Of a DNA stretch of 64,000 bases, positions 1-64,000 are shown piece after piece; the stretch's first letter is position 1; each line of letters begins with the position of its first letter. The DNA is taken from the IMG/VR virus record IMGVR_UViG_3300020470_005894, positions 1 through 64,000 of that record; one strand, written 5' to 3'. The notes under the pieces are model-generated. The model did no database searches, was not told where the DNA came from, and saw only the letters and a program-made list of their open reading frames with translations. The stretch comes from a virus. The translations under genes were made by a program, and so were the position numbers.

Positions 1-2979
1 CAACTCCTCAACAGTTTGAAGTCTGCCATACTCATCAGTTAGCTTATATATCCGGTCATATATCTCTTTATGCTTTTCAGGCGTAAGCTCACTCCACTTA
101 TCTGGACTGTCCATCGACCTGACAAAGCGCCCGATAGTTCTAAAGCCTCTGACTATCTCTACGCGGTCGTCCATAAACTGAGACATTGGTGTCGTCTCAA
201 ATGCTGTACCTAGATGCCCGTAGTACCACTGCATCCTACCTTCACCGCTAGTTGTGTGCTTATCTGGCAGTTGGAACTCACCATGAGCTAGTCTAGCAAG
301 ATTTAGCCGCTCTTTCTTCTCAGGATCAGTTCCCCACTCTCTCGCGACTTGAAAAATCTCTTGGTCTATCTTATGTACCATTTCATCAATACTTTTCAAA
401 AACTGTTTAATATACATACCAAGTTTTGCATATCCGCTCTCTTGCTTTGGCGATAGTGTCTGCAAAACTCCTGAAACTTCCTGAGTGAGCAAAGAAATGT
501 CCTCGTCCAGCATCTTTACAAAATTCAGTGCAGCCTTAAATAGTTCTTCTGTTTCCTGTATCGTAAACCCGTGGTGTGGCTCATCGTCGAGTGCAAAGCG
601 CACAATGGCGAGAACAGTTTTTCTTGGCACACCGGTCGGGGGAGTATATTCTTTGTATGAACTCTTCGTTCCCGATGCTCTCTCATAATCTACGTCCGCT
701 AGCGCAAGAGTAAAGCCCATCGCGATATAATCTTCAATATCCTGAGCAGTAACTTGTTTAGCCTGCTCTTCTTGTTCTTGAAGTGGAAGTCTAAGCTGCT
801 TCTTCGCAGACATGTGGGCCTGGGCAAATAACTTTGCCATGTTTCTGATTACTTGACGAGTAAACTTTGGTGAAATATAAGACTTGACTCGGAAATTACC
901 TGTGTTTCTTACGTCACCAAACTCTCCATGCAGTATTTCTTTTGTCGGCATCCTTCCTGCTGGGATCTGCACCACTACTTGGTCCTCCTTGTCGAGATCA
1001 TCTGGTAGTAGCGGATCGCCGTGCATTGGATAAGTGAGCGTATAGCCTCCAGTATTGTCTGGGCGAAGAATGAACTTTGAGAAGTTCTGCCTCTCCTCCT
1101 CTACATCTTTGCGGAGAAGATCAGTGAAGGTTGGCTTTGCGAAACCGCTTTGCTGCAGCACTGAAATCATCTCATCCCTATACTCGCTTAAACTTTTTTC
1201 ATCTTCAGCAAGTTGGTCGCAGAAGTGCTCAAAGTCGTCAGCGCCGCCATAGAAATCAAACCTGGCGATAAACTCTACATAATCCTCCATTGAATCTTCT
1301 TCTAGTTCGTAGTCAGATAGCTCGTGACTATAACTGCTGTGGTCAGCGTAGAAGTCGACTTGATCTCTTATGTCGTTTGCTAGTGGCTGCAGTGACCTCC
1401 AATCTGACGGAAAATCCTCTGCATTGGGGCCGTTGAGCATGGCTCTTATAATACATTCAGCAGTGGCCTGAATCACCGGGCCGCTCTGACCTTCTTCGTC
1501 GCCTCCAGCTTCAGCCCACTCGTAGGAACTGTCCTGAGTCCATTCCATACCGGTGTCTGGATCTATAACTTCGTATGAAAAACTTCTGACGTATACACCG
1601 CCGTCGTCAACGGTACCGGCATGGCGCTCGGCGGCGCTCTCCAATTCATATACGCGCTGGTCGATTACCTCGATTAAGGCATCGATACCGCCAACCATGC
1701 GCTCCTCTTCTTCTTCCCTGTCTTGCCAGGCACCGCCTTCTGCATACTCAAAACCTTCACCACCATAATCCTCGAAGGCGGCAGTAAACAGGCGCCTTGG
1801 ATTTGTATCCTGGTAGCTCCCACCTTTGAGCACGAAATCCCTGAGGTAGTCAGGATCCATCTTCATAGGGTCAGGGTTTTCATCGGTCTCGGCTTCAACA
1901 TCATGCACTAGAGCCTCGGACCACTTATCTTTCTGGGATTCCAGTGCCCAATCTCTAATGGCCTCATAAAACCCTGGCATGTCTTGGCCGTAGATTCTTT
2001 TTTCAGGCATTAGAAGAGAATACTTATTGTCAGATGTAAAGGTTCCGACCTTGTCGAACCTCCGAAGCCTTACTCTTCCGACTGGCTCGATGCCGTCGAC
2101 TCCACGATCATCGTCCTCAAATATTTCATTGTCCTCTAGATCAACCTGTTCTAAGTCCGCAGTCTCGATTATATAAGCAACGGACCCTGCGCCTTTGGCT
2201 TCCTTCACCGCACAGTGAAAATGCGAATTGCCCTCTGAGTGGCAAGAGCTTATGTTTCTGTGGTCAGACATTCTCAATACGTCGACTGGATGGCGAGAAA
2301 TAATAACCGAGTAATCAGTCATCATCTCTTCTGGGTTCTCACGAAAATACCTTGAATCTTTATTCCAAAACTCGACAAACTCATACAAGGTATCGCCATA
2401 AGTTTCATACTTAAAATGCTTCTTGTAATCTATCTGCGCCTTTTCCACCTCTTCGGAGGCTTTCTTGTAGTCTGGGTCGTTACTAAGGTCGTCGAGGACG
2501 CCGGGATCGGCTTGTGCTCTTCGTCTCTCAAAAAACTCTCGGCGCGCTGCGTTGGCTTCTTGCCTACTGTCGTCAATTCTTTTGTTTAGCGCTGCAGCTC
2601 GTTGCAAAACTTTACCAATCTTCTGCTGCTTCTTACGCATTATCTTCTTGGTGTTAGGGTCGTTTGGGTTGCCTGTAAAACTTTCAAACTCTTTTGTTGC
2701 TAATCCAGATCCAAAGTCTACTTCATAGCCCTGTTCTTCCAGCCATCTAATTAGACGATATATTTTTGAGCCCGGCTGTATCGTGCGGCCTAATGGTATG
2801 ACGATACGTGTCTTGCCGTCGAAAAGGTCATTGAATGGGAGGTTAAGCTCGCCTCCATTATCAGCCAGCCAGTCTTCAACATGTTCAGCAAACTCATAGG
2901 AAACTTCGTTAAGAATATTCTCCATGAGTATACCAGATTCAAACTTCTTCCAGCTTTCGAAAAACTTTTGCATCTTCAT
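1..2979 (-). CDS. Large hypothetical protein (>=993 aa, C-terminus runs off the window); probable head-internal virion protein
   Basis: Not in ORF track because no stop lies in the window. ATG at 2979 reads MKMQKFFESWKKFESGILMENILNE...; no in-frame stop in the stretches translated by hand (the N-terminal third and segments down to base 1). Contains SRHPVDVLRMSD..SSCHS; late-promoter-like motif immediately upstream. Confidence 0.8.
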   Translation of the reverse strand, partial: MKMQKFFESWKKFESGILMENILNEVSYEFAEHVEDWLADNGGELNLPFNDLFDGKTRIVIPLGRTIQPGSKIYRLIRWLEEQGYEVDFGSGLATKEFESFTGNPNDPNTKKIMRKKQQKIGKVLQRAAALNKRIDDSRQEANAARREFFERRRAQADPGVLDDLSNDPDYKKASEEVEKAQIDYKKHFKYETYGDTLYEFVEFWNKDSRYFRENPEEMMTDYSVIISRHPVDVLRMSDHRNISSCHSEGNSHFHCAVKEAKGAGSVAYIIETADLEQVDLEDNEIFEDDDRGVDGIEPVGRVRLRRFDKVGTFTSDNKYSLLMPEKRIYGQDMPGFYEAIRDWALESQKDKWSEALVHDVEAETDENPDPMKMDPDYLRDFVLKGGSYQDTNPRRLFTAAFEDYGGEGFEYAEGGAWQDREEEEERMVGGIDALIEVIDQRVYELESAAERHAGTVDDGGVYVRSFSYEVIDPDTGMEWTQDSSYEWAEAGGDEEGQSGPVIQATAECIIRAMLNGPNAEDFPSDWRSLQPLANDIRDQVDFYADHSSYSHELSDYELEEDSMEDYVEFIARFDFYGGADDFEHFCDQLAEDEKSLSEYRDEMISVLQQSGFAKPTFTDLLRKDVEEERQNFSKFILRPDNTGGYTLTYPMHGDPLLPDDLDKEDQVVVQIPAGRMPTKEILHGEFGDVRNTGNFRVKSYISPKFTRQVIRNMAKLFAQAHMSAKKQLRLPLQEQEEQAKQVTAQDIEDYIAMGFTLALADVDYERASGTKSSYKEYTPPTGVPRKTVLAIVRFALDDEPHHGFTIQETEELFKAALNFVKMLDEDISLLTQEVSGVLQTLSPKQESGYAKLGMYIKQFLKSIDEMVHKIDQEIFQVAREWGTDPEKKERLNLARLAHGEFQLPDKHTTSGEGRMQWYYGHLGTAFETTPMSQFMDDRVEIVRGFRTIGRFVRSMDSPDKWSELTPEKHKEIYDRIYKLTDEYGRLQTVEEL

Positions 2980-3010
2980 AGTAATAAATAGTTATTTTTT
3001 TGTTAATCTT

Positions 3011-3190
3011 CTATGTAATCAACTGTAGCTGTGAAGGACCATGAGTTGATTTAAATTCAGTGTCGAACCAATGTACTAGGTAAGTTGTATAAGTTGTACA
3101 AGATGACTTATTTCTCGACGACTTAACCTCAACAATAATACCTTGCGACCCGGGCATTGTTTTGTCTGTTACTAGGTCGCCTACTTCCAT
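3011..3190 (-). CDS. Small KOW/SH3-like 'VGDLV' protein (59 aa)
   Basis: Hand translation MEVGDLVTDKTMPGSQGIIVEVK...YLVHWFD; fills the gap between genes; below ORF-track cutoff. Confidence 0.6.
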   Translation of the reverse strand: MEVGDLVTDKTMPGSQGIIVEVKSSRNKSSCTTYTTYLVHWFDTEFKSTHGPSQLQLIT

Positions 3191-3193
3191 CAG

Positions 3194-3496
3194 TCAATCC
3201 GATACTATCTTATCAATAACTTCCAAAGTCTTTTCCATGACTTTTAAGGCCATAACATCTTTTACAGCCTCAGCTAGATCCTCTGCGCTGCTATTGTGCA
3301 GCTTCAAAAAATCTTCTGTACTCATGTTAGATTTAGAATTATGGCAATTAAACTTTTCACTGACAGCAGAATCTTGATCCTGTTGGGTGGGACGTTTATT
3401 TCTTTGTTCATTATTTACTTCTTGATTTTGTGATTGCACGCCTTGCCCGGGTCGTGAAGGTGATACAACCTGCGAAGTAACTGCGCTAACTTTCAT
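3194..3496 (-). CDS. Hypothetical protein (likely start MKVSAV)
   Basis: ORF track; AGAGG SD before ATG 3496; promoter motif at 3553-3560. Confidence 0.6.
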   Translation of the reverse strand: MKVSAVTSQVVSPSRPGQGVQSQNQEVNNEQRNKRPTQQDQDSAVSEKFNCHNSKSNMSTEDFLKLHNSSAEDLAEAVKDVMALKVMEKTLEVIDKIVSD

Positions 3497-3576
3497 ATTG
3501 ATACCTCTTTTTTTATCTCTTGTATGTCCTGTTAATGGTAAATACATCGATAATAAATAGTACCTATACTAAAGAT

Positions 3577-3807
3577 TTAACGAGAACTCTCGTAGTAATT
3601 ACGATCAAAAACCGCGTAAGAAGACTTCATGTAGGCAATTGCTTGCTCTACTTTAATATCGTAACCTTGAGCGGCCATGGCTTCTACAATGCCAAGCGCT
3701 ATCTTTTTGGGAGGCTGATAATTTTTATCCTGCTCCTTAAGCAGTTTTCTATAGCCTTTGATGCGATCTTTTTTGTAATTGGAATATATTAACTTATTGC
3801 CTTTCAT
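3577..3807 (-). CDS. Hypothetical basic protein
   Basis: ORF track with start adjusted to MKGNK; sigma70-like promoter upstream. Confidence 0.5.
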   Translation of the reverse strand: MKGNKLIYSNYKKDRIKGYRKLLKEQDKNYQPPKKIALGIVEAMAAQGYDIKVEQAIAYMKSSYAVFDRNYYESSR

Positions 3808-3894
3808 ATTAATAACACGCGTGGTATGCCAATACCATAACAACGATCAACAGCATGTCAAGCATAAAAAACTTTAAAGCTGGATCAAAATCTT

Positions 3895-4098
3895 TCATTT
3901 ACTCTCACTCACAACTTCTAAATCCTGAGCCATAAAGCTTATTATCCTATCTCCAACAGTAGGAAACATAACACTGTAAACGTCACATTTACTCTGAAGA
4001 ATTATTCCAATCGCATGGAAAGGTATTCCGATAATATCATTTATACCGCCGGTAAAGTGTGAATGGATATTCAATTTAACTAAGTCTCCTACTTTCAC
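3895..4098 (-). CDS. Small KOW/SH3-like 'VGDLV' protein
   Basis: GTG start VKVGDLVK...GIIL...DLEVVSE; promoter motif at 4105-4112. Confidence 0.55.
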   Translation of the reverse strand: MKVGDLVKLNIHSHFTGGINDIIGIPFHAIGIILQSKCDVYSVMFPTVGDRIISFMAQDLEVVSESK

Positions 4099-4129
4099 CT
4101 CATAGTAAATAGTAAGGAAAGTAATTAGA

Positions 4130-4243
4130 TTAGAATTTCCAGAACATAAATAAGATGTAACCAAACATCGCAGAGGCGCTCACAGCAGCAAAAACTAATG
4201 TAAATCGCTCCATTTTTTCTATGTCTTTCTTAAAACTACTCAT
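4130..4243 (-). CDS. Small membrane protein (37 aa)
   Basis: Hand translation MSSFKKDIEKMERFTLVFAAVSASAMFGYILFMFWKF; overlaps the upstream stop. Confidence 0.4.
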   Translation of the reverse strand: MSSFKKDIEKMERFTLVFAAVSASAMFGYILFMFWKF

Positions 4244-4451
4244 TCGAGTCCTCCGGGTAACTCTCTAGTGTTGTCAAACACTCTTCGGCCTCTGACAATA
4301 CTTTTGTCCAATGCGTTATTTCATCCAGCAACTTAGAATGCTCTCCAATACCCACTGAATTATTAAAATAAGTGTCTAATACTGCGCGCGCCTCGTCAGC
4401 TTTAGACTGGAAGTGTGTAATTGCTGCTCTATAATAAAGGTTATCTTTCAC
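4236..4451 (-). CDS. Conserved phage protein with GIGEH motif
   Basis: GTG start after AGGAG; NSVGIGEHS motif recalled from marine T4-like phage proteins. Confidence 0.6.
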   Translation of the reverse strand: MKDNLYYRAAITHFQSKADEARAVLDTYFNNSVGIGEHSKLLDEITHWTKVLSEAEECLTTLESYPEDSNE

Positions 4452-4466
4452 TTTTTCTCCTTTGTT

Positions 4467-4543
4467 TGGCACGCCCGACAGGATTCGAACCTGTGACCCT
4501 CGGCTTAGAAGGCCGATGCTCTATCCAGCTGAGCTACGGGCGC
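4467..4543 (-). tRNA. tRNA-Arg(UCU)
   Basis: GCGCCCGTAGCTCAGCTGGATAGAGCA TCGGC CT TCT AA GCCGA GGGTC ACAGGTTCGAATCCTGT CGGGCGTG CCA; full cloverleaf with encoded CCA. Confidence 0.95.
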
Positions 4544-4704
4544 ATGTATTAATTAACCATGAGATAAACCATCAACGACATGAACCATCCTGATAAAATC
4601 AATGTGGCCAGCAACACTTCAGCAGACGCCTCTGTGTTGTTGTGATTAAATTTTCTTTTAAAGTATTTTCTAATTTTCATAATCTATCTCCAAAGATTTT
4701 GTAT

Positions 4705-4781
4705 TGGTGGGCTCTCTCGGACTTGAACCGAGGACTACCCCGTTATGAGCGGGGGGCTCTAACCAACTGAGCTAAGAGCCC
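4705..4781 (-). tRNA. tRNA with CAU anticodon, most like tRNA-Ile2 (lysidine); Met not excluded
   Basis: GGGCTCTTAGCTCAGTTGGTTAGAGC CCCCG CT CAT AA CGGGG...GGTTCAAGTCC...GAGCCC A CCA; G1-C72 pair argues against initiator fMet. Confidence 0.9.
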
Positions 4782-4788
4782 AAAAAAA

Positions 4789-4875
4789 TGGTAGCCGAGG
4801 CGGGACTCGAACCCGCAAGCCCAAACGGGCGACAGATTTTAAGTCTGTTGTGTATGCCAATTCCACCACTCGGCC
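4789..4875 (-). tRNA. tRNA-Leu(UAA)
   Basis: GGCCGAGTGGTGGAATTGGCATACAC AACAGA CT TAA AA TCTGT, long variable arm, GGTTCGAGTCC, CCA end. Confidence 0.95.
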
Positions 4876-4899
4876 AAAAATAAAGGGGCCGAAGCCCCT
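4876..4899 (-). terminator. Intrinsic terminator or processing hairpin
   Basis: GGGGC-TTCG-GCCCC followed by TTTATTTTT, between the lipoprotein stop and tRNA-Leu. Confidence 0.7.
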
Positions 4900-4903
4900 A
4901 CCC

Positions 4904-5224
4904 TTACGGGATTTGCGGTAAGAAGAAAGATGAATCGGGTACGGGATTATTCTCAAAACTTGTTGGATCCTCATCCAATCCCGGCTCATCCTCTTCGCTG
5001 ATCTCAGGTGTCTCCTCAGAGTCAAGGTTTTCCTCTGTGTCCTCTTCCACTGTAGGAACAACATCAGTCTCGTCAAGAGAAACATCTTCGCTCTCTAAAT
5101 CTTCAACCATGATATCCTCAACAGTCACTTCATACTCAACCTCCTCTGAAACTGCAGAGTCAACTGAACTACAACCAGACACACCTGAAATCATTAGCAC
5201 TAAAGCTGTAAAAAAAAGTTTCAT
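4904..5224 (-). CDS. Acidic lipoprotein
   Basis: Hydrophobic signal peptide with lipobox VSG-C, followed by an E/D-rich disordered body; AGGAG SD. Confidence 0.7.
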   Translation of the reverse strand: MKLFFTALVLMISGVSGCSSVDSAVSEEVEYEVTVEDIMVEDLESEDVSLDETDVVPTVEEDTEENLDSEETPEISEEDEPGLDEDPTSFENNPVPDSSFFLPQIP

Positions 5225-5285
5225 AATATTCTCCTTTTAAATTATGAAACATAAATATAGTTATTTTTTTAGAAAAGTAAAAAAA

Positions 5286-5444
5286 TTACCATCCTTGCTT
5301 AGATGCTTTATTTTGCACCTCGTCAATAACAATATTAGTTGTGCTTGAAACATCTTTAGCAATATCACCTACGGTTGTTTTGTTGTCTACACAATATGGC
5401 GCAGCCGTGGCCATAAATAAAACCAATAAAATTACATACTTCAT
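5286..5444 (-). CDS. Small secreted or membrane protein (52 aa)
   Basis: Hand translation MKYVILLVLFMATAAPYCVDNK...; GGAG SD. Confidence 0.5.
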   Translation of the reverse strand: MKYVILLVLFMATAAPYCVDNKTTVGDIAKDVSSTTNIVIDEVQNKASKQGW

Positions 5445-5446
5445 TC

Positions 5447-5632
5447 TTACTCCTTTTTGTTTTTTTCTTCTTCACTTAATATGGTTTTCAGTTTATCTCT
5501 AATTGAATCGACCATACTCATTCTGCCATCAGCAGTTCCAGTCTGGTAATCAATTGCCTTCTTAAGCATATAGAGATCTTTAAGAACCTCACTTAAGACG
5601 TTCTCTCTTTTATCAGGAACGTACACTCTCAT
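5447..5632 (-). CDS. Hypothetical protein
   Basis: ORF track; AGGAG SD. Confidence 0.55.
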   Translation of the reverse strand: MRVYVPDKRENVLSEVLKDLYMLKKAIDYQTGTADGRMSMVDSIRDKLKTILSEEEKNKKE

Positions 5633-5643
5633 ACTTCGCTCTC

Positions 5644-5799
5644 CTATAAATCGATTATGATAACTCTTTTCTCTTCTTTTTCTTCAGGTGGCCGGTTATC
5701 TGGCCAGTCTTTGGGTTTGCTCCAATCATCCTCAGGTGGCACCGGAGGTGGAGCATAGATAGGTAACGGCGCATAAGGCCTAGGCTCCTTGCCCTTCAT
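5644..5799 (-). CDS. Small proline-rich protein ending RVIIIDL (51 aa)
   Basis: Hand translation MKGKEPRPYAPLPIYAPPPVPPEDDW...EEKRVIIIDL; ATGA overlap with the upstream gene. Confidence 0.55.
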   Translation of the reverse strand: MKGKEPRPYAPLPIYAPPPVPPEDDWSKPKDWPDNRPPEEKEEKRVIIIDL

Positions 5800-5981
5800 C
5801 TGCCCTGTCCTCTGTAAGGCTTCTTGCGTCTGTGACGAGCGCTAGGAGTGGATCCCGCGCGCTTATTTTCATAGTGGGTCTCGCCTCCAGAATGAGACTT
5901 TTTTGTGTAAGTGCCAGACCCCTGCACTGTCTTCTTTTTGTTGTAAGATGTCGATCTCGACATGCCATAAATTCTAGCCAT
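5796..5981 (-). CDS. Small basic phage protein (YRGQG C-terminus family)
   Basis: KKTVQGSG...KKPYRGQGR resembles a small basic protein recalled from marine T4-like phages. Confidence 0.65.
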   Translation of the reverse strand: MARIYGMSRSTSYNKKKTVQGSGTYTKKSHSGGETHYENKRAGSTPSARHRRKKPYRGQGR

Positions 5982-6423
5982 TGAATATCTCCTTGTCTAC
6001 GGCTCGATCAAACATGGTTATACCATTTAAATGATCAATTTCATGTTGAACGCACACACACTCTAGTGCGTTATGTTCAAAAGAGAAGTATAGTTGATTT
6101 ACATGGTTATCATCCTTAACCACGATATCTGTCCATCTCTCAGTTAAAACATAGTCCCCAGGAAACGAAAGACAACCCTCTTGGAAAAAACTTTTTCCAA
6201 ATTTTCCTACTATCTTTGGGTTGATAAGCACAATAGGCTTTGCTACTTTTACAACACAAACGGCGCTATCGATACCAATCTGATTGGCTGCGAGGCCGAC
6301 GCCATCACCTTCAGCTAAGACCTCCAAAAGGCGATTGCCTAGGTGGATTCCTTCTGCCTTTGAAGGGCATGGTCTACATGCCTTAATGAGTGCTTTTTTA
6401 TCTGTCACATAAGTATAAGACAT
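5974..6423 (-). CDS. def: Peptide deformylase
   Basis: All three PDF motifs present: GVGLAANQIG, EGCLS, QHEIDHLNG. Confidence 0.95.
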   Translation of the reverse strand: MSYTYVTDKKALIKACRPCPSKAEGIHLGNRLLEVLAEGDGVGLAANQIGIDSAVCVVKVAKPIVLINPKIVGKFGKSFFQEGCLSFPGDYVLTERWTDIVVKDDNHVNQLYFSFEHNALECVCVQHEIDHLNGITMFDRAVDKEIFNG

Positions 6424-6433
6424 CTGTTAAGAG

Positions 6434-6478
6434 CCCTCCAGACCCACATCATATACTAATAACTATGAGTCTGGAGGG
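6434..6478 (-). promoter_or_regulatory. Hairpin sequestering the def Shine-Dalgarno, with a late-promoter-like motif at the top of the hairpin
   Basis: CCCTCCAGACTCATA / TGTGGGTCTGGAGGG 15-bp stem; the 3' arm carries GGAGG; TAGTTATTA spans the stem top and loop. Confidence 0.65.
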
Positions 6479-6492
6479 GTAAACGCTTTTAA

Positions 6493-6927
6493 TTAAGTAA
6501 TGTTAACATTAATCGCTTTAGATTCCGGCTTGGCCGGTAAACTGATTCGCAACAATCCGTTATCATAGCTAGCCTTGGCGCTGGCCAGATCCAAATCGCT
6601 GTCATAGTTAACAAAAGTTTTATGAAAAGCTCGTCGAGCAATCCGCCTTGATTTAAAACTATTCTGTTCCTCGTCACCATGTGAGTCCGCACTAACATGA
6701 ATTTCTCTCTTTTCAGGAATAATTTCGACATGAAGGTTCTCTTTTTCGAATCCTGCTAAAGCGAACTCCATGACAGTAGCGCCATCTTCAGCTTTGTAGA
6801 TATCGGCAACGGGATATCCCTGCGTTGTTCTCTGCATTAACTGTGGAAAATCCAACATAGAATCAAAAATATCCTCAAATACGCTGCGCCCTAATAGGCT
6901 CGGTCTGTAAGTAGTAAGTGTAGTCAT
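6493..6927 (-). CDS. Small heat-shock protein (Hsp20/IbpA-like)
   Basis: YPVADI, EFALAGF, RRIARRAFHKTF, A.YDNGLLRISLP and C-terminal INV/I motif. Confidence 0.93.
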   Translation of the reverse strand: MTTLTTYRPSLLGRSVFEDIFDSMLDFPQLMQRTTQGYPVADIYKAEDGATVMEFALAGFEKENLHVEIIPEKREIHVSADSHGDEEQNSFKSRRIARRAFHKTFVNYDSDLDLASAKASYDNGLLRISLPAKPESKAINVNIT

Positions 6928-6980
6928 AACAATTTTCTCCTTTTATAGCAAGTTATGTTCGATGGCCATAAAGCACCATC
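6928..6980 (-). promoter_or_regulatory. ROSE-like RNA thermometer leader of hsp20
   Basis: GATGG..CCATC hairpin, then CTTGCT-ATAAA-AGGAG; the UYGCU motif is positioned to pair with the SD. Confidence 0.55.
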
Positions 6981-6986
6981 TTAAAA

Positions 6987-7014
6987 ACAATAAGAACAAA
7001 AAAGCCTAAGTCAA
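6987..7014 (-). promoter_or_regulatory. sigma70-like promoter of hsp20
   Basis: TTGACT-N16-TATTGT. Confidence 0.45.
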
Positions 7015-7040
7015 CACTCTAATTAAAAAAATATTTTAAA

Positions 7041-7412
7041 TTAATGCAAGCTAACCGAATGAGATAGACGCATAAGTTCACTGACTGCATAATATCTAGC
7101 TAACATGAGACTCTGTAAATCATGTATCGTTCTTTCTGCAAAAATATATTCCTCTTCTCCTGTATCCTCATTGGTATGATAAATTGGATCCTTTATCTCA
7201 ACATTAATACTCTGAATTATAGAATAATTTAGCCATATCAGCTGCGCCACAATAGGCATAGCAACATGGCTAGAAACTGCCAAGCTGGCTTCACTCGTCA
7301 TATCTTTTATCAAATCTAGAGAAATTAATTTTTGCTCTTCAGTTTCTTCTAGAATTTCATCAACATAGCTCTTCGGCATTGCCAATATTGCTGGCTTTTT
7401 TTCTTCAGTCAC
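7041..7412 (-). CDS. Hypothetical protein
   Basis: ORF track; overlaps the glutaredoxin stop. Confidence 0.6.
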   Translation of the reverse strand: MTEEKKPAILAMPKSYVDEILEETEEQKLISLDLIKDMTSEASLAVSSHVAMPIVAQLIWLNYSIIQSINVEIKDPIYHTNEDTGEEEYIFAERTIHDLQSLMLARYYAVSELMRLSHSVSLH

Positions 7413-7647
7413 CGGAAAGCCACTTTTGCAAGTCAGTATATCCGCCTATCAATTTAATATCTTGGCCGTTGCGAGAGAAGATCATGGGTACTGTTTTCCA
7501 ATCGTAAGCTTTCTTCATCTCGCTTAGTAGTTCTAATTGATCCCTCTCAAATTTAACAACTTTATATTGCAACCCTTTTTCATTCAGCAAATCAATGGCC
7601 ATTGTGCAATACGGGCAGCTATCACGTATAAATACAACATAATTCAT
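7405..7647 (-). CDS. grx: Glutaredoxin
   Basis: CPYC, TVPMIF and IGGYTDL motifs. Confidence 0.95.
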   Translation of the reverse strand: MNYVVFIRDSCPYCTMAIDLLNEKGLQYKVVKFERDQLELLSEMKKAYDWKTVPMIFSRNGQDIKLIGGYTDLQKWLSGD

Positions 7648-7934
7648 GTTTGAACACCTATCTTTTTTATTATATCTTGCAAGTCCCCAACAACATTGAT
7701 GTTGGAAACACGATTTCCGTAATCAACAACCATATTAGTATAGGGCACTTCCTTGCTCAGGCCAAAAACCAATTCGCCTTTCTGGGCGGTGTTGTATAAA
7801 GCACTATTATCTTTAGCCGTGATGATATACGACGGGTTAATATAGACAGCTCGTAACTCATAGGTAGCTACGTTCTCCTCAAGCTGCTCGTCATATACGA
7901 CTGGTCCTTGAAATATTTCCGTAAATTCAATCAT
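7644..7934 (-). CDS. FlbD-like small beta protein
   Basis: MIEFTE...VYINPSYII...VVGDLQDIIKKI resembles the FlbD pattern, with insertions. Confidence 0.4.
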   Translation of the reverse strand: MIEFTEIFQGPVVYDEQLEENVATYELRAVYINPSYIITAKDNSALYNTAQKGELVFGLSKEVPYTNMVVDYGNRVSNINVVGDLQDIIKKIGVQT

Positions 7935-7936
7935 TT

Positions 7937-8131
7937 TTATCCTGTTTTGTATACATTGTTCTCTTCTACCTTCCAGGTCTTACTGTTATAAAAAACTTCA
8001 TAAAACCCATTTCTTTTGCCTGTTATTAACAGATTAACCGGGCGCGTAAGTTTTAACGTATTTTTTTCATTAAAAATAGTAACCTCAGAAGGTATATAAA
8101 CTAAATCGCCAATATTAAAAACATCAGGCAT
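7937..8131 (-). CDS. Small SH3/KOW-like protein (FNIGDLVYIP)
   Basis: ORF track, start adjusted; GDLV motif. Confidence 0.55.
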   Translation of the reverse strand: MPDVFNIGDLVYIPSEVTIFNEKNTLKLTRPVNLLITGKRNGFYEVFYNSKTWKVEENNVYKTG

Positions 8132-8417
8132 CTTGTTCTGTCCCCGCATTAGAAATTACACTTTCCTCTGCGACCTCTTCGTTAACTGCTTTGTACCATC
8201 CGGTGGCGATATTTATGATGTCTACTATTTTGCTTTCAAGCACAGAAACTCTAGCAGCTGCCTCTTCCAGGTTTTTAATCGTCGTCGACACATCGTCCAA
8301 ATCGACATTAATTTGCCCAGCTAACTTCCTCAAGTCTGCCTTACATCCTGAAACCATGCCATCAACTAATTCAGGTATTTCAGCAATGTCATGTGTGCTA
8401 GTAACTTTTACTTTCAT
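8124..8417 (-). CDS. Hypothetical helical protein
   Basis: ORF track; ATGA-type coupling to groEL. Confidence 0.6.
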   Translation of the reverse strand: MKVKVTSTHDIAEIPELVDGMVSGCKADLRKLAGQINVDLDDVSTTIKNLEEAAARVSVLESKIVDIINIATGWYKAVNEEVAEESVISNAGTEQDA

Positions 8418-9988
8418 TTGTTCACCTCCAATATTGCGTTACTTGTTGTTAAAAGTGTAGATGACACTGAAACTGCATTCTGCAACGCGACAACAGTTAC
8501 TTTCGCAGGATCAATTATTCCCTCGCTAAGCATCTCCACCAACGTACCTTTTTTAAAGTCCCAGCCGCTTCCATCGTCTTCGCTTCTAACAATATCATTT
8601 ATAATAAGATCAGCGCTGTCACCTGAATTTAGTGCCATCTGTCTTATGGGCGCTTCTAGAGATTTGCGTATAATATTTGCTCCGATATCTTGGTCTTCGT
8701 TATCGGGCTCTATTTTAAAATCTCGGCATTTAAGCAAAGTCGTGCCACCACCAGAAACAATGCCTGATTCTTGTGCGGAGTTAACAGCCTCCAAGGCATC
8801 CTCAATCCTGTGCTTTTTCTCTATCATTTCTATCTCAGTTGTACCGCCAACTTTGATTACTGCTATACCACTAGAAAGCCGGCTAATTCTACTTTGAATT
8901 TTAGCACACTCCTCGATGTCATCGGTCTGTTTTATTTCGCTCTTAAGAGAGTCAATCTTGGCATCGATTTTTTCCCAGTCAGCCAAGCCACCCATAATAG
9001 TTGTGTGGTTTTTAAGCACTTCAATCTTCTTGGCGACACCAAAATCAGCCAACTGAGCATCCTCCAGCTGACGTCCTGATGCTCTAGAGAAAAAAGTTGC
9101 CCCAGTCGCCAGACACAAGTCTTTCATAGTGTTCGAGCGTTCTTCGCCATATCCTGGAGCCTTCACTGCGGCAATCTTCATATTCCCGCGAACTGTATTC
9201 ATAATAAGTGCCGCTAGAGCTTGGCCCTCGACTTGTTCGGCTACGATAACCAATGGCTTTGATTCCCTAGCAGCTAGCTCTAAGATTGGCATTATACTCT
9301 TAACGCTTTCAATTTTATAGTCAGTAACTAGCAAAATAAGATCTTCATATTCAATAGAGTTTTTCCTTTCATTAGTAACAAATGTTTGTGAGAAATAGCC
9401 TGAATTAAATCTAAACCCCTCAACCAAATCTAGACTAGTCTCAACTGACTTTGCAGCCTCAATCAAAATCGAGCCTTCATGGCCAGCTTTGTCAACTGCT
9501 GCAGAAATAAGCGCACCAATCTCAACATCTCCATTCGCTGAGACTGTTGCAACATGCTCGATATCCTGCAAAGTTTCTACCGGCTGTGCCATGTCCATGA
9601 TCTTGGTGACGACCTGCGCAACTGCTTTGTCCATGCCCTTTTTAATTTCAACGGGTGATGAACCAGCAACTAGATACTTTTGTGTATTTCTTAGTATGTC
9701 TCTCGCTAAGACCGTAGAGGTAGTTGTCCCATCGCCTGCGTTAACATTAGTCTGTGCAGCTGCTTGCTTTAAAATCTGTGCTGCTGTGTTCTCAACTGGA
9801 TCCTCAAAATCTGTAAAATTAGCCACAGTGACGCCATCTTTTGTTATTATGGGTCGCGCTCCATCTTTGTGGAGAATTACATTGCGTCCTTTCGGGCCTA
9901 ATGTAGCTGCCACGTTATCAGCCAACTTGTTCACACCGCTCATTATTTTTTGCTGCAGCTCTAAGCCATCAGCGTATATTTTCTGCAT
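8414..9988 (-). CDS. groEL: Chaperonin GroEL (phage-encoded)
   Basis: TLGPKGRNV, ITKDGVTVA, AGDGTTT, AVKAPGYG, IIDPAKV; no GGM tail. Confidence 0.97.
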   Translation of the reverse strand: MQKIYADGLELQQKIMSGVNKLADNVAATLGPKGRNVILHKDGARPIITKDGVTVANFTDFEDPVENTAAQILKQAAAQTNVNAGDGTTTSTVLARDILRNTQKYLVAGSSPVEIKKGMDKAVAQVVTKIMDMAQPVETLQDIEHVATVSANGDVEIGALISAAVDKAGHEGSILIEAAKSVETSLDLVEGFRFNSGYFSQTFVTNERKNSIEYEDLILLVTDYKIESVKSIMPILELAARESKPLVIVAEQVEGQALAALIMNTVRGNMKIAAVKAPGYGEERSNTMKDLCLATGATFFSRASGRQLEDAQLADFGVAKKIEVLKNHTTIMGGLADWEKIDAKIDSLKSEIKQTDDIEECAKIQSRISRLSSGIAVIKVGGTTEIEMIEKKHRIEDALEAVNSAQESGIVSGGGTTLLKCRDFKIEPDNEDQDIGANIIRKSLEAPIRQMALNSGDSADLIINDIVRSEDDGSGWDFKKGTLVEMLSEGIIDPAKVTVVALQNAVSVSSTLLTTSNAILEVNK

Positions 9989-10058
9989 ATATACCTCTCT
10001 GAATATACAGTAAAAACATTATAAATTAAATCAAGAACAAATTTAAATTTATTTTAAA

Positions 10059-11831
10059 TTATTCCTCTGGAAAGGTAAAAGGCTTGAACTTCTTGCCCTG
10101 CCCGACTCTTCCGTAGTTTACCGGCGCCGGGCTTGGACTTTGAGCCTGTGGCGCTGTGGCTGGGGCAGCTGCCTCTCCAGCGCCTGGAGCTAGGGCTGAA
10201 GTCTTGGCTGCGACGTCGTTTGAAGCTTTGATTGCCTTACTAGCCTCTGCATCATCTTTCAACCCGCCGGCCATGAAAGCGTAGGTGCCCTCCTGAATAG
10301 CTTTAACGCTTTGAAAGAGGGAAAAAATACTCTCGTTAAGATCTGCTGTTATTTTATCTAGCATGGCCTGGACGTATACCGCGCCAATCTTAATTTCTCC
10401 AATATTCTCAGAAATATTATATACCTGCCCTCTGTTTAGATCGAATTGTAAGTTGCTCAACCTTCCTCTCATATTCAAAAGGGCGCGTTTTTTTATCTCT
10501 GGGTCAGTGAGGCTATTATAAAACTCTGCAGAAGTTCTAGGATCCGCGAAGACGCCTCCACCAGATAGCATCTCAGCGCGTTGAGATCTCAATGTCTTGG
10601 CTGAGTACTCTGTGTTGACCGCATCAGTTGCAGATGACACAGCTTTTTTGATGGCCCATTTTTGTAAATCATCGTATCCAATCTCACCAAACATTGTCTC
10701 AACTGCCGCATGCAAATCAGGATTGCCAATTTGTATGGGGCTACGGCCGCGTGCAACACGTCTATCCTCGCCTAGCTTTACAGGCTTAAACAGTTTATCG
10801 TTGTTAGCCCAATCGCATGGGCCCGTAAAGAATTGACTTATCTGCTCTTCTGACAAATCTAAATCAACTCTCTTGCCATATCTAACCATTGGATTGTTGA
10901 CGATCTCTTTAAACTCTTCAATAAATTTAGACTCCAGTACTTCTGTGGATAAGTTTTCCTGCGCAGGCAAAGTCTCACTAAAATCATAATCTGTCTCTCC
11001 GCCTCTGATCCTTCGAATAAATTCATTTGGTATCTCAATGCATTTTACAGATTTATCCATAGACCTAGCGACAATGTCGACAACGTTCTCTAGAGTAAAA
11101 TTAAATTTAAAAAACTTTAAATCGCCCTTGACGTCGAGGCCTTGCTTTTCGTCCTCAAAAGATTTCATGACAACTATGTATTGCATGAAGTCATGACCAA
11201 ATTTTGGCTCTGTTAAGTCGCCGACAAGATCGCTAAAGCTTCCACCAACAACAACAGACTTTTCAGAATATAGTTTTAAGCTGACAGGAGTGTTATCTTT
11301 GGTAATAAAATCTGCGATGGTGCCAGTATTGGCGGCGATCTGTTGGCCTTCGAGCAATACAGCTAAAAAAGCCTCAAAGTTAAAGCCGGCAGATGCAGCG
11401 TTAAAATTGGAAATAACCTTTGTCAGAGTCTTGTAGAAAACCAAATAAGAAAGAACATTTGCTATCCTGTCGCCCAAGTTAGGTGAGTCAAGCCCAGCAG
11501 CATCTGGATCGTCGTAGAAATCGGAAATAGATTGAAGTTTTTGTTTAAGATCCGCGCCCGGAATATTAGCTAAGAACTGTAGCAATTGAGTTCTCGCAGG
11601 ACCGTCGATCTCTTGGTTGCCTACCGTCCGCACATCAGTCCACCCTAATTCTGTAACAGATATGTCCGGAATTGCCGCAAGAGTCATCGAGGCGCCGTCC
11701 ATCTGCTCTAACAAAAGAGATTTCTGAAGATTACTATCTAACGCATGCCCAACAGCTTCAAAAAGAGAATCTAAGCTGATGCCCGGGCTAAAATATCTTT
11801 CTACAACAAAATTCAACTCATCTTTATTCAT
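10059..11831 (-). CDS. Hypothetical protein with possible restriction-endonuclease-like (PD-(D/E)xK) core
   Basis: AGFNFEAFLA...IADF...VSLKLY spacing; N-terminal LLE motif; late-promoter-like motif at 11846-11853. Confidence 0.55.
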   Translation of the reverse strand: MNKDELNFVVERYFSPGISLDSLFEAVGHALDSNLQKSLLLEQMDGASMTLAAIPDISVTELGWTDVRTVGNQEIDGPARTQLLQFLANIPGADLKQKLQSISDFYDDPDAAGLDSPNLGDRIANVLSYLVFYKTLTKVISNFNAASAGFNFEAFLAVLLEGQQIAANTGTIADFITKDNTPVSLKLYSEKSVVVGGSFSDLVGDLTEPKFGHDFMQYIVVMKSFEDEKQGLDVKGDLKFFKFNFTLENVVDIVARSMDKSVKCIEIPNEFIRRIRGGETDYDFSETLPAQENLSTEVLESKFIEEFKEIVNNPMVRYGKRVDLDLSEEQISQFFTGPCDWANNDKLFKPVKLGEDRRVARGRSPIQIGNPDLHAAVETMFGEIGYDDLQKWAIKKAVSSATDAVNTEYSAKTLRSQRAEMLSGGGVFADPRTSAEFYNSLTDPEIKKRALLNMRGRLSNLQFDLNRGQVYNISENIGEIKIGAVYVQAMLDKITADLNESIFSLFQSVKAIQEGTYAFMAGGLKDDAEASKAIKASNDVAAKTSALAPGAGEAAAPATAPQAQSPSPAPVNYGRVGQGKKFKPFTFPEE

Positions 11832-11849
11832 GTAACCACCTCTATATAA

Positions 11850-12521
11850 TTAGAAAATAATATCTGCAATGCCCAATTTTACTGCTTCCTCAGCATCAAT
11901 ATAAACATTAGTTTTTCTATCAATCATTTTTTTAATTTGTTTTTCAGTCATGTTTGTTTCTTCGGCTAGCGCTTTTACATACATTTTCTGGGTAAACTTG
12001 GTCTCTGCAAACTCATTTTCAACATCAGCTATGTGACCGTGTGAACCAGCAACCACACCATGAATCATTACTCTGCAGTATTTTCCGATACGTCGCTCAC
12101 CCTTGGTGCCGGCAGCCAATAAAAGTACGCCAGCTGACATGACCTTGCCTATACCACAAGTATGAATAGGAGTTAAATCTCTCATGCCCCTGATTGTATC
12201 GTAAACCGCGAACATCTCAGTAGCTAACCCGCCATAAGTAGAAACAACAAAATCAATTGGCTCATAGGAGACTAAATATCCTTTTTCCTCGTCTTCAGGA
12301 TCAATTAAAGTTTCTTTTCTACCTGTCAAATGAAGCGCGTGAAGACCATAGATTGTTTCTGAACACTTCTCTTCTTCAATGCTGCCATAGACTCCGGTCA
12401 GGCGCAGTTCTGGCTTCTCTGGTAGGCTCAAAACAGACATTAAGTCAACCGCATCTTGCCCCTCTGATGCATCATCTTTCTCGCCTTCATCGTTAAAACG
12501 TCTTTTGTTGTATTTTTTCAT
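11850..12521 (-). CDS. clpP: ClpP-like protease proteolytic subunit
   Basis: STYGG...AVYDTI, MSAG (Ser), MIHG (His), YIDAEEAVKLGIAD; start adjusted to MKKYN after AGGAG. Confidence 0.9.
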   Translation of the reverse strand: MKKYNKRRFNDEGEKDDASEGQDAVDLMSVLSLPEKPELRLTGVYGSIEEEKCSETIYGLHALHLTGRKETLIDPEDEEKGYLVSYEPIDFVVSTYGGLATEMFAVYDTIRGMRDLTPIHTCGIGKVMSAGVLLLAAGTKGERRIGKYCRVMIHGVVAGSHGHIADVENEFAETKFTQKMYVKALAEETNMTEKQIKKMIDRKTNVYIDAEEAVKLGIADIIF

Positions 12522-12542
12522 GCTAACTCCTTTAAATTTAAT

Positions 12543-12572
12543 AAAAAAAAAGCAGGCCACAAGGACCTGCTT
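12543..12572 (-). terminator. Intrinsic terminator
   Basis: AAGCAGGTC-CTTGT-GGCCTGCTT followed by a T-run, after the 12595-13275 gene. Confidence 0.75.
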
Positions 12573-12594
12573 AAAACAACTTTATATTACCTTA

Positions 12595-13275
12595 CTATTG
12601 CAATCGTCGCTTAGCGTTCAAAAGACGACGTGCAACGCGGCGTGTGACTTCAGAAACAATTTGCTTCTGCCTTCTCTCTGGGGAAAGCTTTCGCTCATAG
12701 AGTTGTATATTTGACTCTTCAAGTTCTTCTTCGTCACCAGCTGCAGCTTCTAAGCCGCCGAGATCACCACCACCAAGATCGCCACCTTCATCACCAGCCT
12801 CGTCGCCCATATCCATCATATCCATGTCCATGTCTTCGGCGCCGGCGTCATCTTCTTCGCCTTCTTCGCTCTCAACGTCAAGCTGAATAGCTGCAGCGGC
12901 TTCAGGGTCAAGCTCCTCAAGTCCAATCTTAAGGGCCTTAAGAGCGGTTACAGCGCTGGCCAAAGGCTCATCACCTTCATCGCCGCCCGCAGCATCCAAA
13001 TCTTCTCCGCCTTCTTCTTCGTCGCCTAGGCCAAGGTCATCTAGCTGCTCTTGCAATTGTTCTTCACTATAGATATCTTCTTCCATCTGGTTAACAATGC
13101 CGGCCAATTCAGGATCAACAGGCGCTGCAGCGGGCATACCAGCGTGAGCTGCACCCATTTCATCTAAAATTTCGTTTTCGTTTAGCTTTGTGATAAAACT
13201 ATCACTAAGTGCACTGATGTTCGCAAATTTCATCATTTTGCGAATTTGTTTTTCGTTTAATAGCTGCTTTTTCAT
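12595..13275 (-). CDS. Highly acidic protein, probable prohead-core or internal head protein
   Basis: Repeated LNE/LDE/LQE/LEE motifs, E/D/G-rich middle, basic C-terminal helix; has its own late-like promoter and terminator. Confidence 0.6.
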   Translation of the reverse strand: MKKQLLNEKQIRKMMKFANISALSDSFITKLNENEILDEMGAAHAGMPAAAPVDPELAGIVNQMEEDIYSEEQLQEQLDDLGLGDEEEGGEDLDAAGGDEGDEPLASAVTALKALKIGLEELDPEAAAAIQLDVESEEGEEDDAGAEDMDMDMMDMGDEAGDEGGDLGGGDLGGLEAAAGDEEELEESNIQLYERKLSPERRQKQIVSEVTRRVARRLLNAKRRLQ

Positions 13276-13309
13276 TTACTGACTCCTTAGACGCATCTCA
13301 CGATACAAA

Positions 13310-13549
13310 TTAAATAGCTATATCTTTTAATAAAAGACTAATTTTTTTTAGCGCTTGGTCTTCAATTTGTTTCACTCTAACATAACTTATGCCCAAGCGC
13401 TCAGAAGCCTCTCTTAATGTTAGAGCCCCATTATTATCAATGGTCTCGAAAGTACAATTTAAATCTTTTGGAAAATCTATCCAATATCGACATTCAGTTA
13501 TAGGACAAGTAGTTCCAATATCCTTACAGGTTTGCAAGCACTTCTTCAT
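13310..13549 (-). CDS. Stand-alone sigma70 region-4-like HTH protein with Cys-rich N-terminus
   Basis: LTLREASERLGISYVRVKQIEDQALKKI matches the sigma region 4.2 pattern; five Cys in the first 32 aa. Confidence 0.75.
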   Translation of the reverse strand: MKKCLQTCKDIGTTCPITECRYWIDFPKDLNCTFETIDNNGALTLREASERLGISYVRVKQIEDQALKKISLLLKDIAI

Positions 13550-13884
13550 AGTCCTGTCTCCATCTCAATAACATCAAATATATCCTCTATCTCTTCACCC
13601 TTTAAGGCAAACTTTTTTTCTGTTTGTTTTGAGTGTTTTCTTAAGCCTTCAATTTTGTTGATTTTTTGTTGACCTTGCATACCACAGCGTTGTTTGTATT
13701 CTTTTATAAACTGGTATATTAAATCGTCATTATCAATATATCCGCTTATCATCATCCTAAAAAACTGTGACTGAGTGATGCCGTCGTGTGTGCATCTTAT
13801 TTTTAGTCTAGCTTGCCTGTCAGATGAATCGTAAAACATCATCTTCTTCCTATCGTTTGAGGGTGGTGCAGTTGGGTCCTTCAT
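13546..13884 (-). CDS. Probable ribbon-helix-helix-like DNA-binding protein
   Basis: Short strand followed by RLKIRCTHDGITQSQFFRMMISGYI helix pair. Confidence 0.45.
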   Translation of the reverse strand: MKDPTAPPSNDRKKMMFYDSSDRQARLKIRCTHDGITQSQFFRMMISGYIDNDDLIYQFIKEYKQRCGMQGQQKINKIEGLRKHSKQTEKKFALKGEEIEDIFDVIEMETGL

Positions 13885-14903
13885 CTATCCCTCCACAAAA
13901 TATGTGTATTGCTTTCTAGCTGTGCTGCACTTGATTGTAGGATGAAATCTCTTCTACTTTGAAGTTCTTTAATGCTTCGCACGCCTGTATAAGACAAGCC
14001 ACTGCGAATGCCACCATCGATATCTTGAAGGATATCCTTAACGGACCCTTTATAAGGTACCACAGCTGCGACGCCTTCTGGAGTGGATGACTTACCACGC
14101 CAGTCGCGTTGGGCTTCTTTCGATGCCATACCTCTGTACTCTTTGTATTTCTCGCCTTTTGCACCAGACAACACCTTCCCAGGTGTCTCATCGGTTCCAG
14201 CTAGCATAGAGCCAACCATAACAAAATCGGCTCCGGCTGCTAGCGCCTTGACCATGTCACCTGTTGTTTTTATACCGCCATCGGCGATAATTTTTGTGTC
14301 ATAACTAGTCTTAGCACAATCTAAAATACTTTGAAAAGTTGGCACGCCATGGCCAGTAACGATTCTAGTCGAACAAATAGAGCCTCCTCCAATGCCCACA
14401 CGAATTGAATCTGCACCCCACTCTGACAGGTCTTCAAAGGCCTCTAGAGTTGCAACATTACCGGCCATTAGATGCACCTTATCACCATAAACATCCTTTA
14501 AAGTTTTAAGACAACGTTCCATCATCTCATGGTGCCCATGCGCGACGTCGATGCACAGTACATCAACCCCAGCGCTCCATAAAGCAGCCGACCTCTCCAG
14601 GTAATCACCAGACATGCCCACTGCAGCTGCAATTTTTGCATTTGCGGCATCCTCTTTCACATAAAAAGCTAGCTGCTGTTGTTCATCGATTGTGTTATAT
14701 CGATGCAGAACCGCCATGGCACCCTCCTTGCTGAGAGCCTTGGCCATTCTTGATCCAGATACAGTATCCATGGGAGATGCAATCAACGGCAATCTAAGTT
14801 TATACCCAAATAGCTCAGAAGAGATATCAACTTCGCTTCTTGACCGAATTGCACTTTTTTTAGGTACAAGTAGTACATCATCAAAAGAATATGTTTGTTT
14901 CAC
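13881..14903 (-). CDS. guaB: IMP dehydrogenase / GMP reductase family enzyme without CBS domains
   Basis: [45 protein letters not shown]. Confidence 0.88.
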
Positions 14904-14912
14904 GATAGCCTC

Positions 14913-15443
14913 CTAAAAACCGTTTGGGATATACTCTTTAATAGATTGAAACTTTTTGGGTGTTTCTTCAAAAGACAATTGACTGTTTTGATCAGTGCTG
15001 CCCAGTGCCCCTGCGCCTCTATTTGAAATAGTGATGTCCTCGCCATATAGTAGACCATCGTCAACCTCCCTAATCCTAAAATGCACCACTGGTACAAGAA
15101 TTAATTGAGCTATTTTTGCACCTTTCTCAATAAATTGCGTTTCACTACCAATGTTGTGCAGATCAATAAACACTTCTCCGTCGTATCCGCTATCAATAAT
15201 ATGAGCACCCACAATTAAAGATCTCTTTGCACCCATGCTTCCACGATTACAAGCTTGTAGCATGTATCCATGTGGGATGCCAAATTTCAATCCAGTGCCA
15301 AGCATCATATTATCTCCAGGCTCAATTTTTACAGCCGAGATGTCTGGGTCAGATGGACAGTAAAATACATCTAAACCAGCGTCACTCGGATTCGCTCTCT
15401 CCGGTGCTTTCGCATCTACTCTCTTCGTGAATTCTAAGATCAT
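14913..15443 (-). CDS. dut: dUTPase (trimeric)
   Basis: DAGLD, IIDSGYDGE, KIAQL and RGAGALGST motifs. Confidence 0.95.
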   Translation of the reverse strand: MILEFTKRVDAKAPERANPSDAGLDVFYCPSDPDISAVKIEPGDNMMLGTGLKFGIPHGYMLQACNRGSMGAKRSLIVGAHIIDSGYDGEVFIDLHNIGSETQFIEKGAKIAQLILVPVVHFRIREVDDGLLYGEDITISNRGAGALGSTDQNSQLSFEETPKKFQSIKEYIPNGF

Positions 15444-15702
15444 TTTCTATCTCCTTTATAACTTTATTTGCTTTGCCCCAACAATCAGGACAATATAATC
15501 TTACAACTTGCTCTTCCTCTCGCACAACAACCTTCCAAGTTGAAGCGTGTTCTTTTGATTTTTTGTCAAAAGGTTTTTCACAGGCAGCACACTCATCTTC
15601 CAGCTTGTCAAACATCATCATTTGCTGCTTTAATCTTTTTTTGAAGTCTTTTTTAAATTTCTTCATTTTATTGCGCTGCATCTTTCTTTTTAAACTTCCC
15701 AT
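15382..15702 (-). CDS. Zn-ribbon protein with basic N-terminus
   Basis: CAAC...YCPDCW. Confidence 0.65.
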   Translation of the reverse strand: MGSLKRKMQRNKMKKFKKDFKKRLKQQMMMFDKLEDECAACEKPFDKKSKEHASTWKVVVREEEQVVRLYCPDCWGKANKVIKEIENDLRIHEESRCESTGESESE

Positions 15703-16364
15703 TATTTATTTTTTCTCCTGCCTGCTCTGGTTTTTTTACACCCCACCCAAGAAGCGCAAGGCTCGGTGCCGTTCAGTTTTGCAAACTCGCCATGCGATTC
15801 AAGCGCTTGCCTGTCATAAGCTGCTGCAGCGCAAATCTCGCAGCTAAAATAACCAAGTATCTTTGTCTTGCCTTCCAGATTTATTGATGAGAGCCATCTT
15901 TTTTCCCTGCTAAGCCAACAGACGCCCTTGTATTTTGATGTACTTTTAGTTGCCCGCTTTCTTGAATTTCTCATGTTTTGTGCATGAGTTACTTGTCTTA
16001 AATTTTCTTTCCTGTTATCTAAGCCATTATGGTTTATGTGGTCATACATCATTTTTTGCCCGGGCTTGCCCATGATTAAATGATGCAGCAATAAACCTGT
16101 TTGTCTTGGTCGCTTGCCATTCTGATCGGTTCTTTCAATCAAAGTTCCGTCTGGATGTAGGATGCTAGTTTGTACATATGGTCCCTGTGGGCGCGTGCTG
16201 TTGCCGCGCGGCTTTTTGATATCGACGCGCCAACGATAATCTTTCACTTTATGCCAATCATCGGTGTCAATAACAGCCACATATTTTCCGGGTTGGTACC
16301 CATTCTTTTTTTCTAAGAAAATATGTGTTGTACCATCCGCATTATGCTTAAATTTATTTTTCAT
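15702..16364 (-). CDS. HNH-AP2 homing endonuclease
   Basis: LHHLIM...DHINHNGLDNRKENLR..T..QN (HNH), then SKYKGV..W...LGYF...AAAAYD (AP2). Confidence 0.92.
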   Translation of the reverse strand: MKNKFKHNADGTTHIFLEKKNGYQPGKYVAVIDTDDWHKVKDYRWRVDIKKPRGNSTRPQGPYVQTSILHPDGTLIERTDQNGKRPRQTGLLLHHLIMGKPGQKMMYDHINHNGLDNRKENLRQVTHAQNMRNSRKRATKSTSKYKGVCWLSREKRWLSSINLEGKTKILGYFSCEICAAAAYDRQALESHGEFAKLNGTEPCASWVGCKKTRAGRRKNK

Positions 16365-16368
16365 AATT

Positions 16369-19300
16369 TTATCCTAGTAATTTAAATGTGTGTCGAATAG
16401 ACCTAGTGCTAAAACCCCACTCTTCACTATGCTGCAACTTAGCTGCATAAGGCCTGTTGATATAAATTTGATCATCATCTTTGATGCCCCAACATTTAAT
16501 CGCAGTGGTTGTTGATGTCTCATCAATTACTTTAACAATCCAGTATGGTTTGTCGTTTTTAGTTCTTTTTTGTATGACTTCTCTAGGGATGAACCAAGCA
16601 ACCCCGAGATCCTTATCCCAGTTTCCAAGAGCCGGAACACAATGACGATCGATAGATTCTCTTATTTGCCTAGTAAGCACAAGATCAAATGGAAACATTC
16701 CAGTTAGGTCCGAAACGTACTCGATCTTTTCCTCGCGAGTGAAGTCTTCCTCAGGCGAGTATAGCTTAATATTTTCCAGAAGCTTTTTCTCATTCTTTGG
16801 TTTGTCTTGAATACAAGCCATCCAAAAGTGCTTGCAGCCATTAAATCTCTCATCAATAATACAGTCCATCGCTCCGGAGCGACACAGCACATCCAAAGCT
16901 TTCTTGTTTAGTTTTGCATGAGTGATGCTTTCATTAAACAAGATATCTTCAATTTTCTCAAATGGTCTATTGGCCAAAATTTGATCGATTGCTTTATCAC
17001 CTAGGCCCTTAATAGAACTAAAAGGTTGGATCAAAGTTACACCGTCGTCGCCAATCTCCCAGTGGCGATTAGAGGTGTTGATATTGATGCTCTCAATGTA
17101 AAAGCCCATCTTCTGTGCGATCGCAATTGCAGCTTCTTTCTTAGATTCTGGCTCTTTGTCTAAAAAGGCAGCAGTCCAGCACTCTGGGAAATAATTTAAG
17201 AGCCAAGCACATTGGTATGATAAGATAGAATAAGAAACAGCATGAGACTTATTAAAGCCATATCCAGAAAAATATTCAAACTTTTGCCATAGGTCCTCTG
17301 CGTCTTTCTTATCCATCCGCTTGCCAACGCAACCCTTGATGAATCTATCTCTAATACTAGTCTTTTCTTCATTACCTTTCCCTGTTCCTTTCTTTGTAAG
17401 GAGCTTTCTTAGTTTGTTTCCCTCCTCCAGAGTAATGCTATCACCCAGCTTGTGCGCCAATAATGCAATCTGCTCTTGGAAAATAAGAAAACCGTAAGTT
17501 TCTTTAGTTACTTCCTCGATAATATCGTTATGATAAAAAGTATCTCCGCTTCTTTTCGCTTTTACATAAAGTTTATCAACACCCGCACTTAGTGGGCCTG
17601 GACGATAAATAGATGTAATCGCAGAAATATCAATAATATCTGTTGGTTTTGATTTTATGCTAAGCTTTTGAGCACCAGTGTTAGTGAACTGAAAGACACC
17701 TGCAAATTTACCTTTGTGAAAGATGTTCTTGTAAACCTTTTGATCATTCAAATCAATATTGTCAGGATGTAATGTCTTATCGTAATAATCTTTAATATCT
17801 GCAAATGTTGGGTTTTCAACACCAAAATGTCTCTTGAGAACATGTCCAATGGCAGATTCTATCATCTCAAGCGTTGAGAGACCCAAGAGATCAAACTTGA
17901 TGTGCCCAAGCGGCTCTAGATGGCGCACATTCTGACCTTCTGACCATGGAGTCTGAACGACACCGCGAGAACAAATCAGTGGCATATGTCTGTCTAAATC
18001 TTCGCCGATTACAACGCCACCAGCATGACGACTAGTAGAGCGTACTTGCCCAACTAGCGCTTGAACGTGTGTTTTGACATCTGGGTACTTTTCCAAAAAT
18101 GAAATAAGAGACTCTGAATATTTCATAACTTCTTCAAAGTTTGGCGTGTACATACCAGCTCGAATTCCACGATCTGCCTTTGCTTTTGGAGTCGCCTCAC
18201 GAACCATCCTGCTAGTGACGGCGTTAACCTCCTTGAAGGGGATATCATAAAGCTTACTGATATCTTTGATAAGAGAGCGCAGCTGTAATGTATTGAAGTT
18301 TGAGATAGGCACAACTGTAGTCTCGCCCCATTCCTCTGCTAGAATCTCCTTGAGACCAAAGGCATCGCTGACATCATAATCAATATCTGGATAATCAGTT
18401 GCATCTGATCGCAGAAAACGACTGAATAGAAGTCCATATTTAATCGGATCAACCTGAGTAATCCCGAGCACGTAAGCCACTAGTGAGCCAGCAGCAGAGC
18501 CGCGCCCTGGACCAGCAAGCATATACTTGCTAGCAGTATCGCTAATTGCCTTCATGGTAAGGAAATATTTTGCAAACCCACGCTCGTTGATAACAGTCAG
18601 CTCATGCTTCAGACGATCAATATACTCTTGGTTGTTCTCAAAACCAAACTTGCGTAAACCGCCAATAGATTCTTTGATCAGCGTCTCAGCCGCCGAGGCG
18701 CCTTCAGGCACAACAAAGCCAGGTAAGCGAACTGTGTCGTCGGGCATAAAATCTTCAATGCGATTATTAGCGATCCAATGTGTTTTCACAATAGAATCGT
18801 AAATTAGGTCATCATCATAAACAAACTCACATTCCTCAGAATATTTTTTGTAAGCAGCCCACATCTGATCGCCATTCTTTGGGTAGAGTTCCATCCCCAT
18901 CTCATCAACTTCAATTGGAAGTTCCGTCTTGGCCCACTCAGGGAGTTTCGAGCCCAACCAGCCTAGGCGCTTGTAAAGCTCGCGATCCTTCCAGGCCTCC
19001 GGGCTAGGATAGTGACTGTCAGCTGTTGAGATAAGTTCAATTCCAAATTCTTCGTGCATTTGGATAACATACTGATTGAGCTTGTGCTGGTTAGGTACGT
19101 TATTCCATTGAAGTTCACCGTACCAACGATCGCCCAACACCTCCATCATGCGCTTGGTTGTTTCGCGCATAGCATTAAGGATAGCTTCTTCGCCATCTTC
19201 TTGATTGTCCCAAAAGTTTCTAGCATAGACTCCGCCTAGGCATGCCGAAGAGGCGATGATACCCTCCCCATGCTCTTCAAGCATCTTGTAATCTAGACGA

Positions 19301-19794
19301 GGCTTAGTGTAAAAGTTATCGCCTCGATGAGAATCAGAAACAATCTTGAAGATATTGTTAAGCCCAGTTTGGTTTATTGCAACTAAAACAATATGTGCCT
19401 TGTTGTTGACTTTTTCCTTAGTCTTGCTTTTCGAAGCGCTTTCGTCTTCAAAAGAAACTTTATTTGAATCATCAATAATCTTTCTTGCTTTTTTCTTATC
19501 TGCTTTAATTCTTTCATATTCCTCCTTCCACTCCTTGATAGAAGGCACAAAATAAGCTTCAACGCCGAAAATAGGCTTAAAGTCTTTGCCTTGTTCTTTC
19601 ATCTTTTTGGCATGCAGGACTTGATAAGACATGCCATTCATATTTCCGTGATCAGTGAGCGCTAAGGCGCCCATGCCATTCTTGTACGCAAAATCCATGT
19701 GGTCTTGCGGATAGCCAAACCCATCAAAAACTGAACCAGCAACACTATGTGCGTGCAATCCCACAAATGGGATTTTAGATATATTTCTTTCCAA
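16369..19794 (-). CDS. dnaE: DNA polymerase III alpha subunit (family C)
   Basis: PHP motifs LHAHS and LTDHG; GRGSAAGS; catalytic PDIDYD; KFDLLGL; GFNKSHA. Confidence 0.97.
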   Translation of the reverse strand: MERNISKIPFVGLHAHSVAGSVFDGFGYPQDHMDFAYKNGMGALALTDHGNMNGMSYQVLHAKKMKEQGKDFKPIFGVEAYFVPSIKEWKEEYERIKADKKKARKIIDDSNKVSFEDESASKSKTKEKVNNKAHIVLVAINQTGLNNIFKIVSDSHRGDNFYTKPRLDYKMLEEHGEGIIASSACLGGVYARNFWDNQEDGEEAILNAMRETTKRMMEVLGDRWYGELQWNNVPNQHKLNQYVIQMHEEFGIELISTADSHYPSPEAWKDRELYKRLGWLGSKLPEWAKTELPIEVDEMGMELYPKNGDQMWAAYKKYSEECEFVYDDDLIYDSIVKTHWIANNRIEDFMPDDTVRLPGFVVPEGASAAETLIKESIGGLRKFGFENNQEYIDRLKHELTVINERGFAKYFLTMKAISDTASKYMLAGPGRGSAAGSLVAYVLGITQVDPIKYGLLFSRFLRSDATDYPDIDYDVSDAFGLKEILAEEWGETTVVPISNFNTLQLRSLIKDISKLYDIPFKEVNAVTSRMVREATPKAKADRGIRAGMYTPNFEEVMKYSESLISFLEKYPDVKTHVQALVGQVRSTSRHAGGVVIGEDLDRHMPLICSRGVVQTPWSEGQNVRHLEPLGHIKFDLLGLSTLEMIESAIGHVLKRHFGVENPTFADIKDYYDKTLHPDNIDLNDQKVYKNIFHKGKFAGVFQFTNTGAQKLSIKSKPTDIIDISAITSIYRPGPLSAGVDKLYVKAKRSGDTFYHNDIIEEVTKETYGFLIFQEQIALLAHKLGDSITLEEGNKLRKLLTKKGTGKGNEEKTSIRDRFIKGCVGKRMDKKDAEDLWQKFEYFSGYGFNKSHAVSYSILSYQCAWLLNYFPECWTAAFLDKEPESKKEAAIAIAQKMGFYIESININTSNRHWEIGDDGVTLIQPFSSIKGLGDKAIDQILANRPFEKIEDILFNESITHAKLNKKALDVLCRSGAMDCIIDERFNGCKHFWMACIQDKPKNEKKLLENIKLYSPEEDFTREEKIEYVSDLTGMFPFDLVLTRQIRESIDRHCVPALGNWDKDLGVAWFIPREVIQKRTKNDKPYWIVKVIDETSTTTAIKCWGIKDDDQIYINRPYAAKLQHSEEWGFSTRSIRHTFKLLG

Positions 19795-19818
19795 ACTGTC
19801 CTCTCTTGTTACAGCAAC

Positions 19819-19846
19819 AATATAATCATGCCGTATCTAGAGTCAA
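19819..19846 (-). promoter_or_regulatory. sigma70-like promoter of dnaE
   Basis: TTGACT-N16-TATATT. Confidence 0.5.
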
Positions 19847-20043
19847 CCTTCAAGTTCATTATTTTTTTCAAATAGATATAATGCCATCGATTCTAAATTT
19901 AAATTATAAGGAATCTCAACAAATGGCAATATTGCATGTATGAAAAAAGCTGTTGATGAGACAGTCAGCATCAAGCTAACCTTCATTGCAAATACAAGGT
20001 GCTGTATATAGGTTGTGTTTCTTTCTTTCAAGTGTTTAAACAT
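19843..20043 (-). CDS. DUF6356-like small membrane protein
   Basis: HLKE..TYIQH..FA...IHAILPF pattern. Confidence 0.6.
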   Translation of the reverse strand: MFKHLKERNTTYIQHLVFAMKVSLMLTVSSTAFFIHAILPFVEIPYNLNLESMALYLFEKNNELEG

Positions 20044-20044
20044 T

Positions 20045-20899
20045 TTAGACCTCCTCGTCAATACCAATTCCGTTCCATTCTTTGGCATTTAATATTTTTG
20101 GCTTTTTAATTGATGGTTTAAGAGATAAAAAGTGACAATAATCAGACCAATTATCTAAGTTATAATACTCCTCAATTTCAAGCTTCCTATAACTAGAACA
20201 TTGTAGCGTTTCAAACACTTCTTGTAAAGTAAAATTTTTATATGAAAATCTTTCTTTCAAAGAATATCTTTGTTTTCTAGTTTCTGGGTCGACCCACATG
20301 CCAGTTGATCTAGTTTTTGATTCAAGTATAAGCTGGTCAATCTGCTCCTTATCGAGAGTCATCCCCAGGTGCAAATTGTGTTTAGCCGTCTGCCCTTTGT
20401 AAGACAACATAAGATGGCCTTTATCTATCTCCTTTCTTGCCTCGCGTAGAGAGCGGGGATCGCAATAACCATACGGCCAAGATATCCAAAATTTATCTGG
20501 CTTTAAGTGCGAGCTAATATTTCGTAAAATTTTATCTGCGATTTTTGCGCCATGCAGCGCTGACCAAGCCAGATTATCCCTTTTATTTATATCTCTAATG
20601 TTTAAAGGTGTATAGTATATTCTTATCGGACGTTTAAAATCTTTCTTGTTGTGCTCAAAATGTCTGTAATTATAGACAGGATCTTGAATAACTTCACCAA
20701 CCTGATACCTGATCAAGGGAGTGACGTCATCATTGCACACAATCCATATTGTATTGCAACCAGCATATGCGCACTCAAGTACTGAACGCTCAATTGCTAG
20801 GTAGTTTGGAGCGATAGGCATCAGGCTTTCATGCCATGGCATATTGAAGTCAGTCTTAACTCCCGATACTGGAATAATTCCTGCTAAGTGTTTCTTCAT
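20045..20899 (-). CDS. Divergent sugar-phosphate nucleotidyltransferase-like protein
   Basis: LAGIIPVSG...LMPI...IERSVLECAYAGCNTIWIV fits the fold; the GxGTR loop and catalytic Lys appear absent. Confidence 0.65.
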   Translation of the reverse strand: MKKHLAGIIPVSGVKTDFNMPWHESLMPIAPNYLAIERSVLECAYAGCNTIWIVCNDDVTPLIRYQVGEVIQDPVYNYRHFEHNKKDFKRPIRIYYTPLNIRDINKRDNLAWSALHGAKIADKILRNISSHLKPDKFWISWPYGYCDPRSLREARKEIDKGHLMLSYKGQTAKHNLHLGMTLDKEQIDQLILESKTRSTGMWVDPETRKQRYSLKERFSYKNFTLQEVFETLQCSSYRKLEIEEYYNLDNWSDYCHFLSLKPSIKKPKILNAKEWNGIGIDEEV

Positions 20900-21537
20900 T
20901 TGTATACCGGAAAAACATCCCTCTTCCAAAGAGACACTCTAGGATTGTCGACACCGCGTTTCCTGAGCATATCTACAACTTTGAACCTTGCCATTGTATC
21001 ACTAAAATCAAAGTTTTTTAACTGTCTATCGGTTAAAAATGACTCACATAGCAGATCTAAGTACTTCTGGTTACCATCGATGCGTAGAGACTTAAAAAGT
21101 TTGATCTTATTAACAAATTTGTCTTTTGTCTCTATCTCATCGAAATCTAAGTCATAAAGACCCCGGCAATCAAACCAGTCAATTACACGATATCCAACTA
21201 ACTCGCGATCTAGTGAGAACCCCTCAATATTCTCATCGTCATACACATGTAGTTTATCATACTTTACTACAAAGACGTTACGATCTGTAAAAACCTTAAG
21301 AAAATTTTTTTCTGGAAATATCCTTAGGTTATTCGATTTATCCGTAAAGGGTACAAGGGTCATCTCATAAAGCTGGTAGATTTTCTCAGCCCATTCCTGC
21401 TCGATGTCTTCATAAGAATGATGATACGGTGAACGATTCTTAATTAAATGGTATTTGTTGTCGTAAGCGAATCTAACAGCATCCAGATCAGCGCCGATAA
21501 CAACATCTCCCCAATCATAGTCAACAACCGCATCCAT
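20896..21537 (-). CDS. Hypothetical protein with degenerate FAD/Rossmann-like N-terminus
   Basis: DVVIGADLDA resembles an eroded GxGxxG; ATGA-coupled to the next gene. Confidence 0.5.
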   Translation of the reverse strand: MDAVVDYDWGDVVIGADLDAVRFAYDNKYHLIKNRSPYHHSYEDIEQEWAEKIYQLYEMTLVPFTDKSNNLRIFPEKNFLKVFTDRNVFVVKYDKLHVYDDENIEGFSLDRELVGYRVIDWFDCRGLYDLDFDEIETKDKFVNKIKLFKSLRIDGNQKYLDLLCESFLTDRQLKNFDFSDTMARFKVVDMLRKRGVDNPRVSLWKRDVFPVYK

Positions 21538-22165
21538 CTTGGCCTGCGCAATCTGCTGTAGCTTTTCTTTCTTTCTTGATATTTCTATGCCATCGATTAA
21601 GAATGTAAGTAAATTTAGGTCGCTCACCACAGCGGCCTTCTTTCTTGGGCGCTCTTATCGCCGTGGCCCATGCTGCTAACCAAGTTCTTTTTTTGTCTTT
21701 AATACGACACTTCTTTTTTACTTTGGGAAGCATTTTTTTAACATGCTTTAGATAAGCATCTGCAGCCTCTTCGACGCTTCTTCTATTAATGTTATAAGCT
21801 TTCTCCCACCATGGCCACATTTGAAATAATCCTTTTGCCATTGGTTTTTTTGTTTTTGAAAACTTATGATCACCGTCAGCTTGATTATTAAAGCCAGACT
21901 CATGGCATGCGGCGGCTAATAGCATACCTCTTAGTTCTAGAGGTAAATTATGCTTCTTTTCAACCTCGATTAGTTGCTCTATGATTTTTTGTTTTTCTGT
22001 AGAAGGTTTTGCAAATGGGCAGTTAAAAACCGCTTGATCATGGATCTCATCATAAGTAATTGTTTGCACAGTTATCTTTTTTATTGGGTTCACAAAATCA
22101 TTTGCAATCATAGTGTCAACTGAATGGCTAGCTAATACCAAAAATAAGCCGGTTATGTAATTCAT
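21521..22165 (-). CDS. Lytic transglycosylase (SLT-like) with N-terminal signal
   Basis: AAACHESGFN..A (catalytic Glu) and AKGLFQM. Confidence 0.75.
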   Translation of the reverse strand: MNYITGLFLVLASHSVDTMIANDFVNPIKKITVQTITYDEIHDQAVFNCPFAKPSTEKQKIIEQLIEVEKKHNLPLELRGMLLAAACHESGFNNQADGDHKFSKTKKPMAKGLFQMWPWWEKAYNINRRSVEEAADAYLKHVKKMLPKVKKKCRIKDKKRTWLAAWATAIRAPKKEGRCGERPKFTYILNRWHRNIKKERKATADCAGQDGCGC

Positions 22166-22179
22166 AATATCTAATTAAT

Positions 22180-22446
22180 TTATTCATCTTCGTAGAAACC
22201 TACGACATAATTTTCTAATACTAAATAGTATGTTTTATCAAAAAAGCTAGTCTCTTCTATCATATGTGACGGAACAATAATTTTCATCCCAGGAAGAAGA
22301 AGTGAGTCTTTGTTTGGCTGTATGACTTTAGCCATTTTAAATTTTCTCTCATCAATTTTAAAATTGTCAGGCACCAAAACACCAGTCTCAGTCTTCTTCT
22401 CCTCTATGGGCTGCACCACCAAATATTTATTTAAGGGGTAAAGCAT
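22180..22446 (-). CDS. groES: Co-chaperonin GroES-like
   Basis: PLNKYLVV, mobile loop KTETGVLVP, C-terminal ENYVVG. Confidence 0.8.
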   Translation of the reverse strand: MLYPLNKYLVVQPIEEKKTETGVLVPDNFKIDERKFKMAKVIQPNKDSLLLPGMKIIVPSHMIEETSFFDKTYYLVLENYVVGFYEDE

Positions 22447-22447
22447 G

Positions 22448-22696
22448 CTAAGACACTCCTACCTTTTTTGTTAGCTGGTCAAAGAAATCTGTAAATTGGT
22501 TTAAGTCATCACCCTTCTTGAGCATTCGATATGCTCGTACCGCTTGACGCATCTCTTCTTTTGTAAGCCATCCATTTTGAGCATAGTTCTTACGTAAATC
22601 CCTCTTGTGCTCCTTGTAGGGCTCCATTTCATCCTCAACGGCCTTAAGCGCCTTAATATACTCAACAACATATTCTTTTGTAGTCAAATCACTCAT
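22448..22696 (-). CDS. T4 DsbA / GapR (DUF2312)-like dsDNA-binding protein
   Basis: YIKALKAVEDE...KRDL......G....MRQAVR helical pattern; TTAACA-N16-TATAAT upstream. Confidence 0.65.
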   Translation of the reverse strand: MSDLTTKEYVVEYIKALKAVEDEMEPYKEHKRDLRKNYAQNGWLTKEEMRQAVRAYRMLKKGDDLNQFTDFFDQLTKKVGVS

Positions 22697-22747
22697 CTCG
22701 TTTGCTCCTTTGTTTGCAAATATATTATAGTTACTTTTTGCAAGATG

Positions 22748-24604
22748 TTAAATTATTTCGCATGATCCACCTGAACAAGCCAACTCTCCAGACAAATTTG
22801 TTCCATCCTCAAGTTCAATAACTTTGCTAAGATCAACCTCCTGTAGCGACTCTAAGAGAACTTGGAATTTCTCGCGAGAACAATCTTCGAAAGGAGGTTG
22901 TTTGTAGGTGTGCTCAGAGAAGGGCAGGACTGATAAACCATTGTAAAAGTTTCTGTTTTCCCACATCCAATCTCCAACATCCGCCCATTCGGAATCCTTA
23001 ATAGAGATAGTAGCTGACACATTGTGGCTGTTTTGACCCCTGCCATGGCCAGTGTTAACCCACTCGCTAGTAACAGTCTTAACTCTCCTAAGCAATTGTA
23101 AGGCGCTCTCTGATCTCGTTATAGCACCCTCTGGGGCTTTTTGTGGCACTGAAATAACTGCAGTGTCGTGCGGCCTAAAATACTCATCCTCTAAAAGCTC
23201 GGGGTGGTGGATGGCTAGATGAGTGTAAATAGACTCATTTTTGCCAACTCGCAGACGTCGTATATAGTGCTCATTATGCCACGCGTGAATACCACTGGAG
23301 GTACCAAGAGTTAAAGAAGTAGTGCCAGCCGGCTTTACACAAGTAGTTCTGGCTGCTGGCTTAATTCCTATCAGCGAGGCCACGCGCTTGTTTTCTTTGC
23401 GTACGATAGAAGCTGCAGACTTCATATCTAAGCTCAGCACACCACCGGAAGCAATTCCCGTCATAGAGACTCCTACCAAAGCATCCTTCTCTGTAGTGCG
23501 ACGCCAAACATCTCTAAGATAGTGAAAATCTGTATAGCCAGCTTGCAGGGTTCCTATAAAAGCAGCTGCCTTTGCCCTTAGGTTGTACTCCTCTTGTGTG
23601 CTTAAATCAGAAACATTGATTTCAGTTAAATTACAAAACTGATACGGCCTTAGCGCGATCTCACAACAAGGATTTGTGCCCCAGTCCTTATCGTTGGAAA
23701 GATAAAAACCTGGCTCACCAGATCCTGACTCTTTAATTCGTTCCCATATCTCCATAAAGAAATCACGAGTCATCAAGTGCCTCATTAAGACGACTGAATT
23801 ATTGGCTCTTCCTCGCTGTGGATTTGTCTCCCACCAGCTTCCTGTTTTTGCTGCGAGCATTTCTTCATCGTCCGCGGAAAAAAGTGAAATAAGAGCAGCC
23901 CTACGGATCCCCCCGGCAAGAACAGCATCAGCAATATGACAAATGATATCATGTACTTCGATAGGTTCAAGTTTATCTCCATTCTCTTTTTCGTCAAAAA
24001 TGCCCTGTACTTTTAGCAAGCATTCTTTTAGCGGCTGAGGGCCGGGAGCTTTACCTCCACTTGTAACTAGTCTGCTGCCCTTCAGACGGATGTCAGAAAA
24101 ATCAAATTTTATTTTTGAGCCACCTTTAAAGTAAGAATGAATTAAAACTTTTATTGAATCGGCCCATCCTTCGATCGAATCTCCGATAAGAAATCTGCGA
24201 GATCTTTTTGAATTTGGCTTCTGAATTTCTGGGAGCTTATCAACATGATGCCTTTGGACGCTGAATCCAACACCAGTGCCACCGAGAAGGAGAAACATGC
24301 ACTCAGAAAAAGAAGCGACATTATCGATAGGCATATAAGCACAGTTGTATATCCTGTTAGGTGCCACTTCAATCGGCTTGCCGCCGAATTGCATGGATCG
24401 CATTGATGGTAAGACTTTTCTTTCATAGACATAATTATACGCTTCCTCGATTTCGTTCCTTAAATCGGGATATTTCTTAATATGCATATTTTTGTTTCTA
24501 GTGACTAGTTCATCCCAAGTTTCTCTCCTTTCTAGCTCTGGGATGTACCTAGAGTATTTCATGTGTACTGTAATATCTGATAAAATTTTATTCTGTAACT
24601 CCAA
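22748..24604 (-). CDS. nrdJ: Class II (B12-dependent) ribonucleotide reductase
   Basis: RETW, LPSMR, YNC, TNPCCEI, CNLTE, TCVKPAGT and C-terminal CSGGSCE; likely TTG start after AGGAGG. Confidence 0.92.
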   Translation of the reverse strand: MELQNKILSDITVHMKYSRYIPELERRETWDELVTRNKNMHIKKYPDLRNEIEEAYNYVYERKVLPSMRSMQFGGKPIEVAPNRIYNCAYMPIDNVASFSECMFLLLGGTGVGFSVQRHHVDKLPEIQKPNSKRSRRFLIGDSIEGWADSIKVLIHSYFKGGSKIKFDFSDIRLKGSRLVTSGGKAPGPQPLKECLLKVQGIFDEKENGDKLEPIEVHDIICHIADAVLAGGIRRAALISLFSADDEEMLAAKTGSWWETNPQRGRANNSVVLMRHLMTRDFFMEIWERIKESGSGEPGFYLSNDKDWGTNPCCEIALRPYQFCNLTEINVSDLSTQEEYNLRAKAAAFIGTLQAGYTDFHYLRDVWRRTTEKDALVGVSMTGIASGGVLSLDMKSAASIVRKENKRVASLIGIKPAARTTCVKPAGTTSLTLGTSSGIHAWHNEHYIRRLRVGKNESIYTHLAIHHPELLEDEYFRPHDTAVISVPQKAPEGAITRSESALQLLRRVKTVTSEWVNTGHGRGQNSHNVSATISIKDSEWADVGDWMWENRNFYNGLSVLPFSEHTYKQPPFEDCSREKFQVLLESLQEVDLSKVIELEDGTNLSGELACSGGSCEII

Positions 24605-25997
24605 TGCTTTTTCCTCCTGAATTTTTTTGATTTTTTGCAATTCTAAATTGTTTATACTTATCTCTAAGCGCAGTTGCTAACTCGTTGGGCGCCATGGCAG
24701 GAGAAACAACTGGTGTATCAACTTTTGCTAAAACTTTAATATTAACGTTGCTGGTGTCCATAAAGATAGGAAAAACAAGCCCATCGGGCCCATTTCTATT
24801 TTTTGCAATAAACATTCTACCTGTATTAGCATTCTTATCTTTAATGGTTCTAGAAATAGAACAAATAAAGTCAGATACAAAGCACTTGTTAAAAGCTTCT
24901 GAAATAGATTCCATAGTTACAACTTCTGCGTTCAATCCTGTTCTGTTCGTCTGTGATGCCGTCCATAATGGGCATTTGTATTCTTGAGCTATAGCTCTTA
25001 AGTTTTCATAAATAGACTCTAATTCATTACGTTTCTCTTTAAAATTACTGACCGGCCTAAGCAAATCAGCGTAATCTACTAAAATCATATCGATTTTATG
25101 ATTTTTATTTTTTAATTTTTCTAAGTGCGACCTTAGCGTATTGGTAGAAGCTGTTTTAGTTGGGTATTCTTTAATCACCAAAGAGCCCTCAACCTCACTG
25201 ATCAATTCTAGAACTTCATCTTTTTGATGAAAAAGTGTATTCAGTGGTACACCACTGATGCAGCTATCATATCTTTGGCCTGTTACAGCCTCTGAAAGCT
25301 CCAGTGTATAGTGCACTACGTTTTTTCCAGCCTTAACAGCTTGTGAGCCTAAATGAGCTAATACCATTGATTTTCCAGCTCCAGTCGGAGCAATTACAAC
25401 GCCAAGCTCACCTGAGCCTAGACCTTTCTTCATTAAAGAATCTACCTTTTCCCAACCTGTTGAGACCGGGTTTCTAGCTTTAATTTCATAGCGCAATTCA
25501 AAATCCCTAATAAAATCGTGTCCAAAGTTATTATCATTTCCTAGATTTAAGGCAACGTCAATCACTTGTCGCACCTCATCGTATGAGGAATTTTGTATCA
25601 AATCAACAGAAGTCATAAGTGCTTCTTTAAGTTTTTGTTTCTTGCAAAAATCTAAACTAGTCTCTTTGATATATTGTCCATCTTGTACCGTCTTGACGCA
25701 AATTCTGGCAAAATAGTCTCTTACCTGTTTTTTTGCTGAATCATTTAAGTTTTCAAGTTCCGTCCTCAATATTGAGGCTAGAATCTTCTTTGTAGGATGC
25801 ACACCATATTTTCTACGATAATCATATATTCTAGATACAAAAATGCGAAGATAGCTCAACTCGAAAAACTGAGTGTCTATTACCTCTTCAATCTGATCTG
25901 CGAAAGGACGATCTTCTAGAATCATCTGCGCCAAAGTCTCTTGAAACTGCTTTCCATACTTAGAAAAGCTTAGCTCTTTAGTCATATTCTCCTCCAA
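24588..25997 (-). CDS. Replicative helicase (DnaB / T4 gp41-like)
   Basis: APTGAGKS Walker A, YTLE, VDYADLL, TASQTNR, KNRNG. Confidence 0.93.
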   Translation of the reverse strand: MEENMTKELSFSKYGKQFQETLAQMILEDRPFADQIEEVIDTQFFELSYLRIFVSRIYDYRRKYGVHPTKKILASILRTELENLNDSAKKQVRDYFARICVKTVQDGQYIKETSLDFCKKQKLKEALMTSVDLIQNSSYDEVRQVIDVALNLGNDNNFGHDFIRDFELRYEIKARNPVSTGWEKVDSLMKKGLGSGELGVVIAPTGAGKSMVLAHLGSQAVKAGKNVVHYTLELSEAVTGQRYDSCISGVPLNTLFHQKDEVLELISEVEGSLVIKEYPTKTASTNTLRSHLEKLKNKNHKIDMILVDYADLLRPVSNFKEKRNELESIYENLRAIAQEYKCPLWTASQTNRTGLNAEVVTMESISEAFNKCFVSDFICSISRTIKDKNANTGRMFIAKNRNGPDGLVFPIFMDTSNVNIKVLAKVDTPVVSPAMAPNELATALRDKYKQFRIAKNQKNSGGKSIGVTE

Positions 25998-26016
25998 TAA
26001 ACATATTAGCTACATT

Positions 26017-26991
26017 CTAGCGATTGTCTATAGAAATTCTGTTTAAGTGCTGAAAAAGTTCAATGAAATTAATTTCTCCAAATCCATCTTTTAACATCAT
26101 CTTAATTAACTCGGTCTTATTAAAGCTCAAGTCAGGGTTCTCAATTGTCTCACGAATTGTTTTCTTCATAGCGGGATCTAAAATTGGTGCATAAAGTTGC
26201 ATCATCTTATAATTCCTTCTTAAAGTTTCTTCGTTCTCTAAAACTTTCTGATAAGCTTTCACACTTGATTGTTCTAAAGAATCTCTGCAGTGTCCTAAAA
26301 GCTCGTCAAAAGTAACTGATTTTTTTTGTTTTAGAAAGGGGAAGCGCTTAGCAATTGTCTTTAGGCCTAGGCCTTCAATCCCCTCAATGTTGTCTGATTT
26401 GTCACCCTCCATGGCTCTTGCCATGGCAAAATTTGCGGGATGGATATTAAACTTATTCAAAATTTTGTTTTCGTTTAAAACCTCTTTTTGAATTGGTCTA
26501 TACTGTACGGTTTTAGTGCCTAAGAGCTGAAAGAAGTCTTTGTCACTTGACACAATTAGTTTTTCTGCATTTTCAAGTGATTTAAGCTGTGTAACATAAG
26601 CGATTATATCATCTGCTTCTGTGCTTTTAAACATCAATTGAATTATAGGGACTTGATTATAATATTCAATCAGACGTGATTGTTGCCAGATTTTGTTCTC
26701 AATCTCCTGGGATTCTGACATGTTTCTAATGCCTCGGTTTAATCGAATCGGCTTTCTGCCGTCTTTATAATCCTTTTTCATTAGCTTGCGCTTAGCAGAG
26801 CCACCCTCGCCGTCCCAGCAAACAATAATTAAATCTGGCTTTGACTCTCTGCATATTTTTTGAATGCTCTGAAAGCAACCCTTAAGGCCACCGATCGGTG
26901 CACCATTCGCTGACAAGCTAGGATTAACTATGTAATTACGAAAAAAAAGGTTCAATTGATCAATAATTAAAACTCTCTTACCATCATACAT
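26017..26991 (-). CDS. 5'-3' exonuclease / flap endonuclease (T4 RNase H-like)
   Basis: [37 protein letters not shown]. Confidence 0.93.
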
Positions 26992-27970
26992 AAATACCTA
27001 CCTTATTTAGTTTAAAATCTGATTCGTACATCATCTCTACTAAATCTAGAAACGATACCTTCGGAGTCCAGTTTAATTTATTTTTTGCTTTAGTAGGATC
27101 TCCCAGCAGCACTGGTACTTCATGAGGCCTAAAGAGCCTCTCGTCAATCTCGACGTGCTTATTGATAGATAATTTAGCAATTTCAAAAACCCTCTCTAAA
27201 AACTCTTTTACCGTGTGTGTCTCTCCAGTGGCTATCACATAATCATCCGGCTCGTCTTGTTGCAACATAAGCCACATAGCCTCAACATAATCTCCCGCAA
27301 ATCCCCAATCTCTCTTTGCGTCTAGATTTCCTAAATATAATTTATCCTGCATGCCTAATTTAATTCTAGCTGCAGCTTTTGTTATCTTTCTGGTGACAAA
27401 TGTTTCACCGCGTCTAGGCGACTCGTGATTAAACAAAATACCAGAAGAAGCATGCATGCCGTATCCAATCCTATAATTTCTCACTAAATTATGTCCAAAT
27501 AATTTGGCGCATGCGTAGGGTGAGGCTGGGGTCATCCTAGTATTTTCATCCTGAGGCACTGAGGGATTATCACCAAACATTTCTGAAGAAGAAGCTTGAT
27601 AAAATCTTGCATCAGGTGCTAGAAGACGACATGCTTCTAGAAATCTTAATGTGCCCATCGCAACAGAGTCTACCGTCTCCTCTGGCACCTCAAAAGAAAC
27701 TCTAACATGCGATTGTGCTGCTAGATTATAAATTTCAGTCGGCTGTGCTTCATGAATAATTCTGTACAAAGAGGCAGAATCATGCATATTTCCGTAAACC
27801 ATTTTAAAATTTGGGTTGTTGTATATATGATCAATTCTATCTGTAGCTATAAGGGAAGTTCTTCTTTTTATTCCAGTGACCTTATAGCCCTTACTTAAAA
27901 GTAGCTCTGCAAGATAAGAGCCGTCTTGGCCGGTTACACCACTAATTAAAGCACTTTTGCTGCCATACAT
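26984..27970 (-). CDS. gmd: GDP-mannose 4,6-dehydratase
   Basis: [52 protein letters not shown]. Confidence 0.97.
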
Positions 27971-27986
27971 TATTTTTCCTTTTTTG

Positions 27987-28319
27987 TTAGCGGTATATTC
28001 TACTAACTACCTTAGTCGCTCTTCTAGGTATGAAAGAATATATTCCATCGATTTTTATTGATTCATCAGCCATTTTTTTTAATTGCTGCGCAACAGTTGG
28101 CTCTTGTCTAAAAAATTTTACTTTAAGCTCTGTTCGCTCTACCGTTTCACTAATAGACCGTGCTGGCCCAGTAATTGTTACAACTGTTATACCACAAACT
28201 CCACGTAAATTATCGGTAATTATGGTAATGTTTTTACTTCGATCAGAGCGTAGCACACACTCTGCCTCCCAAAGAGTTTCGTTTAAATATTCTTTTACTA
28301 CACTTTTCAATGATTCCAT
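27987..28319 (-). CDS. Hypothetical protein, possible late head-associated
   Basis: N-terminal YLNE; GGAGG SD; CTACTTAG motif upstream. Confidence 0.6.
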
Positions 28320-28345
28320 AGGACAACCTCCACAATCTAAGTAGT

Positions 28346-28786
28346 TTATAGTTTATACATTTCTATGCTGTTATCGTCAACAGTGTAGTAGACTCTCTTG
28401 ACACCCACATGTTTAAGCGCTTCGTGGCACATAGAACAAGGCTTACTATTACGAAACTCTCCTTTTTTGTTAACGCGGCAAACATATACGTCCGCACCGG
28501 TCGTAACTGCTCTAGACAAGCCTAGTATGCAACCAAGCTCAGCATGTATTGTAGCATACCCCCTATCTGGATCTCTAAATCGCGTACCAAAAGAACAAAA
28601 CTTATCCTTATTATAACAGGTATTAATAACAGACCCGCCCTTGACTAATATTGCACCATGTCTTATTTTGCCATACTGACTTCCAAAAGCCACATTCTTT
28701 GCGAGATTAAAATATCTTTCGATCTTTTTCGTAGGCTTTATGACTGTCCCAACGTAAGGAGTGTGGTTTTTAAATTTCGTACTCAT
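28346..28786 (-). CDS. Zn-dependent cytidine/dCMP deaminase-family protein
   Basis: HGAILV, HAE and SKPCSMC motifs. Confidence 0.88.
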   Translation of the reverse strand: MSTKFKNHTPYVGTVIKPTKKIERYFNLAKNVAFGSQYGKIRHGAILVKGGSVINTCYNKDKFCSFGTRFRDPDRGYATIHAELGCILGLSRAVTTGADVYVCRVNKKGEFRNSKPCSMCHEALKHVGVKRVYYTVDDNSIEMYKL

Positions 28787-28798
28787 GTAACAAAAAAA

Positions 28799-29911
28799 CT
28801 ATTCCTCTTGATCAATATCATAAAAATCTTCTGCCCGTCCTTGCTTGCTGTCAAAACGCATGATAATGTCTTCATCCATTACTTCAAGCACTCTATCCTT
28901 GAACTTATCGTCTTTTAATTTGTCTAGCCATTTGGCAGCTTGAAATTTTTCCTCTCTTCCGTCCTTGTATACAAGGCTGTACCAAGCGCCTGATTGTTTA
29001 AGGTTGTCAGAGCCCTTAATTGCCTCAAGCCAGCTTTCTTCGTCCTTAATACCGACATCACCACCCCAAAGAATCTTAAACGTACACTGTCGTCCTTCAG
29101 TGCCAAACCTGCTTTTCTTGAGAGTTACTTTAACTTCTGAGCCAACTCTAAAGCCGTTATCATCTACAATAAAGCTAGCCTTAGCCTTCCTCTTTGTAAG
29201 CCATATTCGCAGCGAATAAGCATAGTGCATTGCTTTGCCGCCCGGAGTTACGTAGGGAGTTGTCATAGCTTCTGCTACATTGCTAGTGATATTAGTTTTT
29301 AATTGATTGAGCACTAAAAATGTCGATTTCGAAGCAGCGATAGGCACTGTCAGTTTAGACATGCCTTTAGCTAAAATTCGCGGCTTGACAGCCATTGAAG
29401 ATTGTGGGTTGAAATCTCCCTCTACATCACTGACTGAAGGTGTCAAGGCAAGAGAATCCCAGATAAATAACATCCTGTTGTCGTTAGATCCTAATAGCTC
29501 CTCAATGGTTTCCAACACATACTCAACACTAGTTGGCTGCAAATAAAGAATGTTGTCGACATCACAACCAGCACTAGCTAAAAAATCAGGATCGATAGCT
29601 GATTCTGCGTCAAAGTATACTACATCAATACCCATTTTTTGAGCGTTTGCAGCAATTTGCGCGGCCATAAAAGACTTTCCCGAACCCTCAAGGCCGGCAA
29701 TTTCAACAACCTTGCCGACTGGTATTCCTGCTAGCTTTCCTCTACAAATAACACTGTCAAGCCACCTTGATCCAGTTGGAATCCAATCTTTTACCTGTGT
29801 CGGATTTTCTTTGGTCAGGTCAAAAGCTACTTCCATACCAGCTTTTTTATTGATGAGATTTCTCATCTCGCCAATGCTTAATCTTCCTAATTTTCTTGAT
29901 TTTTTAGCCAT
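28799..29911 (-). CDS. recA: RecA/UvsX recombinase
   Basis: EIAGLEGSGKS, FDAE, WDS, NQL, TPGGKA. Confidence 0.93.
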   Translation of the reverse strand: MAKKSRKLGRLSIGEMRNLINKKAGMEVAFDLTKENPTQVKDWIPTGSRWLDSVICRGKLAGIPVGKVVEIAGLEGSGKSFMAAQIAANAQKMGIDVVYFDAESAIDPDFLASAGCDVDNILYLQPTSVEYVLETIEELLGSNDNRMLFIWDSLALTPSVSDVEGDFNPQSSMAVKPRILAKGMSKLTVPIAASKSTFLVLNQLKTNITSNVAEAMTTPYVTPGGKAMHYAYSLRIWLTKRKAKASFIVDDNGFRVGSEVKVTLKKSRFGTEGRQCTFKILWGGDVGIKDEESWLEAIKGSDNLKQSGAWYSLVYKDGREEKFQAAKWLDKLKDDKFKDRVLEVMDEDIIMRFDSKQGRAEDFYDIDQEE

Positions 29912-30180
29912 GTTTCCTCTTGTACTTTTGGTAATTCTAAAGTTATATCTGGATCTTGTATCGAGTATATAACTGGTGTGTGATTAACATAATCACGCTT
30001 TATCTGATCAGCAAGTGAAATAAGCAGAGGTTCTATTTTTTTTACTTCCTCAACAACTTCCTCACTTTGGGTTTTAGCTTCTACTCGTATTTTAAGCATT
30101 CTATTTTCTAATATCGCGCCAGTAGCTAACCCTAGGCAGAATAAAGATATTCCAAAACCAGTGTACAATAAGGCTTCCAT
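29887..30180 (-). CDS. Small membrane-anchored protein
   Basis: N-terminal transmembrane helix; ACTAGTTATTA motif just upstream. Confidence 0.55.
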   Translation of the reverse strand: MEALLYTGFGISLFCLGLATGAILENRMLKIRVEAKTQSEEVVEEVKKIEPLLISLADQIKRDYVNHTPVIYSIQDPDITLELPKVQEETWLKNQEN

Positions 30181-30254
30181 AGCTACTAATAACTAGTGAT
30201 AAAACTAAAATTTGAGGCCTCTGTAAACCCAGGCCTCCCTGCGGTGGAGGAGCG

Positions 30255-30998
30255 TTAGCTAAGCAATTCAGCGAAAGCTTGGTCGACAGCACTACCATCA
30301 GTTGTACCATTATACTTGGATGATTCGTTTGACACGCTCTCGGCATCACTCTCCGAGAGCAGGAACTCATCAAGCATTGCTTGCACCTGCTCAGGCGTCT
30401 TGCGTTCAAAAACCTCATCAAAGTTAGGAATTTGGTCCAAGAAAGTAGCTACCTCGTCTTGACTCTTCATCATTGGAGATGGCTTACGACGCGGTGTGAT
30501 AGTCGTCTGTGGAAACTGCGCTCCAGCTGGCTTACCATAATTAATTGTAAGATCTGTCCCTTCAGCAACATCGGTGATATCACCATACTCGGGATTTAGT
30601 ACTAGATTCAATAGCTCCTTATAGGCAGTCTTTCCAAAGCCCCATAGACGTACGCCCTTCTCTTCTTCTCCACGAACAAGAACTGGAGCGAAGAAGCGTT
30701 GACGAGCGGAAAGATCCTTTGCCATCTTGATGGACTCATCTGTACCATCCTTATAAAGTTGACGGACAAAGTCGTTCAACGGATCATCTTCACCAAAATT
30801 TTTCTTTGGACTAAGAAAACCAGCGTTCTTGCCTAGGTTGTAATGAAACCAGTATTCCTTAAATGGATCACCGTCAGGAGTTGGTACGATACGAATCGTC
30901 TGCTCTCCGTCCTCAGGGCGCCAAAAAACACTCTGTCCATTCCCGCGATTTTCCAAGGCATCGCGCTTTGCCTTCATCTTTGCTAAATCAATACCCAT
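30255..30998 (-). CDS. Single-stranded DNA-binding protein (T4 gp32-like)
   Basis: FWRP..G...IRIVP, WFHY, DITD...G.D; acidic tail ending AFAELLS; adjacent to recA. Confidence 0.8.
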   Translation of the reverse strand: MGIDLAKMKAKRDALENRGNGQSVFWRPEDGEQTIRIVPTPDGDPFKEYWFHYNLGKNAGFLSPKKNFGEDDPLNDFVRQLYKDGTDESIKMAKDLSARQRFFAPVLVRGEEEKGVRLWGFGKTAYKELLNLVLNPEYGDITDVAEGTDLTINYGKPAGAQFPQTTITPRRKPSPMMKSQDEVATFLDQIPNFDEVFERKTPEQVQAMLDEFLLSESDAESVSNESSKYNGTTDGSAVDQAFAELLS

Positions 30999-31095
30999 TG
31001 TATTTTCTCCTTTTTGCTTTTAGCTATAGTACAGTCGGCCAATCTCCCGACCGTCTGTTAATAGAATAAAAACCGTCTTTAATAAGTAAAATAAT

Positions 31096-31929
31096 TTATT
31101 CTACTTTTTGTTCTTGAATAAAAGACGCATGCTGCACGGTATATACGTAATCGTGCTCATAAGTTGTAGAATAAATGGCAAAGCCAGCGTCGTTCTTATC
31201 TGAAGAAGCTTCTTTTACAAAAGACCTTATCTTATGTAAGATATTCTTATCTTCTTCAAGTGTTTTTTCGTTTATACCATAAAAATAATTTTTTGTACGC
31301 GCAAATTTTAAATCATAAAAAAGCTTTTCACTGCCAGTTTCGTAGTTTACAACGCCAAAAGTTGAAATTCTAGCAGTTTCTGGCTCCTTAGAGACAGATG
31401 TCAATAGCGGCTCATTGTTTTCAAAAACATTGATCATATTATACGTGCTTGAAATAACATTGTTGATGTCTTTCCAGTAGTCTTTAATTGATATATTTTC
31501 CACTATTTCTTCTACTAAATTATTTGAAACCACATACATCTTCTTCAACAACGCAGATCTGGCGTAGTTTTGCAAAATATTAAATGTAACATTACATTTA
31601 AGCTTCTCTTCGTTAGACATTTGACTAATATCAGGCTTTATAAACAAAACGGTTGTAGGTTCGCTTTTAATTTGTTCAAGGAGACGCAGAGCGCACCCAC
31701 TTATGTTTCCGCTACCACACATTATGAGAGTTGTGTCTCCCTTACATTTTGATAAACTTAACTTTTTATAGTTTTTTTCATAATCTTCATGAGAATTTTG
31801 ATACTTAACCGGCAGAAATGTATCATACCCCTTGTTTTCTGTGTCAACACAAAAAACCTTATATTGTTCATAATTTTTAAAATTATTAGCTATTTGACAG
31901 CCAGCGTTTCCTAATCCTATAATATTCAT
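31096..31929 (-). CDS. Divergent tubulin/FtsZ-like protein
   Basis: IIGLGNAGCQIA, VDT, GSGNISG (eroded GGGTGSG), then P, SN and IN in FtsZ order. Confidence 0.7.
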   Translation of the reverse strand: MNIIGLGNAGCQIANNFKNYEQYKVFCVDTENKGYDTFLPVKYQNSHEDYEKNYKKLSLSKCKGDTTLIMCGSGNISGCALRLLEQIKSEPTTVLFIKPDISQMSNEEKLKCNVTFNILQNYARSALLKKMYVVSNNLVEEIVENISIKDYWKDINNVISSTYNMINVFENNEPLLTSVSKEPETARISTFGVVNYETGSEKLFYDLKFARTKNYFYGINEKTLEEDKNILHKIRSFVKEASSDKNDAGFAIYSTTYEHDYVYTVQHASFIQEQKVE

Positions 31930-33104
31930 TTAACTTCCCTCATAACACCAAAATTCTTTCCTATTCGTAAATTTGTTTTAATTTTGCCCAGCTTTGTATC
32001 TCCAAACTGCTGTAAGATCTCTTCAACTAGTGGTCGATCTTCCAGAGAATAATCAAGCACTAGGCTATCGTGCACACAAAAAGAAACAGTCGATTTTCTA
32101 TCTGATAGAATTTTATTAATTTTCATTGCTGAGTGTAAAAACATATCGCTAGCAGTGCTTTGCACAAGGTAATTAACTGCCTTATCCCTACCAACATCAA
32201 TATTGCGCCCAAAAGGCGTATGAACGGCGTTATTGAGATAGTATTTTTCATATAGGCGGTCGCGATCTAAAAATTGATTTAACTTTTTATTTTTAGCTTG
32301 GGGGTTATAAAGCCATGCAAATACTTTTTTCTTTGCTTGTTCGCGAGTATACTTCCCAGCAAAAATATTTTCAGAAATCCACTGATGAATATCTTCAGCG
32401 GGCTGGTCTTGTCCCAAAAGATAAAATAGAACTCTGATCTCTGCAGCATTGTAGTCCAACTCAATAAAACAGTCATTTGTAGGCTTAATTGCTCTTCTAA
32501 GGCTCTTGTTGAGAGTAAGAATAGGAAAACTATTTTTATTTGTAGTCAAACGACCTGTCACTGTACCAAAGGCGTTATAACTAATAAAAGGCGGTGAGCT
32601 TTTTATTTTTTGTACAACTTTCCTTACCGCACTTTCCGACATGTCTAGATTGTGTAAATCTATATTTAATTTTTGTTTCTCAAGGACCTTTAAGAAAATT
32701 ATTAAATCATACAAAAAATCATGATTTTCAGGTTTTTTTTCCTCTTTAAATACATGTTCAGTAATCTGATTTTTTACTTCAAAAAACTCCAGTAAAAACC
32801 AATCAGGCATTAAATCATAAAAACATATATCTTGTAAATTAATTTTACTTTTTTGGAATGAATTTAGAAAAGCAGATGCCTTTTTGTTTAAGGCCAGCCA
32901 ATATGGCTTCAAGTCCTCTGGGCAACAATCATCTAGTGTTTTGCCCATAGACCATATAATGCCACAATCGTAACGCTCATTGGCAAAATTAGATGCAGGA
33001 AACCAAGTTCGTGTTAAATTTAAATCCTCGCTAGCTTCTTTAATTTCACCGTCGACATACACACTGGTACATTGATTTTTATTATCAAGAACTTGAAAAA
33101 GCAA
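31926..33104 (-). CDS. Minimal family-A DNA polymerase-like protein
   Basis: TVTGRL; motif A LDYNAAEIR; motif B REQAKKKVFAWLY; NYLVQSTA; motif C VHDSLV; only 392 aa. Confidence 0.85.
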   Translation of the reverse strand: MLFQVLDNKNQCTSVYVDGEIKEASEDLNLTRTWFPASNFANERYDCGIIWSMGKTLDDCCPEDLKPYWLALNKKASAFLNSFQKSKINLQDICFYDLMPDWFLLEFFEVKNQITEHVFKEEKKPENHDFLYDLIIFLKVLEKQKLNIDLHNLDMSESAVRKVVQKIKSSPPFISYNAFGTVTGRLTTNKNSFPILTLNKSLRRAIKPTNDCFIELDYNAAEIRVLFYLLGQDQPAEDIHQWISENIFAGKYTREQAKKKVFAWLYNPQAKNKKLNQFLDRDRLYEKYYLNNAVHTPFGRNIDVGRDKAVNYLVQSTASDMFLHSAMKINKILSDRKSTVSFCVHDSLVLDYSLEDRPLVEEILQQFGDTKLGKIKTNLRIGKNFGVMREVK

Positions 33105-33111
33105 TTTTTCC

Positions 33112-34422
33112 TCATTTTATGTTTTTTGTAGCAGTTACAGAGTGCTGTACTAGATTTGGCTCAGACGCCACGTCGAGTGCTTGTCGGCGAATTCGCTGAT
33201 ATTCACTTTCTTTAACACCATGCCAATATGATCCTTTCATGTTAAAGGTAGTTACGTTAAATCCTTTTGTCAAATTATTAATATATTCTAAAGCAGCTTC
33301 GGGGCCAAAAAGTCTTTTATTATCAAGCATTTCATTAACAAAAAAATTAAAATTTTGATTCGTATGAGGCCTTTCTGCTTCCATTAACCTTAGCTTAAGG
33401 ACAATTTTCAACCAGTATTCATAATAGGCTTCTCCAGATAACTCTAGAGGTGGATTTCTAGGCTTTCTATCACTTATAACTCTTAAATCTCGTGTGTCTT
33501 CTCTCTTTACGCACTTAACATAATCCACTACTTCATAAGTGGCAAATTGTTTGTAAAAGCTATCATAAAGAGAGAAAAATAAATTTCTTAAATTTAACAT
33601 CTCCTCTAAATGTGCCTTTCTGTAATAATATTTAAATACATTATCATAGCTAACCCCAAAGCGATCCATAAATCTTTGAGCGCCCGTTACGTTTGGGCGG
33701 TCTTTTTGCCCTGAGGCCAAATTAAAAACTAGTCGCCATGGCGCGTTTTTATCAATCATGAAACCAAACTTCTTAGCTTCGTTTGAGAAAAAAACGAAAT
33801 TTGGGTCTTTTACATAACTTAAGATCCTAGCATTCGTTGGCAGCCCATGTCTTTCGCGTGCTATCTCTATCATCAAACCACTTATAAAAGGGCTGCAGTG
33901 ATTTGATAAAATATATCCAGTTTTCGTTACAGGAAAGTATTTTGCATTTCTTATCGCATAGCGCATGAACTCTTTTATAAATGAAAATTGATCTGTTATA
34001 GTTGCATGCCTCCTATCAACCTGAAGATAGTTACTAACAAAATCTGTGTAAAGGTTATTAATATGTTGATTATAGTTGTATTCTAAATCGCCATGACCCC
34101 AAGCTTTCTCTACTTTTAAATTAGTTGGAAAAACACCATTGTTATCTAGCATGTTGCCATTTGCAGCCTTTCTCACATTTTTTCGAAAATCTTCAAAAGC
34201 TTCTGAAACAAAATCTGCAGCAAAATGTGTGCCACGTGCGCCACCATAAATTTGTTTTAAATTACCATCGTCTAAATAAACAGCGTCGCCATCATTGTCT
34301 ATCCTACCATAAAATAAATGCTCACGCTCTAAATCAAAATTTACCACACCAGCAAGACGCGGATAAAAATCATTCAAATTATTTTTAGAATTAAAAATTG
34401 ATTCTGTAATATTCTTTGACAT
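33112..34422 (-). CDS. Hypothetical protein at the end of the tail operon
   Basis: Long ORF coupled to the baseplate gene; no recognisable motif. Confidence 0.7.
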   Translation of the reverse strand: MSKNITESIFNSKNNLNDFYPRLAGVVNFDLEREHLFYGRIDNDGDAVYLDDGNLKQIYGGARGTHFAADFVSEAFEDFRKNVRKAANGNMLDNNGVFPTNLKVEKAWGHGDLEYNYNQHINNLYTDFVSNYLQVDRRHATITDQFSFIKEFMRYAIRNAKYFPVTKTGYILSNHCSPFISGLMIEIARERHGLPTNARILSYVKDPNFVFFSNEAKKFGFMIDKNAPWRLVFNLASGQKDRPNVTGAQRFMDRFGVSYDNVFKYYYRKAHLEEMLNLRNLFFSLYDSFYKQFATYEVVDYVKCVKREDTRDLRVISDRKPRNPPLELSGEAYYEYWLKIVLKLRLMEAERPHTNQNFNFFVNEMLDNKRLFGPEAALEYINNLTKGFNVTTFNMKGSYWHGVKESEYQRIRRQALDVASEPNLVQHSVTATKNIK

Positions 34423-37361
34423 TATCTAGGTTTCCCAGGTGTTTGCTGCCAGCCGGTAACTTTTGTTGTGTATGTCCCAGCGCTAAAAGTATTAGTAACA
34501 GTGCCAATCAAATGATAACCACCTAAATTCATTTGATACGCTAAAGAGGACGCGTCTTCAACACTACCTAAGCCAGCCATGCTTGGATTGACATAATAGA
34601 ACATTCCAGGTGTAAATAAGCTATTACCCACCAAATCTAGGTTTGTGTGATAAGGAAACTTTAACTGTTCTAGATTGCTTCCGCCATTTTCTATGGCCTC
34701 TCTGTATCTTGCCTCTGCAAGCCCGGGCAAAGCGACTCTTTCAAAATTCATCTTTGTCAATAGGCCGCGGTCGGATCCAATGTTAAAATGGTATATACCA
34801 TCCTTAAGGTCTTCATTTGGATTCCCTCTTCTGTCGCGAAGATTCTTAACTGTAGTAACATATATTAGCAAATAATCATACGAAGTTTTTATCATTGACT
34901 CGGAAGATTGTCCTTGGCCTAAAGCATTTAGATAAAGTTCTTTAAAAACAGGCCCGTCTACGTCAATAGTCCTGTGTAGTGGTAAAAGTTCTTTTGTTTT
35001 ACCAACCATCCGACCACAAATATTTATTGGTGCTTCGTCGGTTTGCCTACCAGGTAGAGCCATGGCAACAATACTAGACATGCTTTTTGGTAGTCTAATG
35101 CTGCTAGGCATGCCAACACCCATAGCAGGAATAACTAAATCATTGATACACTGAGTTAAAAAGTCACCCAAGGGCATCGACGCTCTTTTTTTTCTAATAA
35201 TTGTTTTTAAAAACCATGCTCTGAAATAATTAAAAGATATTGGAAACTGTGCCAAATTAATAGTTTTAATTTTTCCAGTCTTTTCGTCAAAATATTCTAT
35301 GGGCCCTAATAGTATTCTCATGTTGTTCAGGCCATAATTCAACCCAGCATCCTTATTTAGCTCCCCCTTTTTTTTGTTATAGCCATAGTAAGAAGTCTCA
35401 GTAAATGGTGGGTAAGCGCGATCTGATGTTTGCTCTCCAGAATCATTAGTCTGCACAGAGCCATATTGAAAAAATTCGTCTCCCACAGCGTTAGCATCAA
35501 TCAAATCAAGGGCTTTAAATCCGGCATTTTTACATGCTAATTCTATTATATCTCCCAGGTAAACAAAATAAAATTTATAATTTTCTCCATCAAAATTTAA
35601 AGTCGTTGTTCTGGAGGGGTCTTTTTTCCTATCGCCAGTATTTTTATCAGTTGAACCAGTTTGATTTTCAGATAGAGCGTTGATATCTTGTGCAACTTCA
35701 CTCTTTAAATTGGCATCTGATGATATCAGCTGGTTACATCTACCAACTTTTATTTGTGGTTGCCCCTTGGGGATTGCAGTGGTGCCACCCTCTAGTATCT
35801 GCTGCATCGCTTCTTCGTAGCTAGCTCCTTGATTAGTCAACGACTCTACTGTTTGCTGTCGCTTAATCGGAGTTTCCTCTATCCCACCTAAATGTTTTAT
35901 AACTTCATGCTTGGGTACGTTTATACAAAAAAGCCTAGTTTCTGGAGGTCCGTCGCCTCTCTGATCATTGCCAGTTATTAGTTGGTCAACAAAAGTTTTA
36001 TATATGTCTTTCTTGAACATACCAACTCTTCTGCGCGTTATAGCTAGCATCTTATCTGCATTCGCTTTCTGCTTAAACCACAGATATATTTCTTCACCGT
36101 CTCCAATAATCTTGGTGACTCCCTTCCTTTTTGTTGTGGCTGGCCCACCTGCCTCTTCGAAGACAGAGGAGAACACTAAATCGCTTTCTAATACTTCTCT
36201 TAGCTTTTTTCTAGAAGTGCACTTATCATCTTTGCAGCCGGGCTCGTTTAGTTCCTTATAAAACGAGTGGATCATCGAAATTATTTTATAAATATGCGCA
36301 GGGTTGTTTTTTGGATCTGCTGTTTTGGATATCTGACCTTTCCCTGCCTTTCCCATTCTTCTAGTGTCTTGAAAAATATTAACTTGGTTTGTGCCCACCA
36401 TGGTCTCTAAGTGGCCGCGGTAATTGGCAGTAAGTAAGACTTGACCATCTTCTTGTATATCAAGATTGTAATCAACAAGTGTTAACGAAACAATTGTGTT
36501 TAATTTTTCAATTTCATTAACCATTTTTACTTCTTCTGCAGATAAATTTAAGCTTTGTAGTGCCTGCTTCGATGGCGAGGTATACCCCATGAGCACTTTT
36601 ATGATATAATGTTTGGGATTGTAAGTTTCAGCGTCCTTGACGTATCTTGAGGGTGGCCATAATATTAAATCAACATATCTTAAGCCTCCTTTTGTAAAAT
36701 GAGGCTCACCTGGAGGCTGCGCATTAACGTCTTTCAGAGATTTAAAAATTATACTCATGGAGCACTCTATGTTATTTTCCAATACGCCTAGAGACTCACC
36801 GTCTTGTTTGATTGTAAAAGATTTTAATCCTACATTACGCCAGTTTGGCTTTGTGGTTTCGTGCTTTAGATATTCGCTGACACTTACAACACTACCTAGT
36901 CCAAAACTATCTGCAAATTTAAACTCTTTGTAGCATGGGGTAGGGAGTGGTTCTGTCTTTCCCTGATCTGGGGTACCGTCCTCTGCAAATACTGTTTCTT
37001 CGAAGTTCACCTTATAAATTCTAACTTTTGGCTGCATGAGGGATAAGACTGTATTCTTAATATTATAAAAAACACCTACATTATCAATGCCTCTTAATTT
37101 GTTCACAATTTGCGTACCATCTCCGTTAACTTGCCTGAAGGTCAAATAATTAAACAAGTCTTTTCTTGAGTTATAAAAATTATTAACTTTATCAATATTT
37201 TGACTCAATATGTATTGTTCAATGTTGCCGCGATCACGGTTATCATTTGTTAAATTCTTTTTTCTGCGGATCGTCTCCTCAACAGTCAAGCCTTCACCAG
37301 GCTTAGATATTGAGTCTAAATCGCCCGAACCACCGGGGCTTGTTATATCTTTAGAAGCCAT
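34422..37361 (-). CDS. Probable baseplate hub protein
   Basis: Position after tape measure and LysM-like genes; C-terminal GNSLFTPGMFYYV...GGYHLI..VTNTFSAGTYTTKV resembles a hub fold end. Confidence 0.55.
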   Translation of the reverse strand: MASKDITSPGGSGDLDSISKPGEGLTVEETIRRKKNLTNDNRDRGNIEQYILSQNIDKVNNFYNSRKDLFNYLTFRQVNGDGTQIVNKLRGIDNVGVFYNIKNTVLSLMQPKVRIYKVNFEETVFAEDGTPDQGKTEPLPTPCYKEFKFADSFGLGSVVSVSEYLKHETTKPNWRNVGLKSFTIKQDGESLGVLENNIECSMSIIFKSLKDVNAQPPGEPHFTKGGLRYVDLILWPPSRYVKDAETYNPKHYIIKVLMGYTSPSKQALQSLNLSAEEVKMVNEIEKLNTIVSLTLVDYNLDIQEDGQVLLTANYRGHLETMVGTNQVNIFQDTRRMGKAGKGQISKTADPKNNPAHIYKIISMIHSFYKELNEPGCKDDKCTSRKKLREVLESDLVFSSVFEEAGGPATTKRKGVTKIIGDGEEIYLWFKQKANADKMLAITRRRVGMFKKDIYKTFVDQLITGNDQRGDGPPETRLFCINVPKHEVIKHLGGIEETPIKRQQTVESLTNQGASYEEAMQQILEGGTTAIPKGQPQIKVGRCNQLISSDANLKSEVAQDINALSENQTGSTDKNTGDRKKDPSRTTTLNFDGENYKFYFVYLGDIIELACKNAGFKALDLIDANAVGDEFFQYGSVQTNDSGEQTSDRAYPPFTETSYYGYNKKKGELNKDAGLNYGLNNMRILLGPIEYFDEKTGKIKTINLAQFPISFNYFRAWFLKTIIRKKRASMPLGDFLTQCINDLVIPAMGVGMPSSIRLPKSMSSIVAMALPGRQTDEAPINICGRMVGKTKELLPLHRTIDVDGPVFKELYLNALGQGQSSESMIKTSYDYLLIYVTTVKNLRDRRGNPNEDLKDGIYHFNIGSDRGLLTKMNFERVALPGLAEARYREAIENGGSNLEQLKFPYHTNLDLVGNSLFTPGMFYYVNPSMAGLGSVEDASSLAYQMNLGGYHLIGTVTNTFSAGTYTTKVTGWQQTPGKPR

Positions 37362-37363
37362 CT

Positions 37364-37699
37364 TTAATATCCTATGCAGTATAAAATTGATTCTAGCGGA
37401 GTTGGAATGTAAATCACTTGCCCTATTTCAAGGTCAAACTCAGTGGGCTTTTGATTGTAGAAGGCAATAACCCACCACATTGTTGGATCTCCATAATATT
37501 CGTCTGCTAACTTAAAAAACCTATCGCCCGTGCTCCAAATATATTTAACAGTTGTAAAATCTTCTCGGGCTTGCAAATCTGTAGGGTAGAACATTTTTGG
37601 TGTATTATATTGACGTACACTCTCCAAGCCTCTTTTTTTTAAATAACTTTTGTATGTCTCAACGTCATTGATGAAAACTCTTTGATTTTTGTGCCTCAT
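37364..37699 (-). CDS. LysM / gp53-like baseplate wedge protein
   Basis: GDRFFKLADEYYGDPTMWWVIAFYN...GQVIYIP. Confidence 0.8.
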   Translation of the reverse strand: MRHKNQRVFINDVETYKSYLKKRGLESVRQYNTPKMFYPTDLQAREDFTTVKYIWSTGDRFFKLADEYYGDPTMWWVIAFYNQKPTEFDLEIGQVIYIPTPLESILYCIGY

Positions 37700-37710
37700 C
37701 TCAATCTCCT

Positions 37711-38655
37711 TTAAATATTAGACTGCTCTATTCCAACGTTAGCACTGGTATCATTTATAACTGTTGTCCCTGTTTGACTTTGTTGCGCCTCAGGACTACC
37801 AGGTAGCGCACTATTATCTGCAGTATTAACTGCTGCATCCTCTTGGACCCTGCCTGTTTCAGACGCGCTTTGATAGTCTTGTGTATCGCGCACCAATCCA
37901 AATTTGTATGGAAAACCTGGAGCACGATGGCCGCCGCGCCAATTACCAGTTTGATGATCCCACCCAGCTGAAAAATCGTTAATAATCTCCATGTTAACAG
38001 TTAGCTTAATCACTTTAGGAATTAAGATGCGCTCACCCTCTCGTACAATATTATCAAAACCAGCTGATTTAATTAAACTTCCAGCTGTGTTTCCTCCACC
38101 TGCGGCCATGCCTGCTGGCACTGCGCCTATAAAACCTTCGCGGTGGTCGTGTGCGACGCGTACGCTTCTTATGACACAAAGAGCGCCGACACCTCCGGCC
38201 GCTGTTGACATGATTAGATTTGCATATCTTACCCTAAAGAGTGGAGAAGCGGAAACTGATGTTGCAGACAAACTATCTTTATAGGATGGATATAGCGAAG
38301 CTAATAGCCAACTTAAGTTATTTAGGTTGTCCAGACCCTTAGAGATAGAACTAGAGGGTATTGTAAATCCTAAATTCATAGTTCTTGAGTTGCCTTGCCA
38401 TACATGATATCTGTCGTTTCTACCGAATGGCTGCTCAGACTTATATTGCACGTTATAGCTATCGCCTAAAGTTGACACATAAGCCAAAAACTGTATTATA
38501 GGTGGATTTTTTATATGAACTGGTATTATCTCCAACACTGCGCCGCTTTGTGCAGCGCTGCTATTAATAAAGTCACGTTTTTTAAACTTAACATTCTGAA
38601 ACTTATTTTTAGCGCCGTCGTATCCTGCTATTTCTGATTGAAAAAATTTAGGCAT
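37711..38655 (-). CDS. Probable baseplate / tail-tube initiator protein
   Basis: F.AYV....DSY.......FGR.D......R pattern; lies directly after the tape measure gene. Confidence 0.55.
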   Translation of the reverse strand: MPKFFQSEIAGYDGAKNKFQNVKFKKRDFINSSAAQSGAVLEIIPVHIKNPPIIQFLAYVSTLGDSYNVQYKSEQPFGRNDRYHVWQGNSRTMNLGFTIPSSSISKGLDNLNNLSWLLASLYPSYKDSLSATSVSASPLFRVRYANLIMSTAAGGVGALCVIRSVRVAHDHREGFIGAVPAGMAAGGGNTAGSLIKSAGFDNIVREGERILIPKVIKLTVNMEIINDFSAGWDHQTGNWRGGHRAPGFPYKFGLVRDTQDYQSASETGRVQEDAAVNTADNSALPGSPEAQQSQTGTTVINDTSANVGIEQSNI

Positions 38656-38675
38656 TATATTTTATTCCTTTTTTA

Positions 38676-40811
38676 TTAATTGGCAAAATCTGTTTCCATA
38701 CCAATGGTTGGCCGGCCCTCTGCGCGGGCCTTCATTATTGCTTTAGTTCGGTTAACTGCGTCGACGCTAGCGCTTTCTTTAATTGACTGTATTGTTTTTC
38801 CATCTAATATAATATTAGATGTTATATCAGCTTGCAGTAATGAACCATTTTCAAGCGCTTCCGCAATACGAACTAATTGGTCCCCGGCGGGACCGCCTGT
38901 AGCGCCACGCATTCTTTCAGCTGCTAGCTCCATTAATCCGGGTGTCTCAACAGTACCGGGTGCTCCCGCTGCAGGCTTAGGTATCGCCTCTAGGCCTACT
39001 GCCTGAGCTACTGTAGGTGCTACCTGGCCTGCTAAACCAACAGCTGTCAAGCCTAAAGCTTTACCAGCTGCTTCTGAAAAGTTGCCCTCTGCGAGTGCAG
39101 CTGCAGCATCCGTTGTTCCGCCAACCAATAATTCATAAGCTGCCACGGTGCTAATTGCAGAAGCTTCAGCGTCTTGTAACATTGTGTATATTTTATTGAA
39201 AGAGTTGCTCATAATATTTGAGCCCTCTACAGCCATCTTTCTAGTTCTGTTGACCCACTCAGAAAAACCTGCTTCAAGTTGTGAAAAGCTTCTAGTAGCT
39301 TGCTCAGTGGTAGTGAATGTGCCTTGAATCTGCTTTTGCATGTCTGCTGTTGATTTTGCAGTCGTATCAATATTTGCTGCTCTTACTTCATAATCGTCAG
39401 CGGCGCCTTCTCTCAACAAACGACCTGCCTCTTCGGCGTTGGTTAAACCAAGAGTGTTCATAATAGCCATTTTTTGATGCTTATTAGCTGTCTCAAAAGT
39501 AACGCCAGATCTTTCCATTGCATCTTGGATCATCAATATTTTCTCATCAGCGTCAGCCATGGCTAAATCAGTCATTGACAACAAGTTATCACCCATAACT
39601 GCATTAAACTTAGCAGCTGCTTCTGCGGCGCCCTTGAAAGTATCGAGGCCTGAGGCAATTGTACCGAGTCGCTCGACGCTGATACCCGTCGCTATAGACT
39701 GAGCCTCTAAGTTAGAAAACACGTTGATTGCTTCATCACCATACAAGCTCATTTGTGGAAACGTTGTGGAAAAATTATCAAATGCACGATTAGTAGAAAT
39801 TTCCAAGCTGTCAGCAACTGAAACTAGCGATCTTGTTGACAAAACTGATGCTTCTGGTGTTAAGCCCAAGCCTTTATTAAACTTATCAATAATCCCGGTT
39901 GATGTATTGGCGCTGACATTAAGTTTTTCCAAACCAACGATGTTATTAGTTGTAAAAGCAGTTAAACCTTCGTTTGCGTCCATGAAAGATGGTCTAAATT
40001 CATTTACATTATTTAAAATTGCTGTTAAAACTGGACCTGTATCAGACGCGTTAGTGCCGATATCTTGCAAGCCGCCGCCTAAGTCTTGAAAAATCTTAAC
40101 TTGCTCTGGATCTGCTATTCTAGAAAAATAGACTGGATCTGCAGCTGCTGACATTGTGGTGTTCCAATCGCCAATTAAGCCAGTTTGCTTAGCAATTGCT
40201 GCGCTTTGTTGGTCCATGGCAGGCAGGCCGGCTGCCATATCTTGTTGTAAACCTCTTACAAAATCTTCTCCAAAAGTGGCTGCGAGAAAAGCCATTTCAG
40301 CGTTTAACCCAGATATACCCTCTGAGAATCCAGTTGCTATGCCTGGTGCAACTTTAGCACCTAACTCAACTAGATTGTCCGTATCTTGTTCTTGCTGCTG
40401 CATCAACCTAAGACGATCTTCATTGACTTCGTTCATGCCTTGACGTTGTCTTCTGTAAAATTCTTCTGTTTTTTCTCTAGTGCCTTGAAGAGCAGCATCA
40501 ATTTCAGCCTGATTGGCTGTATAGGCCTCTGCTTTAGCTTGGTTCTCAAGTACTTCGCGCTTGATAGACTGTATTTTTTGCTGATCTATCACGCCCTCTT
40601 GCTTCATCAGCTCTATTTTTCTCTGTTGAGAGGCTAAAAATTGTTGCTGTTGTTGGCTAGCAGCTTTAATTTGATTAAGTATAACAGCGTACTGAGCCAA
40701 TTGTCTTTGTTGCTCAGGACCAAGCTCATCACCAAGAGCCTTAAGTTTCGTCAACTCAGCAGCAATTTGCTTTGCTATTTCAGCGACTTCTTCTGGTGTT
40801 CTCTGTGACAT
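38676..40811 (-). CDS. Tape measure protein
   Basis: Long A/Q-rich helical protein after tube and chaperone genes; FDTF..AAEAAAKFNAVMG-like repeat. Confidence 0.75.
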   Translation of the reverse strand: MSQRTPEEVAEIAKQIAAELTKLKALGDELGPEQQRQLAQYAVILNQIKAASQQQQQFLASQQRKIELMKQEGVIDQQKIQSIKREVLENQAKAEAYTANQAEIDAALQGTREKTEEFYRRQRQGMNEVNEDRLRLMQQQEQDTDNLVELGAKVAPGIATGFSEGISGLNAEMAFLAATFGEDFVRGLQQDMAAGLPAMDQQSAAIAKQTGLIGDWNTTMSAAADPVYFSRIADPEQVKIFQDLGGGLQDIGTNASDTGPVLTAILNNVNEFRPSFMDANEGLTAFTTNNIVGLEKLNVSANTSTGIIDKFNKGLGLTPEASVLSTRSLVSVADSLEISTNRAFDNFSTTFPQMSLYGDEAINVFSNLEAQSIATGISVERLGTIASGLDTFKGAAEAAAKFNAVMGDNLLSMTDLAMADADEKILMIQDAMERSGVTFETANKHQKMAIMNTLGLTNAEEAGRLLREGAADDYEVRAANIDTTAKSTADMQKQIQGTFTTTEQATRSFSQLEAGFSEWVNRTRKMAVEGSNIMSNSFNKIYTMLQDAEASAISTVAAYELLVGGTTDAAAALAEGNFSEAAGKALGLTAVGLAGQVAPTVAQAVGLEAIPKPAAGAPGTVETPGLMELAAERMRGATGGPAGDQLVRIAEALENGSLLQADITSNIILDGKTIQSIKESASVDAVNRTKAIMKARAEGRPTIGMETDFAN

Positions 40812-40876
40812 ACAACAAAACCTCTCCTAGACTTAATAAATAGTCAACAAAAAGAAATTAAAAAGCACAACAAGCA

Positions 40877-41038
40877 CTATAGCTTGCTATTATTGACAGC
40901 GTCAGCCTCTAGCTCAAATTGATGTTTTAATTTACCTATATACCATCTTCGAAGTCCAATAGGTAAGTTGTAAGCCTCTAAAAAACTAAAAATACCATGA
41001 TATTGCAATATAAAAAATTCTTCATAGACAGTTTCCAT
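40877..41038 (-). CDS. Tail assembly chaperone, second part (probable frameshift extension)
   Basis: Hand translation METVYEEFFILQYHGIFSFLEAYNLPIGLRRWYI...; frame stays open back to the T7 run at the end of the upstream gene. Confidence 0.7.
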   Translation of the reverse strand: METVYEEFFILQYHGIFSFLEAYNLPIGLRRWYIGKLKHQFELEADAVNNSKL

Positions 41039-41045
41039 GTACTGC

Positions 41046-41888
41046 TCATCTAGGCCAAAAAAATTCCGCAGAAAGCGGCACCTCCATTTCCTTTTGGTGA
41101 AAGCATCTTTTGCAGGTAAAATCCTCTTTAAGCTCCACCGATGGCACTAGTTTTGCATAAATATTACGCAAATATCTTGAATCTTTTGCTGGCATGTTGT
41201 CAATAAATTGTTCTACTTCTTTTCGGTCATAAGAGCCGTCGACAGACTCAATAAATGCAGAAAGAGCAGTAGTTATTCTTCTTTCATCGTTCTCAGAAGA
41301 TAGTTTAGAAAATTCTCTTTCTGCGTGGCTATCTAATAATCTAAGACCAATCTTTAAATTTGTAACTGGAGGCCTAACTACTAGCAAGTTTGTAGAATAA
41401 TCAATATTGACAGAATTTTCTTCCATAAAAGTTTCGTCAAAACAGTTTTGGTTTATAGTCGCCTTTTCTAGATCAAATAAAAGATCGTTTTTGGTGCCAC
41501 AATTTGGACATGTAATTTTAGTTTCGTATATATTACCGTATCCTGAAATTCTAGCAGCCAACATGATAGCTGACCGGTCGCCAATAAATAAAGTAGAAGG
41601 ATCTACCTCTGTAACCAGCAAACTTTCAAACAACCTGTCCAAAACTAATTTATTTTTAATTAAGGCCGTCGAAGCTAAAATATCTTCTTCTTTAGCCGTC
41701 ATGTATCTTATTTCAACTGATGACTGACCATGTAAAGGGTGCCCCTCAGGGTAGAAGGCGCCTCTAGAAGGTAAATCAACAAATTCAGTTGGTACTTGAT
41801 ACGATAAGCTGGCACTACTTACGGGAGCTTTTGGAGTAGGAGTGGCATTTTGCCCGGGCCCGCTCAGGCGCCTTTGATTATTTCTCAT
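41046..41888 (-). CDS. Tail/baseplate assembly chaperone (T4 gp26-like)
   Basis: LPSRG.FYP, MTAKEEDIL, GDR, two CxxC pairs, ends FFWPR; between tube and tape measure genes. Confidence 0.75.
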   Translation of the reverse strand: MRNNQRRLSGPGQNATPTPKAPVSSASLSYQVPTEFVDLPSRGAFYPEGHPLHGQSSVEIRYMTAKEEDILASTALIKNKLVLDRLFESLLVTEVDPSTLFIGDRSAIMLAARISGYGNIYETKITCPNCGTKNDLLFDLEKATINQNCFDETFMEENSVNIDYSTNLLVVRPPVTNLKIGLRLLDSHAEREFSKLSSENDERRITTALSAFIESVDGSYDRKEVEQFIDNMPAKDSRYLRNIYAKLVPSVELKEDFTCKRCFHQKEMEVPLSAEFFWPR

Positions 41889-41902
41889 TTAAGCCTCTTT
41901 TT

Positions 41903-42499
41903 TTAACCGTTGTAAACCAAACCGCCAGCAACAGACTGATAAGTAGCATAATCGTAGATGATTGTAGTGGAGATACTAACCAAATCTTCTGAGGCATACG
42001 TTAGTTTACCAAACATAACATTAGAAAGCCAAGCATTTTTTAAAGTCCACTCTTCAACAATTCTAGTATCGTCGACGGCGCCTTCCATGTCACCAGGATC
42101 AACGCCAACGGGCAATATAATCCCACCGCCGTCTAGTTGTTTAATTCTTACCTCGCCAAGCGCAGAGGTTGATTGAACTTTGGTAATACCGGTTAAAAGA
42201 CTAAGATTAGACTCTGGGTTGACATATCCAGCGTTTAACAGCGCGTTGTAAAACTTTGAACCAACATTTGGATCGATAGCATCCACAAATTCCATTTTAG
42301 TTGGCTGCCACTTTACCTTGCCTGGAAATTTAAAATCATGATTTAAAACACTGTGAGTGGATTCTTTAATTTGATAGCTCGGCTTGTCGCATGTCTTAAC
42401 CATAAAAGATAGATTAGACAGCTCTGTAAAAGTAACTATAAACCTAAATTGTCTCTTAGGTTGAAAACCTCCAGGTCCTGAATTTCCAAAAAATGCCAT
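41903..42499 (-). CDS. Tail tube protein (gp19-like)
   Basis: PKRQFRF, PGKVKW, EEWTLKNAW...FGKL.Y...YDYA; follows the sheath gene. Confidence 0.85.
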   Translation of the reverse strand: MAFFGNSGPGGFQPKRQFRFIVTFTELSNLSFMVKTCDKPSYQIKESTHSVLNHDFKFPGKVKWQPTKMEFVDAIDPNVGSKFYNALLNAGYVNPESNLSLLTGITKVQSTSALGEVRIKQLDGGGIILPVGVDPGDMEGAVDDTRIVEEWTLKNAWLSNVMFGKLTYASEDLVSISTTIIYDYATYQSVAGGLVYNG

Positions 42500-42542
42500 T
42501 TATTTAGTCTCCTAATTCTCTTATAAATAGTTCGTCTTAAAA

Positions 42543-45500
42543 TTAATCGTCAAAAGAAGCCCCGCTTCTCGTGATAATAAAGTCAAGTGCAATAAACTCA
42601 ATTGCTCTTGCAGGCTTGAGGAAGATCTTCGCATACATAATATTTCTATCCACCAAATCAGGGGTGGTTGTATCTTCATCTAGCACAACCTTAAAGTCTG
42701 TCAAACCTAAGCCAGCTTGCACGCCTTCCAGGAAAGGCACAACTTGTCCAGTAAATCTATCCCAAGTTTGCTGTACATTTTGATCAAAAAGAACTCTAGA
42801 AGCGATTCTTGAGATTTCTTTCTTTAAGAAGATTAGCAATCTTCGTACGTTAATTCGATCAAGCGCTGACTGAGTAACTTGTAGCGTCTTCTGGCCAAAA
42901 ATAACGATTCCTTCAGCGGGGAAAGAGGCAATTGGGTTGATGTTAGCATCGTAGAGTGTATCTCTATCAGCTGAAGTTATCCTCTCTCTAACACCGATCA
43001 CTGGAAGACCAGCTGAGCCCTCGCTAAGTCCGCCGCGTGTAAAGCCAGCTGGTGCAAACCAGACAGCCGATTTACGCTGTGAGCTTGAGAAAGTGCCTAG
43101 TGCAACAACAGAAGGCGGTACGTAAAGTACAGAATCATTAATGGTGTCTCTAATTCTAACAAACGGGTAGAAAGTACAGCCGTAGCTTGAATTAATATTT
43201 AAACCTTGTAGGTTTGTAACCACACTTGAAACTGAGCCAGCTTTTGCAGCATCAGTCGGTAGTAAAGCATGCTCATGAGGCGGCTCATAGTTGCCCTCTA
43301 GGTCAATAACTGCCATGGCATCGCCTCGTTCTTCACAATTCTCAACCATTGCAACGTTGAGTGTCGAGTTGGTAACACCAGGTATGGCTGAAACATCATA
43401 TTCGATAAATTCCTTATCAGAAGCTATGTCTAAGGCCTTTTTAATACTGTAGAAAGCATAATTTGATTTTTCTGATCCACCACTCAAAACTCTGTTTGCT
43501 AGCGGATCTTGCTCAGTAATATCAAATCCATCGAATCCACCAAACATTGGAGATGTAAATTTGTTAAATCCTTTGTCTAAAATTCCGCTCACCGAACCAG
43601 ACTTGGAAGTCCAAGACTGCTGATTAGCTCTAGAACCGGATATCCAAAGTGAGTGATCAGCATCAGATAAAGATTCAGAGACATCGTCTAAAGTAAATAC
43701 CCAAGACCATTGGCTCTCCGCGGAAACAATTGCATGTGGATCATGGCCTGCAGGTGAAGACCTCAAAAGATCTAAATTCGTCTCATCAAAGCGCTTGGTA
43801 TCTTTGATACTGGGCTGATAGCCAAAGTATGCTTTTGTTGGTAATACCAATGAACCCTCGGAAGAAGAAACTCGCAACCTAGCAGTTGGAAATTCAAAGC
43901 TAGCTGTGATATGGTCCTGTGTGTATACCATGGTGCCGGCTACCCAATCCTGTAAGCTTTGGCCACTTCCAGTCAGAAGCGCAGTTGGCAATGATCCGCT
44001 GCCTAATGCATAAGGTGAGTCAGTTTGAGACCCACTGGCTAGGCTCCATGTTTTTGGTACGGACGGGCCGTATACACCAAATGGATGAAGGCCTCTTGCT
44101 TCGCCTGAGTCAACAACAGGCGAAGTTTCAACTCTTATGTATTTTGATCTATTCTCATACTCGCCTAAATCAGTTATAGTTTTGTTCGTAGTGTTGTAGC
44201 CGTAATTTCGATCACCAATTAATCGTTTAATAAAGTTAGCAGATTTTGGATTTAAGTTAACATTTGAAAAACGCTCCAAAATCTCTGGACGGTTATCATT
44301 GTCAGAAGCCTTACGAACAACAATGCTAAAGTTACCATAATCATTAAAGTTATCAGTTGGTGCTTTAATAGCCTCAATGGAGACTTTCACGTCTCTGTTC
44401 GAAGATGCGCCGCAGCCAGGATCTTGAGTTGCCCCAGCCCCGCCCAAAGCATGAAGCTTGAACAATCTCTCAGTGTGCTGTGTTGGGTCGAAACCTGCGT
44501 AAGTGTCGCCTCGTGTGTCCTGTGATATAAACCAGCCAGTTGCCGCAGCCCGGGCATTCTGGCGCCGATCGTGCCAATTTAAATTAGAATCACTGTAGGT
44601 TCCAGCAGAAGGTGAATTTAACTGCAATATTACACCCAGCATATTTGTTTTTTGTGGTGACGATCCAGTAACTTTTAATTTGGGATTTTCTGAATCGAAA
44701 AGAGCAGATTCGTAGGTCTCGCCTAGCCAATATTTTTCTACAGTCGTCCCACCGCCAGTGTATACAACCTCACTATTAGTCTTTGTTGGATCAGTGTTAA
44801 AGACGCGTCTTGCAAAAAGCTTAGAGTCTCTGTTAAAATTAAAAGTAGTCGTTTTGAGTTCATTCTCGGTAGCACCTATAACTTTTGCCGTAAACTGCGG
44901 CCCAGACGTTGCTGTGCCAGAGCTTTTAATCAAAACACCTGCACCCTGTCGAGCAGCTCCGTCCCTAGCTGTACCGGTAAGCACTACGCCGCCATTTTGC
45001 ACATACCAAACAGCAGCCAATGTACCTGTTACAGGATAATGTGCTCCGCCGTAAAGAACATTGCTAGCACCAGGAGCACCGGTGCCCATTGTAACTTGAA
45101 TGTCATTTCCGACCGGGCCCGTAGTTGTTGCAGTTAGCTTAACTTGAGTGCTGCTAAGAAGTGATGCGGTGACACCGGCGATACCTGTATTGACTCCAGA
45201 GTTTGCTGCAGCAAAGTTGTGCTTGTATTGCCCGTTGCCCGTTCCAAAGTTACCGTTGATAGCGTCGACAACCGTTTCTGCAACGGTGCCAGCAGAGGGA
45301 GTAGAGCTTACTCCAACAGCTATAACTGTAGAAGTCGTCGATGAAGCGCCTGTCGCGTCCGCACCAGTTAACCTAACTGTCATTGCAGTTCCAGAGCCTC
45401 CAGCATTGCTAGGCACCAGCACCGTAAAATCGTCACTAGCGCCGTAGCCGGAAAATTGAATTGTGCCGGCTAATGTAGAGGCAGCGGTACTACCATAAGC

Positions 45501-45938
45501 GTCTGGATCAGGCATGACAAATAAGCCATATGCTCCGCCGGCTGACTTGAGCGCGGTATTTGGGGTGTTGTCTGTTATCCATCCAGCTAAACCAGGAGCA
45601 GTTGAGCTAGCATCAGAGGGATTTTGGCCCAATACGCGGTATACTGTACAAGGGGAGTTATTTCTCAACCAAGCTTGCACCGCATATGCTGCGTATGTAG
45701 GCGCTGTTAGAGCACCATGCCTCCATACTTCAGTCGCTGGGCTACCGTCTGATGGGTTTCCAAAGATTGAGACAAATTCACGAAAAGAATTGACCCGTAC
45801 AGGCCTGTGGGCTGGTCCTTTTTCAAAGCGCCCAATCACTAAAGGCCCCATACGCTCTGGAAGTGCTGGAATGCCTGATTCATCTATCTCATCAATAAAA
45901 ATACCGGGCGATACAAACTTAAATTTATCTACTGACAT
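42543..45938 (-). CDS. Contractile tail sheath protein (gp18-like) with large insertions
   Basis: FVSPGIFIDEID, WFAPAGFTRG, INPIASFP, GQKTLQ, LDRINVRRL, KPARAIEFI. Confidence 0.95.
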   Translation of the reverse strand: MSVDKFKFVSPGIFIDEIDESGIPALPERMGPLVIGRFEKGPAHRPVRVNSFREFVSIFGNPSDGSPATEVWRHGALTAPTYAAYAVQAWLRNNSPCTVYRVLGQNPSDASSTAPGLAGWITDNTPNTALKSAGGAYGLFVMPDPDAYGSTAASTLAGTIQFSGYGASDDFTVLVPSNAGGSGTAMTVRLTGADATGASSTTSTVIAVGVSSTPSAGTVAETVVDAINGNFGTGNGQYKHNFAAANSGVNTGIAGVTASLLSSTQVKLTATTTGPVGNDIQVTMGTGAPGASNVLYGGAHYPVTGTLAAVWYVQNGGVVLTGTARDGAARQGAGVLIKSSGTATSGPQFTAKVIGATENELKTTTFNFNRDSKLFARRVFNTDPTKTNSEVVYTGGGTTVEKYWLGETYESALFDSENPKLKVTGSSPQKTNMLGVILQLNSPSAGTYSDSNLNWHDRRQNARAAATGWFISQDTRGDTYAGFDPTQHTERLFKLHALGGAGATQDPGCGASSNRDVKVSIEAIKAPTDNFNDYGNFSIVVRKASDNDNRPEILERFSNVNLNPKSANFIKRLIGDRNYGYNTTNKTITDLGEYENRSKYIRVETSPVVDSGEARGLHPFGVYGPSVPKTWSLASGSQTDSPYALGSGSLPTALLTGSGQSLQDWVAGTMVYTQDHITASFEFPTARLRVSSSEGSLVLPTKAYFGYQPSIKDTKRFDETNLDLLRSSPAGHDPHAIVSAESQWSWVFTLDDVSESLSDADHSLWISGSRANQQSWTSKSGSVSGILDKGFNKFTSPMFGGFDGFDITEQDPLANRVLSGGSEKSNYAFYSIKKALDIASDKEFIEYDVSAIPGVTNSTLNVAMVENCEERGDAMAVIDLEGNYEPPHEHALLPTDAAKAGSVSSVVTNLQGLNINSSYGCTFYPFVRIRDTINDSVLYVPPSVVALGTFSSSQRKSAVWFAPAGFTRGGLSEGSAGLPVIGVRERITSADRDTLYDANINPIASFPAEGIVIFGQKTLQVTQSALDRINVRRLLIFLKKEISRIASRVLFDQNVQQTWDRFTGQVVPFLEGVQAGLGLTDFKVVLDEDTTTPDLVDRNIMYAKIFLKPARAIEFIALDFIITRSGASFDD

Positions 45939-45990
45939 GTCATTGCTCCTCAATTAGACAGTTCTTAAAAATATACGAACTTTTTCTTTA

Positions 45991-45998
45991 ATAAATAG
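45991..45998 (-). promoter_or_regulatory. Late-promoter-like motif CTATTTAT (example upstream of sheath; see findings for other copies)
   Basis: Same motif lies upstream of the tape measure, tube, neck and scaffold genes, among others. Confidence 0.7.
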
Positions 45999-46020
45999 TC
46001 ACACCTAGCTACAAAACCCT

Positions 46021-46872
46021 TTAAAATCTAAATTCACCGTCCTCTCCGTCAACCAAAACTCTCTCGCGAGCAAATCTGATCTGCACAGGATTCTCTCGAC
46101 GAACAACTCTGGGCTGTTTTTGGTTCTTGCCATCTCCAATTAAATAGCCGAAAACATTAATGGTAATCGCTGTTTCATACTTTCTTTCATTAACCTGATA
46201 GTTTGAAATATTATTAGAAGCCGCGTAATTTTCCTGTATAAACGCTTCGTATCTATTTAAATTGTGCTGTATCATAACTCTTTTGTGTCCATTAGAGACT
46301 CTTATGAAAGGTGTCATCAAATCATTCATCTGTTCTTGGTACTCTGTTCTAAGCGTTAATCCGTACTCAACATCAACATAAATTGGTATTGGAATCGTTA
46401 TGGTCTCATAGACAATTTTTTCATTCTTCTTAAAACGATGTAAAGGAAAATTTAGCTGTTTTTTTCTACGTAAAGCGTCTGCATTAGCAAAGTTACTTGT
46501 TTTTTCTTGCTGTATTACTTTATTTATGGTTAAATAGCCGCCCTTGAGATCGCCAATTGGGTCAACAGTTGCGTATGGAATAGATCTGGACTTTTCACTT
46601 TTTTTAACTGCTTTTCGCTCGACAGATATTACAGGCAAAACAACCTGGCCCGTAGCGTCACGCTCGACGTTACTAGTTTTTATATTTTGTGAGCGCTCAG
46701 AGCCTGACCATATAACAGGAACTTTTCGAAAACCTTTGTTAGTTCGTGTTTGTATTGCCAAAGTATCATTTAAAAAATTATACAATGCAAAATCTATATC
46801 TTCTAATTCAGACTTATAAAACAATACATCGCGTGAAGTTTTCTCTTCATTTCTTGTTTTTTTAGGTGCCAT
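46021..46872 (-). CDS. Tail terminator / sheath stabiliser (gp15-like)
   Basis: VPVIW...ER, LPVISVER, PIYVDVEY; position between neck and sheath genes. Confidence 0.65.
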   Translation of the reverse strand: MAPKKTRNEEKTSRDVLFYKSELEDIDFALYNFLNDTLAIQTRTNKGFRKVPVIWSGSERSQNIKTSNVERDATGQVVLPVISVERKAVKKSEKSRSIPYATVDPIGDLKGGYLTINKVIQQEKTSNFANADALRRKKQLNFPLHRFKKNEKIVYETITIPIPIYVDVEYGLTLRTEYQEQMNDLMTPFIRVSNGHKRVMIQHNLNRYEAFIQENYAASNNISNYQVNERKYETAITINVFGYLIGDGKNQKQPRVVRRENPVQIRFARERVLVDGEDGEFRF

Positions 46873-47356
46873 CGAAATATCCCTCTCTTGTCTTAATACA
46901 CTGTGCTGCAACTTCTATACGACGATCCGCTTGGCCAAATATTTCTTTGGGCTCTTTTAAGCTTACAATTTCATAAAAGTTTTTTCCATAAGCGACAAAA
47001 TCGCCCTCACGCACAAACAAGTTTTGATCTTCTGTTAATCTTCTCTTGTGAAAATGCACCGTTAGCTTTATTGCTTTATCAACTCCAAATTTATCCGTTG
47101 CTGTCTCCTCACCATTAAATTCAACTAAAGCATGTACTCTCACAGGTGGAAGAAAGGTTTTTACAACTGCTTCATTATATAAATTATGATAATCTGTATG
47201 ATCTAAGTCTATAGCATAATAAACAATTGTCTGGCCTACAACACGCTCTATTAATTCATCATTAACTTGTTTTACAAGATCTCGCTCTTTTTTACCAACA
47301 AAAAGAGGAGGTGGAGGCGATGAAGGTTGTGACCATTTGTTTTTTTCTTGTGCCAT
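46862..47356 (-). CDS. Neck / head-closure protein (gp14-like)
   Basis: ELIE..GQ..YY, LYNE, FG.D, REGDFV, YEI pattern. Confidence 0.7.
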   Translation of the reverse strand: MAQEKNKWSQPSSPPPPLFVGKKERDLVKQVNDELIERVVGQTIVYYAIDLDHTDYHNLYNEAVVKTFLPPVRVHALVEFNGEETATDKFGVDKAIKLTVHFHKRRLTEDQNLFVREGDFVAYGKNFYEIVSLKEPKEIFGQADRRIEVAAQCIKTREGYFDGT

Positions 47357-47361
47357 TTAAT

Positions 47362-48654
47362 TTACCCTACATAAATGTACATGGGAATAGTTTTTCCCGT
47401 GTTCAGAGTGTTTTCTGTTATAGTTTTTTGTATCTCTGTCATTTTCTGATAAGTCAATTCGTCAAGCACTTTCTGCAGATCCTCTCTAAGCGCTTTTTGC
47501 TCATTTTGACCCTCGGTGACCAGCTCCTTACCGTTTAAATTAACATTATTACCTGGTATTGGAATTGTCCCAAACTTAGAGCGAATATGGCCAAGTGTCT
47601 CTTTAGACAAAGCCAGCGCAAACCTGCGGATCCACTGTTTGCCAATTGAGTTTATATTCTTATAAGGTATATTTGCTAATGGCAAAGTATTCATATTGTT
47701 AACGCCCCCCACACGATCTGATCTGTCCTCTTGATCATCCCAGGGCTCTGGATCAATTGAGAACTCAAACCATATTTTTGTAGGCCCAACTGAAGTTGGC
47801 AAGGGGTTAATTCTTAATTTATTATTTTTAATTTGATAGGAATAATGTGAATTTCTCGTATAGATAGCGTCCTCATATGCCATGGCTTGGGCTTTGTTTT
47901 GCCATGGAGGAATTATCTCAAATGATGAATCATCTGCGTACATTCCGTAGGTTGATAAGTTACCTACGGTGTTTAAACCACCATAATACCCATAAAATCT
48001 CCACATCGCATGAGGAGTCTTATAATAGACTCTTCTAATTATAATTCTTTTGTCGCCAACCTTATTGTAGTAAGGCATACTGCTATCACTAGTGGCAGAG
48101 CTAGAAATAATACTCTGCAAATCATAATCTTGTGTTTGTGTAACAGTGTCGACAGAACCAGAATATATTGGTACCGTGCCACCTAGACCCGTCTCACCAA
48201 TACTTGAGTCCATTACTTTTTTAGCATAACCTAAAATATATTTTGGGTATTTCAGTTCTACGTTAGAATTACTCAAAGAATCAGTTCTCTGACCATCAGA
48301 ATCAAAAGTTCCAGTAACAGCACCTAGAGAACTATGGAGTATATTTTTTGACTGATGTACATTAACAATGAAAGAATATTCTAAAGTTGCCTCTTCATAA
48401 GCAGCGTAGATGTTGCCAACTGTTAACTCAATGTCTAATACATCGCCGCCTAATTTTTTGTAAGTATATGCTACCTGATCAGCAGCGCCTGTCATAAAAT
48501 TAGCGTCGGCTAAGTCACCGCCAGAAGCTACGTATATACCAAAAGGATAATGACTGGTGTTTTCAGATCCATCGGCTCCCGTGCCTAGCGTGCCTGTAAC
48601 TGGCAATACAACAGCTGAAGTTTGTGCTCTGGGCGTTAAAGTGGGTGTTGCCAT
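47362..48654 (-). CDS. Neck protein (gp13-like adaptor)
   Basis: KLGG.VLDIEL, WIRRFALALSKETLGHIRSKF..IP, LNG, P.YIYVG. Confidence 0.8.
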   Translation of the reverse strand: MATPTLTPRAQTSAVVLPVTGTLGTGADGSENTSHYPFGIYVASGGDLADANFMTGAADQVAYTYKKLGGDVLDIELTVGNIYAAYEEATLEYSFIVNVHQSKNILHSSLGAVTGTFDSDGQRTDSLSNSNVELKYPKYILGYAKKVMDSSIGETGLGGTVPIYSGSVDTVTQTQDYDLQSIISSSATSDSSMPYYNKVGDKRIIIRRVYYKTPHAMWRFYGYYGGLNTVGNLSTYGMYADDSSFEIIPPWQNKAQAMAYEDAIYTRNSHYSYQIKNNKLRINPLPTSVGPTKIWFEFSIDPEPWDDQEDRSDRVGGVNNMNTLPLANIPYKNINSIGKQWIRRFALALSKETLGHIRSKFGTIPIPGNNVNLNGKELVTEGQNEQKALREDLQKVLDELTYQKMTEIQKTITENTLNTGKTIPMYIYVG

Positions 48655-48726
48655 TCATCTGGTCTCCTATCAGTATAATTAGTTAGAAGAGAACGTTTTG
48701 TCCTGAAGACATTGGGGTATATAAAA

Positions 48727-48762
48727 CAAAACCCCGCCATGATAACTCAGGACGGGGTTTTT
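48727..48762. terminator. Intrinsic terminator, possibly bidirectional
   Basis: AAAACCCCG...CGGGGTTTTT inverted repeat flanked by A/T runs. Confidence 0.7.
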
Positions 48763-48781
48763 TCTCACCAATTTTATTATT

Positions 48782-48922
48782 TTACTCTTCTTTCTTCTTT
48801 TTTGCAGGAGCTTTTTTAGGAGCAGCTTTTGCTTTTTTAGGAGCAGCCTTGGCAGCTACTGCTTTTTTTTCACGCTCAGCTTTTCTCTCCTCTATCTTTC
48901 TGATATCATTTATAATTCCCAT
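48782..48922 (-). CDS. Small histone-H1-like Lys/Ala/Pro peptide (46 aa)
   Basis: Hand translation MGIINDIRKIEERKAEREKKAVAAKAAPKKAKAAPKKAPAKKKKEE; AGGAG SD. Confidence 0.65.
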   Translation of the reverse strand: MGIINDIRKIEERKAEREKKAVAAKAAPKKAKAAPKKAPAKKKKEE

Positions 48923-48931
48923 GATAATCTC

Positions 48932-49756
48932 CTAGACTTCCCAAGCGACGCGAATGTAATTAACTTGAATATTGTTAGTCGCACCGGTTGTCTCTTGGAA
49001 AAGAATTGGCCTTAAGGAACTATCATCTGGAATATTTGAGCTGATAGTTTTAACTAAAGTCATATCTCCAGGTTCAGTACCAGATGCAGCCTGAGAATGA
49101 TAAAGTTTAACTACCGAACCATCCCAGTGAAGAGCCATATTCAGGACATCATTATCAGCAGCATAAGTCAAGGCAGTCGGAAAAGCTGCAGCGATCGTCC
49201 CATCACCATTTTTGTTGTGTGCATACTGAATTGCATCAACGTTATGCGCAGGCTTGACAAATCCAATTCTGTCGGTGCCGCCGCCGGCAGCTTCAAGGTG
49301 AATCGAGTCGACGGTAATAGCATTCTCCGTAACACCGAAAAAGAATTCAGCGTCGTCATGATTTGCGACCTTAATAGAAGCTTCCATCCACCATCTTTTT
49401 GTGCTTGATGCGCAGCTAATCGGCGCAGCATCAAGGCCGATTGCTGTTTGATTTCCTGCAGAGTTGCCACCAGCTAGCTGAATAGAGCCATCTGTAAAAT
49501 CACTATCACTATTAATAGCAGTGACCGCGCCAGAGTTGGCATCGTCAAAAAGCCAGATACCAGTTGTTGCGTTATCAGCAACCGGAAGCAAATCAACCAC
49601 GCCGCCTGCGTGCATTTGTCCCATACATGCGACTTTTAAATTACGGCGCAAGCCAGGCACCATCGGAGGGCGGACATACCCCCACTCATCGTTTTTACTA
49701 CGAGGTACTTCCATAAGGCTATCAAGCCTCCTACGTCCTAATCTTCGACTTCCCAT
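48932..49756 (-). CDS. Virion protein (beta-sandwich, possible head decoration)
   Basis: Basic N-terminus MGSRRLGRRRL and beta-rich body; between capsid and neck genes; late-like promoter. Confidence 0.55.
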   Translation of the reverse strand: MGSRRLGRRRLDSLMEVPRSKNDEWGYVRPPMVPGLRRNLKVACMGQMHAGGVVDLLPVADNATTGIWLFDDANSGAVTAINSDSDFTDGSIQLAGGNSAGNQTAIGLDAAPISCASSTKRWWMEASIKVANHDDAEFFFGVTENAITVDSIHLEAAGGGTDRIGFVKPAHNVDAIQYAHNKNGDGTIAAAFPTALTYAADNDVLNMALHWDGSVVKLYHSQAASGTEPGDMTLVKTISSNIPDDSSLRPILFQETTGATNNIQVNYIRVAWEV

Positions 49757-49775
49757 TTTTTGTTTCTCCTTTTTT

Positions 49776-49878
49776 AAGTTATCGATAACTTGATTTTAAT
49801 CACGAAACATAGCCAGCCACCTCGGCTATGAATCTTCAAGGGTCAGTGGCCCCGACCCGGGAGAATAATTTCAAGTTG
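49776..49878 (-). ncRNA. Structured 5' leader RNA (three-way junction with complementary loops)
   Basis: P1 AACTTGA/TCAAGTT; hairpins GGGTCG-GGGCCAC-TGACCC and CATAGCCG-AGGTGGC-TGGCTATG; competing palindrome AAGTTATCGATAACTT. Confidence 0.55.
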
Positions 49879-49976
49879 TATTATAAATAGTTGATTTAAA
49901 AGTCAAAATCTCAAAAATTAGCAGCGATATTTTTTTGAGTATTCTGATTTTTTAAAGGTTAAAAGTTTTGTGACTT

Positions 49977-50180
49977 TTATTCAGACTCTTCCTCTTCAAC
50001 TGTCTCCTCTGAATCTGATACTTCTTCAGATGATTCTGGGTTAAGGGCAGATAACAAGCCAATTGCTTCTGCTAATAAACCAGCTTCTTCAAGACTAAAA
50101 GCTCCTCTTTTCTGAGCTAGCTGCGCAGCTTGAACCAATAAATCGACAGCTTGTCCCGGTGTTTCAACTCTTTGTGACAT
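49977..50180 (-). CDS. Small conserved phage protein
   Basis: QAVDLLVQAAQLAQKRGAFSLEEA; TTAACA-N17-TATAAT promoter upstream. Confidence 0.7.
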   Translation of the reverse strand: MSQRVETPGQAVDLLVQAAQLAQKRGAFSLEEAGLLAEAIGLLSALNPESSEEVSDSEETVEEEESE

Positions 50181-50250
50181 TTTATTCTCCTTCTAATATG
50201 TCGGTGTCACCATTATATAGGCATAAGATATTAATGTTAAATTTTTTTTA

Positions 50251-50284
50251 AAAAAAACCCCGCCAAGGAAAACCCAAGGCGGGG
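50251..50284 (-). terminator. Intrinsic terminator after the major capsid gene
   Basis: CCCCGCC...GGCGGGG followed by a T-run. Confidence 0.8.
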
Positions 50285-50311
50285 CATAATTTAATCAACC
50301 TTTATTGGTGA

Positions 50312-52180
50312 TTAGCTAGAGCCTTCCTCACCGAGGAGGCCGCGGACAACAACAAGACCATACATATCAGGTCGGACCATCTTCTTGGCGTATCGAGTCA
50401 TGACTCCCTTACGGGGCACGAAATCCTCGGTACCGAAGATCGTCGGAGTGACCTGGAGAGGCACATATGGAGCGTAAACATAGCCACTTTCAAGGAAGCT
50501 TCCGCCGCGTCGTCCAACGAGAACGAGATTACGGGGGAAGTAGGGATCGACATATACGTCCCACTTCTTGGAAAGTGAACCAACGTTGACAGCGCCAACA
50601 GAGCCCTTGTCAGAATCATGAGTAATGCTCGCACGGAAACCAGCAGTAAACTCAAGGATATTAGCAACTTCAGGTGACGTCACCAAGAAGTTAGCTCCAC
50701 CGCGAAGAGTTTTTCTGTGAATCTGAGCTGAAACATCATTAATGGTCTCAACAAGAGTCTCATACCACTCGCTAACCGTACCGGTGAAGTCCGGAGCAGC
50801 GGCAGCTGCACCAAGCTCGGAACCAGTGTTACGGCTAACAAACAAACCAGGCGAACGTGACCAGTAGAAAGTACTAGCAGTGGCGCCTTCGATGAGGTCC
50901 TTAACAATCTCACGATCGATCTCAAGAGCAATCTGCTCGGAGAGAATCTGAGTAAGCTCAACCTCGGCGTCGAGGTTGTGGTAAGCGTTGAGGTCCTGAC
51001 CAAGTTCAGGGGTCCACTTAGCTTTGAGCTTCTTCGTCATCGCGGTAACAGCAATGCTGTCGACCTTGATGTCAATCTCAGGAATCTCATCTTTTGCAGC
51101 AGCTGAAGCGCGATTTGTATCCACTCCGGCAGTTGCACCAGCTTCTTCAAGGCCCCAGTTATCAGTTCCCTTAATCGCGCCGAGAGCATCAGCAGTCGTA
51201 AATGCGTCGATCATTGGGTAGGTCAAAAGTAGAGCTGCCGCGTCGATGTCGCCGGCAGTAAGAGCTGAACCCTGCACGTAGAAAGTAATACCGCAGTTGT
51301 TTTTACCATGGTAAAGATTCTCTAAAGTCACACCATTGGAGGCCTTTGTGCCCAGGTGGGTTAACCTACGAAGAATCTTTGCTCCGGTACCAGGAACAGG
51401 CGTACCATCAGCCTCAGTAAGATTGAAAGCACCCATGTTTCTGAAGTTCATTTTAGCAGCCTCAGCAGCAGTAACATGAACAACAACTTCACAAATTTCA
51501 TCAGTAGCCGTGCCTCCTAGGACATCGGGGTCATGACGAATAGCGTTTTTCTGTGCCTCGGTCAAGTTCTGAACCTGAACCTCAGAGCCTGCAAACGCCG
51601 TAAAGCTAGTGTGCGTAGAGCTGAAAGCAGGCGCAGTAGCAATTGTCGCGAAGGTTGTACGAGCACTAGAATCAGCAGCAAGCGCAAGAGCACCAGTCAC
51701 GTGTGAGTAAGCGTTGGAAAGGTCATAGAAACCGCCGCCTTCTTCAGTGATGTCGGAAACACCACCAGTCAGCTGGCTACCAACAACTCCGCCACCATAT
51801 AGCGAGTCGCTCTGATCAATACCGAGACGAGCTGCGGTTTGGTCACTGTACTGGAAATCCAGGAAGAAAATGAGACCGGACGGCAAGCTCATTGGCTGAA
51901 CCGACACGAGATCATTTGCAAGTAGTCCACCGAATACACGACGGACAATCGGGAACGCTACGGAAGCGAATCCCTCAACATCACCAGCTGCCATAGATGA
52001 AGCCTCTTTAAGAAGCTGAGCAGCCTGATTTTCTAATAGACGGGCCATGCCCTGTCTTGAGCTATCGTCTTCAAGACCCTCAAGAAGTCCGGTGCGTTCC
52101 CACTTCTCTAATAGAGCAGCACCTTCTCTCTGGAGGCTTCTTTGTGCGATGCCTTCAGTTAGCTTTTTTAATACAGACAT
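50312..52180 (-). CDS. Major capsid protein (T4 gp23-like)
   Basis: VSVQPMSLPSGLIF, KLKAKWTPELGQDLNAYH.LDAE, EIDREI, YAPYVPL, MTRYA. Confidence 0.97.
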   Translation of the reverse strand: MSVLKKLTEGIAQRSLQREGAALLEKWERTGLLEGLEDDSSRQGMARLLENQAAQLLKEASSMAAGDVEGFASVAFPIVRRVFGGLLANDLVSVQPMSLPSGLIFFLDFQYSDQTAARLGIDQSDSLYGGGVVGSQLTGGVSDITEEGGGFYDLSNAYSHVTGALALAADSSARTTFATIATAPAFSSTHTSFTAFAGSEVQVQNLTEAQKNAIRHDPDVLGGTATDEICEVVVHVTAAEAAKMNFRNMGAFNLTEADGTPVPGTGAKILRRLTHLGTKASNGVTLENLYHGKNNCGITFYVQGSALTAGDIDAAALLLTYPMIDAFTTADALGAIKGTDNWGLEEAGATAGVDTNRASAAAKDEIPEIDIKVDSIAVTAMTKKLKAKWTPELGQDLNAYHNLDAEVELTQILSEQIALEIDREIVKDLIEGATASTFYWSRSPGLFVSRNTGSELGAAAAAPDFTGTVSEWYETLVETINDVSAQIHRKTLRGGANFLVTSPEVANILEFTAGFRASITHDSDKGSVGAVNVGSLSKKWDVYVDPYFPRNLVLVGRRGGSFLESGYVYAPYVPLQVTPTIFGTEDFVPRKGVMTRYAKKMVRPDMYGLVVVRGLLGEEGSS

Positions 52181-52221
52181 TTTTTTAATCTCCTTTATAG
52201 TTTATAATCTGTTTAACCTTG

Positions 52222-53385
52222 CTAGGATTTTATTCCTGCAAGAGATTTCCAACGATCATACGTTGGACTACTTTCTTTTTGCCTGACAGGCTCTCTTCTC
52301 CTGTTAGACAAAATCATTGAAGAGGATTTTTCGACTGCTTCGCCTAGTGATTCCGGCCGCTTTTTACGAGAGGTGCTGCCCACTGTGCCTTCAAGGGTCT
52401 CAAATATTACTTTTGCTTCTTCAATTGTACTAGCACTAGACAGACTTTCGACAAGTTTTTTCTTTTGCCGCTCATTCATGGAGTTGCTGTTTAATACTTT
52501 GTTCTGATAAAGTAGTTTAGCATTTGCTAAATTAACCTCATCAAGTTTTTCTTTTAATTGTAGTACAGCTTGACTAAATCTAGCCGCTTGTTTATGCGAC
52601 TCCTCAATAACTGTTCTAAATTGTGTGTTTTGTGTTGTTAAGTGCTCGTTAACACTTTGCAGCTTTTTCACTGCATTGTTAATCTCTGCTCTGTGCTCTC
52701 TTCTAACAGAATCTTGCTCTAGGGCTAATAATTCTTCTTCTGCCAGTCTGACGGTTGATTCTGGCAGGCCGGCCCAGCCTCCTTTACGAGTAGCCAGGGG
52801 ATCAATATCAACTATTAATGCTTCTTGAATTGCTTCCTCCAGGGTTGCCTCAAAATCTGCCTCATCAAGAACAATTTCTTCATCCATCACATCACCCTCT
52901 TCCAAACTATACTCTTCCAAGCCATACCCTTCTGTGAAAGACGCTTCGGGAGCGCCTAAACCAGGTACATTGGGATCTTCCCCGACCATTTCCTCCAGAT
53001 CAACTTTGTCCATCTCAAGAAGCACATTTTCTTGTATTTCTGGGTCGTCAATAAAGTCGCCGCCGAAGCGCATTGTTTCACTTAGTTTTGTGACCTCTTT
53101 CATTAATTGTTCCAAAGGAATCTCGACTTCTTCATCTAAATCTTCTGTGGTGACTGCAAGAGGAATATGCTCCATTACTTTTGGAGGCTCTCCAGTTTCG
53201 CCCTCTTCAGCAGGATTAGGCCCAGCGCCCATAGCAGCTGCTGGGTCTTCTTGCTCAAGCAAGGATGAAACAGCATTTTTAATTTGATTTGAATACTTTT
53301 CTAAAACTAAATTTTCAGCATTTCTAACTGCAGCCTCTTTTAAAGCAGCGGCATCAATTATCGCTTTTTCTAACATGTCAGACAT
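52222..53385 (-). CDS. Prohead core scaffold protein
   Basis: Immediately upstream of the capsid gene; acidic coiled coil, NAKLLY, ends RWKSLAGI. Confidence 0.8.
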   Translation of the reverse strand: MSDMLEKAIIDAAALKEAAVRNAENLVLEKYSNQIKNAVSSLLEQEDPAAAMGAGPNPAEEGETGEPPKVMEHIPLAVTTEDLDEEVEIPLEQLMKEVTKLSETMRFGGDFIDDPEIQENVLLEMDKVDLEEMVGEDPNVPGLGAPEASFTEGYGLEEYSLEEGDVMDEEIVLDEADFEATLEEAIQEALIVDIDPLATRKGGWAGLPESTVRLAEEELLALEQDSVRREHRAEINNAVKKLQSVNEHLTTQNTQFRTVIEESHKQAARFSQAVLQLKEKLDEVNLANAKLLYQNKVLNSNSMNERQKKKLVESLSSASTIEEAKVIFETLEGTVGSTSRKKRPESLGEAVEKSSSMILSNRRREPVRQKESSPTYDRWKSLAGIKS

Positions 53386-53481
53386 TTAATCTCTCCTAGA
53401 AACAATAGGTCATAGTAAATAGTAGGTAGAAGCTTTAAATGACTGTTTTTTGAAAACGTAGCTTTGTCCACTCAACCACTC

Positions 53482-56400
53482 CTAAGATGTTATAGTGTAA
53501 GCAGGGCCATCGGGAACAATTTGTACCGCCTCGCTGCTGCTGGCGGCGTTTGTAACTCGAAACAAGAAATTACGTGCTTGGCCAGGTGTAAGTGTATAGG
53601 TGGTTGCCGCTTGTCCCTGAGGATCGGTGACACCAGTTCCAAGATCTAGAACAATATTATTAGCGCCGTCGCCTCCACCTGTGTCGAAATCAAAATTACA
53701 ATATTTAAAAGTGAATATCTGGTTGTTAACACATCCTGGAATTGCAGCAACTATTTGAGCTGCAGTTGGTGTGATATCGGTACGCGTGCCTGATAGGGCA
53801 CCGTTCGTACCCCGGGCGAGAGCTGCATAAATCAATTGTGCGACAGTTATGGTGTGATTACCATCGGTGTTGACTTGATTGAGAACTTGCGTTGTTATAA
53901 TTGGGCCGTTCGCGCGTATGGCAAGAGCCGGCCAAGCTGAGTCTTGCTGAATGTCTAGAGGAACAGTCTTGGTAGCAGATCCATTGTCATTAACAATTTT
54001 AACTATTTGTTGAAGATTGGTTGATGTGCCGTCATATTCTGCATAAATCAAGTTACCGCCATTTAAACTATTATTCGTACATGTCAAGTTTATTACTTTA
54101 CCACTCGTAAGAGCGTCGGCCGATACATCAATAGCGGTACCAGTTGTCAGTGCATCACCGTTAAGTTCTAAGATTATACCATCTGTTTGCTCAGAGTCAA
54201 TTCTAAAGGCTCTTGCTGCGGTACCGTCTGTTCCATCAAAATCAATATCCAAGCCAACAATTGCGTTAGAATCAGATGCATTTGAAGCATCTTTAGTAAT
54301 CTTAACGATTGTGTAATCATCTGTTGAAGTACCTGAGCCATTGATATCCAAAAGGACAGCGCCATTCAAGTTGTTGCTTGTGCTAGCTAGGGAGATACCC
54401 TTACCAGTAGTAAGGCCATCTGCTGAAATATTTATAACATTCGAACTAGTTAATGCGTCAGCTGTAATATCAACAACGTTTGCATCTTCATTCCCGGCGT
54501 CAATGTCAAGCGCAATTGCGTCTGGGTCGTCATTGTCAATTAACAAAGCCGGCGCGCCTGAGTCTGAATCGTTTTCAATCTCAACTCCGTCACCATCAAG
54601 TTTAATGGCGCCGTCAATAGTGAATGTAAGATCAGCCGCATGCCCGCCGTCATCAACAGTGGTGATAGTAGTGGCGCCAGCAGCACCGACTTGAATTTTG
54701 AATAAATCATCTGCGTCTGCGGAACTTTGTATTGTTAAATCATCGCCACCATCAGCGCACTTAAGCACAAGGCCAAGATTGTTGTCGCCGCCTGTTGCAG
54801 TAATCTCCATGCCAGTGGCGGTACCGGCACCATTCGTGCCAGCAGTTGCAGTAATAATAGCACCTGTAACAGCTGCAGTTCCTGCATCTGCATCATGTGT
54901 CAGGGTCGGGGTGATACTGGCACCAATCATTGTGTTAGTGCCGTTGGTCGCAGAAGTGTTGTCCATATCCAAAAACAAGCCATAAATTGTATTATTGGAC
55001 GTTGTATTGCCTGTCTTGTCAAAGTTTATGTCCAAAGCTTTTATGGTTGCCGCGCTTGTATCAGTGTAAGTATGTGTAATTACAACACCATCTGCGTCGG
55101 CGGCGCCGGGATCAATAGTCGCTTTACCATCTAGATTAAAACCGCCAACACATTTGATGGCGTCGGTAGCATCACCAGTGACAATAAGTGAGTCAGCTGA
55201 CATGTCCCAATGTATATGATTGCCTGCTGACTCTCCATAGAACTTAAAGTCAATACCATGATTATCTGCGCCACCGATAAGAATACCCTCAGTTTCACCA
55301 TCGTGATCCCATGTAATTCCTACATGTGCCGCTGTAGCAGAATGCAATACAAGATCTGCGCCGTCGCCGCTGGTACCGACGTTAAGTGTGGATCCATCAA
55401 AAGTAAGTTGGGCTTCGCCGTTTAGAGCGTCCGAAGAGCTAAACGTTGCTATTCGATCATCTGAACCATTTGCGACAGCAGAAACTGCACCGCCGCCGCC
55501 ACTGGCCCAAGAAGGTATACCGCTGGCTAACTTAAGGACTTGGCCATCCGATCCTTTTGCCAATCTTACATACTTAGTGCCATTATAATATAAAATGTCA
55601 CCAGATGCATCTGAGCCGACAGCAAAGCCACCTGCAAAAGTAACCAACTGTGCTTCACTGATCGTAAGGGCTGTTTGGAGCCCAGAATCATTATTAGTTT
55701 TAAGAATCAGCTGGCCTTTTTCATCGTCGGATGAACCAACATGGCTAACTTCAATCTGACCTAATGCGTTATTACCATGATCCTCAAATATAATCTTGGT
55801 TTCACACCCTCCAGCAGAGTTCTCAGAAGTGCTGTTCTGCAAAGTTAGATAAGCATCGGCGCCTTTAAGCTGAAGTAGGGTGCCTGGAGCTGAATCGCCA
55901 ATACCAACATTGCCATCAGTATGAATTCGCATGCGTTCTGCAGGGGTGGCAGCTGCTGTACCACTTGATCCTGCTACGGCAGTCTTGAATTGTATTGATG
56001 AAGTGCCAGTGCCTGTAGCTGCTCCAGATGATAATACTAGATCTCCGCCAGTCCTATTTGCTGTGCCGGAACCAGCTGTTACACCGCCTGAAGTAATTGT
56101 CAGACTCTTGCCTGCTGTTCCTGCAGCCGTAGCAGTAACGCCAAGTGTTGCGTTCTGGCCGTTTCCATAAGTGACGTCTCCGCCAGAGACAGTTAGGTCA
56201 CCAGTTAATGTAACATCATTTGGTAGACCAATTGTGACAGTGGTGCCGGTGGCCGAGGTGTTAACCTCATTGCTTGTGCCGACTATTGATAAAGTCTCGC
56301 TGTTGAGATCAATATCAATCGTTCCTGAATCTGCAGTAACATCCAGATCTTCAGCTGTGATTAGAGCTTCAATCTTATCTTGAATAGCAGCAGATGTCAT

Positions 56401-59157
56401 TAGGCTTGTGTTATTATCCGCAAAGGATTCTCCAGACGTTTGTATAGCTGTCACACCGACACTGTCAAAAGTTAAAGTACCGCCACTAATAGTGACGGCG
56501 CCGGCGAAGGTTGCTAGTTTATTGCTGTCTAGCCTTAATACTTCGGATTGTGAGGCGTCAGCATCGGTTGTGTACATAACCAAGGCTGCCCCATTTTCAC
56601 TTGCGCTCCAGCCGGCATCACAGATTGCTTCAATTCTTGCACCAACGGTGATTGTACCTGATCCGTCTTCTGCGCCGGCAAACTCAATAACACCTAAGCG
56701 ATCGTCATCGGCCATCGCGGCGGTGTCGTCGGAGGCTAGCCTTATAAAGCCACCTGATGAGCCTCCGCTGGCAGATCGATCAGTTATTGTAAGTTCCGGA
56801 TCGGTGCCGGCAGACTCCATTTTGATATCCCCAGTAAAAGTAGCCAAGCCATCGTCGTCAATTGTAAGTCTTACGGTGGGCACATGGTTGTCAGCATCAT
56901 GTGTCGTCGCAAAAACAATTTTCGATGGAACTGCACCTTCTCTGGCAACTGCATCGCCGGCAAACTGAATATAAGCAGCTAATTTTGCTTCGTCACTAGA
57001 TCCATCACCGTCATTCGTGACTCCCCAAGCAGCGATCTCGCCAATAACCTCTCCTGCGGCTGTGTGACTGCCAGCCCCAAAAGTATTAATAGTGTCATTT
57101 GCTACTTTTTGAAATAATAGGCGGCCAGCTCCGCTGGCTCCATCGGTAGCATCTGACCAGCTGCTAATTTCAATTGTTGGACGAGATGCATCGCTGCTGG
57201 ATTCTGTGTTAGAAACCTCCAACATATAGCTCGGGTAGGGGTTGCCAATACCAACGAGACCTGTGTCTAAAATTCGCATGCGCTCGGCAATAGTTTCCCC
57301 ATTGGTTGTAGAAAAGCTTAAATATGCGTCATTTTCATTACCATCCCATGTTTGGGCTGCATGTGCTGAGATTCTTGCTCCTTCACTAATTGTGTTCGAG
57401 CTATCTTCAGAAGCACGGAAAGAAATGGCCCCTATATTATGAGTTGAAGTAATTGGAGCGTTGTCGTCTTGGACTAATATCAGGTAAGCGCCGTTGGCCG
57501 AGGAGGTGCCAGAGCCGCTGGTGTTTTTAACAGTCAAATCTCCAGCACTATATGTTAATGTAGACTCCGAAGTAACCGTACCATCGCCATCGTCTGTAAG
57601 AAGTTGATTTGCTGCCCCGTCGACGCCAACGGGATGCAAATCAGAAACAGAAAGTACGCCGCTGCTGGCGCTAAGACCAGTCGCAGAGGCAGTGCCGGCG
57701 ATTGCAGTAACCAAATCAGAGACTGATTCAGCTTTTGGTACGCCCGTGGCGCTGCCATCCAAGATTACTAAATGATCATCAGCTACAGCAACAGCTGCAG
57801 CTGCAAGGTTAAGTTTGGTCACCTGGCCAGAGCTATTTACTACTATTGCTGTGTTTGTTCCATGGGCAGAGCCATGGCCAATTTCGAGCGTATTGTCTCC
57901 GTCATCAAGTCCGATTCGATAGTCTTGTTCGTTTCCGTCGAACACCAGCATTGTATCTTCTGCGCCAGCGTCACCGATGGTAAGCTTAGGGCTTGCTCCA
58001 GCTAATATAACTTCTCCGTCACCAGATGTTATAGTTAAGCCACCGTCTGAAGCAACTGCCAAAGTAGAAGCGTTACTTCCGTCATATGAAAGCTTAAGTT
58101 GCGTGCTAGCGCCATATACTTCAAGTAAAGAATCCGGGTCGGAGACACCAATACCAACGTAGCCATCTTCGTCAATAACCATTTTTGTAGTTGCTGCCTC
58201 GCTCTTCCCAGTTTGGAAGACCAAAGCAGTTGAATTGACAGTATCTGAAAACGTGGCTTGTGCTATTGCTGCAATGGACGCCCCAATTTCATCTGAATCC
58301 GTACCAGTATCAAGAGGCGCGTAGAAATTAATACGTCCTAAGACATCATTTGCTACGACCGTAGGCTCTTTTGTTGCAAGCGTCAATACCGCGCCTGTTG
58401 TAGTAAGCCCACTCCTTATTTCAAGATCTGATATGGGGTCGACTGTTCCGATACCAATTTTGCCGGTAGAGCGTACAGTTAAATGTGTATCTGTAGCAGT
58501 AGAACTACCGTGAAGATTAAAAACACCACCTTGTGTATTCATCCCTCCAACGATGGAACCGTCTCTTCTAACTGATACGTGGCCGTGGCTATTGGCTGAT
58601 GTTCCTCCAACAATATTTCCAACAACATCTAACTTGTATGCTGGAGTTGCGGATCCGATGCCGACTCTATCATTTGTGTAGTTGTATACAAAATTGCTTG
58701 ATCCGCTATGAACATTGTTTTTAGCAAAAATTACATGCTTATCATTTTCATAGCCCATATGAAAAGAAGAGGAACTTAAGCTACCAAGTACTATAGAACC
58801 GATAGTATCTTCAAAAGATAATTTCACCCAAGTGCCAGCGGCTCCCGCTGAACCAGAATAAATAACCCAATCATTATAATTCCAACTAGTGTAGCCCTCG
58901 ACGTTGTGTGTGCCAGAGCTAGTAACTTGCCAATAATCACCGGCGGCTGCGGTTAACGGATATGTTACATCTGCAGAATAACCGCTAGCTCTGGTGCTAC
59001 TACCTGTCTGAAAAAGACCTGCCAAAGGACCACCGTATTCACCATCGACGCCGGATCCGGTGCCAAAGTTTTTAGTAGCATCCCAATAGCCTCTAAACCT
59101 AGCGGCGCCTAAAAAGGCAATACTTCCTGTTGCTATGGCATCATATTGTGTTGGCAT
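53482..59157 (-). CDS. Long fibre protein (1891 aa), probably a head or tail fibre
   Basis: G/S/T/D/A-rich; five (V/I)GIG..P repeats and repeated G.I.F...GARI.A modules. Confidence 0.8.
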   Translation of the reverse strand: MPTQYDAIATGSIAFLGAARFRGYWDATKNFGTGSGVDGEYGGPLAGLFQTGSSTRASGYSADVTYPLTAAAGDYWQVTSSGTHNVEGYTSWNYNDWVIYSGSAGAAGTWVKLSFEDTIGSIVLGSLSSSSFHMGYENDKHVIFAKNNVHSGSSNFVYNYTNDRVGIGSATPAYKLDVVGNIVGGTSANSHGHVSVRRDGSIVGGMNTQGGVFNLHGSSTATDTHLTVRSTGKIGIGTVDPISDLEIRSGLTTTGAVLTLATKEPTVVANDVLGRINFYAPLDTGTDSDEIGASIAAIAQATFSDTVNSTALVFQTGKSEAATTKMVIDEDGYVGIGVSDPDSLLEVYGASTQLKLSYDGSNASTLAVASDGGLTITSGDGEVILAGASPKLTIGDAGAEDTMLVFDGNEQDYRIGLDDGDNTLEIGHGSAHGTNTAIVVNSSGQVTKLNLAAAAVAVADDHLVILDGSATGVPKAESVSDLVTAIAGTASATGLSASSGVLSVSDLHPVGVDGAANQLLTDDGDGTVTSESTLTYSAGDLTVKNTSGSGTSSANGAYLILVQDDNAPITSTHNIGAISFRASEDSSNTISEGARISAHAAQTWDGNENDAYLSFSTTNGETIAERMRILDTGLVGIGNPYPSYMLEVSNTESSSDASRPTIEISSWSDATDGASGAGRLLFQKVANDTINTFGAGSHTAAGEVIGEIAAWGVTNDGDGSSDEAKLAAYIQFAGDAVAREGAVPSKIVFATTHDADNHVPTVRLTIDDDGLATFTGDIKMESAGTDPELTITDRSASGGSSGGFIRLASDDTAAMADDDRLGVIEFAGAEDGSGTITVGARIEAICDAGWSASENGAALVMYTTDADASQSEVLRLDSNKLATFAGAVTISGGTLTFDSVGVTAIQTSGESFADNNTSLMTSAAIQDKIEALITAEDLDVTADSGTIDIDLNSETLSIVGTSNEVNTSATGTTVTIGLPNDVTLTGDLTVSGGDVTYGNGQNATLGVTATAAGTAGKSLTITSGGVTAGSGTANRTGGDLVLSSGAATGTGTSSIQFKTAVAGSSGTAAATPAERMRIHTDGNVGIGDSAPGTLLQLKGADAYLTLQNSTSENSAGGCETKIIFEDHGNNALGQIEVSHVGSSDDEKGQLILKTNNDSGLQTALTISEAQLVTFAGGFAVGSDASGDILYYNGTKYVRLAKGSDGQVLKLASGIPSWASGGGGAVSAVANGSDDRIATFSSSDALNGEAQLTFDGSTLNVGTSGDGADLVLHSATAAHVGITWDHDGETEGILIGGADNHGIDFKFYGESAGNHIHWDMSADSLIVTGDATDAIKCVGGFNLDGKATIDPGAADADGVVITHTYTDTSAATIKALDINFDKTGNTTSNNTIYGLFLDMDNTSATNGTNTMIGASITPTLTHDADAGTAAVTGAIITATAGTNGAGTATGMEITATGGDNNLGLVLKCADGGDDLTIQSSADADDLFKIQVGAAGATTITTVDDGGHAADLTFTIDGAIKLDGDGVEIENDSDSGAPALLIDNDDPDAIALDIDAGNEDANVVDITADALTSSNVINISADGLTTGKGISLASTSNNLNGAVLLDINGSGTSTDDYTIVKITKDASNASDSNAIVGLDIDFDGTDGTAARAFRIDSEQTDGIILELNGDALTTGTAIDVSADALTSGKVINLTCTNNSLNGGNLIYAEYDGTSTNLQQIVKIVNDNGSATKTVPLDIQQDSAWPALAIRANGPIITTQVLNQVNTDGNHTITVAQLIYAALARGTNGALSGTRTDITPTAAQIVAAIPGCVNNQIFTFKYCNFDFDTGGGDGANNIVLDLGTGVTDPQGQAATTYTLTPGQARNFLFRVTNAASSSEAVQIVPDGPAYTITS

Positions 59158-59172
59158 TCACTAGTTCTCCCC

Positions 59173-59781
59173 TTAGGTCTCAGCCATGCCAGAAACGAAG
59201 TACTTCGTTATTGAATCAGTTGCTAGCACGCAAATAACATCAACAAAATCCCCAGCAATAGCTTTATTATCAACAAAAGTAACCACATTACTACCAACAG
59301 TAATACCCTGAGCCGCATTAGCGTCTCCTGTACAGGACGCTATTCTTCCTATTATTAAATCATTAGAAGTATCGCCACGAACTATAGTTATATTATTACT
59401 TCCAGTGCCTGCGTTGTTAATAGCAAATCGACAGTGCCAACCAATGAGCTGCGCAGCTTCGGCAGCATTGGTGGCAGTAGGCAAGGTGACAGCGAAATTA
59501 CCTTGATTTAAAGTTACAATGCCCCCACTGTAAATTACCGCGTTGTTTACATTAGATAGATCTAAAGCGCTATCTCTGCCTATGACAGCATATTTAAAGT
59601 GAGCAAAGCCTCCAGAACCGCCTCCGTCTAGAGAAAAAGCGTTGGCGACGCCATCATATTGTTTAAAACACAATAAAGCAGCGTTATCATTTACATTGTG
59701 TGTGAATACAGCCTGCGTGGCAACGGTATCTGTGTCCAATGTCACTATAGTATCAAGTTTTTCTCCCGGTTTAAAACCCAT
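59173..59781 (-). CDS. Fibre-associated virion protein
   Basis: VTLPTA...G beta-rich domain next to the fibre gene. Confidence 0.55.
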   Translation of the reverse strand: MGFKPGEKLDTIVTLDTDTVATQAVFTHNVNDNAALLCFKQYDGVANAFSLDGGGSGGFAHFKYAVIGRDSALDLSNVNNAVIYSGGIVTLNQGNFAVTLPTATNAAEAAQLIGWHCRFAINNAGTGSNNITIVRGDTSNDLIIGRIASCTGDANAAQGITVGSNVVTFVDNKAIAGDFVDVICVLATDSITKYFVSGMAET

Positions 59782-59792
59782 TGCGTCTCCTC

Positions 59793-60236
59793 CTACTCAG
59801 TTATACCTGAGCCAGTCATAGCATACATCGAACCAGTTGGAATATTGGTTAACGAGGCATAAATTTGAAATCCTGCTGCGCCACCCGGTGCAGAAAGATA
59901 AAGTTCCTTGCACTTAACATCAAAATCCATAGAGTCCTCATGGCTATCTAAGCGAATGTAATGACCACGGTCTACGATTGACTCTGGACCACCGGCTGAG
60001 CTAGTAGAGACAAAATGAATCCTAAGACCTGATGACGCAGCTGCCATCGAGCCTGAAAGTATAACTGTTACTTTTTTTGTCACGTAAGGAAACTGAACTC
60101 TCATCTCATTGTCTGCCGGTATGACAGAAGCAGTAACATAAGGGTGACCAGAAACCTGATATGATCCTACATTTCTTAAGCCAACACGCGTGGAACCCTG
60201 AAATATACGTGAATTTGAATCTGTTGGGTTTGCCAT
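59793..60236 (-). CDS. Virion protein
   Basis: GLRNVGSYQVSGHPY motif; located in the head operon. Confidence 0.55.
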   Translation of the reverse strand: MANPTDSNSRIFQGSTRVGLRNVGSYQVSGHPYVTASVIPADNEMRVQFPYVTKKVTVILSGSMAAASSGLRIHFVSTSSAGGPESIVDRGHYIRLDSHEDSMDFDVKCKELYLSAPGGAAGFQIYASLTNIPTGSMYAMTGSGITE

Positions 60237-60245
60237 TTTTCTCTC

Positions 60246-60476
60246 CTACTTTATATTTAGTTTTTGATTTCTTTCTCGCTCTGCTTTTCTAGCATTGCGC
60301 TTTTTTTTAAGTTTTTCTCTTCTCTTTTTCGCAGAAGGCTTTTCAAAAAATCTTCTATCTAAATAGTCTTCTATTATTCTTTCTTTTTTAACCTTTTTCA
60401 TGAATTTTTTTATAAGACGGTAACCATCGCCTTTTGTTTCTCTTAGAGAAACCTCAACGTTAACTGCTCTTTTCAT
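60246..60476 (-). CDS. rpsU: Ribosomal protein bS21 homolog
   Basis: LIKKFMKKVKKERII......FFEKPSAKKRR matches the S21 signature. Confidence 0.85.
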   Translation of the reverse strand: MKRAVNVEVSLRETKGDGYRLIKKFMKKVKKERIIEDYLDRRFFEKPSAKKRREKLKKKRNARKAERERNQKLNIK

Positions 60477-60865
60477 TTTTGCCCCATTAAAGTTTTCCAC
60501 TTACCACTCGAAAGTTTCTCTATAGCACTAATATCTACGCCAGTGTCTCCGGGAGAAACTCCTGACATAGGGCCACGCGAGTCATCAGGAATTTGTCTTG
60601 TTCCTGAAAATACATCACCAAATTTATTGGATTCGTTTAATCTTTTTATCTTTTCCTGTCTTTTTCTCTCTGCGCGTTCTTCCCTCAGAGCCATTTCTTG
60701 CTGAGTGATAGAAGAAGTATTTTTTTGTTCGACAATAGTATTATTGTTTAATCCACGTGCGACTTCTGCGACAACACTAGACAGCACGCCTTCTTGCAGC
60801 AACACTTCTTTAACTGTCTGCACTATTAATGGTTTTAAAATTTTTTTAAATTCTGATACTTTCAT
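60473..60865 (-). CDS. Hypothetical head-module protein
   Basis: MKVSEFKKILKPLI..VKEVLLQE; LNE motif. Confidence 0.65.
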   Translation of the reverse strand: MKVSEFKKILKPLIVQTVKEVLLQEGVLSSVVAEVARGLNNNTIVEQKNTSSITQQEMALREERAERKRQEKIKRLNESNKFGDVFSGTRQIPDDSRGPMSGVSPGDTGVDISAIEKLSSGKWKTLMGQK

Positions 60866-60866
60866 T

Positions 60867-61502
60867 TCAATCTCTCAATATTGAGTCTATTAGCTGATCT
60901 ATTTTTTTATCTTTTGATTCATTTAAATAAGCACCAATACCTGGATCCATATTGATCTTGGTGGTGACGTTCATAGAGGGTGAGAGATATGCGTTAGGAG
61001 TGGAAGGCTCAGACACCATATCAAAACAAATTAATTGAAAATCGTCTTGCACTTCTGTAATGCCATTCTTCTCATCAGTTGAGCCTAATCCTCTAGAAGA
61101 TATTCCCAGCTTGCATCCAGCTTTTACTAATTCTTTTAATATCTTGCCTGAAGGAGTTTCTAAAACCTCAATCTTTCCCATTACATTGTCACCTTCCCAC
61201 CACATTTTAGTGACAAGATGAGAGGCATTCTTTAAATTAATTACTGAATCATCGGGATGGTCTAATTCTCCTAGAGACCTCCTCTCTCTAATTGCTTTTT
61301 GGTAGTTTTCTACCTCTCTTTTCAAGGTTTCTCTACGATACACTCGTCCATTGCCGTTTTTTGTACCAGCTTTTTGACATATGCCCACAAGGTAGACTGC
61401 CCCCTCCATAACGTTTTTCTTCTCAGATTCAGATAAAACGTGCAGAGGACATCTACCTTCAGGACATAATTCGAAGTATTCCTGTAGAAGCTCCTTGGAC
61501 AT
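60867..61502 (-). CDS. Prohead maturation protease (T4 gp21-like)
   Basis: NGNGRVY, GELDHP, SH, GISSRGLGS, FDMVSEPS. Confidence 0.95.
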   Translation of the reverse strand: MSKELLQEYFELCPEGRCPLHVLSESEKKNVMEGAVYLVGICQKAGTKNGNGRVYRRETLKREVENYQKAIRERRSLGELDHPDDSVINLKNASHLVTKMWWEGDNVMGKIEVLETPSGKILKELVKAGCKLGISSRGLGSTDEKNGITEVQDDFQLICFDMVSEPSTPNAYLSPSMNVTTKINMDPGIGAYLNESKDKKIDQLIDSILRD

Positions 61503-61506
61503 TATT

Positions 61507-61671
61507 TTACTCGCTTCCGTTGCTGTTTGATTTCATACCTTTCTGACCCCAGTTTTTAGGGTATTTATTGGCACACTTGCCAGCGTTTCTAACACCCCAA
61601 GTCGTGCTTCCTGGGCCGTGGCCTTTAGGCGCGCTTGAATTTTCTTTTACAACTTTCTTCTTGTCAGACAT
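61507..61671 (-). CDS. Small basic protein
   Basis: Start MSDKK after AGGAG. Confidence 0.5.
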   Translation of the reverse strand: MSDKKKVVKENSSAPKGHGPGSTTWGVRNAGKCANKYPKNWGQKGMKSNSNGSE

Positions 61672-61711
61672 TTTATATACTCCTTTTAAAATGTTTAATA
61701 AAATGCGAGGC

Positions 61712-61777
61712 TCACCCTCGCGTGTTATGACTACCATTACAGCAGCGTCTTACTTGTGGTCTATTTTGCCGTTTCAT
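61712..61777 (-). CDS. 21-aa peptide MKRQNRPQVRRCCNGSHNTRG
   Basis: AGGAGGTG SD and TAATG coupling to the upstream gene. Confidence 0.45.
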   Translation of the reverse strand: MKRQNRPQVRRCCNGSHNTRG

Positions 61778-62088
61778 TAGTTATCACCTCCTTTTGTATT
61801 TCTAAATTTTAAGCCGAAATCATTCAATATCATGCTCAAGAAATAACTTGTCCCGGCAGCAAGCCATCCTAAAAGTAATCCGTTAATTAAATTGTAGTCG
61901 TAAGTAAATAGTTCTGTGTAACAATTGATGCTCCACAAAAACACTCCTGACCAAAAACCTAAACAAAGAGGGCAGTGAAACAATTCACCTAGCTTTCCTT
62001 TAGAAGGTCTAACAGAATTAAAAATAGATCCGTATACTAAAATATACGTTAATCCATAAGAACATAATACAAAATACAATAATTCCAC
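61777..62088 (-). CDS. DUF1360-like membrane protein
   Basis: GELFHCPLCLGFW with three hydrophobic segments. Confidence 0.7.
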   Translation of the reverse strand: MELLYFVLCSYGLTYILVYGSIFNSVRPSKGKLGELFHCPLCLGFWSGVFLWSINCYTELFTYDYNLINGLLLGWLAAGTSYFLSMILNDFGLKFRNTKGGDN

Positions 62089-62095
62089 ATATCAC

Positions 62096-62674
62096 CTATA
62101 ATCTATATATTGAATTAATACCATAACTTATCATATTGGGTGGTAGCGAGCCTTTGTTTTGCTGATGTCTACTAGGATCAAATTCTGTAAACTCATCCGG
62201 CTCAGGCTGCAAGAATTGTTCTTCGCTTTCCTTCTCAAATTCTTCTTTATCTTTGTAGAAAGGAAGTTCTTTGTCAATAAATTTAGACAAAGAGTATAAA
62301 ACATATTCTATTTTATCACCCTCGCCTGCAGCTTCTGGTATTTTTGCTTCCATAGACATAAAAATATTTCCAGCCTGTATACTATCATAAACTATGACAC
62401 CTTGTGAAGCAAGATGTTTAAAAAGTCTTTTTTGGCTAGTGTGTAACTCATCGTCTAAGTCATCTTTTGGGATGGAAACAATCTTACTAAGCTTACTCAT
62501 AATAAATATATCCATTTCTGGATGGTCTGAAATTATTATATTGCCATCAATTGTTGCGCGAGCTTTAAGAAATACTTTCTCTACTTCTTTATCTTGAATT
62601 TTTATTTTCAAAACTAAAGCTTTTTTAGGCTCTTGATCTGCAGGCCCGTCGAGTACTTTTATCTTAATTGCCAT
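62096..62674 (-). CDS. Hypothetical protein
   Basis: ORF track; coupled within the head operon. Confidence 0.65.
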   Translation of the reverse strand: MAIKIKVLDGPADQEPKKALVLKIKIQDKEVEKVFLKARATIDGNIIISDHPEMDIFIMSKLSKIVSIPKDDLDDELHTSQKRLFKHLASQGVIVYDSIQAGNIFMSMEAKIPEAAGEGDKIEYVLYSLSKFIDKELPFYKDKEEFEKESEEQFLQPEPDEFTEFDPSRHQQNKGSLPPNMISYGINSIYRL

Positions 62675-63488
62675 TATTGTTTAACTCGCTAACTAGAGAC
62701 TGAATTTTTAAAAACTCAGTCAGAAGGCTTTTATCAATTGCCCTACTATCGTAATTATCTACTCTTTCTATAATTTTCTTTAATTTTTCAGATGTGTTGC
62801 TGTCAGTCTCGTTCAACTTTTCTTGTAGAGATTCTTTAACTGCTTCAATTTGCTCATAAAGAGCTAATTTAAAATCCAGGCCACCGTCTTGATATGAGGT
62901 TATGTATTTGCCCAAAAGCTTCTTTTGGCCCTCGTTTAATTTTTCTGTATACTGGTCATTAAATTTTTCTATAAATTTTTTGACTGTTAAGTTATCAATA
63001 TTTTTAATTGTTTCTGCGCCATCAGATAAATTAGAATTAGAAGTCAGCCTTTTAACTATTTTCTCTTCCAACAAGACTTGATCTCGCGGCCCTAGTTTTT
63101 GTTGCAAAATTTGATTTAAAGTTGCTAAATCTTTAAAATTAGAAACAAAAATATTCCATGAATCCTTGCCATATTTTTTATTTATTTCATTTATTAACCT
63201 AGATTGCTCAGAAAAAATCTTTCTTTTATCTAAAGATGCATATTGTTTTTTTGCTTCAGCTAAAATCTTAATAACCGTCTGGGTATCTGTGTTTTCTAAA
63301 TCTTGAAAAGAATTATATATAGCCAACTCTTTACCTAGCGTTCTGTCCTTAGAGAAAAATTCTTTAATAACATTTATAGTGTTATTTTTTCTAGTAAAAT
63401 TTTCATTTATTGCAGAAACAGTCAATTCTTTTATAAGCACTTCATATAAAAAAGCAGTGTTTCTTTTCTTATTATGATTCAGTCTCAT
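62664..63488 (-). CDS. Hypothetical head-module protein
   Basis: HNKKRNTAFLYE start; helical; follows the probable portal gene. Confidence 0.65.
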   Translation of the reverse strand: MRLNHNKKRNTAFLYEVLIKELTVSAINENFTRKNNTINVIKEFFSKDRTLGKELAIYNSFQDLENTDTQTVIKILAEAKKQYASLDKRKIFSEQSRLINEINKKYGKDSWNIFVSNFKDLATLNQILQQKLGPRDQVLLEEKIVKRLTSNSNLSDGAETIKNIDNLTVKKFIEKFNDQYTEKLNEGQKKLLGKYITSYQDGGLDFKLALYEQIEAVKESLQEKLNETDSNTSEKLKKIIERVDNYDSRAIDKSLLTEFLKIQSLVSELNNNGN

Positions 63489-64000
63489 TTTTATTATTCT
63501 CCAAAGATTCAATCAAATTTTTAATTTCAATATTATTTTTTAGTATTTCTCTTTCTTGATCGTCGTAGTAATTAGGTTCTAATCCTTCAGAAAAACTGTA
63601 ATTAAGCAAACCACCATCTTTTAAGAAAGATCTTTTGCTCTTTCCAGTGTTCTGCATGCCAGCCATGGCTTTCTGCGATTGTGTCAGGCCTCTTCTTTTG
63701 TCCAGGCCAGGCTTGTTGGGCTTGTACCACTTACCCTTTGATTTTTTTGTGCTTGTTTCAATTCTACCATATTCATCTTTCTTCGCTACTAACGAGTTGT
63801 CGTCACGCTTTCCTAACGGAGGTTCGTCTCCGCCACCAGGGGTGGCTAAAAGAGCACCTTCTTCTTCAGCGGGTGGTGTATCTTCTGCCGCAGGAGCCTC
63901 GCCGCCCATGTCAGCGCCCATATCAGCGCCCATATCAGCACCCATATCAGCACCCATATCAGCACCCATATCAGCACCCATGTCAGCGCCGCCGCCGGCT
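63472..64000 (-). CDS. C-terminal part of a gene entering from beyond the window, probably the portal protein
   Basis: Frame is open to the window edge; low-complexity acidic tail; portal identity inferred only from gene order before the protease. Confidence 0.45.
   Translation of the reverse strand, partial: AGGGADMGADMGADMGADMGADMGADMGADMGGEAPAAEDTPPAEEEGALLATPGGGDEPPLGKRDDNSLVAKKDEYGRIETSTKKSKGKWYKPNKPGLDKRRGLTQSQKAMAGMQNTGKSKRSFLKDGGLLNYSFSEGLEPNYYDDQEREILKNNIEIKNLIESLENNKNETES
63905..63988. repeat. 12-bp tandem repeat x7 encoding (A-D-M-G)n
   Basis: cccat(a/g)tcagc(a/g) repeated seven times in frame. Confidence 0.95.

Follow-up and report, generated by a model that had tools for sequence, protein, structure and literature searches.

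The DNA immediately upstream of the gene at 48932-49756 encodes a genuine new family of structured mRNA leaders. Sequence comparison indicates that uncultured marine phages of the T4-like kind, numbering well over a hundred, have conserved the leader. It most likely sets the output of the next protein encoded in the capsid region. Its core is a three-way junction of helices P1, P2 and P3, in which the loops of P2 and P3 are complementary. Folding calculations predict a second structure that pairs the Shine–Dalgarno (SD) sequence of the gene. We consider it probable, though well short of certain, that the leader is a cis-acting two-state element controlling the translation of a late mRNA, whatever its effector may be.

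Phages of the Far-T4 type abound in both seawater and fresh water, almost none of them in culture, and we know of nothing established about the regulation of their late genes. Until now, three-way junctions with docked loops have been associated chiefly with ligand sensing. The family described here comprises more than 100 variants, in which three helices and a tertiary loop–loop contact covary. It is a candidate orphan riboswitch or a candidate viral protein–RNA feedback module and, as a compact natural bistable leader, it would be open to in vitro tests that need no host.

Layout and genome setting of the leader

The window is the whole stretch of 64,000 nucleotides analyzed here. It is part of a 94-kb IMG/VR record (IMGVR_UViG_3300020470_005894) that is estimated to be about half complete. 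Crude gene calling placed 59 of 60 genes in the window (1-64000) on the minus strand. The inverted repeats of the leader were also detected mechanically. Every helix that the original prediction had placed in the leader (49757-49890) is present in the minus-strand sequence, and the 7-nt loops said to be complementary do share five complementary nucleotides (GCCAC/GUGGC; Table 1). P1 starts 5-7 nt 3′ of a promoter-like motif. The minimum free energy (MFE) of the leader is −36.4 kcal mol−1, compared with −24.1±3.3 kcal mol−1 for 200 dinucleotide shuffles (z=−3.77), none of which was as stable.

Table 1. Positions in the window of the leader elements and neighboring features (sequences are those of the minus strand).
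Feature	Position	Strand	Detail
gp23-like major capsid gene	50312-52180	-	PF07068 1.9e-74, phrog_138
Promoter-like motif CTATTTAT	49883-49890	-	Family consensus CTA[AT]TTA[TC]
Sites of CTA[AT]TTA[TC]	53422, 48682, 45998, 42530, 40843, 13317, 11853	-	
P1, 5′ strand AACUUGA	49871-49877	-	Partner UCAAGUU 49787-49793
Possible P1 extension (P1b)	49865-49870 with 49798-49803	-	AAUUAU with GUGAUU
Anti-SD UUCUCC in J1/2	49860-49865	-	Immediately 5′ of P2
P2 hairpin	49840-49858	-	GGGUCG 49853-49858 with UGACCC 49840-49845, loop GGGCCAC
L2 kissing segment GCCAC	49846-49850	-	Complement is L3 49816-49820
J2/3 UUGAAGAUU	49831-49839	-	
P3 hairpin	49808-49830	-	CAUAGCCG 49823-49830 with UGGCUAUG 49808-49815, loop AGGUGGC
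L3 kissing segment GUGGC	49816-49820	-	Complement is L2 49846-49850
P1, 3′ strand UCAAGUU	49787-49793	-	Overlaps 5′ half of P4
P4 hairpin, palindrome AAGUUAUCGAUAACUU	49776-49791	-	Alternative to P1; perfect 8+8 inverted repeat
SD AGGAGAA	49764-49770	-	Core GGAGAA 49764-49769
AUG of downstream gene	49754-49756	-	
Downstream gene	48932-49756	-	274 aa, N-terminus MGSRRLGRRRL

A scaffold-like gene, the gp23-type capsid gene and a 67-codon acidic ORF precede the leader, in that order. This ORF (49977-50180, minus strand), between the capsid gene and the leader, is an insertion local to this phage. The capsid protein is closest to those of the Far-T4 phages Flavobacterium phage immuto, Microcystis phage Mel-JY01 and Rhodothermus phage RM378, with 41-48% identity. 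The Far-T4 group has been described (PMC4360716). In relatives of the leader with at least 300 nt of flanking sequence, the major capsid protein gene lies upstream on the same strand, directly before the leader, at all 86 loci. The capsid gene usually stops 62-152 nt 5′ of the promoter motif (83 of 86 relatives are in that range), with a terminator in between. In the window, the sequence just 5′ of the motif (49910-49939, minus strand) is an AT-rich inverted repeat, CUCAAAAA ... UUUUUGAG, with AUUUU after it. The sequence TTTTTGAGATTTT is seen again in several relatives, and others carry GC-rich terminators there.

The motif itself was examined in 54 leaders, in which positions C1, T2, A3, T5, T6 and A7 are invariant. 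It recurs upstream of many of the window's structural genes, 22-55 nt from the ATG, and only at the leader gene is this distance 134 nt. From this distribution, CTA[AT]TTA[TC] is a plausible candidate for the late promoter of the Far-T4-like lineage. The earlier designation as a late motif thus stands as plausible, although the motif as read on the coding strand differs from the T4 late promoter, which is TATAAATA at about −10. A leader variant 93% alike, with the SD and AUG GGA AAU, was found in two metatranscriptome runs of one sample; it is a read-length contig that is compatible with DNA carry-over and gives no 5′ end. This variant has a C-G to U-A change at 49830/49808, and its P2 and P3 stay paired.

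An SD core is present at −20 to −3 in 63% of the genes, compared with a background of 13%, which suggests that the host probably uses SD-led initiation. We had considered a special SD in an SD-less (Bacteroidetes-type) system, and rejected it because the phage uses the SD at most genes. Elsewhere in the window, an 84-codon ORF (60291-60419, minus strand) resembles bS21 (PF01165) at 25.2 bits, below the 27-bit cut-off; the related Microcystis phage Mel-JY01 has an annotated RpsU in its head module. Three tRNA genes are clustered at 4470-4875 (minus strand).

Distribution and covariation

An alignment-driven locus search supplied the starting loci; a query with the single protein gave none. Seven homologous genes start with MGxRR, and the leader is clearly homologous in each. 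Two DNA-pattern scans of IMG/VR were used, one with one free position per loop and one with both 7-nt loops wholly free. Together they brought the set to 94 distinct homologous leaders. Further copies were found in metagenomes (at least 39 among the matches listed) and by way of the coding sequence (about 24). Conservation in related phages, which had been set as a check on the prediction, is therefore evident. A covariance model matches each of the 94 loci exactly once, with 70-146 bits. In each of six phage records it finds a single leader; one of these records is a complete 195-kb genome with terminal repeats. A second, weak match in the window (35352-35408, E=0.38) bears no resemblance to the leader and was dismissed as noise. 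The effective sequence number of the alignment is 2.55; the leaders are related to each other, so the counts given below are not numbers of independent events.

The searches also gave limits to the distribution. Four cultured or assembled Far-T4 relatives (Flavobacterium phage immuto, Microcystis phage Mel-JY01, RM378 and LR756508) gave no match to the covariance model, and the complete absence of the leader from the cultured ones counts against a two-state control element. No relative of the leader gene, as DNA or as protein, is present in the GenBank phage collection. The matches listed from a scan of 185,579 species genomes are chance matches in GC-rich genomes, with no link to a host.

RNAalifold recovers P1, P2 and P3 unaided from a plain MAFFT alignment. 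In a model-fitted alignment of the 94 leaders (A3), 97.9% of the cells at the paired positions are paired, compared with 86.1% after shuffling and 28-45% with the partners slid. Double changes occur in 13 of 24 pairs, and no measure was reached by any of 500 shuffles or by the slid controls. P3 is the richest in covariation, with five of its eight pairs each doubly changed in 28-48 sequences. In P2, 99.8% of the cells are paired; column pair 40-54, for example, is GC in 65 leaders, AU in 11, UA in 10, UG in 4 and CG in 1. P1 has double changes in four of six pairs in A3 and is otherwise mostly conserved, with G-U variation. In two leaders (L005 and L007) the P1 strands are entirely different and are still complementary to each other.

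The two loops form four combinations, GCCAC/GUGGC, GCCGC/GCGGC, GCCCC/GGGGC and GCGGC/GCCGC, all of which are complementary. Compensatory changes are thus seen at two of the five positions of the loop–loop helix. Among the genuine copies we found none with non-complementary loops, and two seeming mismatches in A3 come from L005, whose 8-nt loop is misaligned. This covariation is a fair test because both loops were unconstrained in the search pattern. The proposed check on covariation in P1-P3 and in the loop–loop pairs has therefore come out in favor of all three helices and the contact. There is also weak evidence for a putative extension of P3, in which GAAG of J2/3 may pair with UUUC (49804-49807). 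RNAalifold predicts it for 20 type-1 leaders, and one leader (L117) has GGGG with UUCC at this position.

A search of the whole window against Rfam 15 at the gathering score returned three tRNAs only. At E≤10, positions 49600-50100 gave six unrelated sub-threshold matches, of which the best overlapping the leader was freshwater-2 (16.8 versus 49.9 bits). Hence none of the Rfam families already described matches the leader; such a match had been named as an outcome that would refute the prediction. The reading of the leader as an undescribed phage RNA, structural or acting in cis, in which a three-way junction and kissing loops are joined by an alternative fold near the RBS, is upheld: the RNA is conserved, covaries and has no Rfam match. 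A tRNA-like fold was rejected, with no model match and no conserved core. The catalytic core of the hammerhead ribozyme is CUGANGA / GAAA. The hammerhead and other small self-cleaving ribozymes were likewise rejected, with no Rfam match and a J1/2 that lacks CUGANGA.

A survey from 2023 predicted 8,495 unnamed structured-RNA models, averaging 67 nt, that were obtained automatically by covariation from the intergenic regions of IMG/VR (PMC10690425). Its candidates are designated csRNAs "DNAVirus_N", and some lie upstream of phage structural genes (PMC10690425). In the literature, including the text of that survey, we came across no account of the fold, of its kissing loops or of the anti-SD; the leader may already be an unnamed entry in the catalogue of 8,495 candidates (PMC10690425).

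A predicted fold that hides the Shine–Dalgarno sequence

The unconstrained MFE structure of the window's leader does not use P1. It pairs UUCUCC with GGAGAA and keeps P2, P3 and P4. The complementarity UUCUCCU/AGGAGAA is perfect in 65 of the 94 leaders, and the duplex of anti-SD and SD has a mean energy of −10.5 kcal mol−1, versus −3.9 kcal mol−1 with shuffled 5′ segments. P1 and the anti-SD:SD helix cross, and they are therefore mutually exclusive in any nested structure. They could in principle coexist as a pseudoknot. The original prediction had named the palindrome before the SD as the alternative to P1 and had missed the complementarity of UUCUCC to the SD. The palindrome does overlap P1 on its 3′ side; what chiefly competes with P1, however, is the anti-SD:SD helix, and P4 is its companion.

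When either fold was forced on the 94 leaders, the mean energies were −30.2 kcal mol−1 for P1-P2-P3 and −31.9 kcal mol−1 for anti-SD:SD. The difference is 1.6±2.9 kcal mol−1, and the P1 fold is the more stable in 28 of 94. These nearest-neighbor energies leave out the kissing contact and the tertiary structure of the junction. RNAalifold chooses P1 for 62 type-2 leaders and anti-SD:SD for 20 type-1 leaders, the type to which the window belongs.

The case for the fold that hides the SD comes from these energy predictions and from modest covariation at one position, whose carriers are related to each other. The position beside the anti-SD:SD core is U-A in about 70 leaders, C-G in 6, U·G in 15 and C/A in 2. 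CCUCC occurs with GGAGG in 6 of 8 cases, and UCUCC occurs with GGAGG in only 15 of 86. It speaks against this fold that a CUCC near any gene using an SD will look complementary to it. P4 can be formed in every subtype, as GUUAU-UGCA-AUAAC, GUUA-UCGA-UAAC, GGUU-ACGU-AACC or GACC-N8-GGUC, and in nearly all leaders GUU (49787-49789 in the window) is common to P1 and P4. The half-sites GUUA/UAAC are kept, with variable spacing and G-U pairs tolerated. For these two reasons we favor an RNA hairpin for P4 and have rejected a DNA operator.

We propose the following model. The RNA would be the 5′ leader of a late mRNA that is transcribed from a separate promoter immediately 3′ of the major capsid gene, and it would act in cis. 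In state A, which covariation backs, P1 would close the three-way junction, with P2 and P3 lying side by side through five Watson–Crick loop–loop pairs, and the SD would be outside the fold and free. In state B, which is predicted, UUCUCCU would pair with AGGAGAA and hide the ribosome-binding site; P2 and P3 would persist, P1 would be open, and its 3′ strand would close P4. Since the predicted energies of the two states are nearly equal, a modest input could set the share of translatable mRNA. We infer that something recognizing the kissing-loop junction would shift this balance.

Structures of mRNA that hide the SD control the translation of late genes in T4-type phages (e lysozyme, soc, I-TevI). 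In those genes the T4 late promoter lies inside the hairpin, and late transcripts lack its 5′ half. Here, by contrast, the whole structure is downstream of the promoter motif, and control in the style of the T4 e gene was rejected for that reason.

The arginine-rich N-terminus and readings of leader function

The product of the downstream gene has no match in Pfam or PHROG, and 19 metagenomic homologues were found. Its AF2 model has a mean pLDDT of 85.7, and Foldseek relates it to legume lectins and ERGIC-53 (E∼1e-8, TM∼0.5). The body of the protein is confidently predicted to be a ConA-like lectin jelly roll. For other bodies linked to the leader, family matches are weak or lacking. All leader-linked genes start with M-G-x-R-R-[LIM]-G-x-[KR]-R-L, in which x3 is [NS]; R5 is found in 94 of 94 and R10 in 93 of 94. 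The codons vary synonymously, which shows selection on the peptide of this tail. Behind it are at least four bodies unrelated by BLAST, freely mixed across the RNA subtypes. A prohead-protease LxE site after the tail was considered and dropped; it is present in the window's family and inconsistent elsewhere.

A search with the tail-coding sequence gave 60 genuine tail-coding starts, of which 58 have the leader. The other two, on contigs L514 (1252-1696, plus strand) and L537 (17-460, plus strand), are one lineage. They carry the same arginine-rich tail, MGNRRLGLGRLE..., with no leader and with the gene away from any capsid gene. The tail protein of L514/L537 may belong to a longer ORF with a hydrophobic N-terminal extension. 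Because one lineage carries the tail without the leader, the tail has a function independent of the leader, and this may be to attach the protein to the virion.

Among possible effectors we favor a protein, most likely the product's own arginine-rich N-terminus, which would repress its own synthesis once free protein accumulates. We give this autogenous scheme a minority chance. One hint of it is the conserved tail behind all 94 leaders, with unrelated bodies. Another is given by the loci of body homologues with other N-termini (MSQTK..., MATQ...), where the leader is absent and the gene directly follows another ORF. Against it, the L514/L537 lineage has the tail on a homologous protein type without the leader. 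Moreover, tail and leader lie in one conserved block, and their co-occurrence may be explained by linkage. A more specific version, which we regard as doubtful, is a portable cassette: the leader would travel with roughly the first eleven codons (MGxRRxGxxRL), and the nascent or free tail would bind the junction and lock the fold in which the SD is hidden. If so, any recombined body would inherit feedback tied to its unassembled amount. Known autogenous operators (lambda N with boxB of nutL, T4 gp32 with its leader pseudoknot, the MS2 coat protein with the replicase hairpin) likewise have a conserved structure beside the ribosome-binding site, and lambda N is a precedent for an N-terminal arginine-rich motif. 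They differ in RNA fold, the tail here also occurs without the leader, and its binding to the RNA is putative. We give an appreciable minority chance to a two-state leader with no effector, governed by folding kinetics or by fixed tuning.

Were the effector a small molecule, a metabolite bound at the junction would stabilize P1, free the SD and tie synthesis of the virion protein to the state of the host. The leader shares the P1-P2-P3 junction and docked L2-L3 loops of the purine riboswitch (RF00167), especially of the translational add adenine riboswitch, in which formation of P1 competes with sequestration of the SD, as predicted here. Loop and junction nucleotides are strongly conserved, and by prediction two exclusive, near-isoenergetic folds couple a conserved structured domain to the SD, as expected of a riboswitch in general. 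The details are nevertheless unlike. The loop contact consists of five contiguous Watson–Crick pairs, J1/2 is 6-13 nt long and carries the anti-SD UUCUCC whereas the purine J1/2 is short, and junction lengths and sequences do not resemble the purine core. The original prediction had seen no purine-riboswitch core nucleotides, and in agreement neither RF00167 nor any other riboswitch model matches the leader at E≤10. The predicted P1 state pairs most junction residues and leaves mainly the anti-SD single-stranded. The sole gene context is one virion-region gene with a variable body, with no metabolic or transport gene. We therefore judge a riboswitch for a small molecule to be improbable. The leader might instead be constitutive, protecting an abundant late mRNA from decay that depends on its 5′ end or damping translation to a fixed level, with the anti-SD merely tuning initiation. 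Helices at the 5′ terminus stabilize mRNAs, for example in the ompA leader; here P1 begins only a few nucleotides from where the transcript is expected to start, and no effector has been identified. However, one hairpin would suffice for protection or damping. Hairpin lengths, the 7-nt loops, the 5-bp loop–loop helix and the competing hairpin are conserved even though the stems have diverged freely, and a near-isoenergetic pair of folds over 94 variants looks selected. A purely constitutive role thus seems rather unlikely to us.

The three-way junction with two complementary, covarying loops is also the plan of the phi29-family pRNA (RF00044), a phage RNA, and the capsid gene adjoins the leader. 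On such a model, the loops of separate molecules would pair, and the resulting dimers or rings would serve in capsid assembly or packaging. We consider this very improbable. The pRNA is a free non-coding RNA with intermolecular loops that works at the portal of small podoviruses, whereas the present RNA leads directly into an SD and a start codon, and is hence part of an mRNA, in T4-like phages with a gp23-type capsid. There is no match to the Rfam pRNA, and the lengths of P2 and P3 are fixed and similar, as expected of two hairpins that lie side by side within one molecule. To our knowledge, T4-type packaging motors use no RNA. Finally, the conserved sequence could have no function as RNA and reflect DNA-level signals (a promoter, an operator palindrome) or recent common descent. 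P4 is a perfect palindrome in DNA, and the alignment consists largely of close relatives, as its low effective sequence number indicates. We attach next to no weight to this explanation. It is contradicted by compensatory double changes, which number in the dozens across P2, P3 and the loops, by the tolerance of G-U pairs on the leader's RNA strand only, and by the variable spacing of the P4 half-sites, which is ill suited to a dimeric DNA-binding site.

The leader also marks a hot spot of recombination, at which virion-associated proteins unrelated to each other (lectin-like and others) take turns behind it. Bodies of about 190, about 270 and 300-370 aa, as well as singletons, are found at this post-capsid swap site, and the promoter, the leader and the 11-residue tail are constant.
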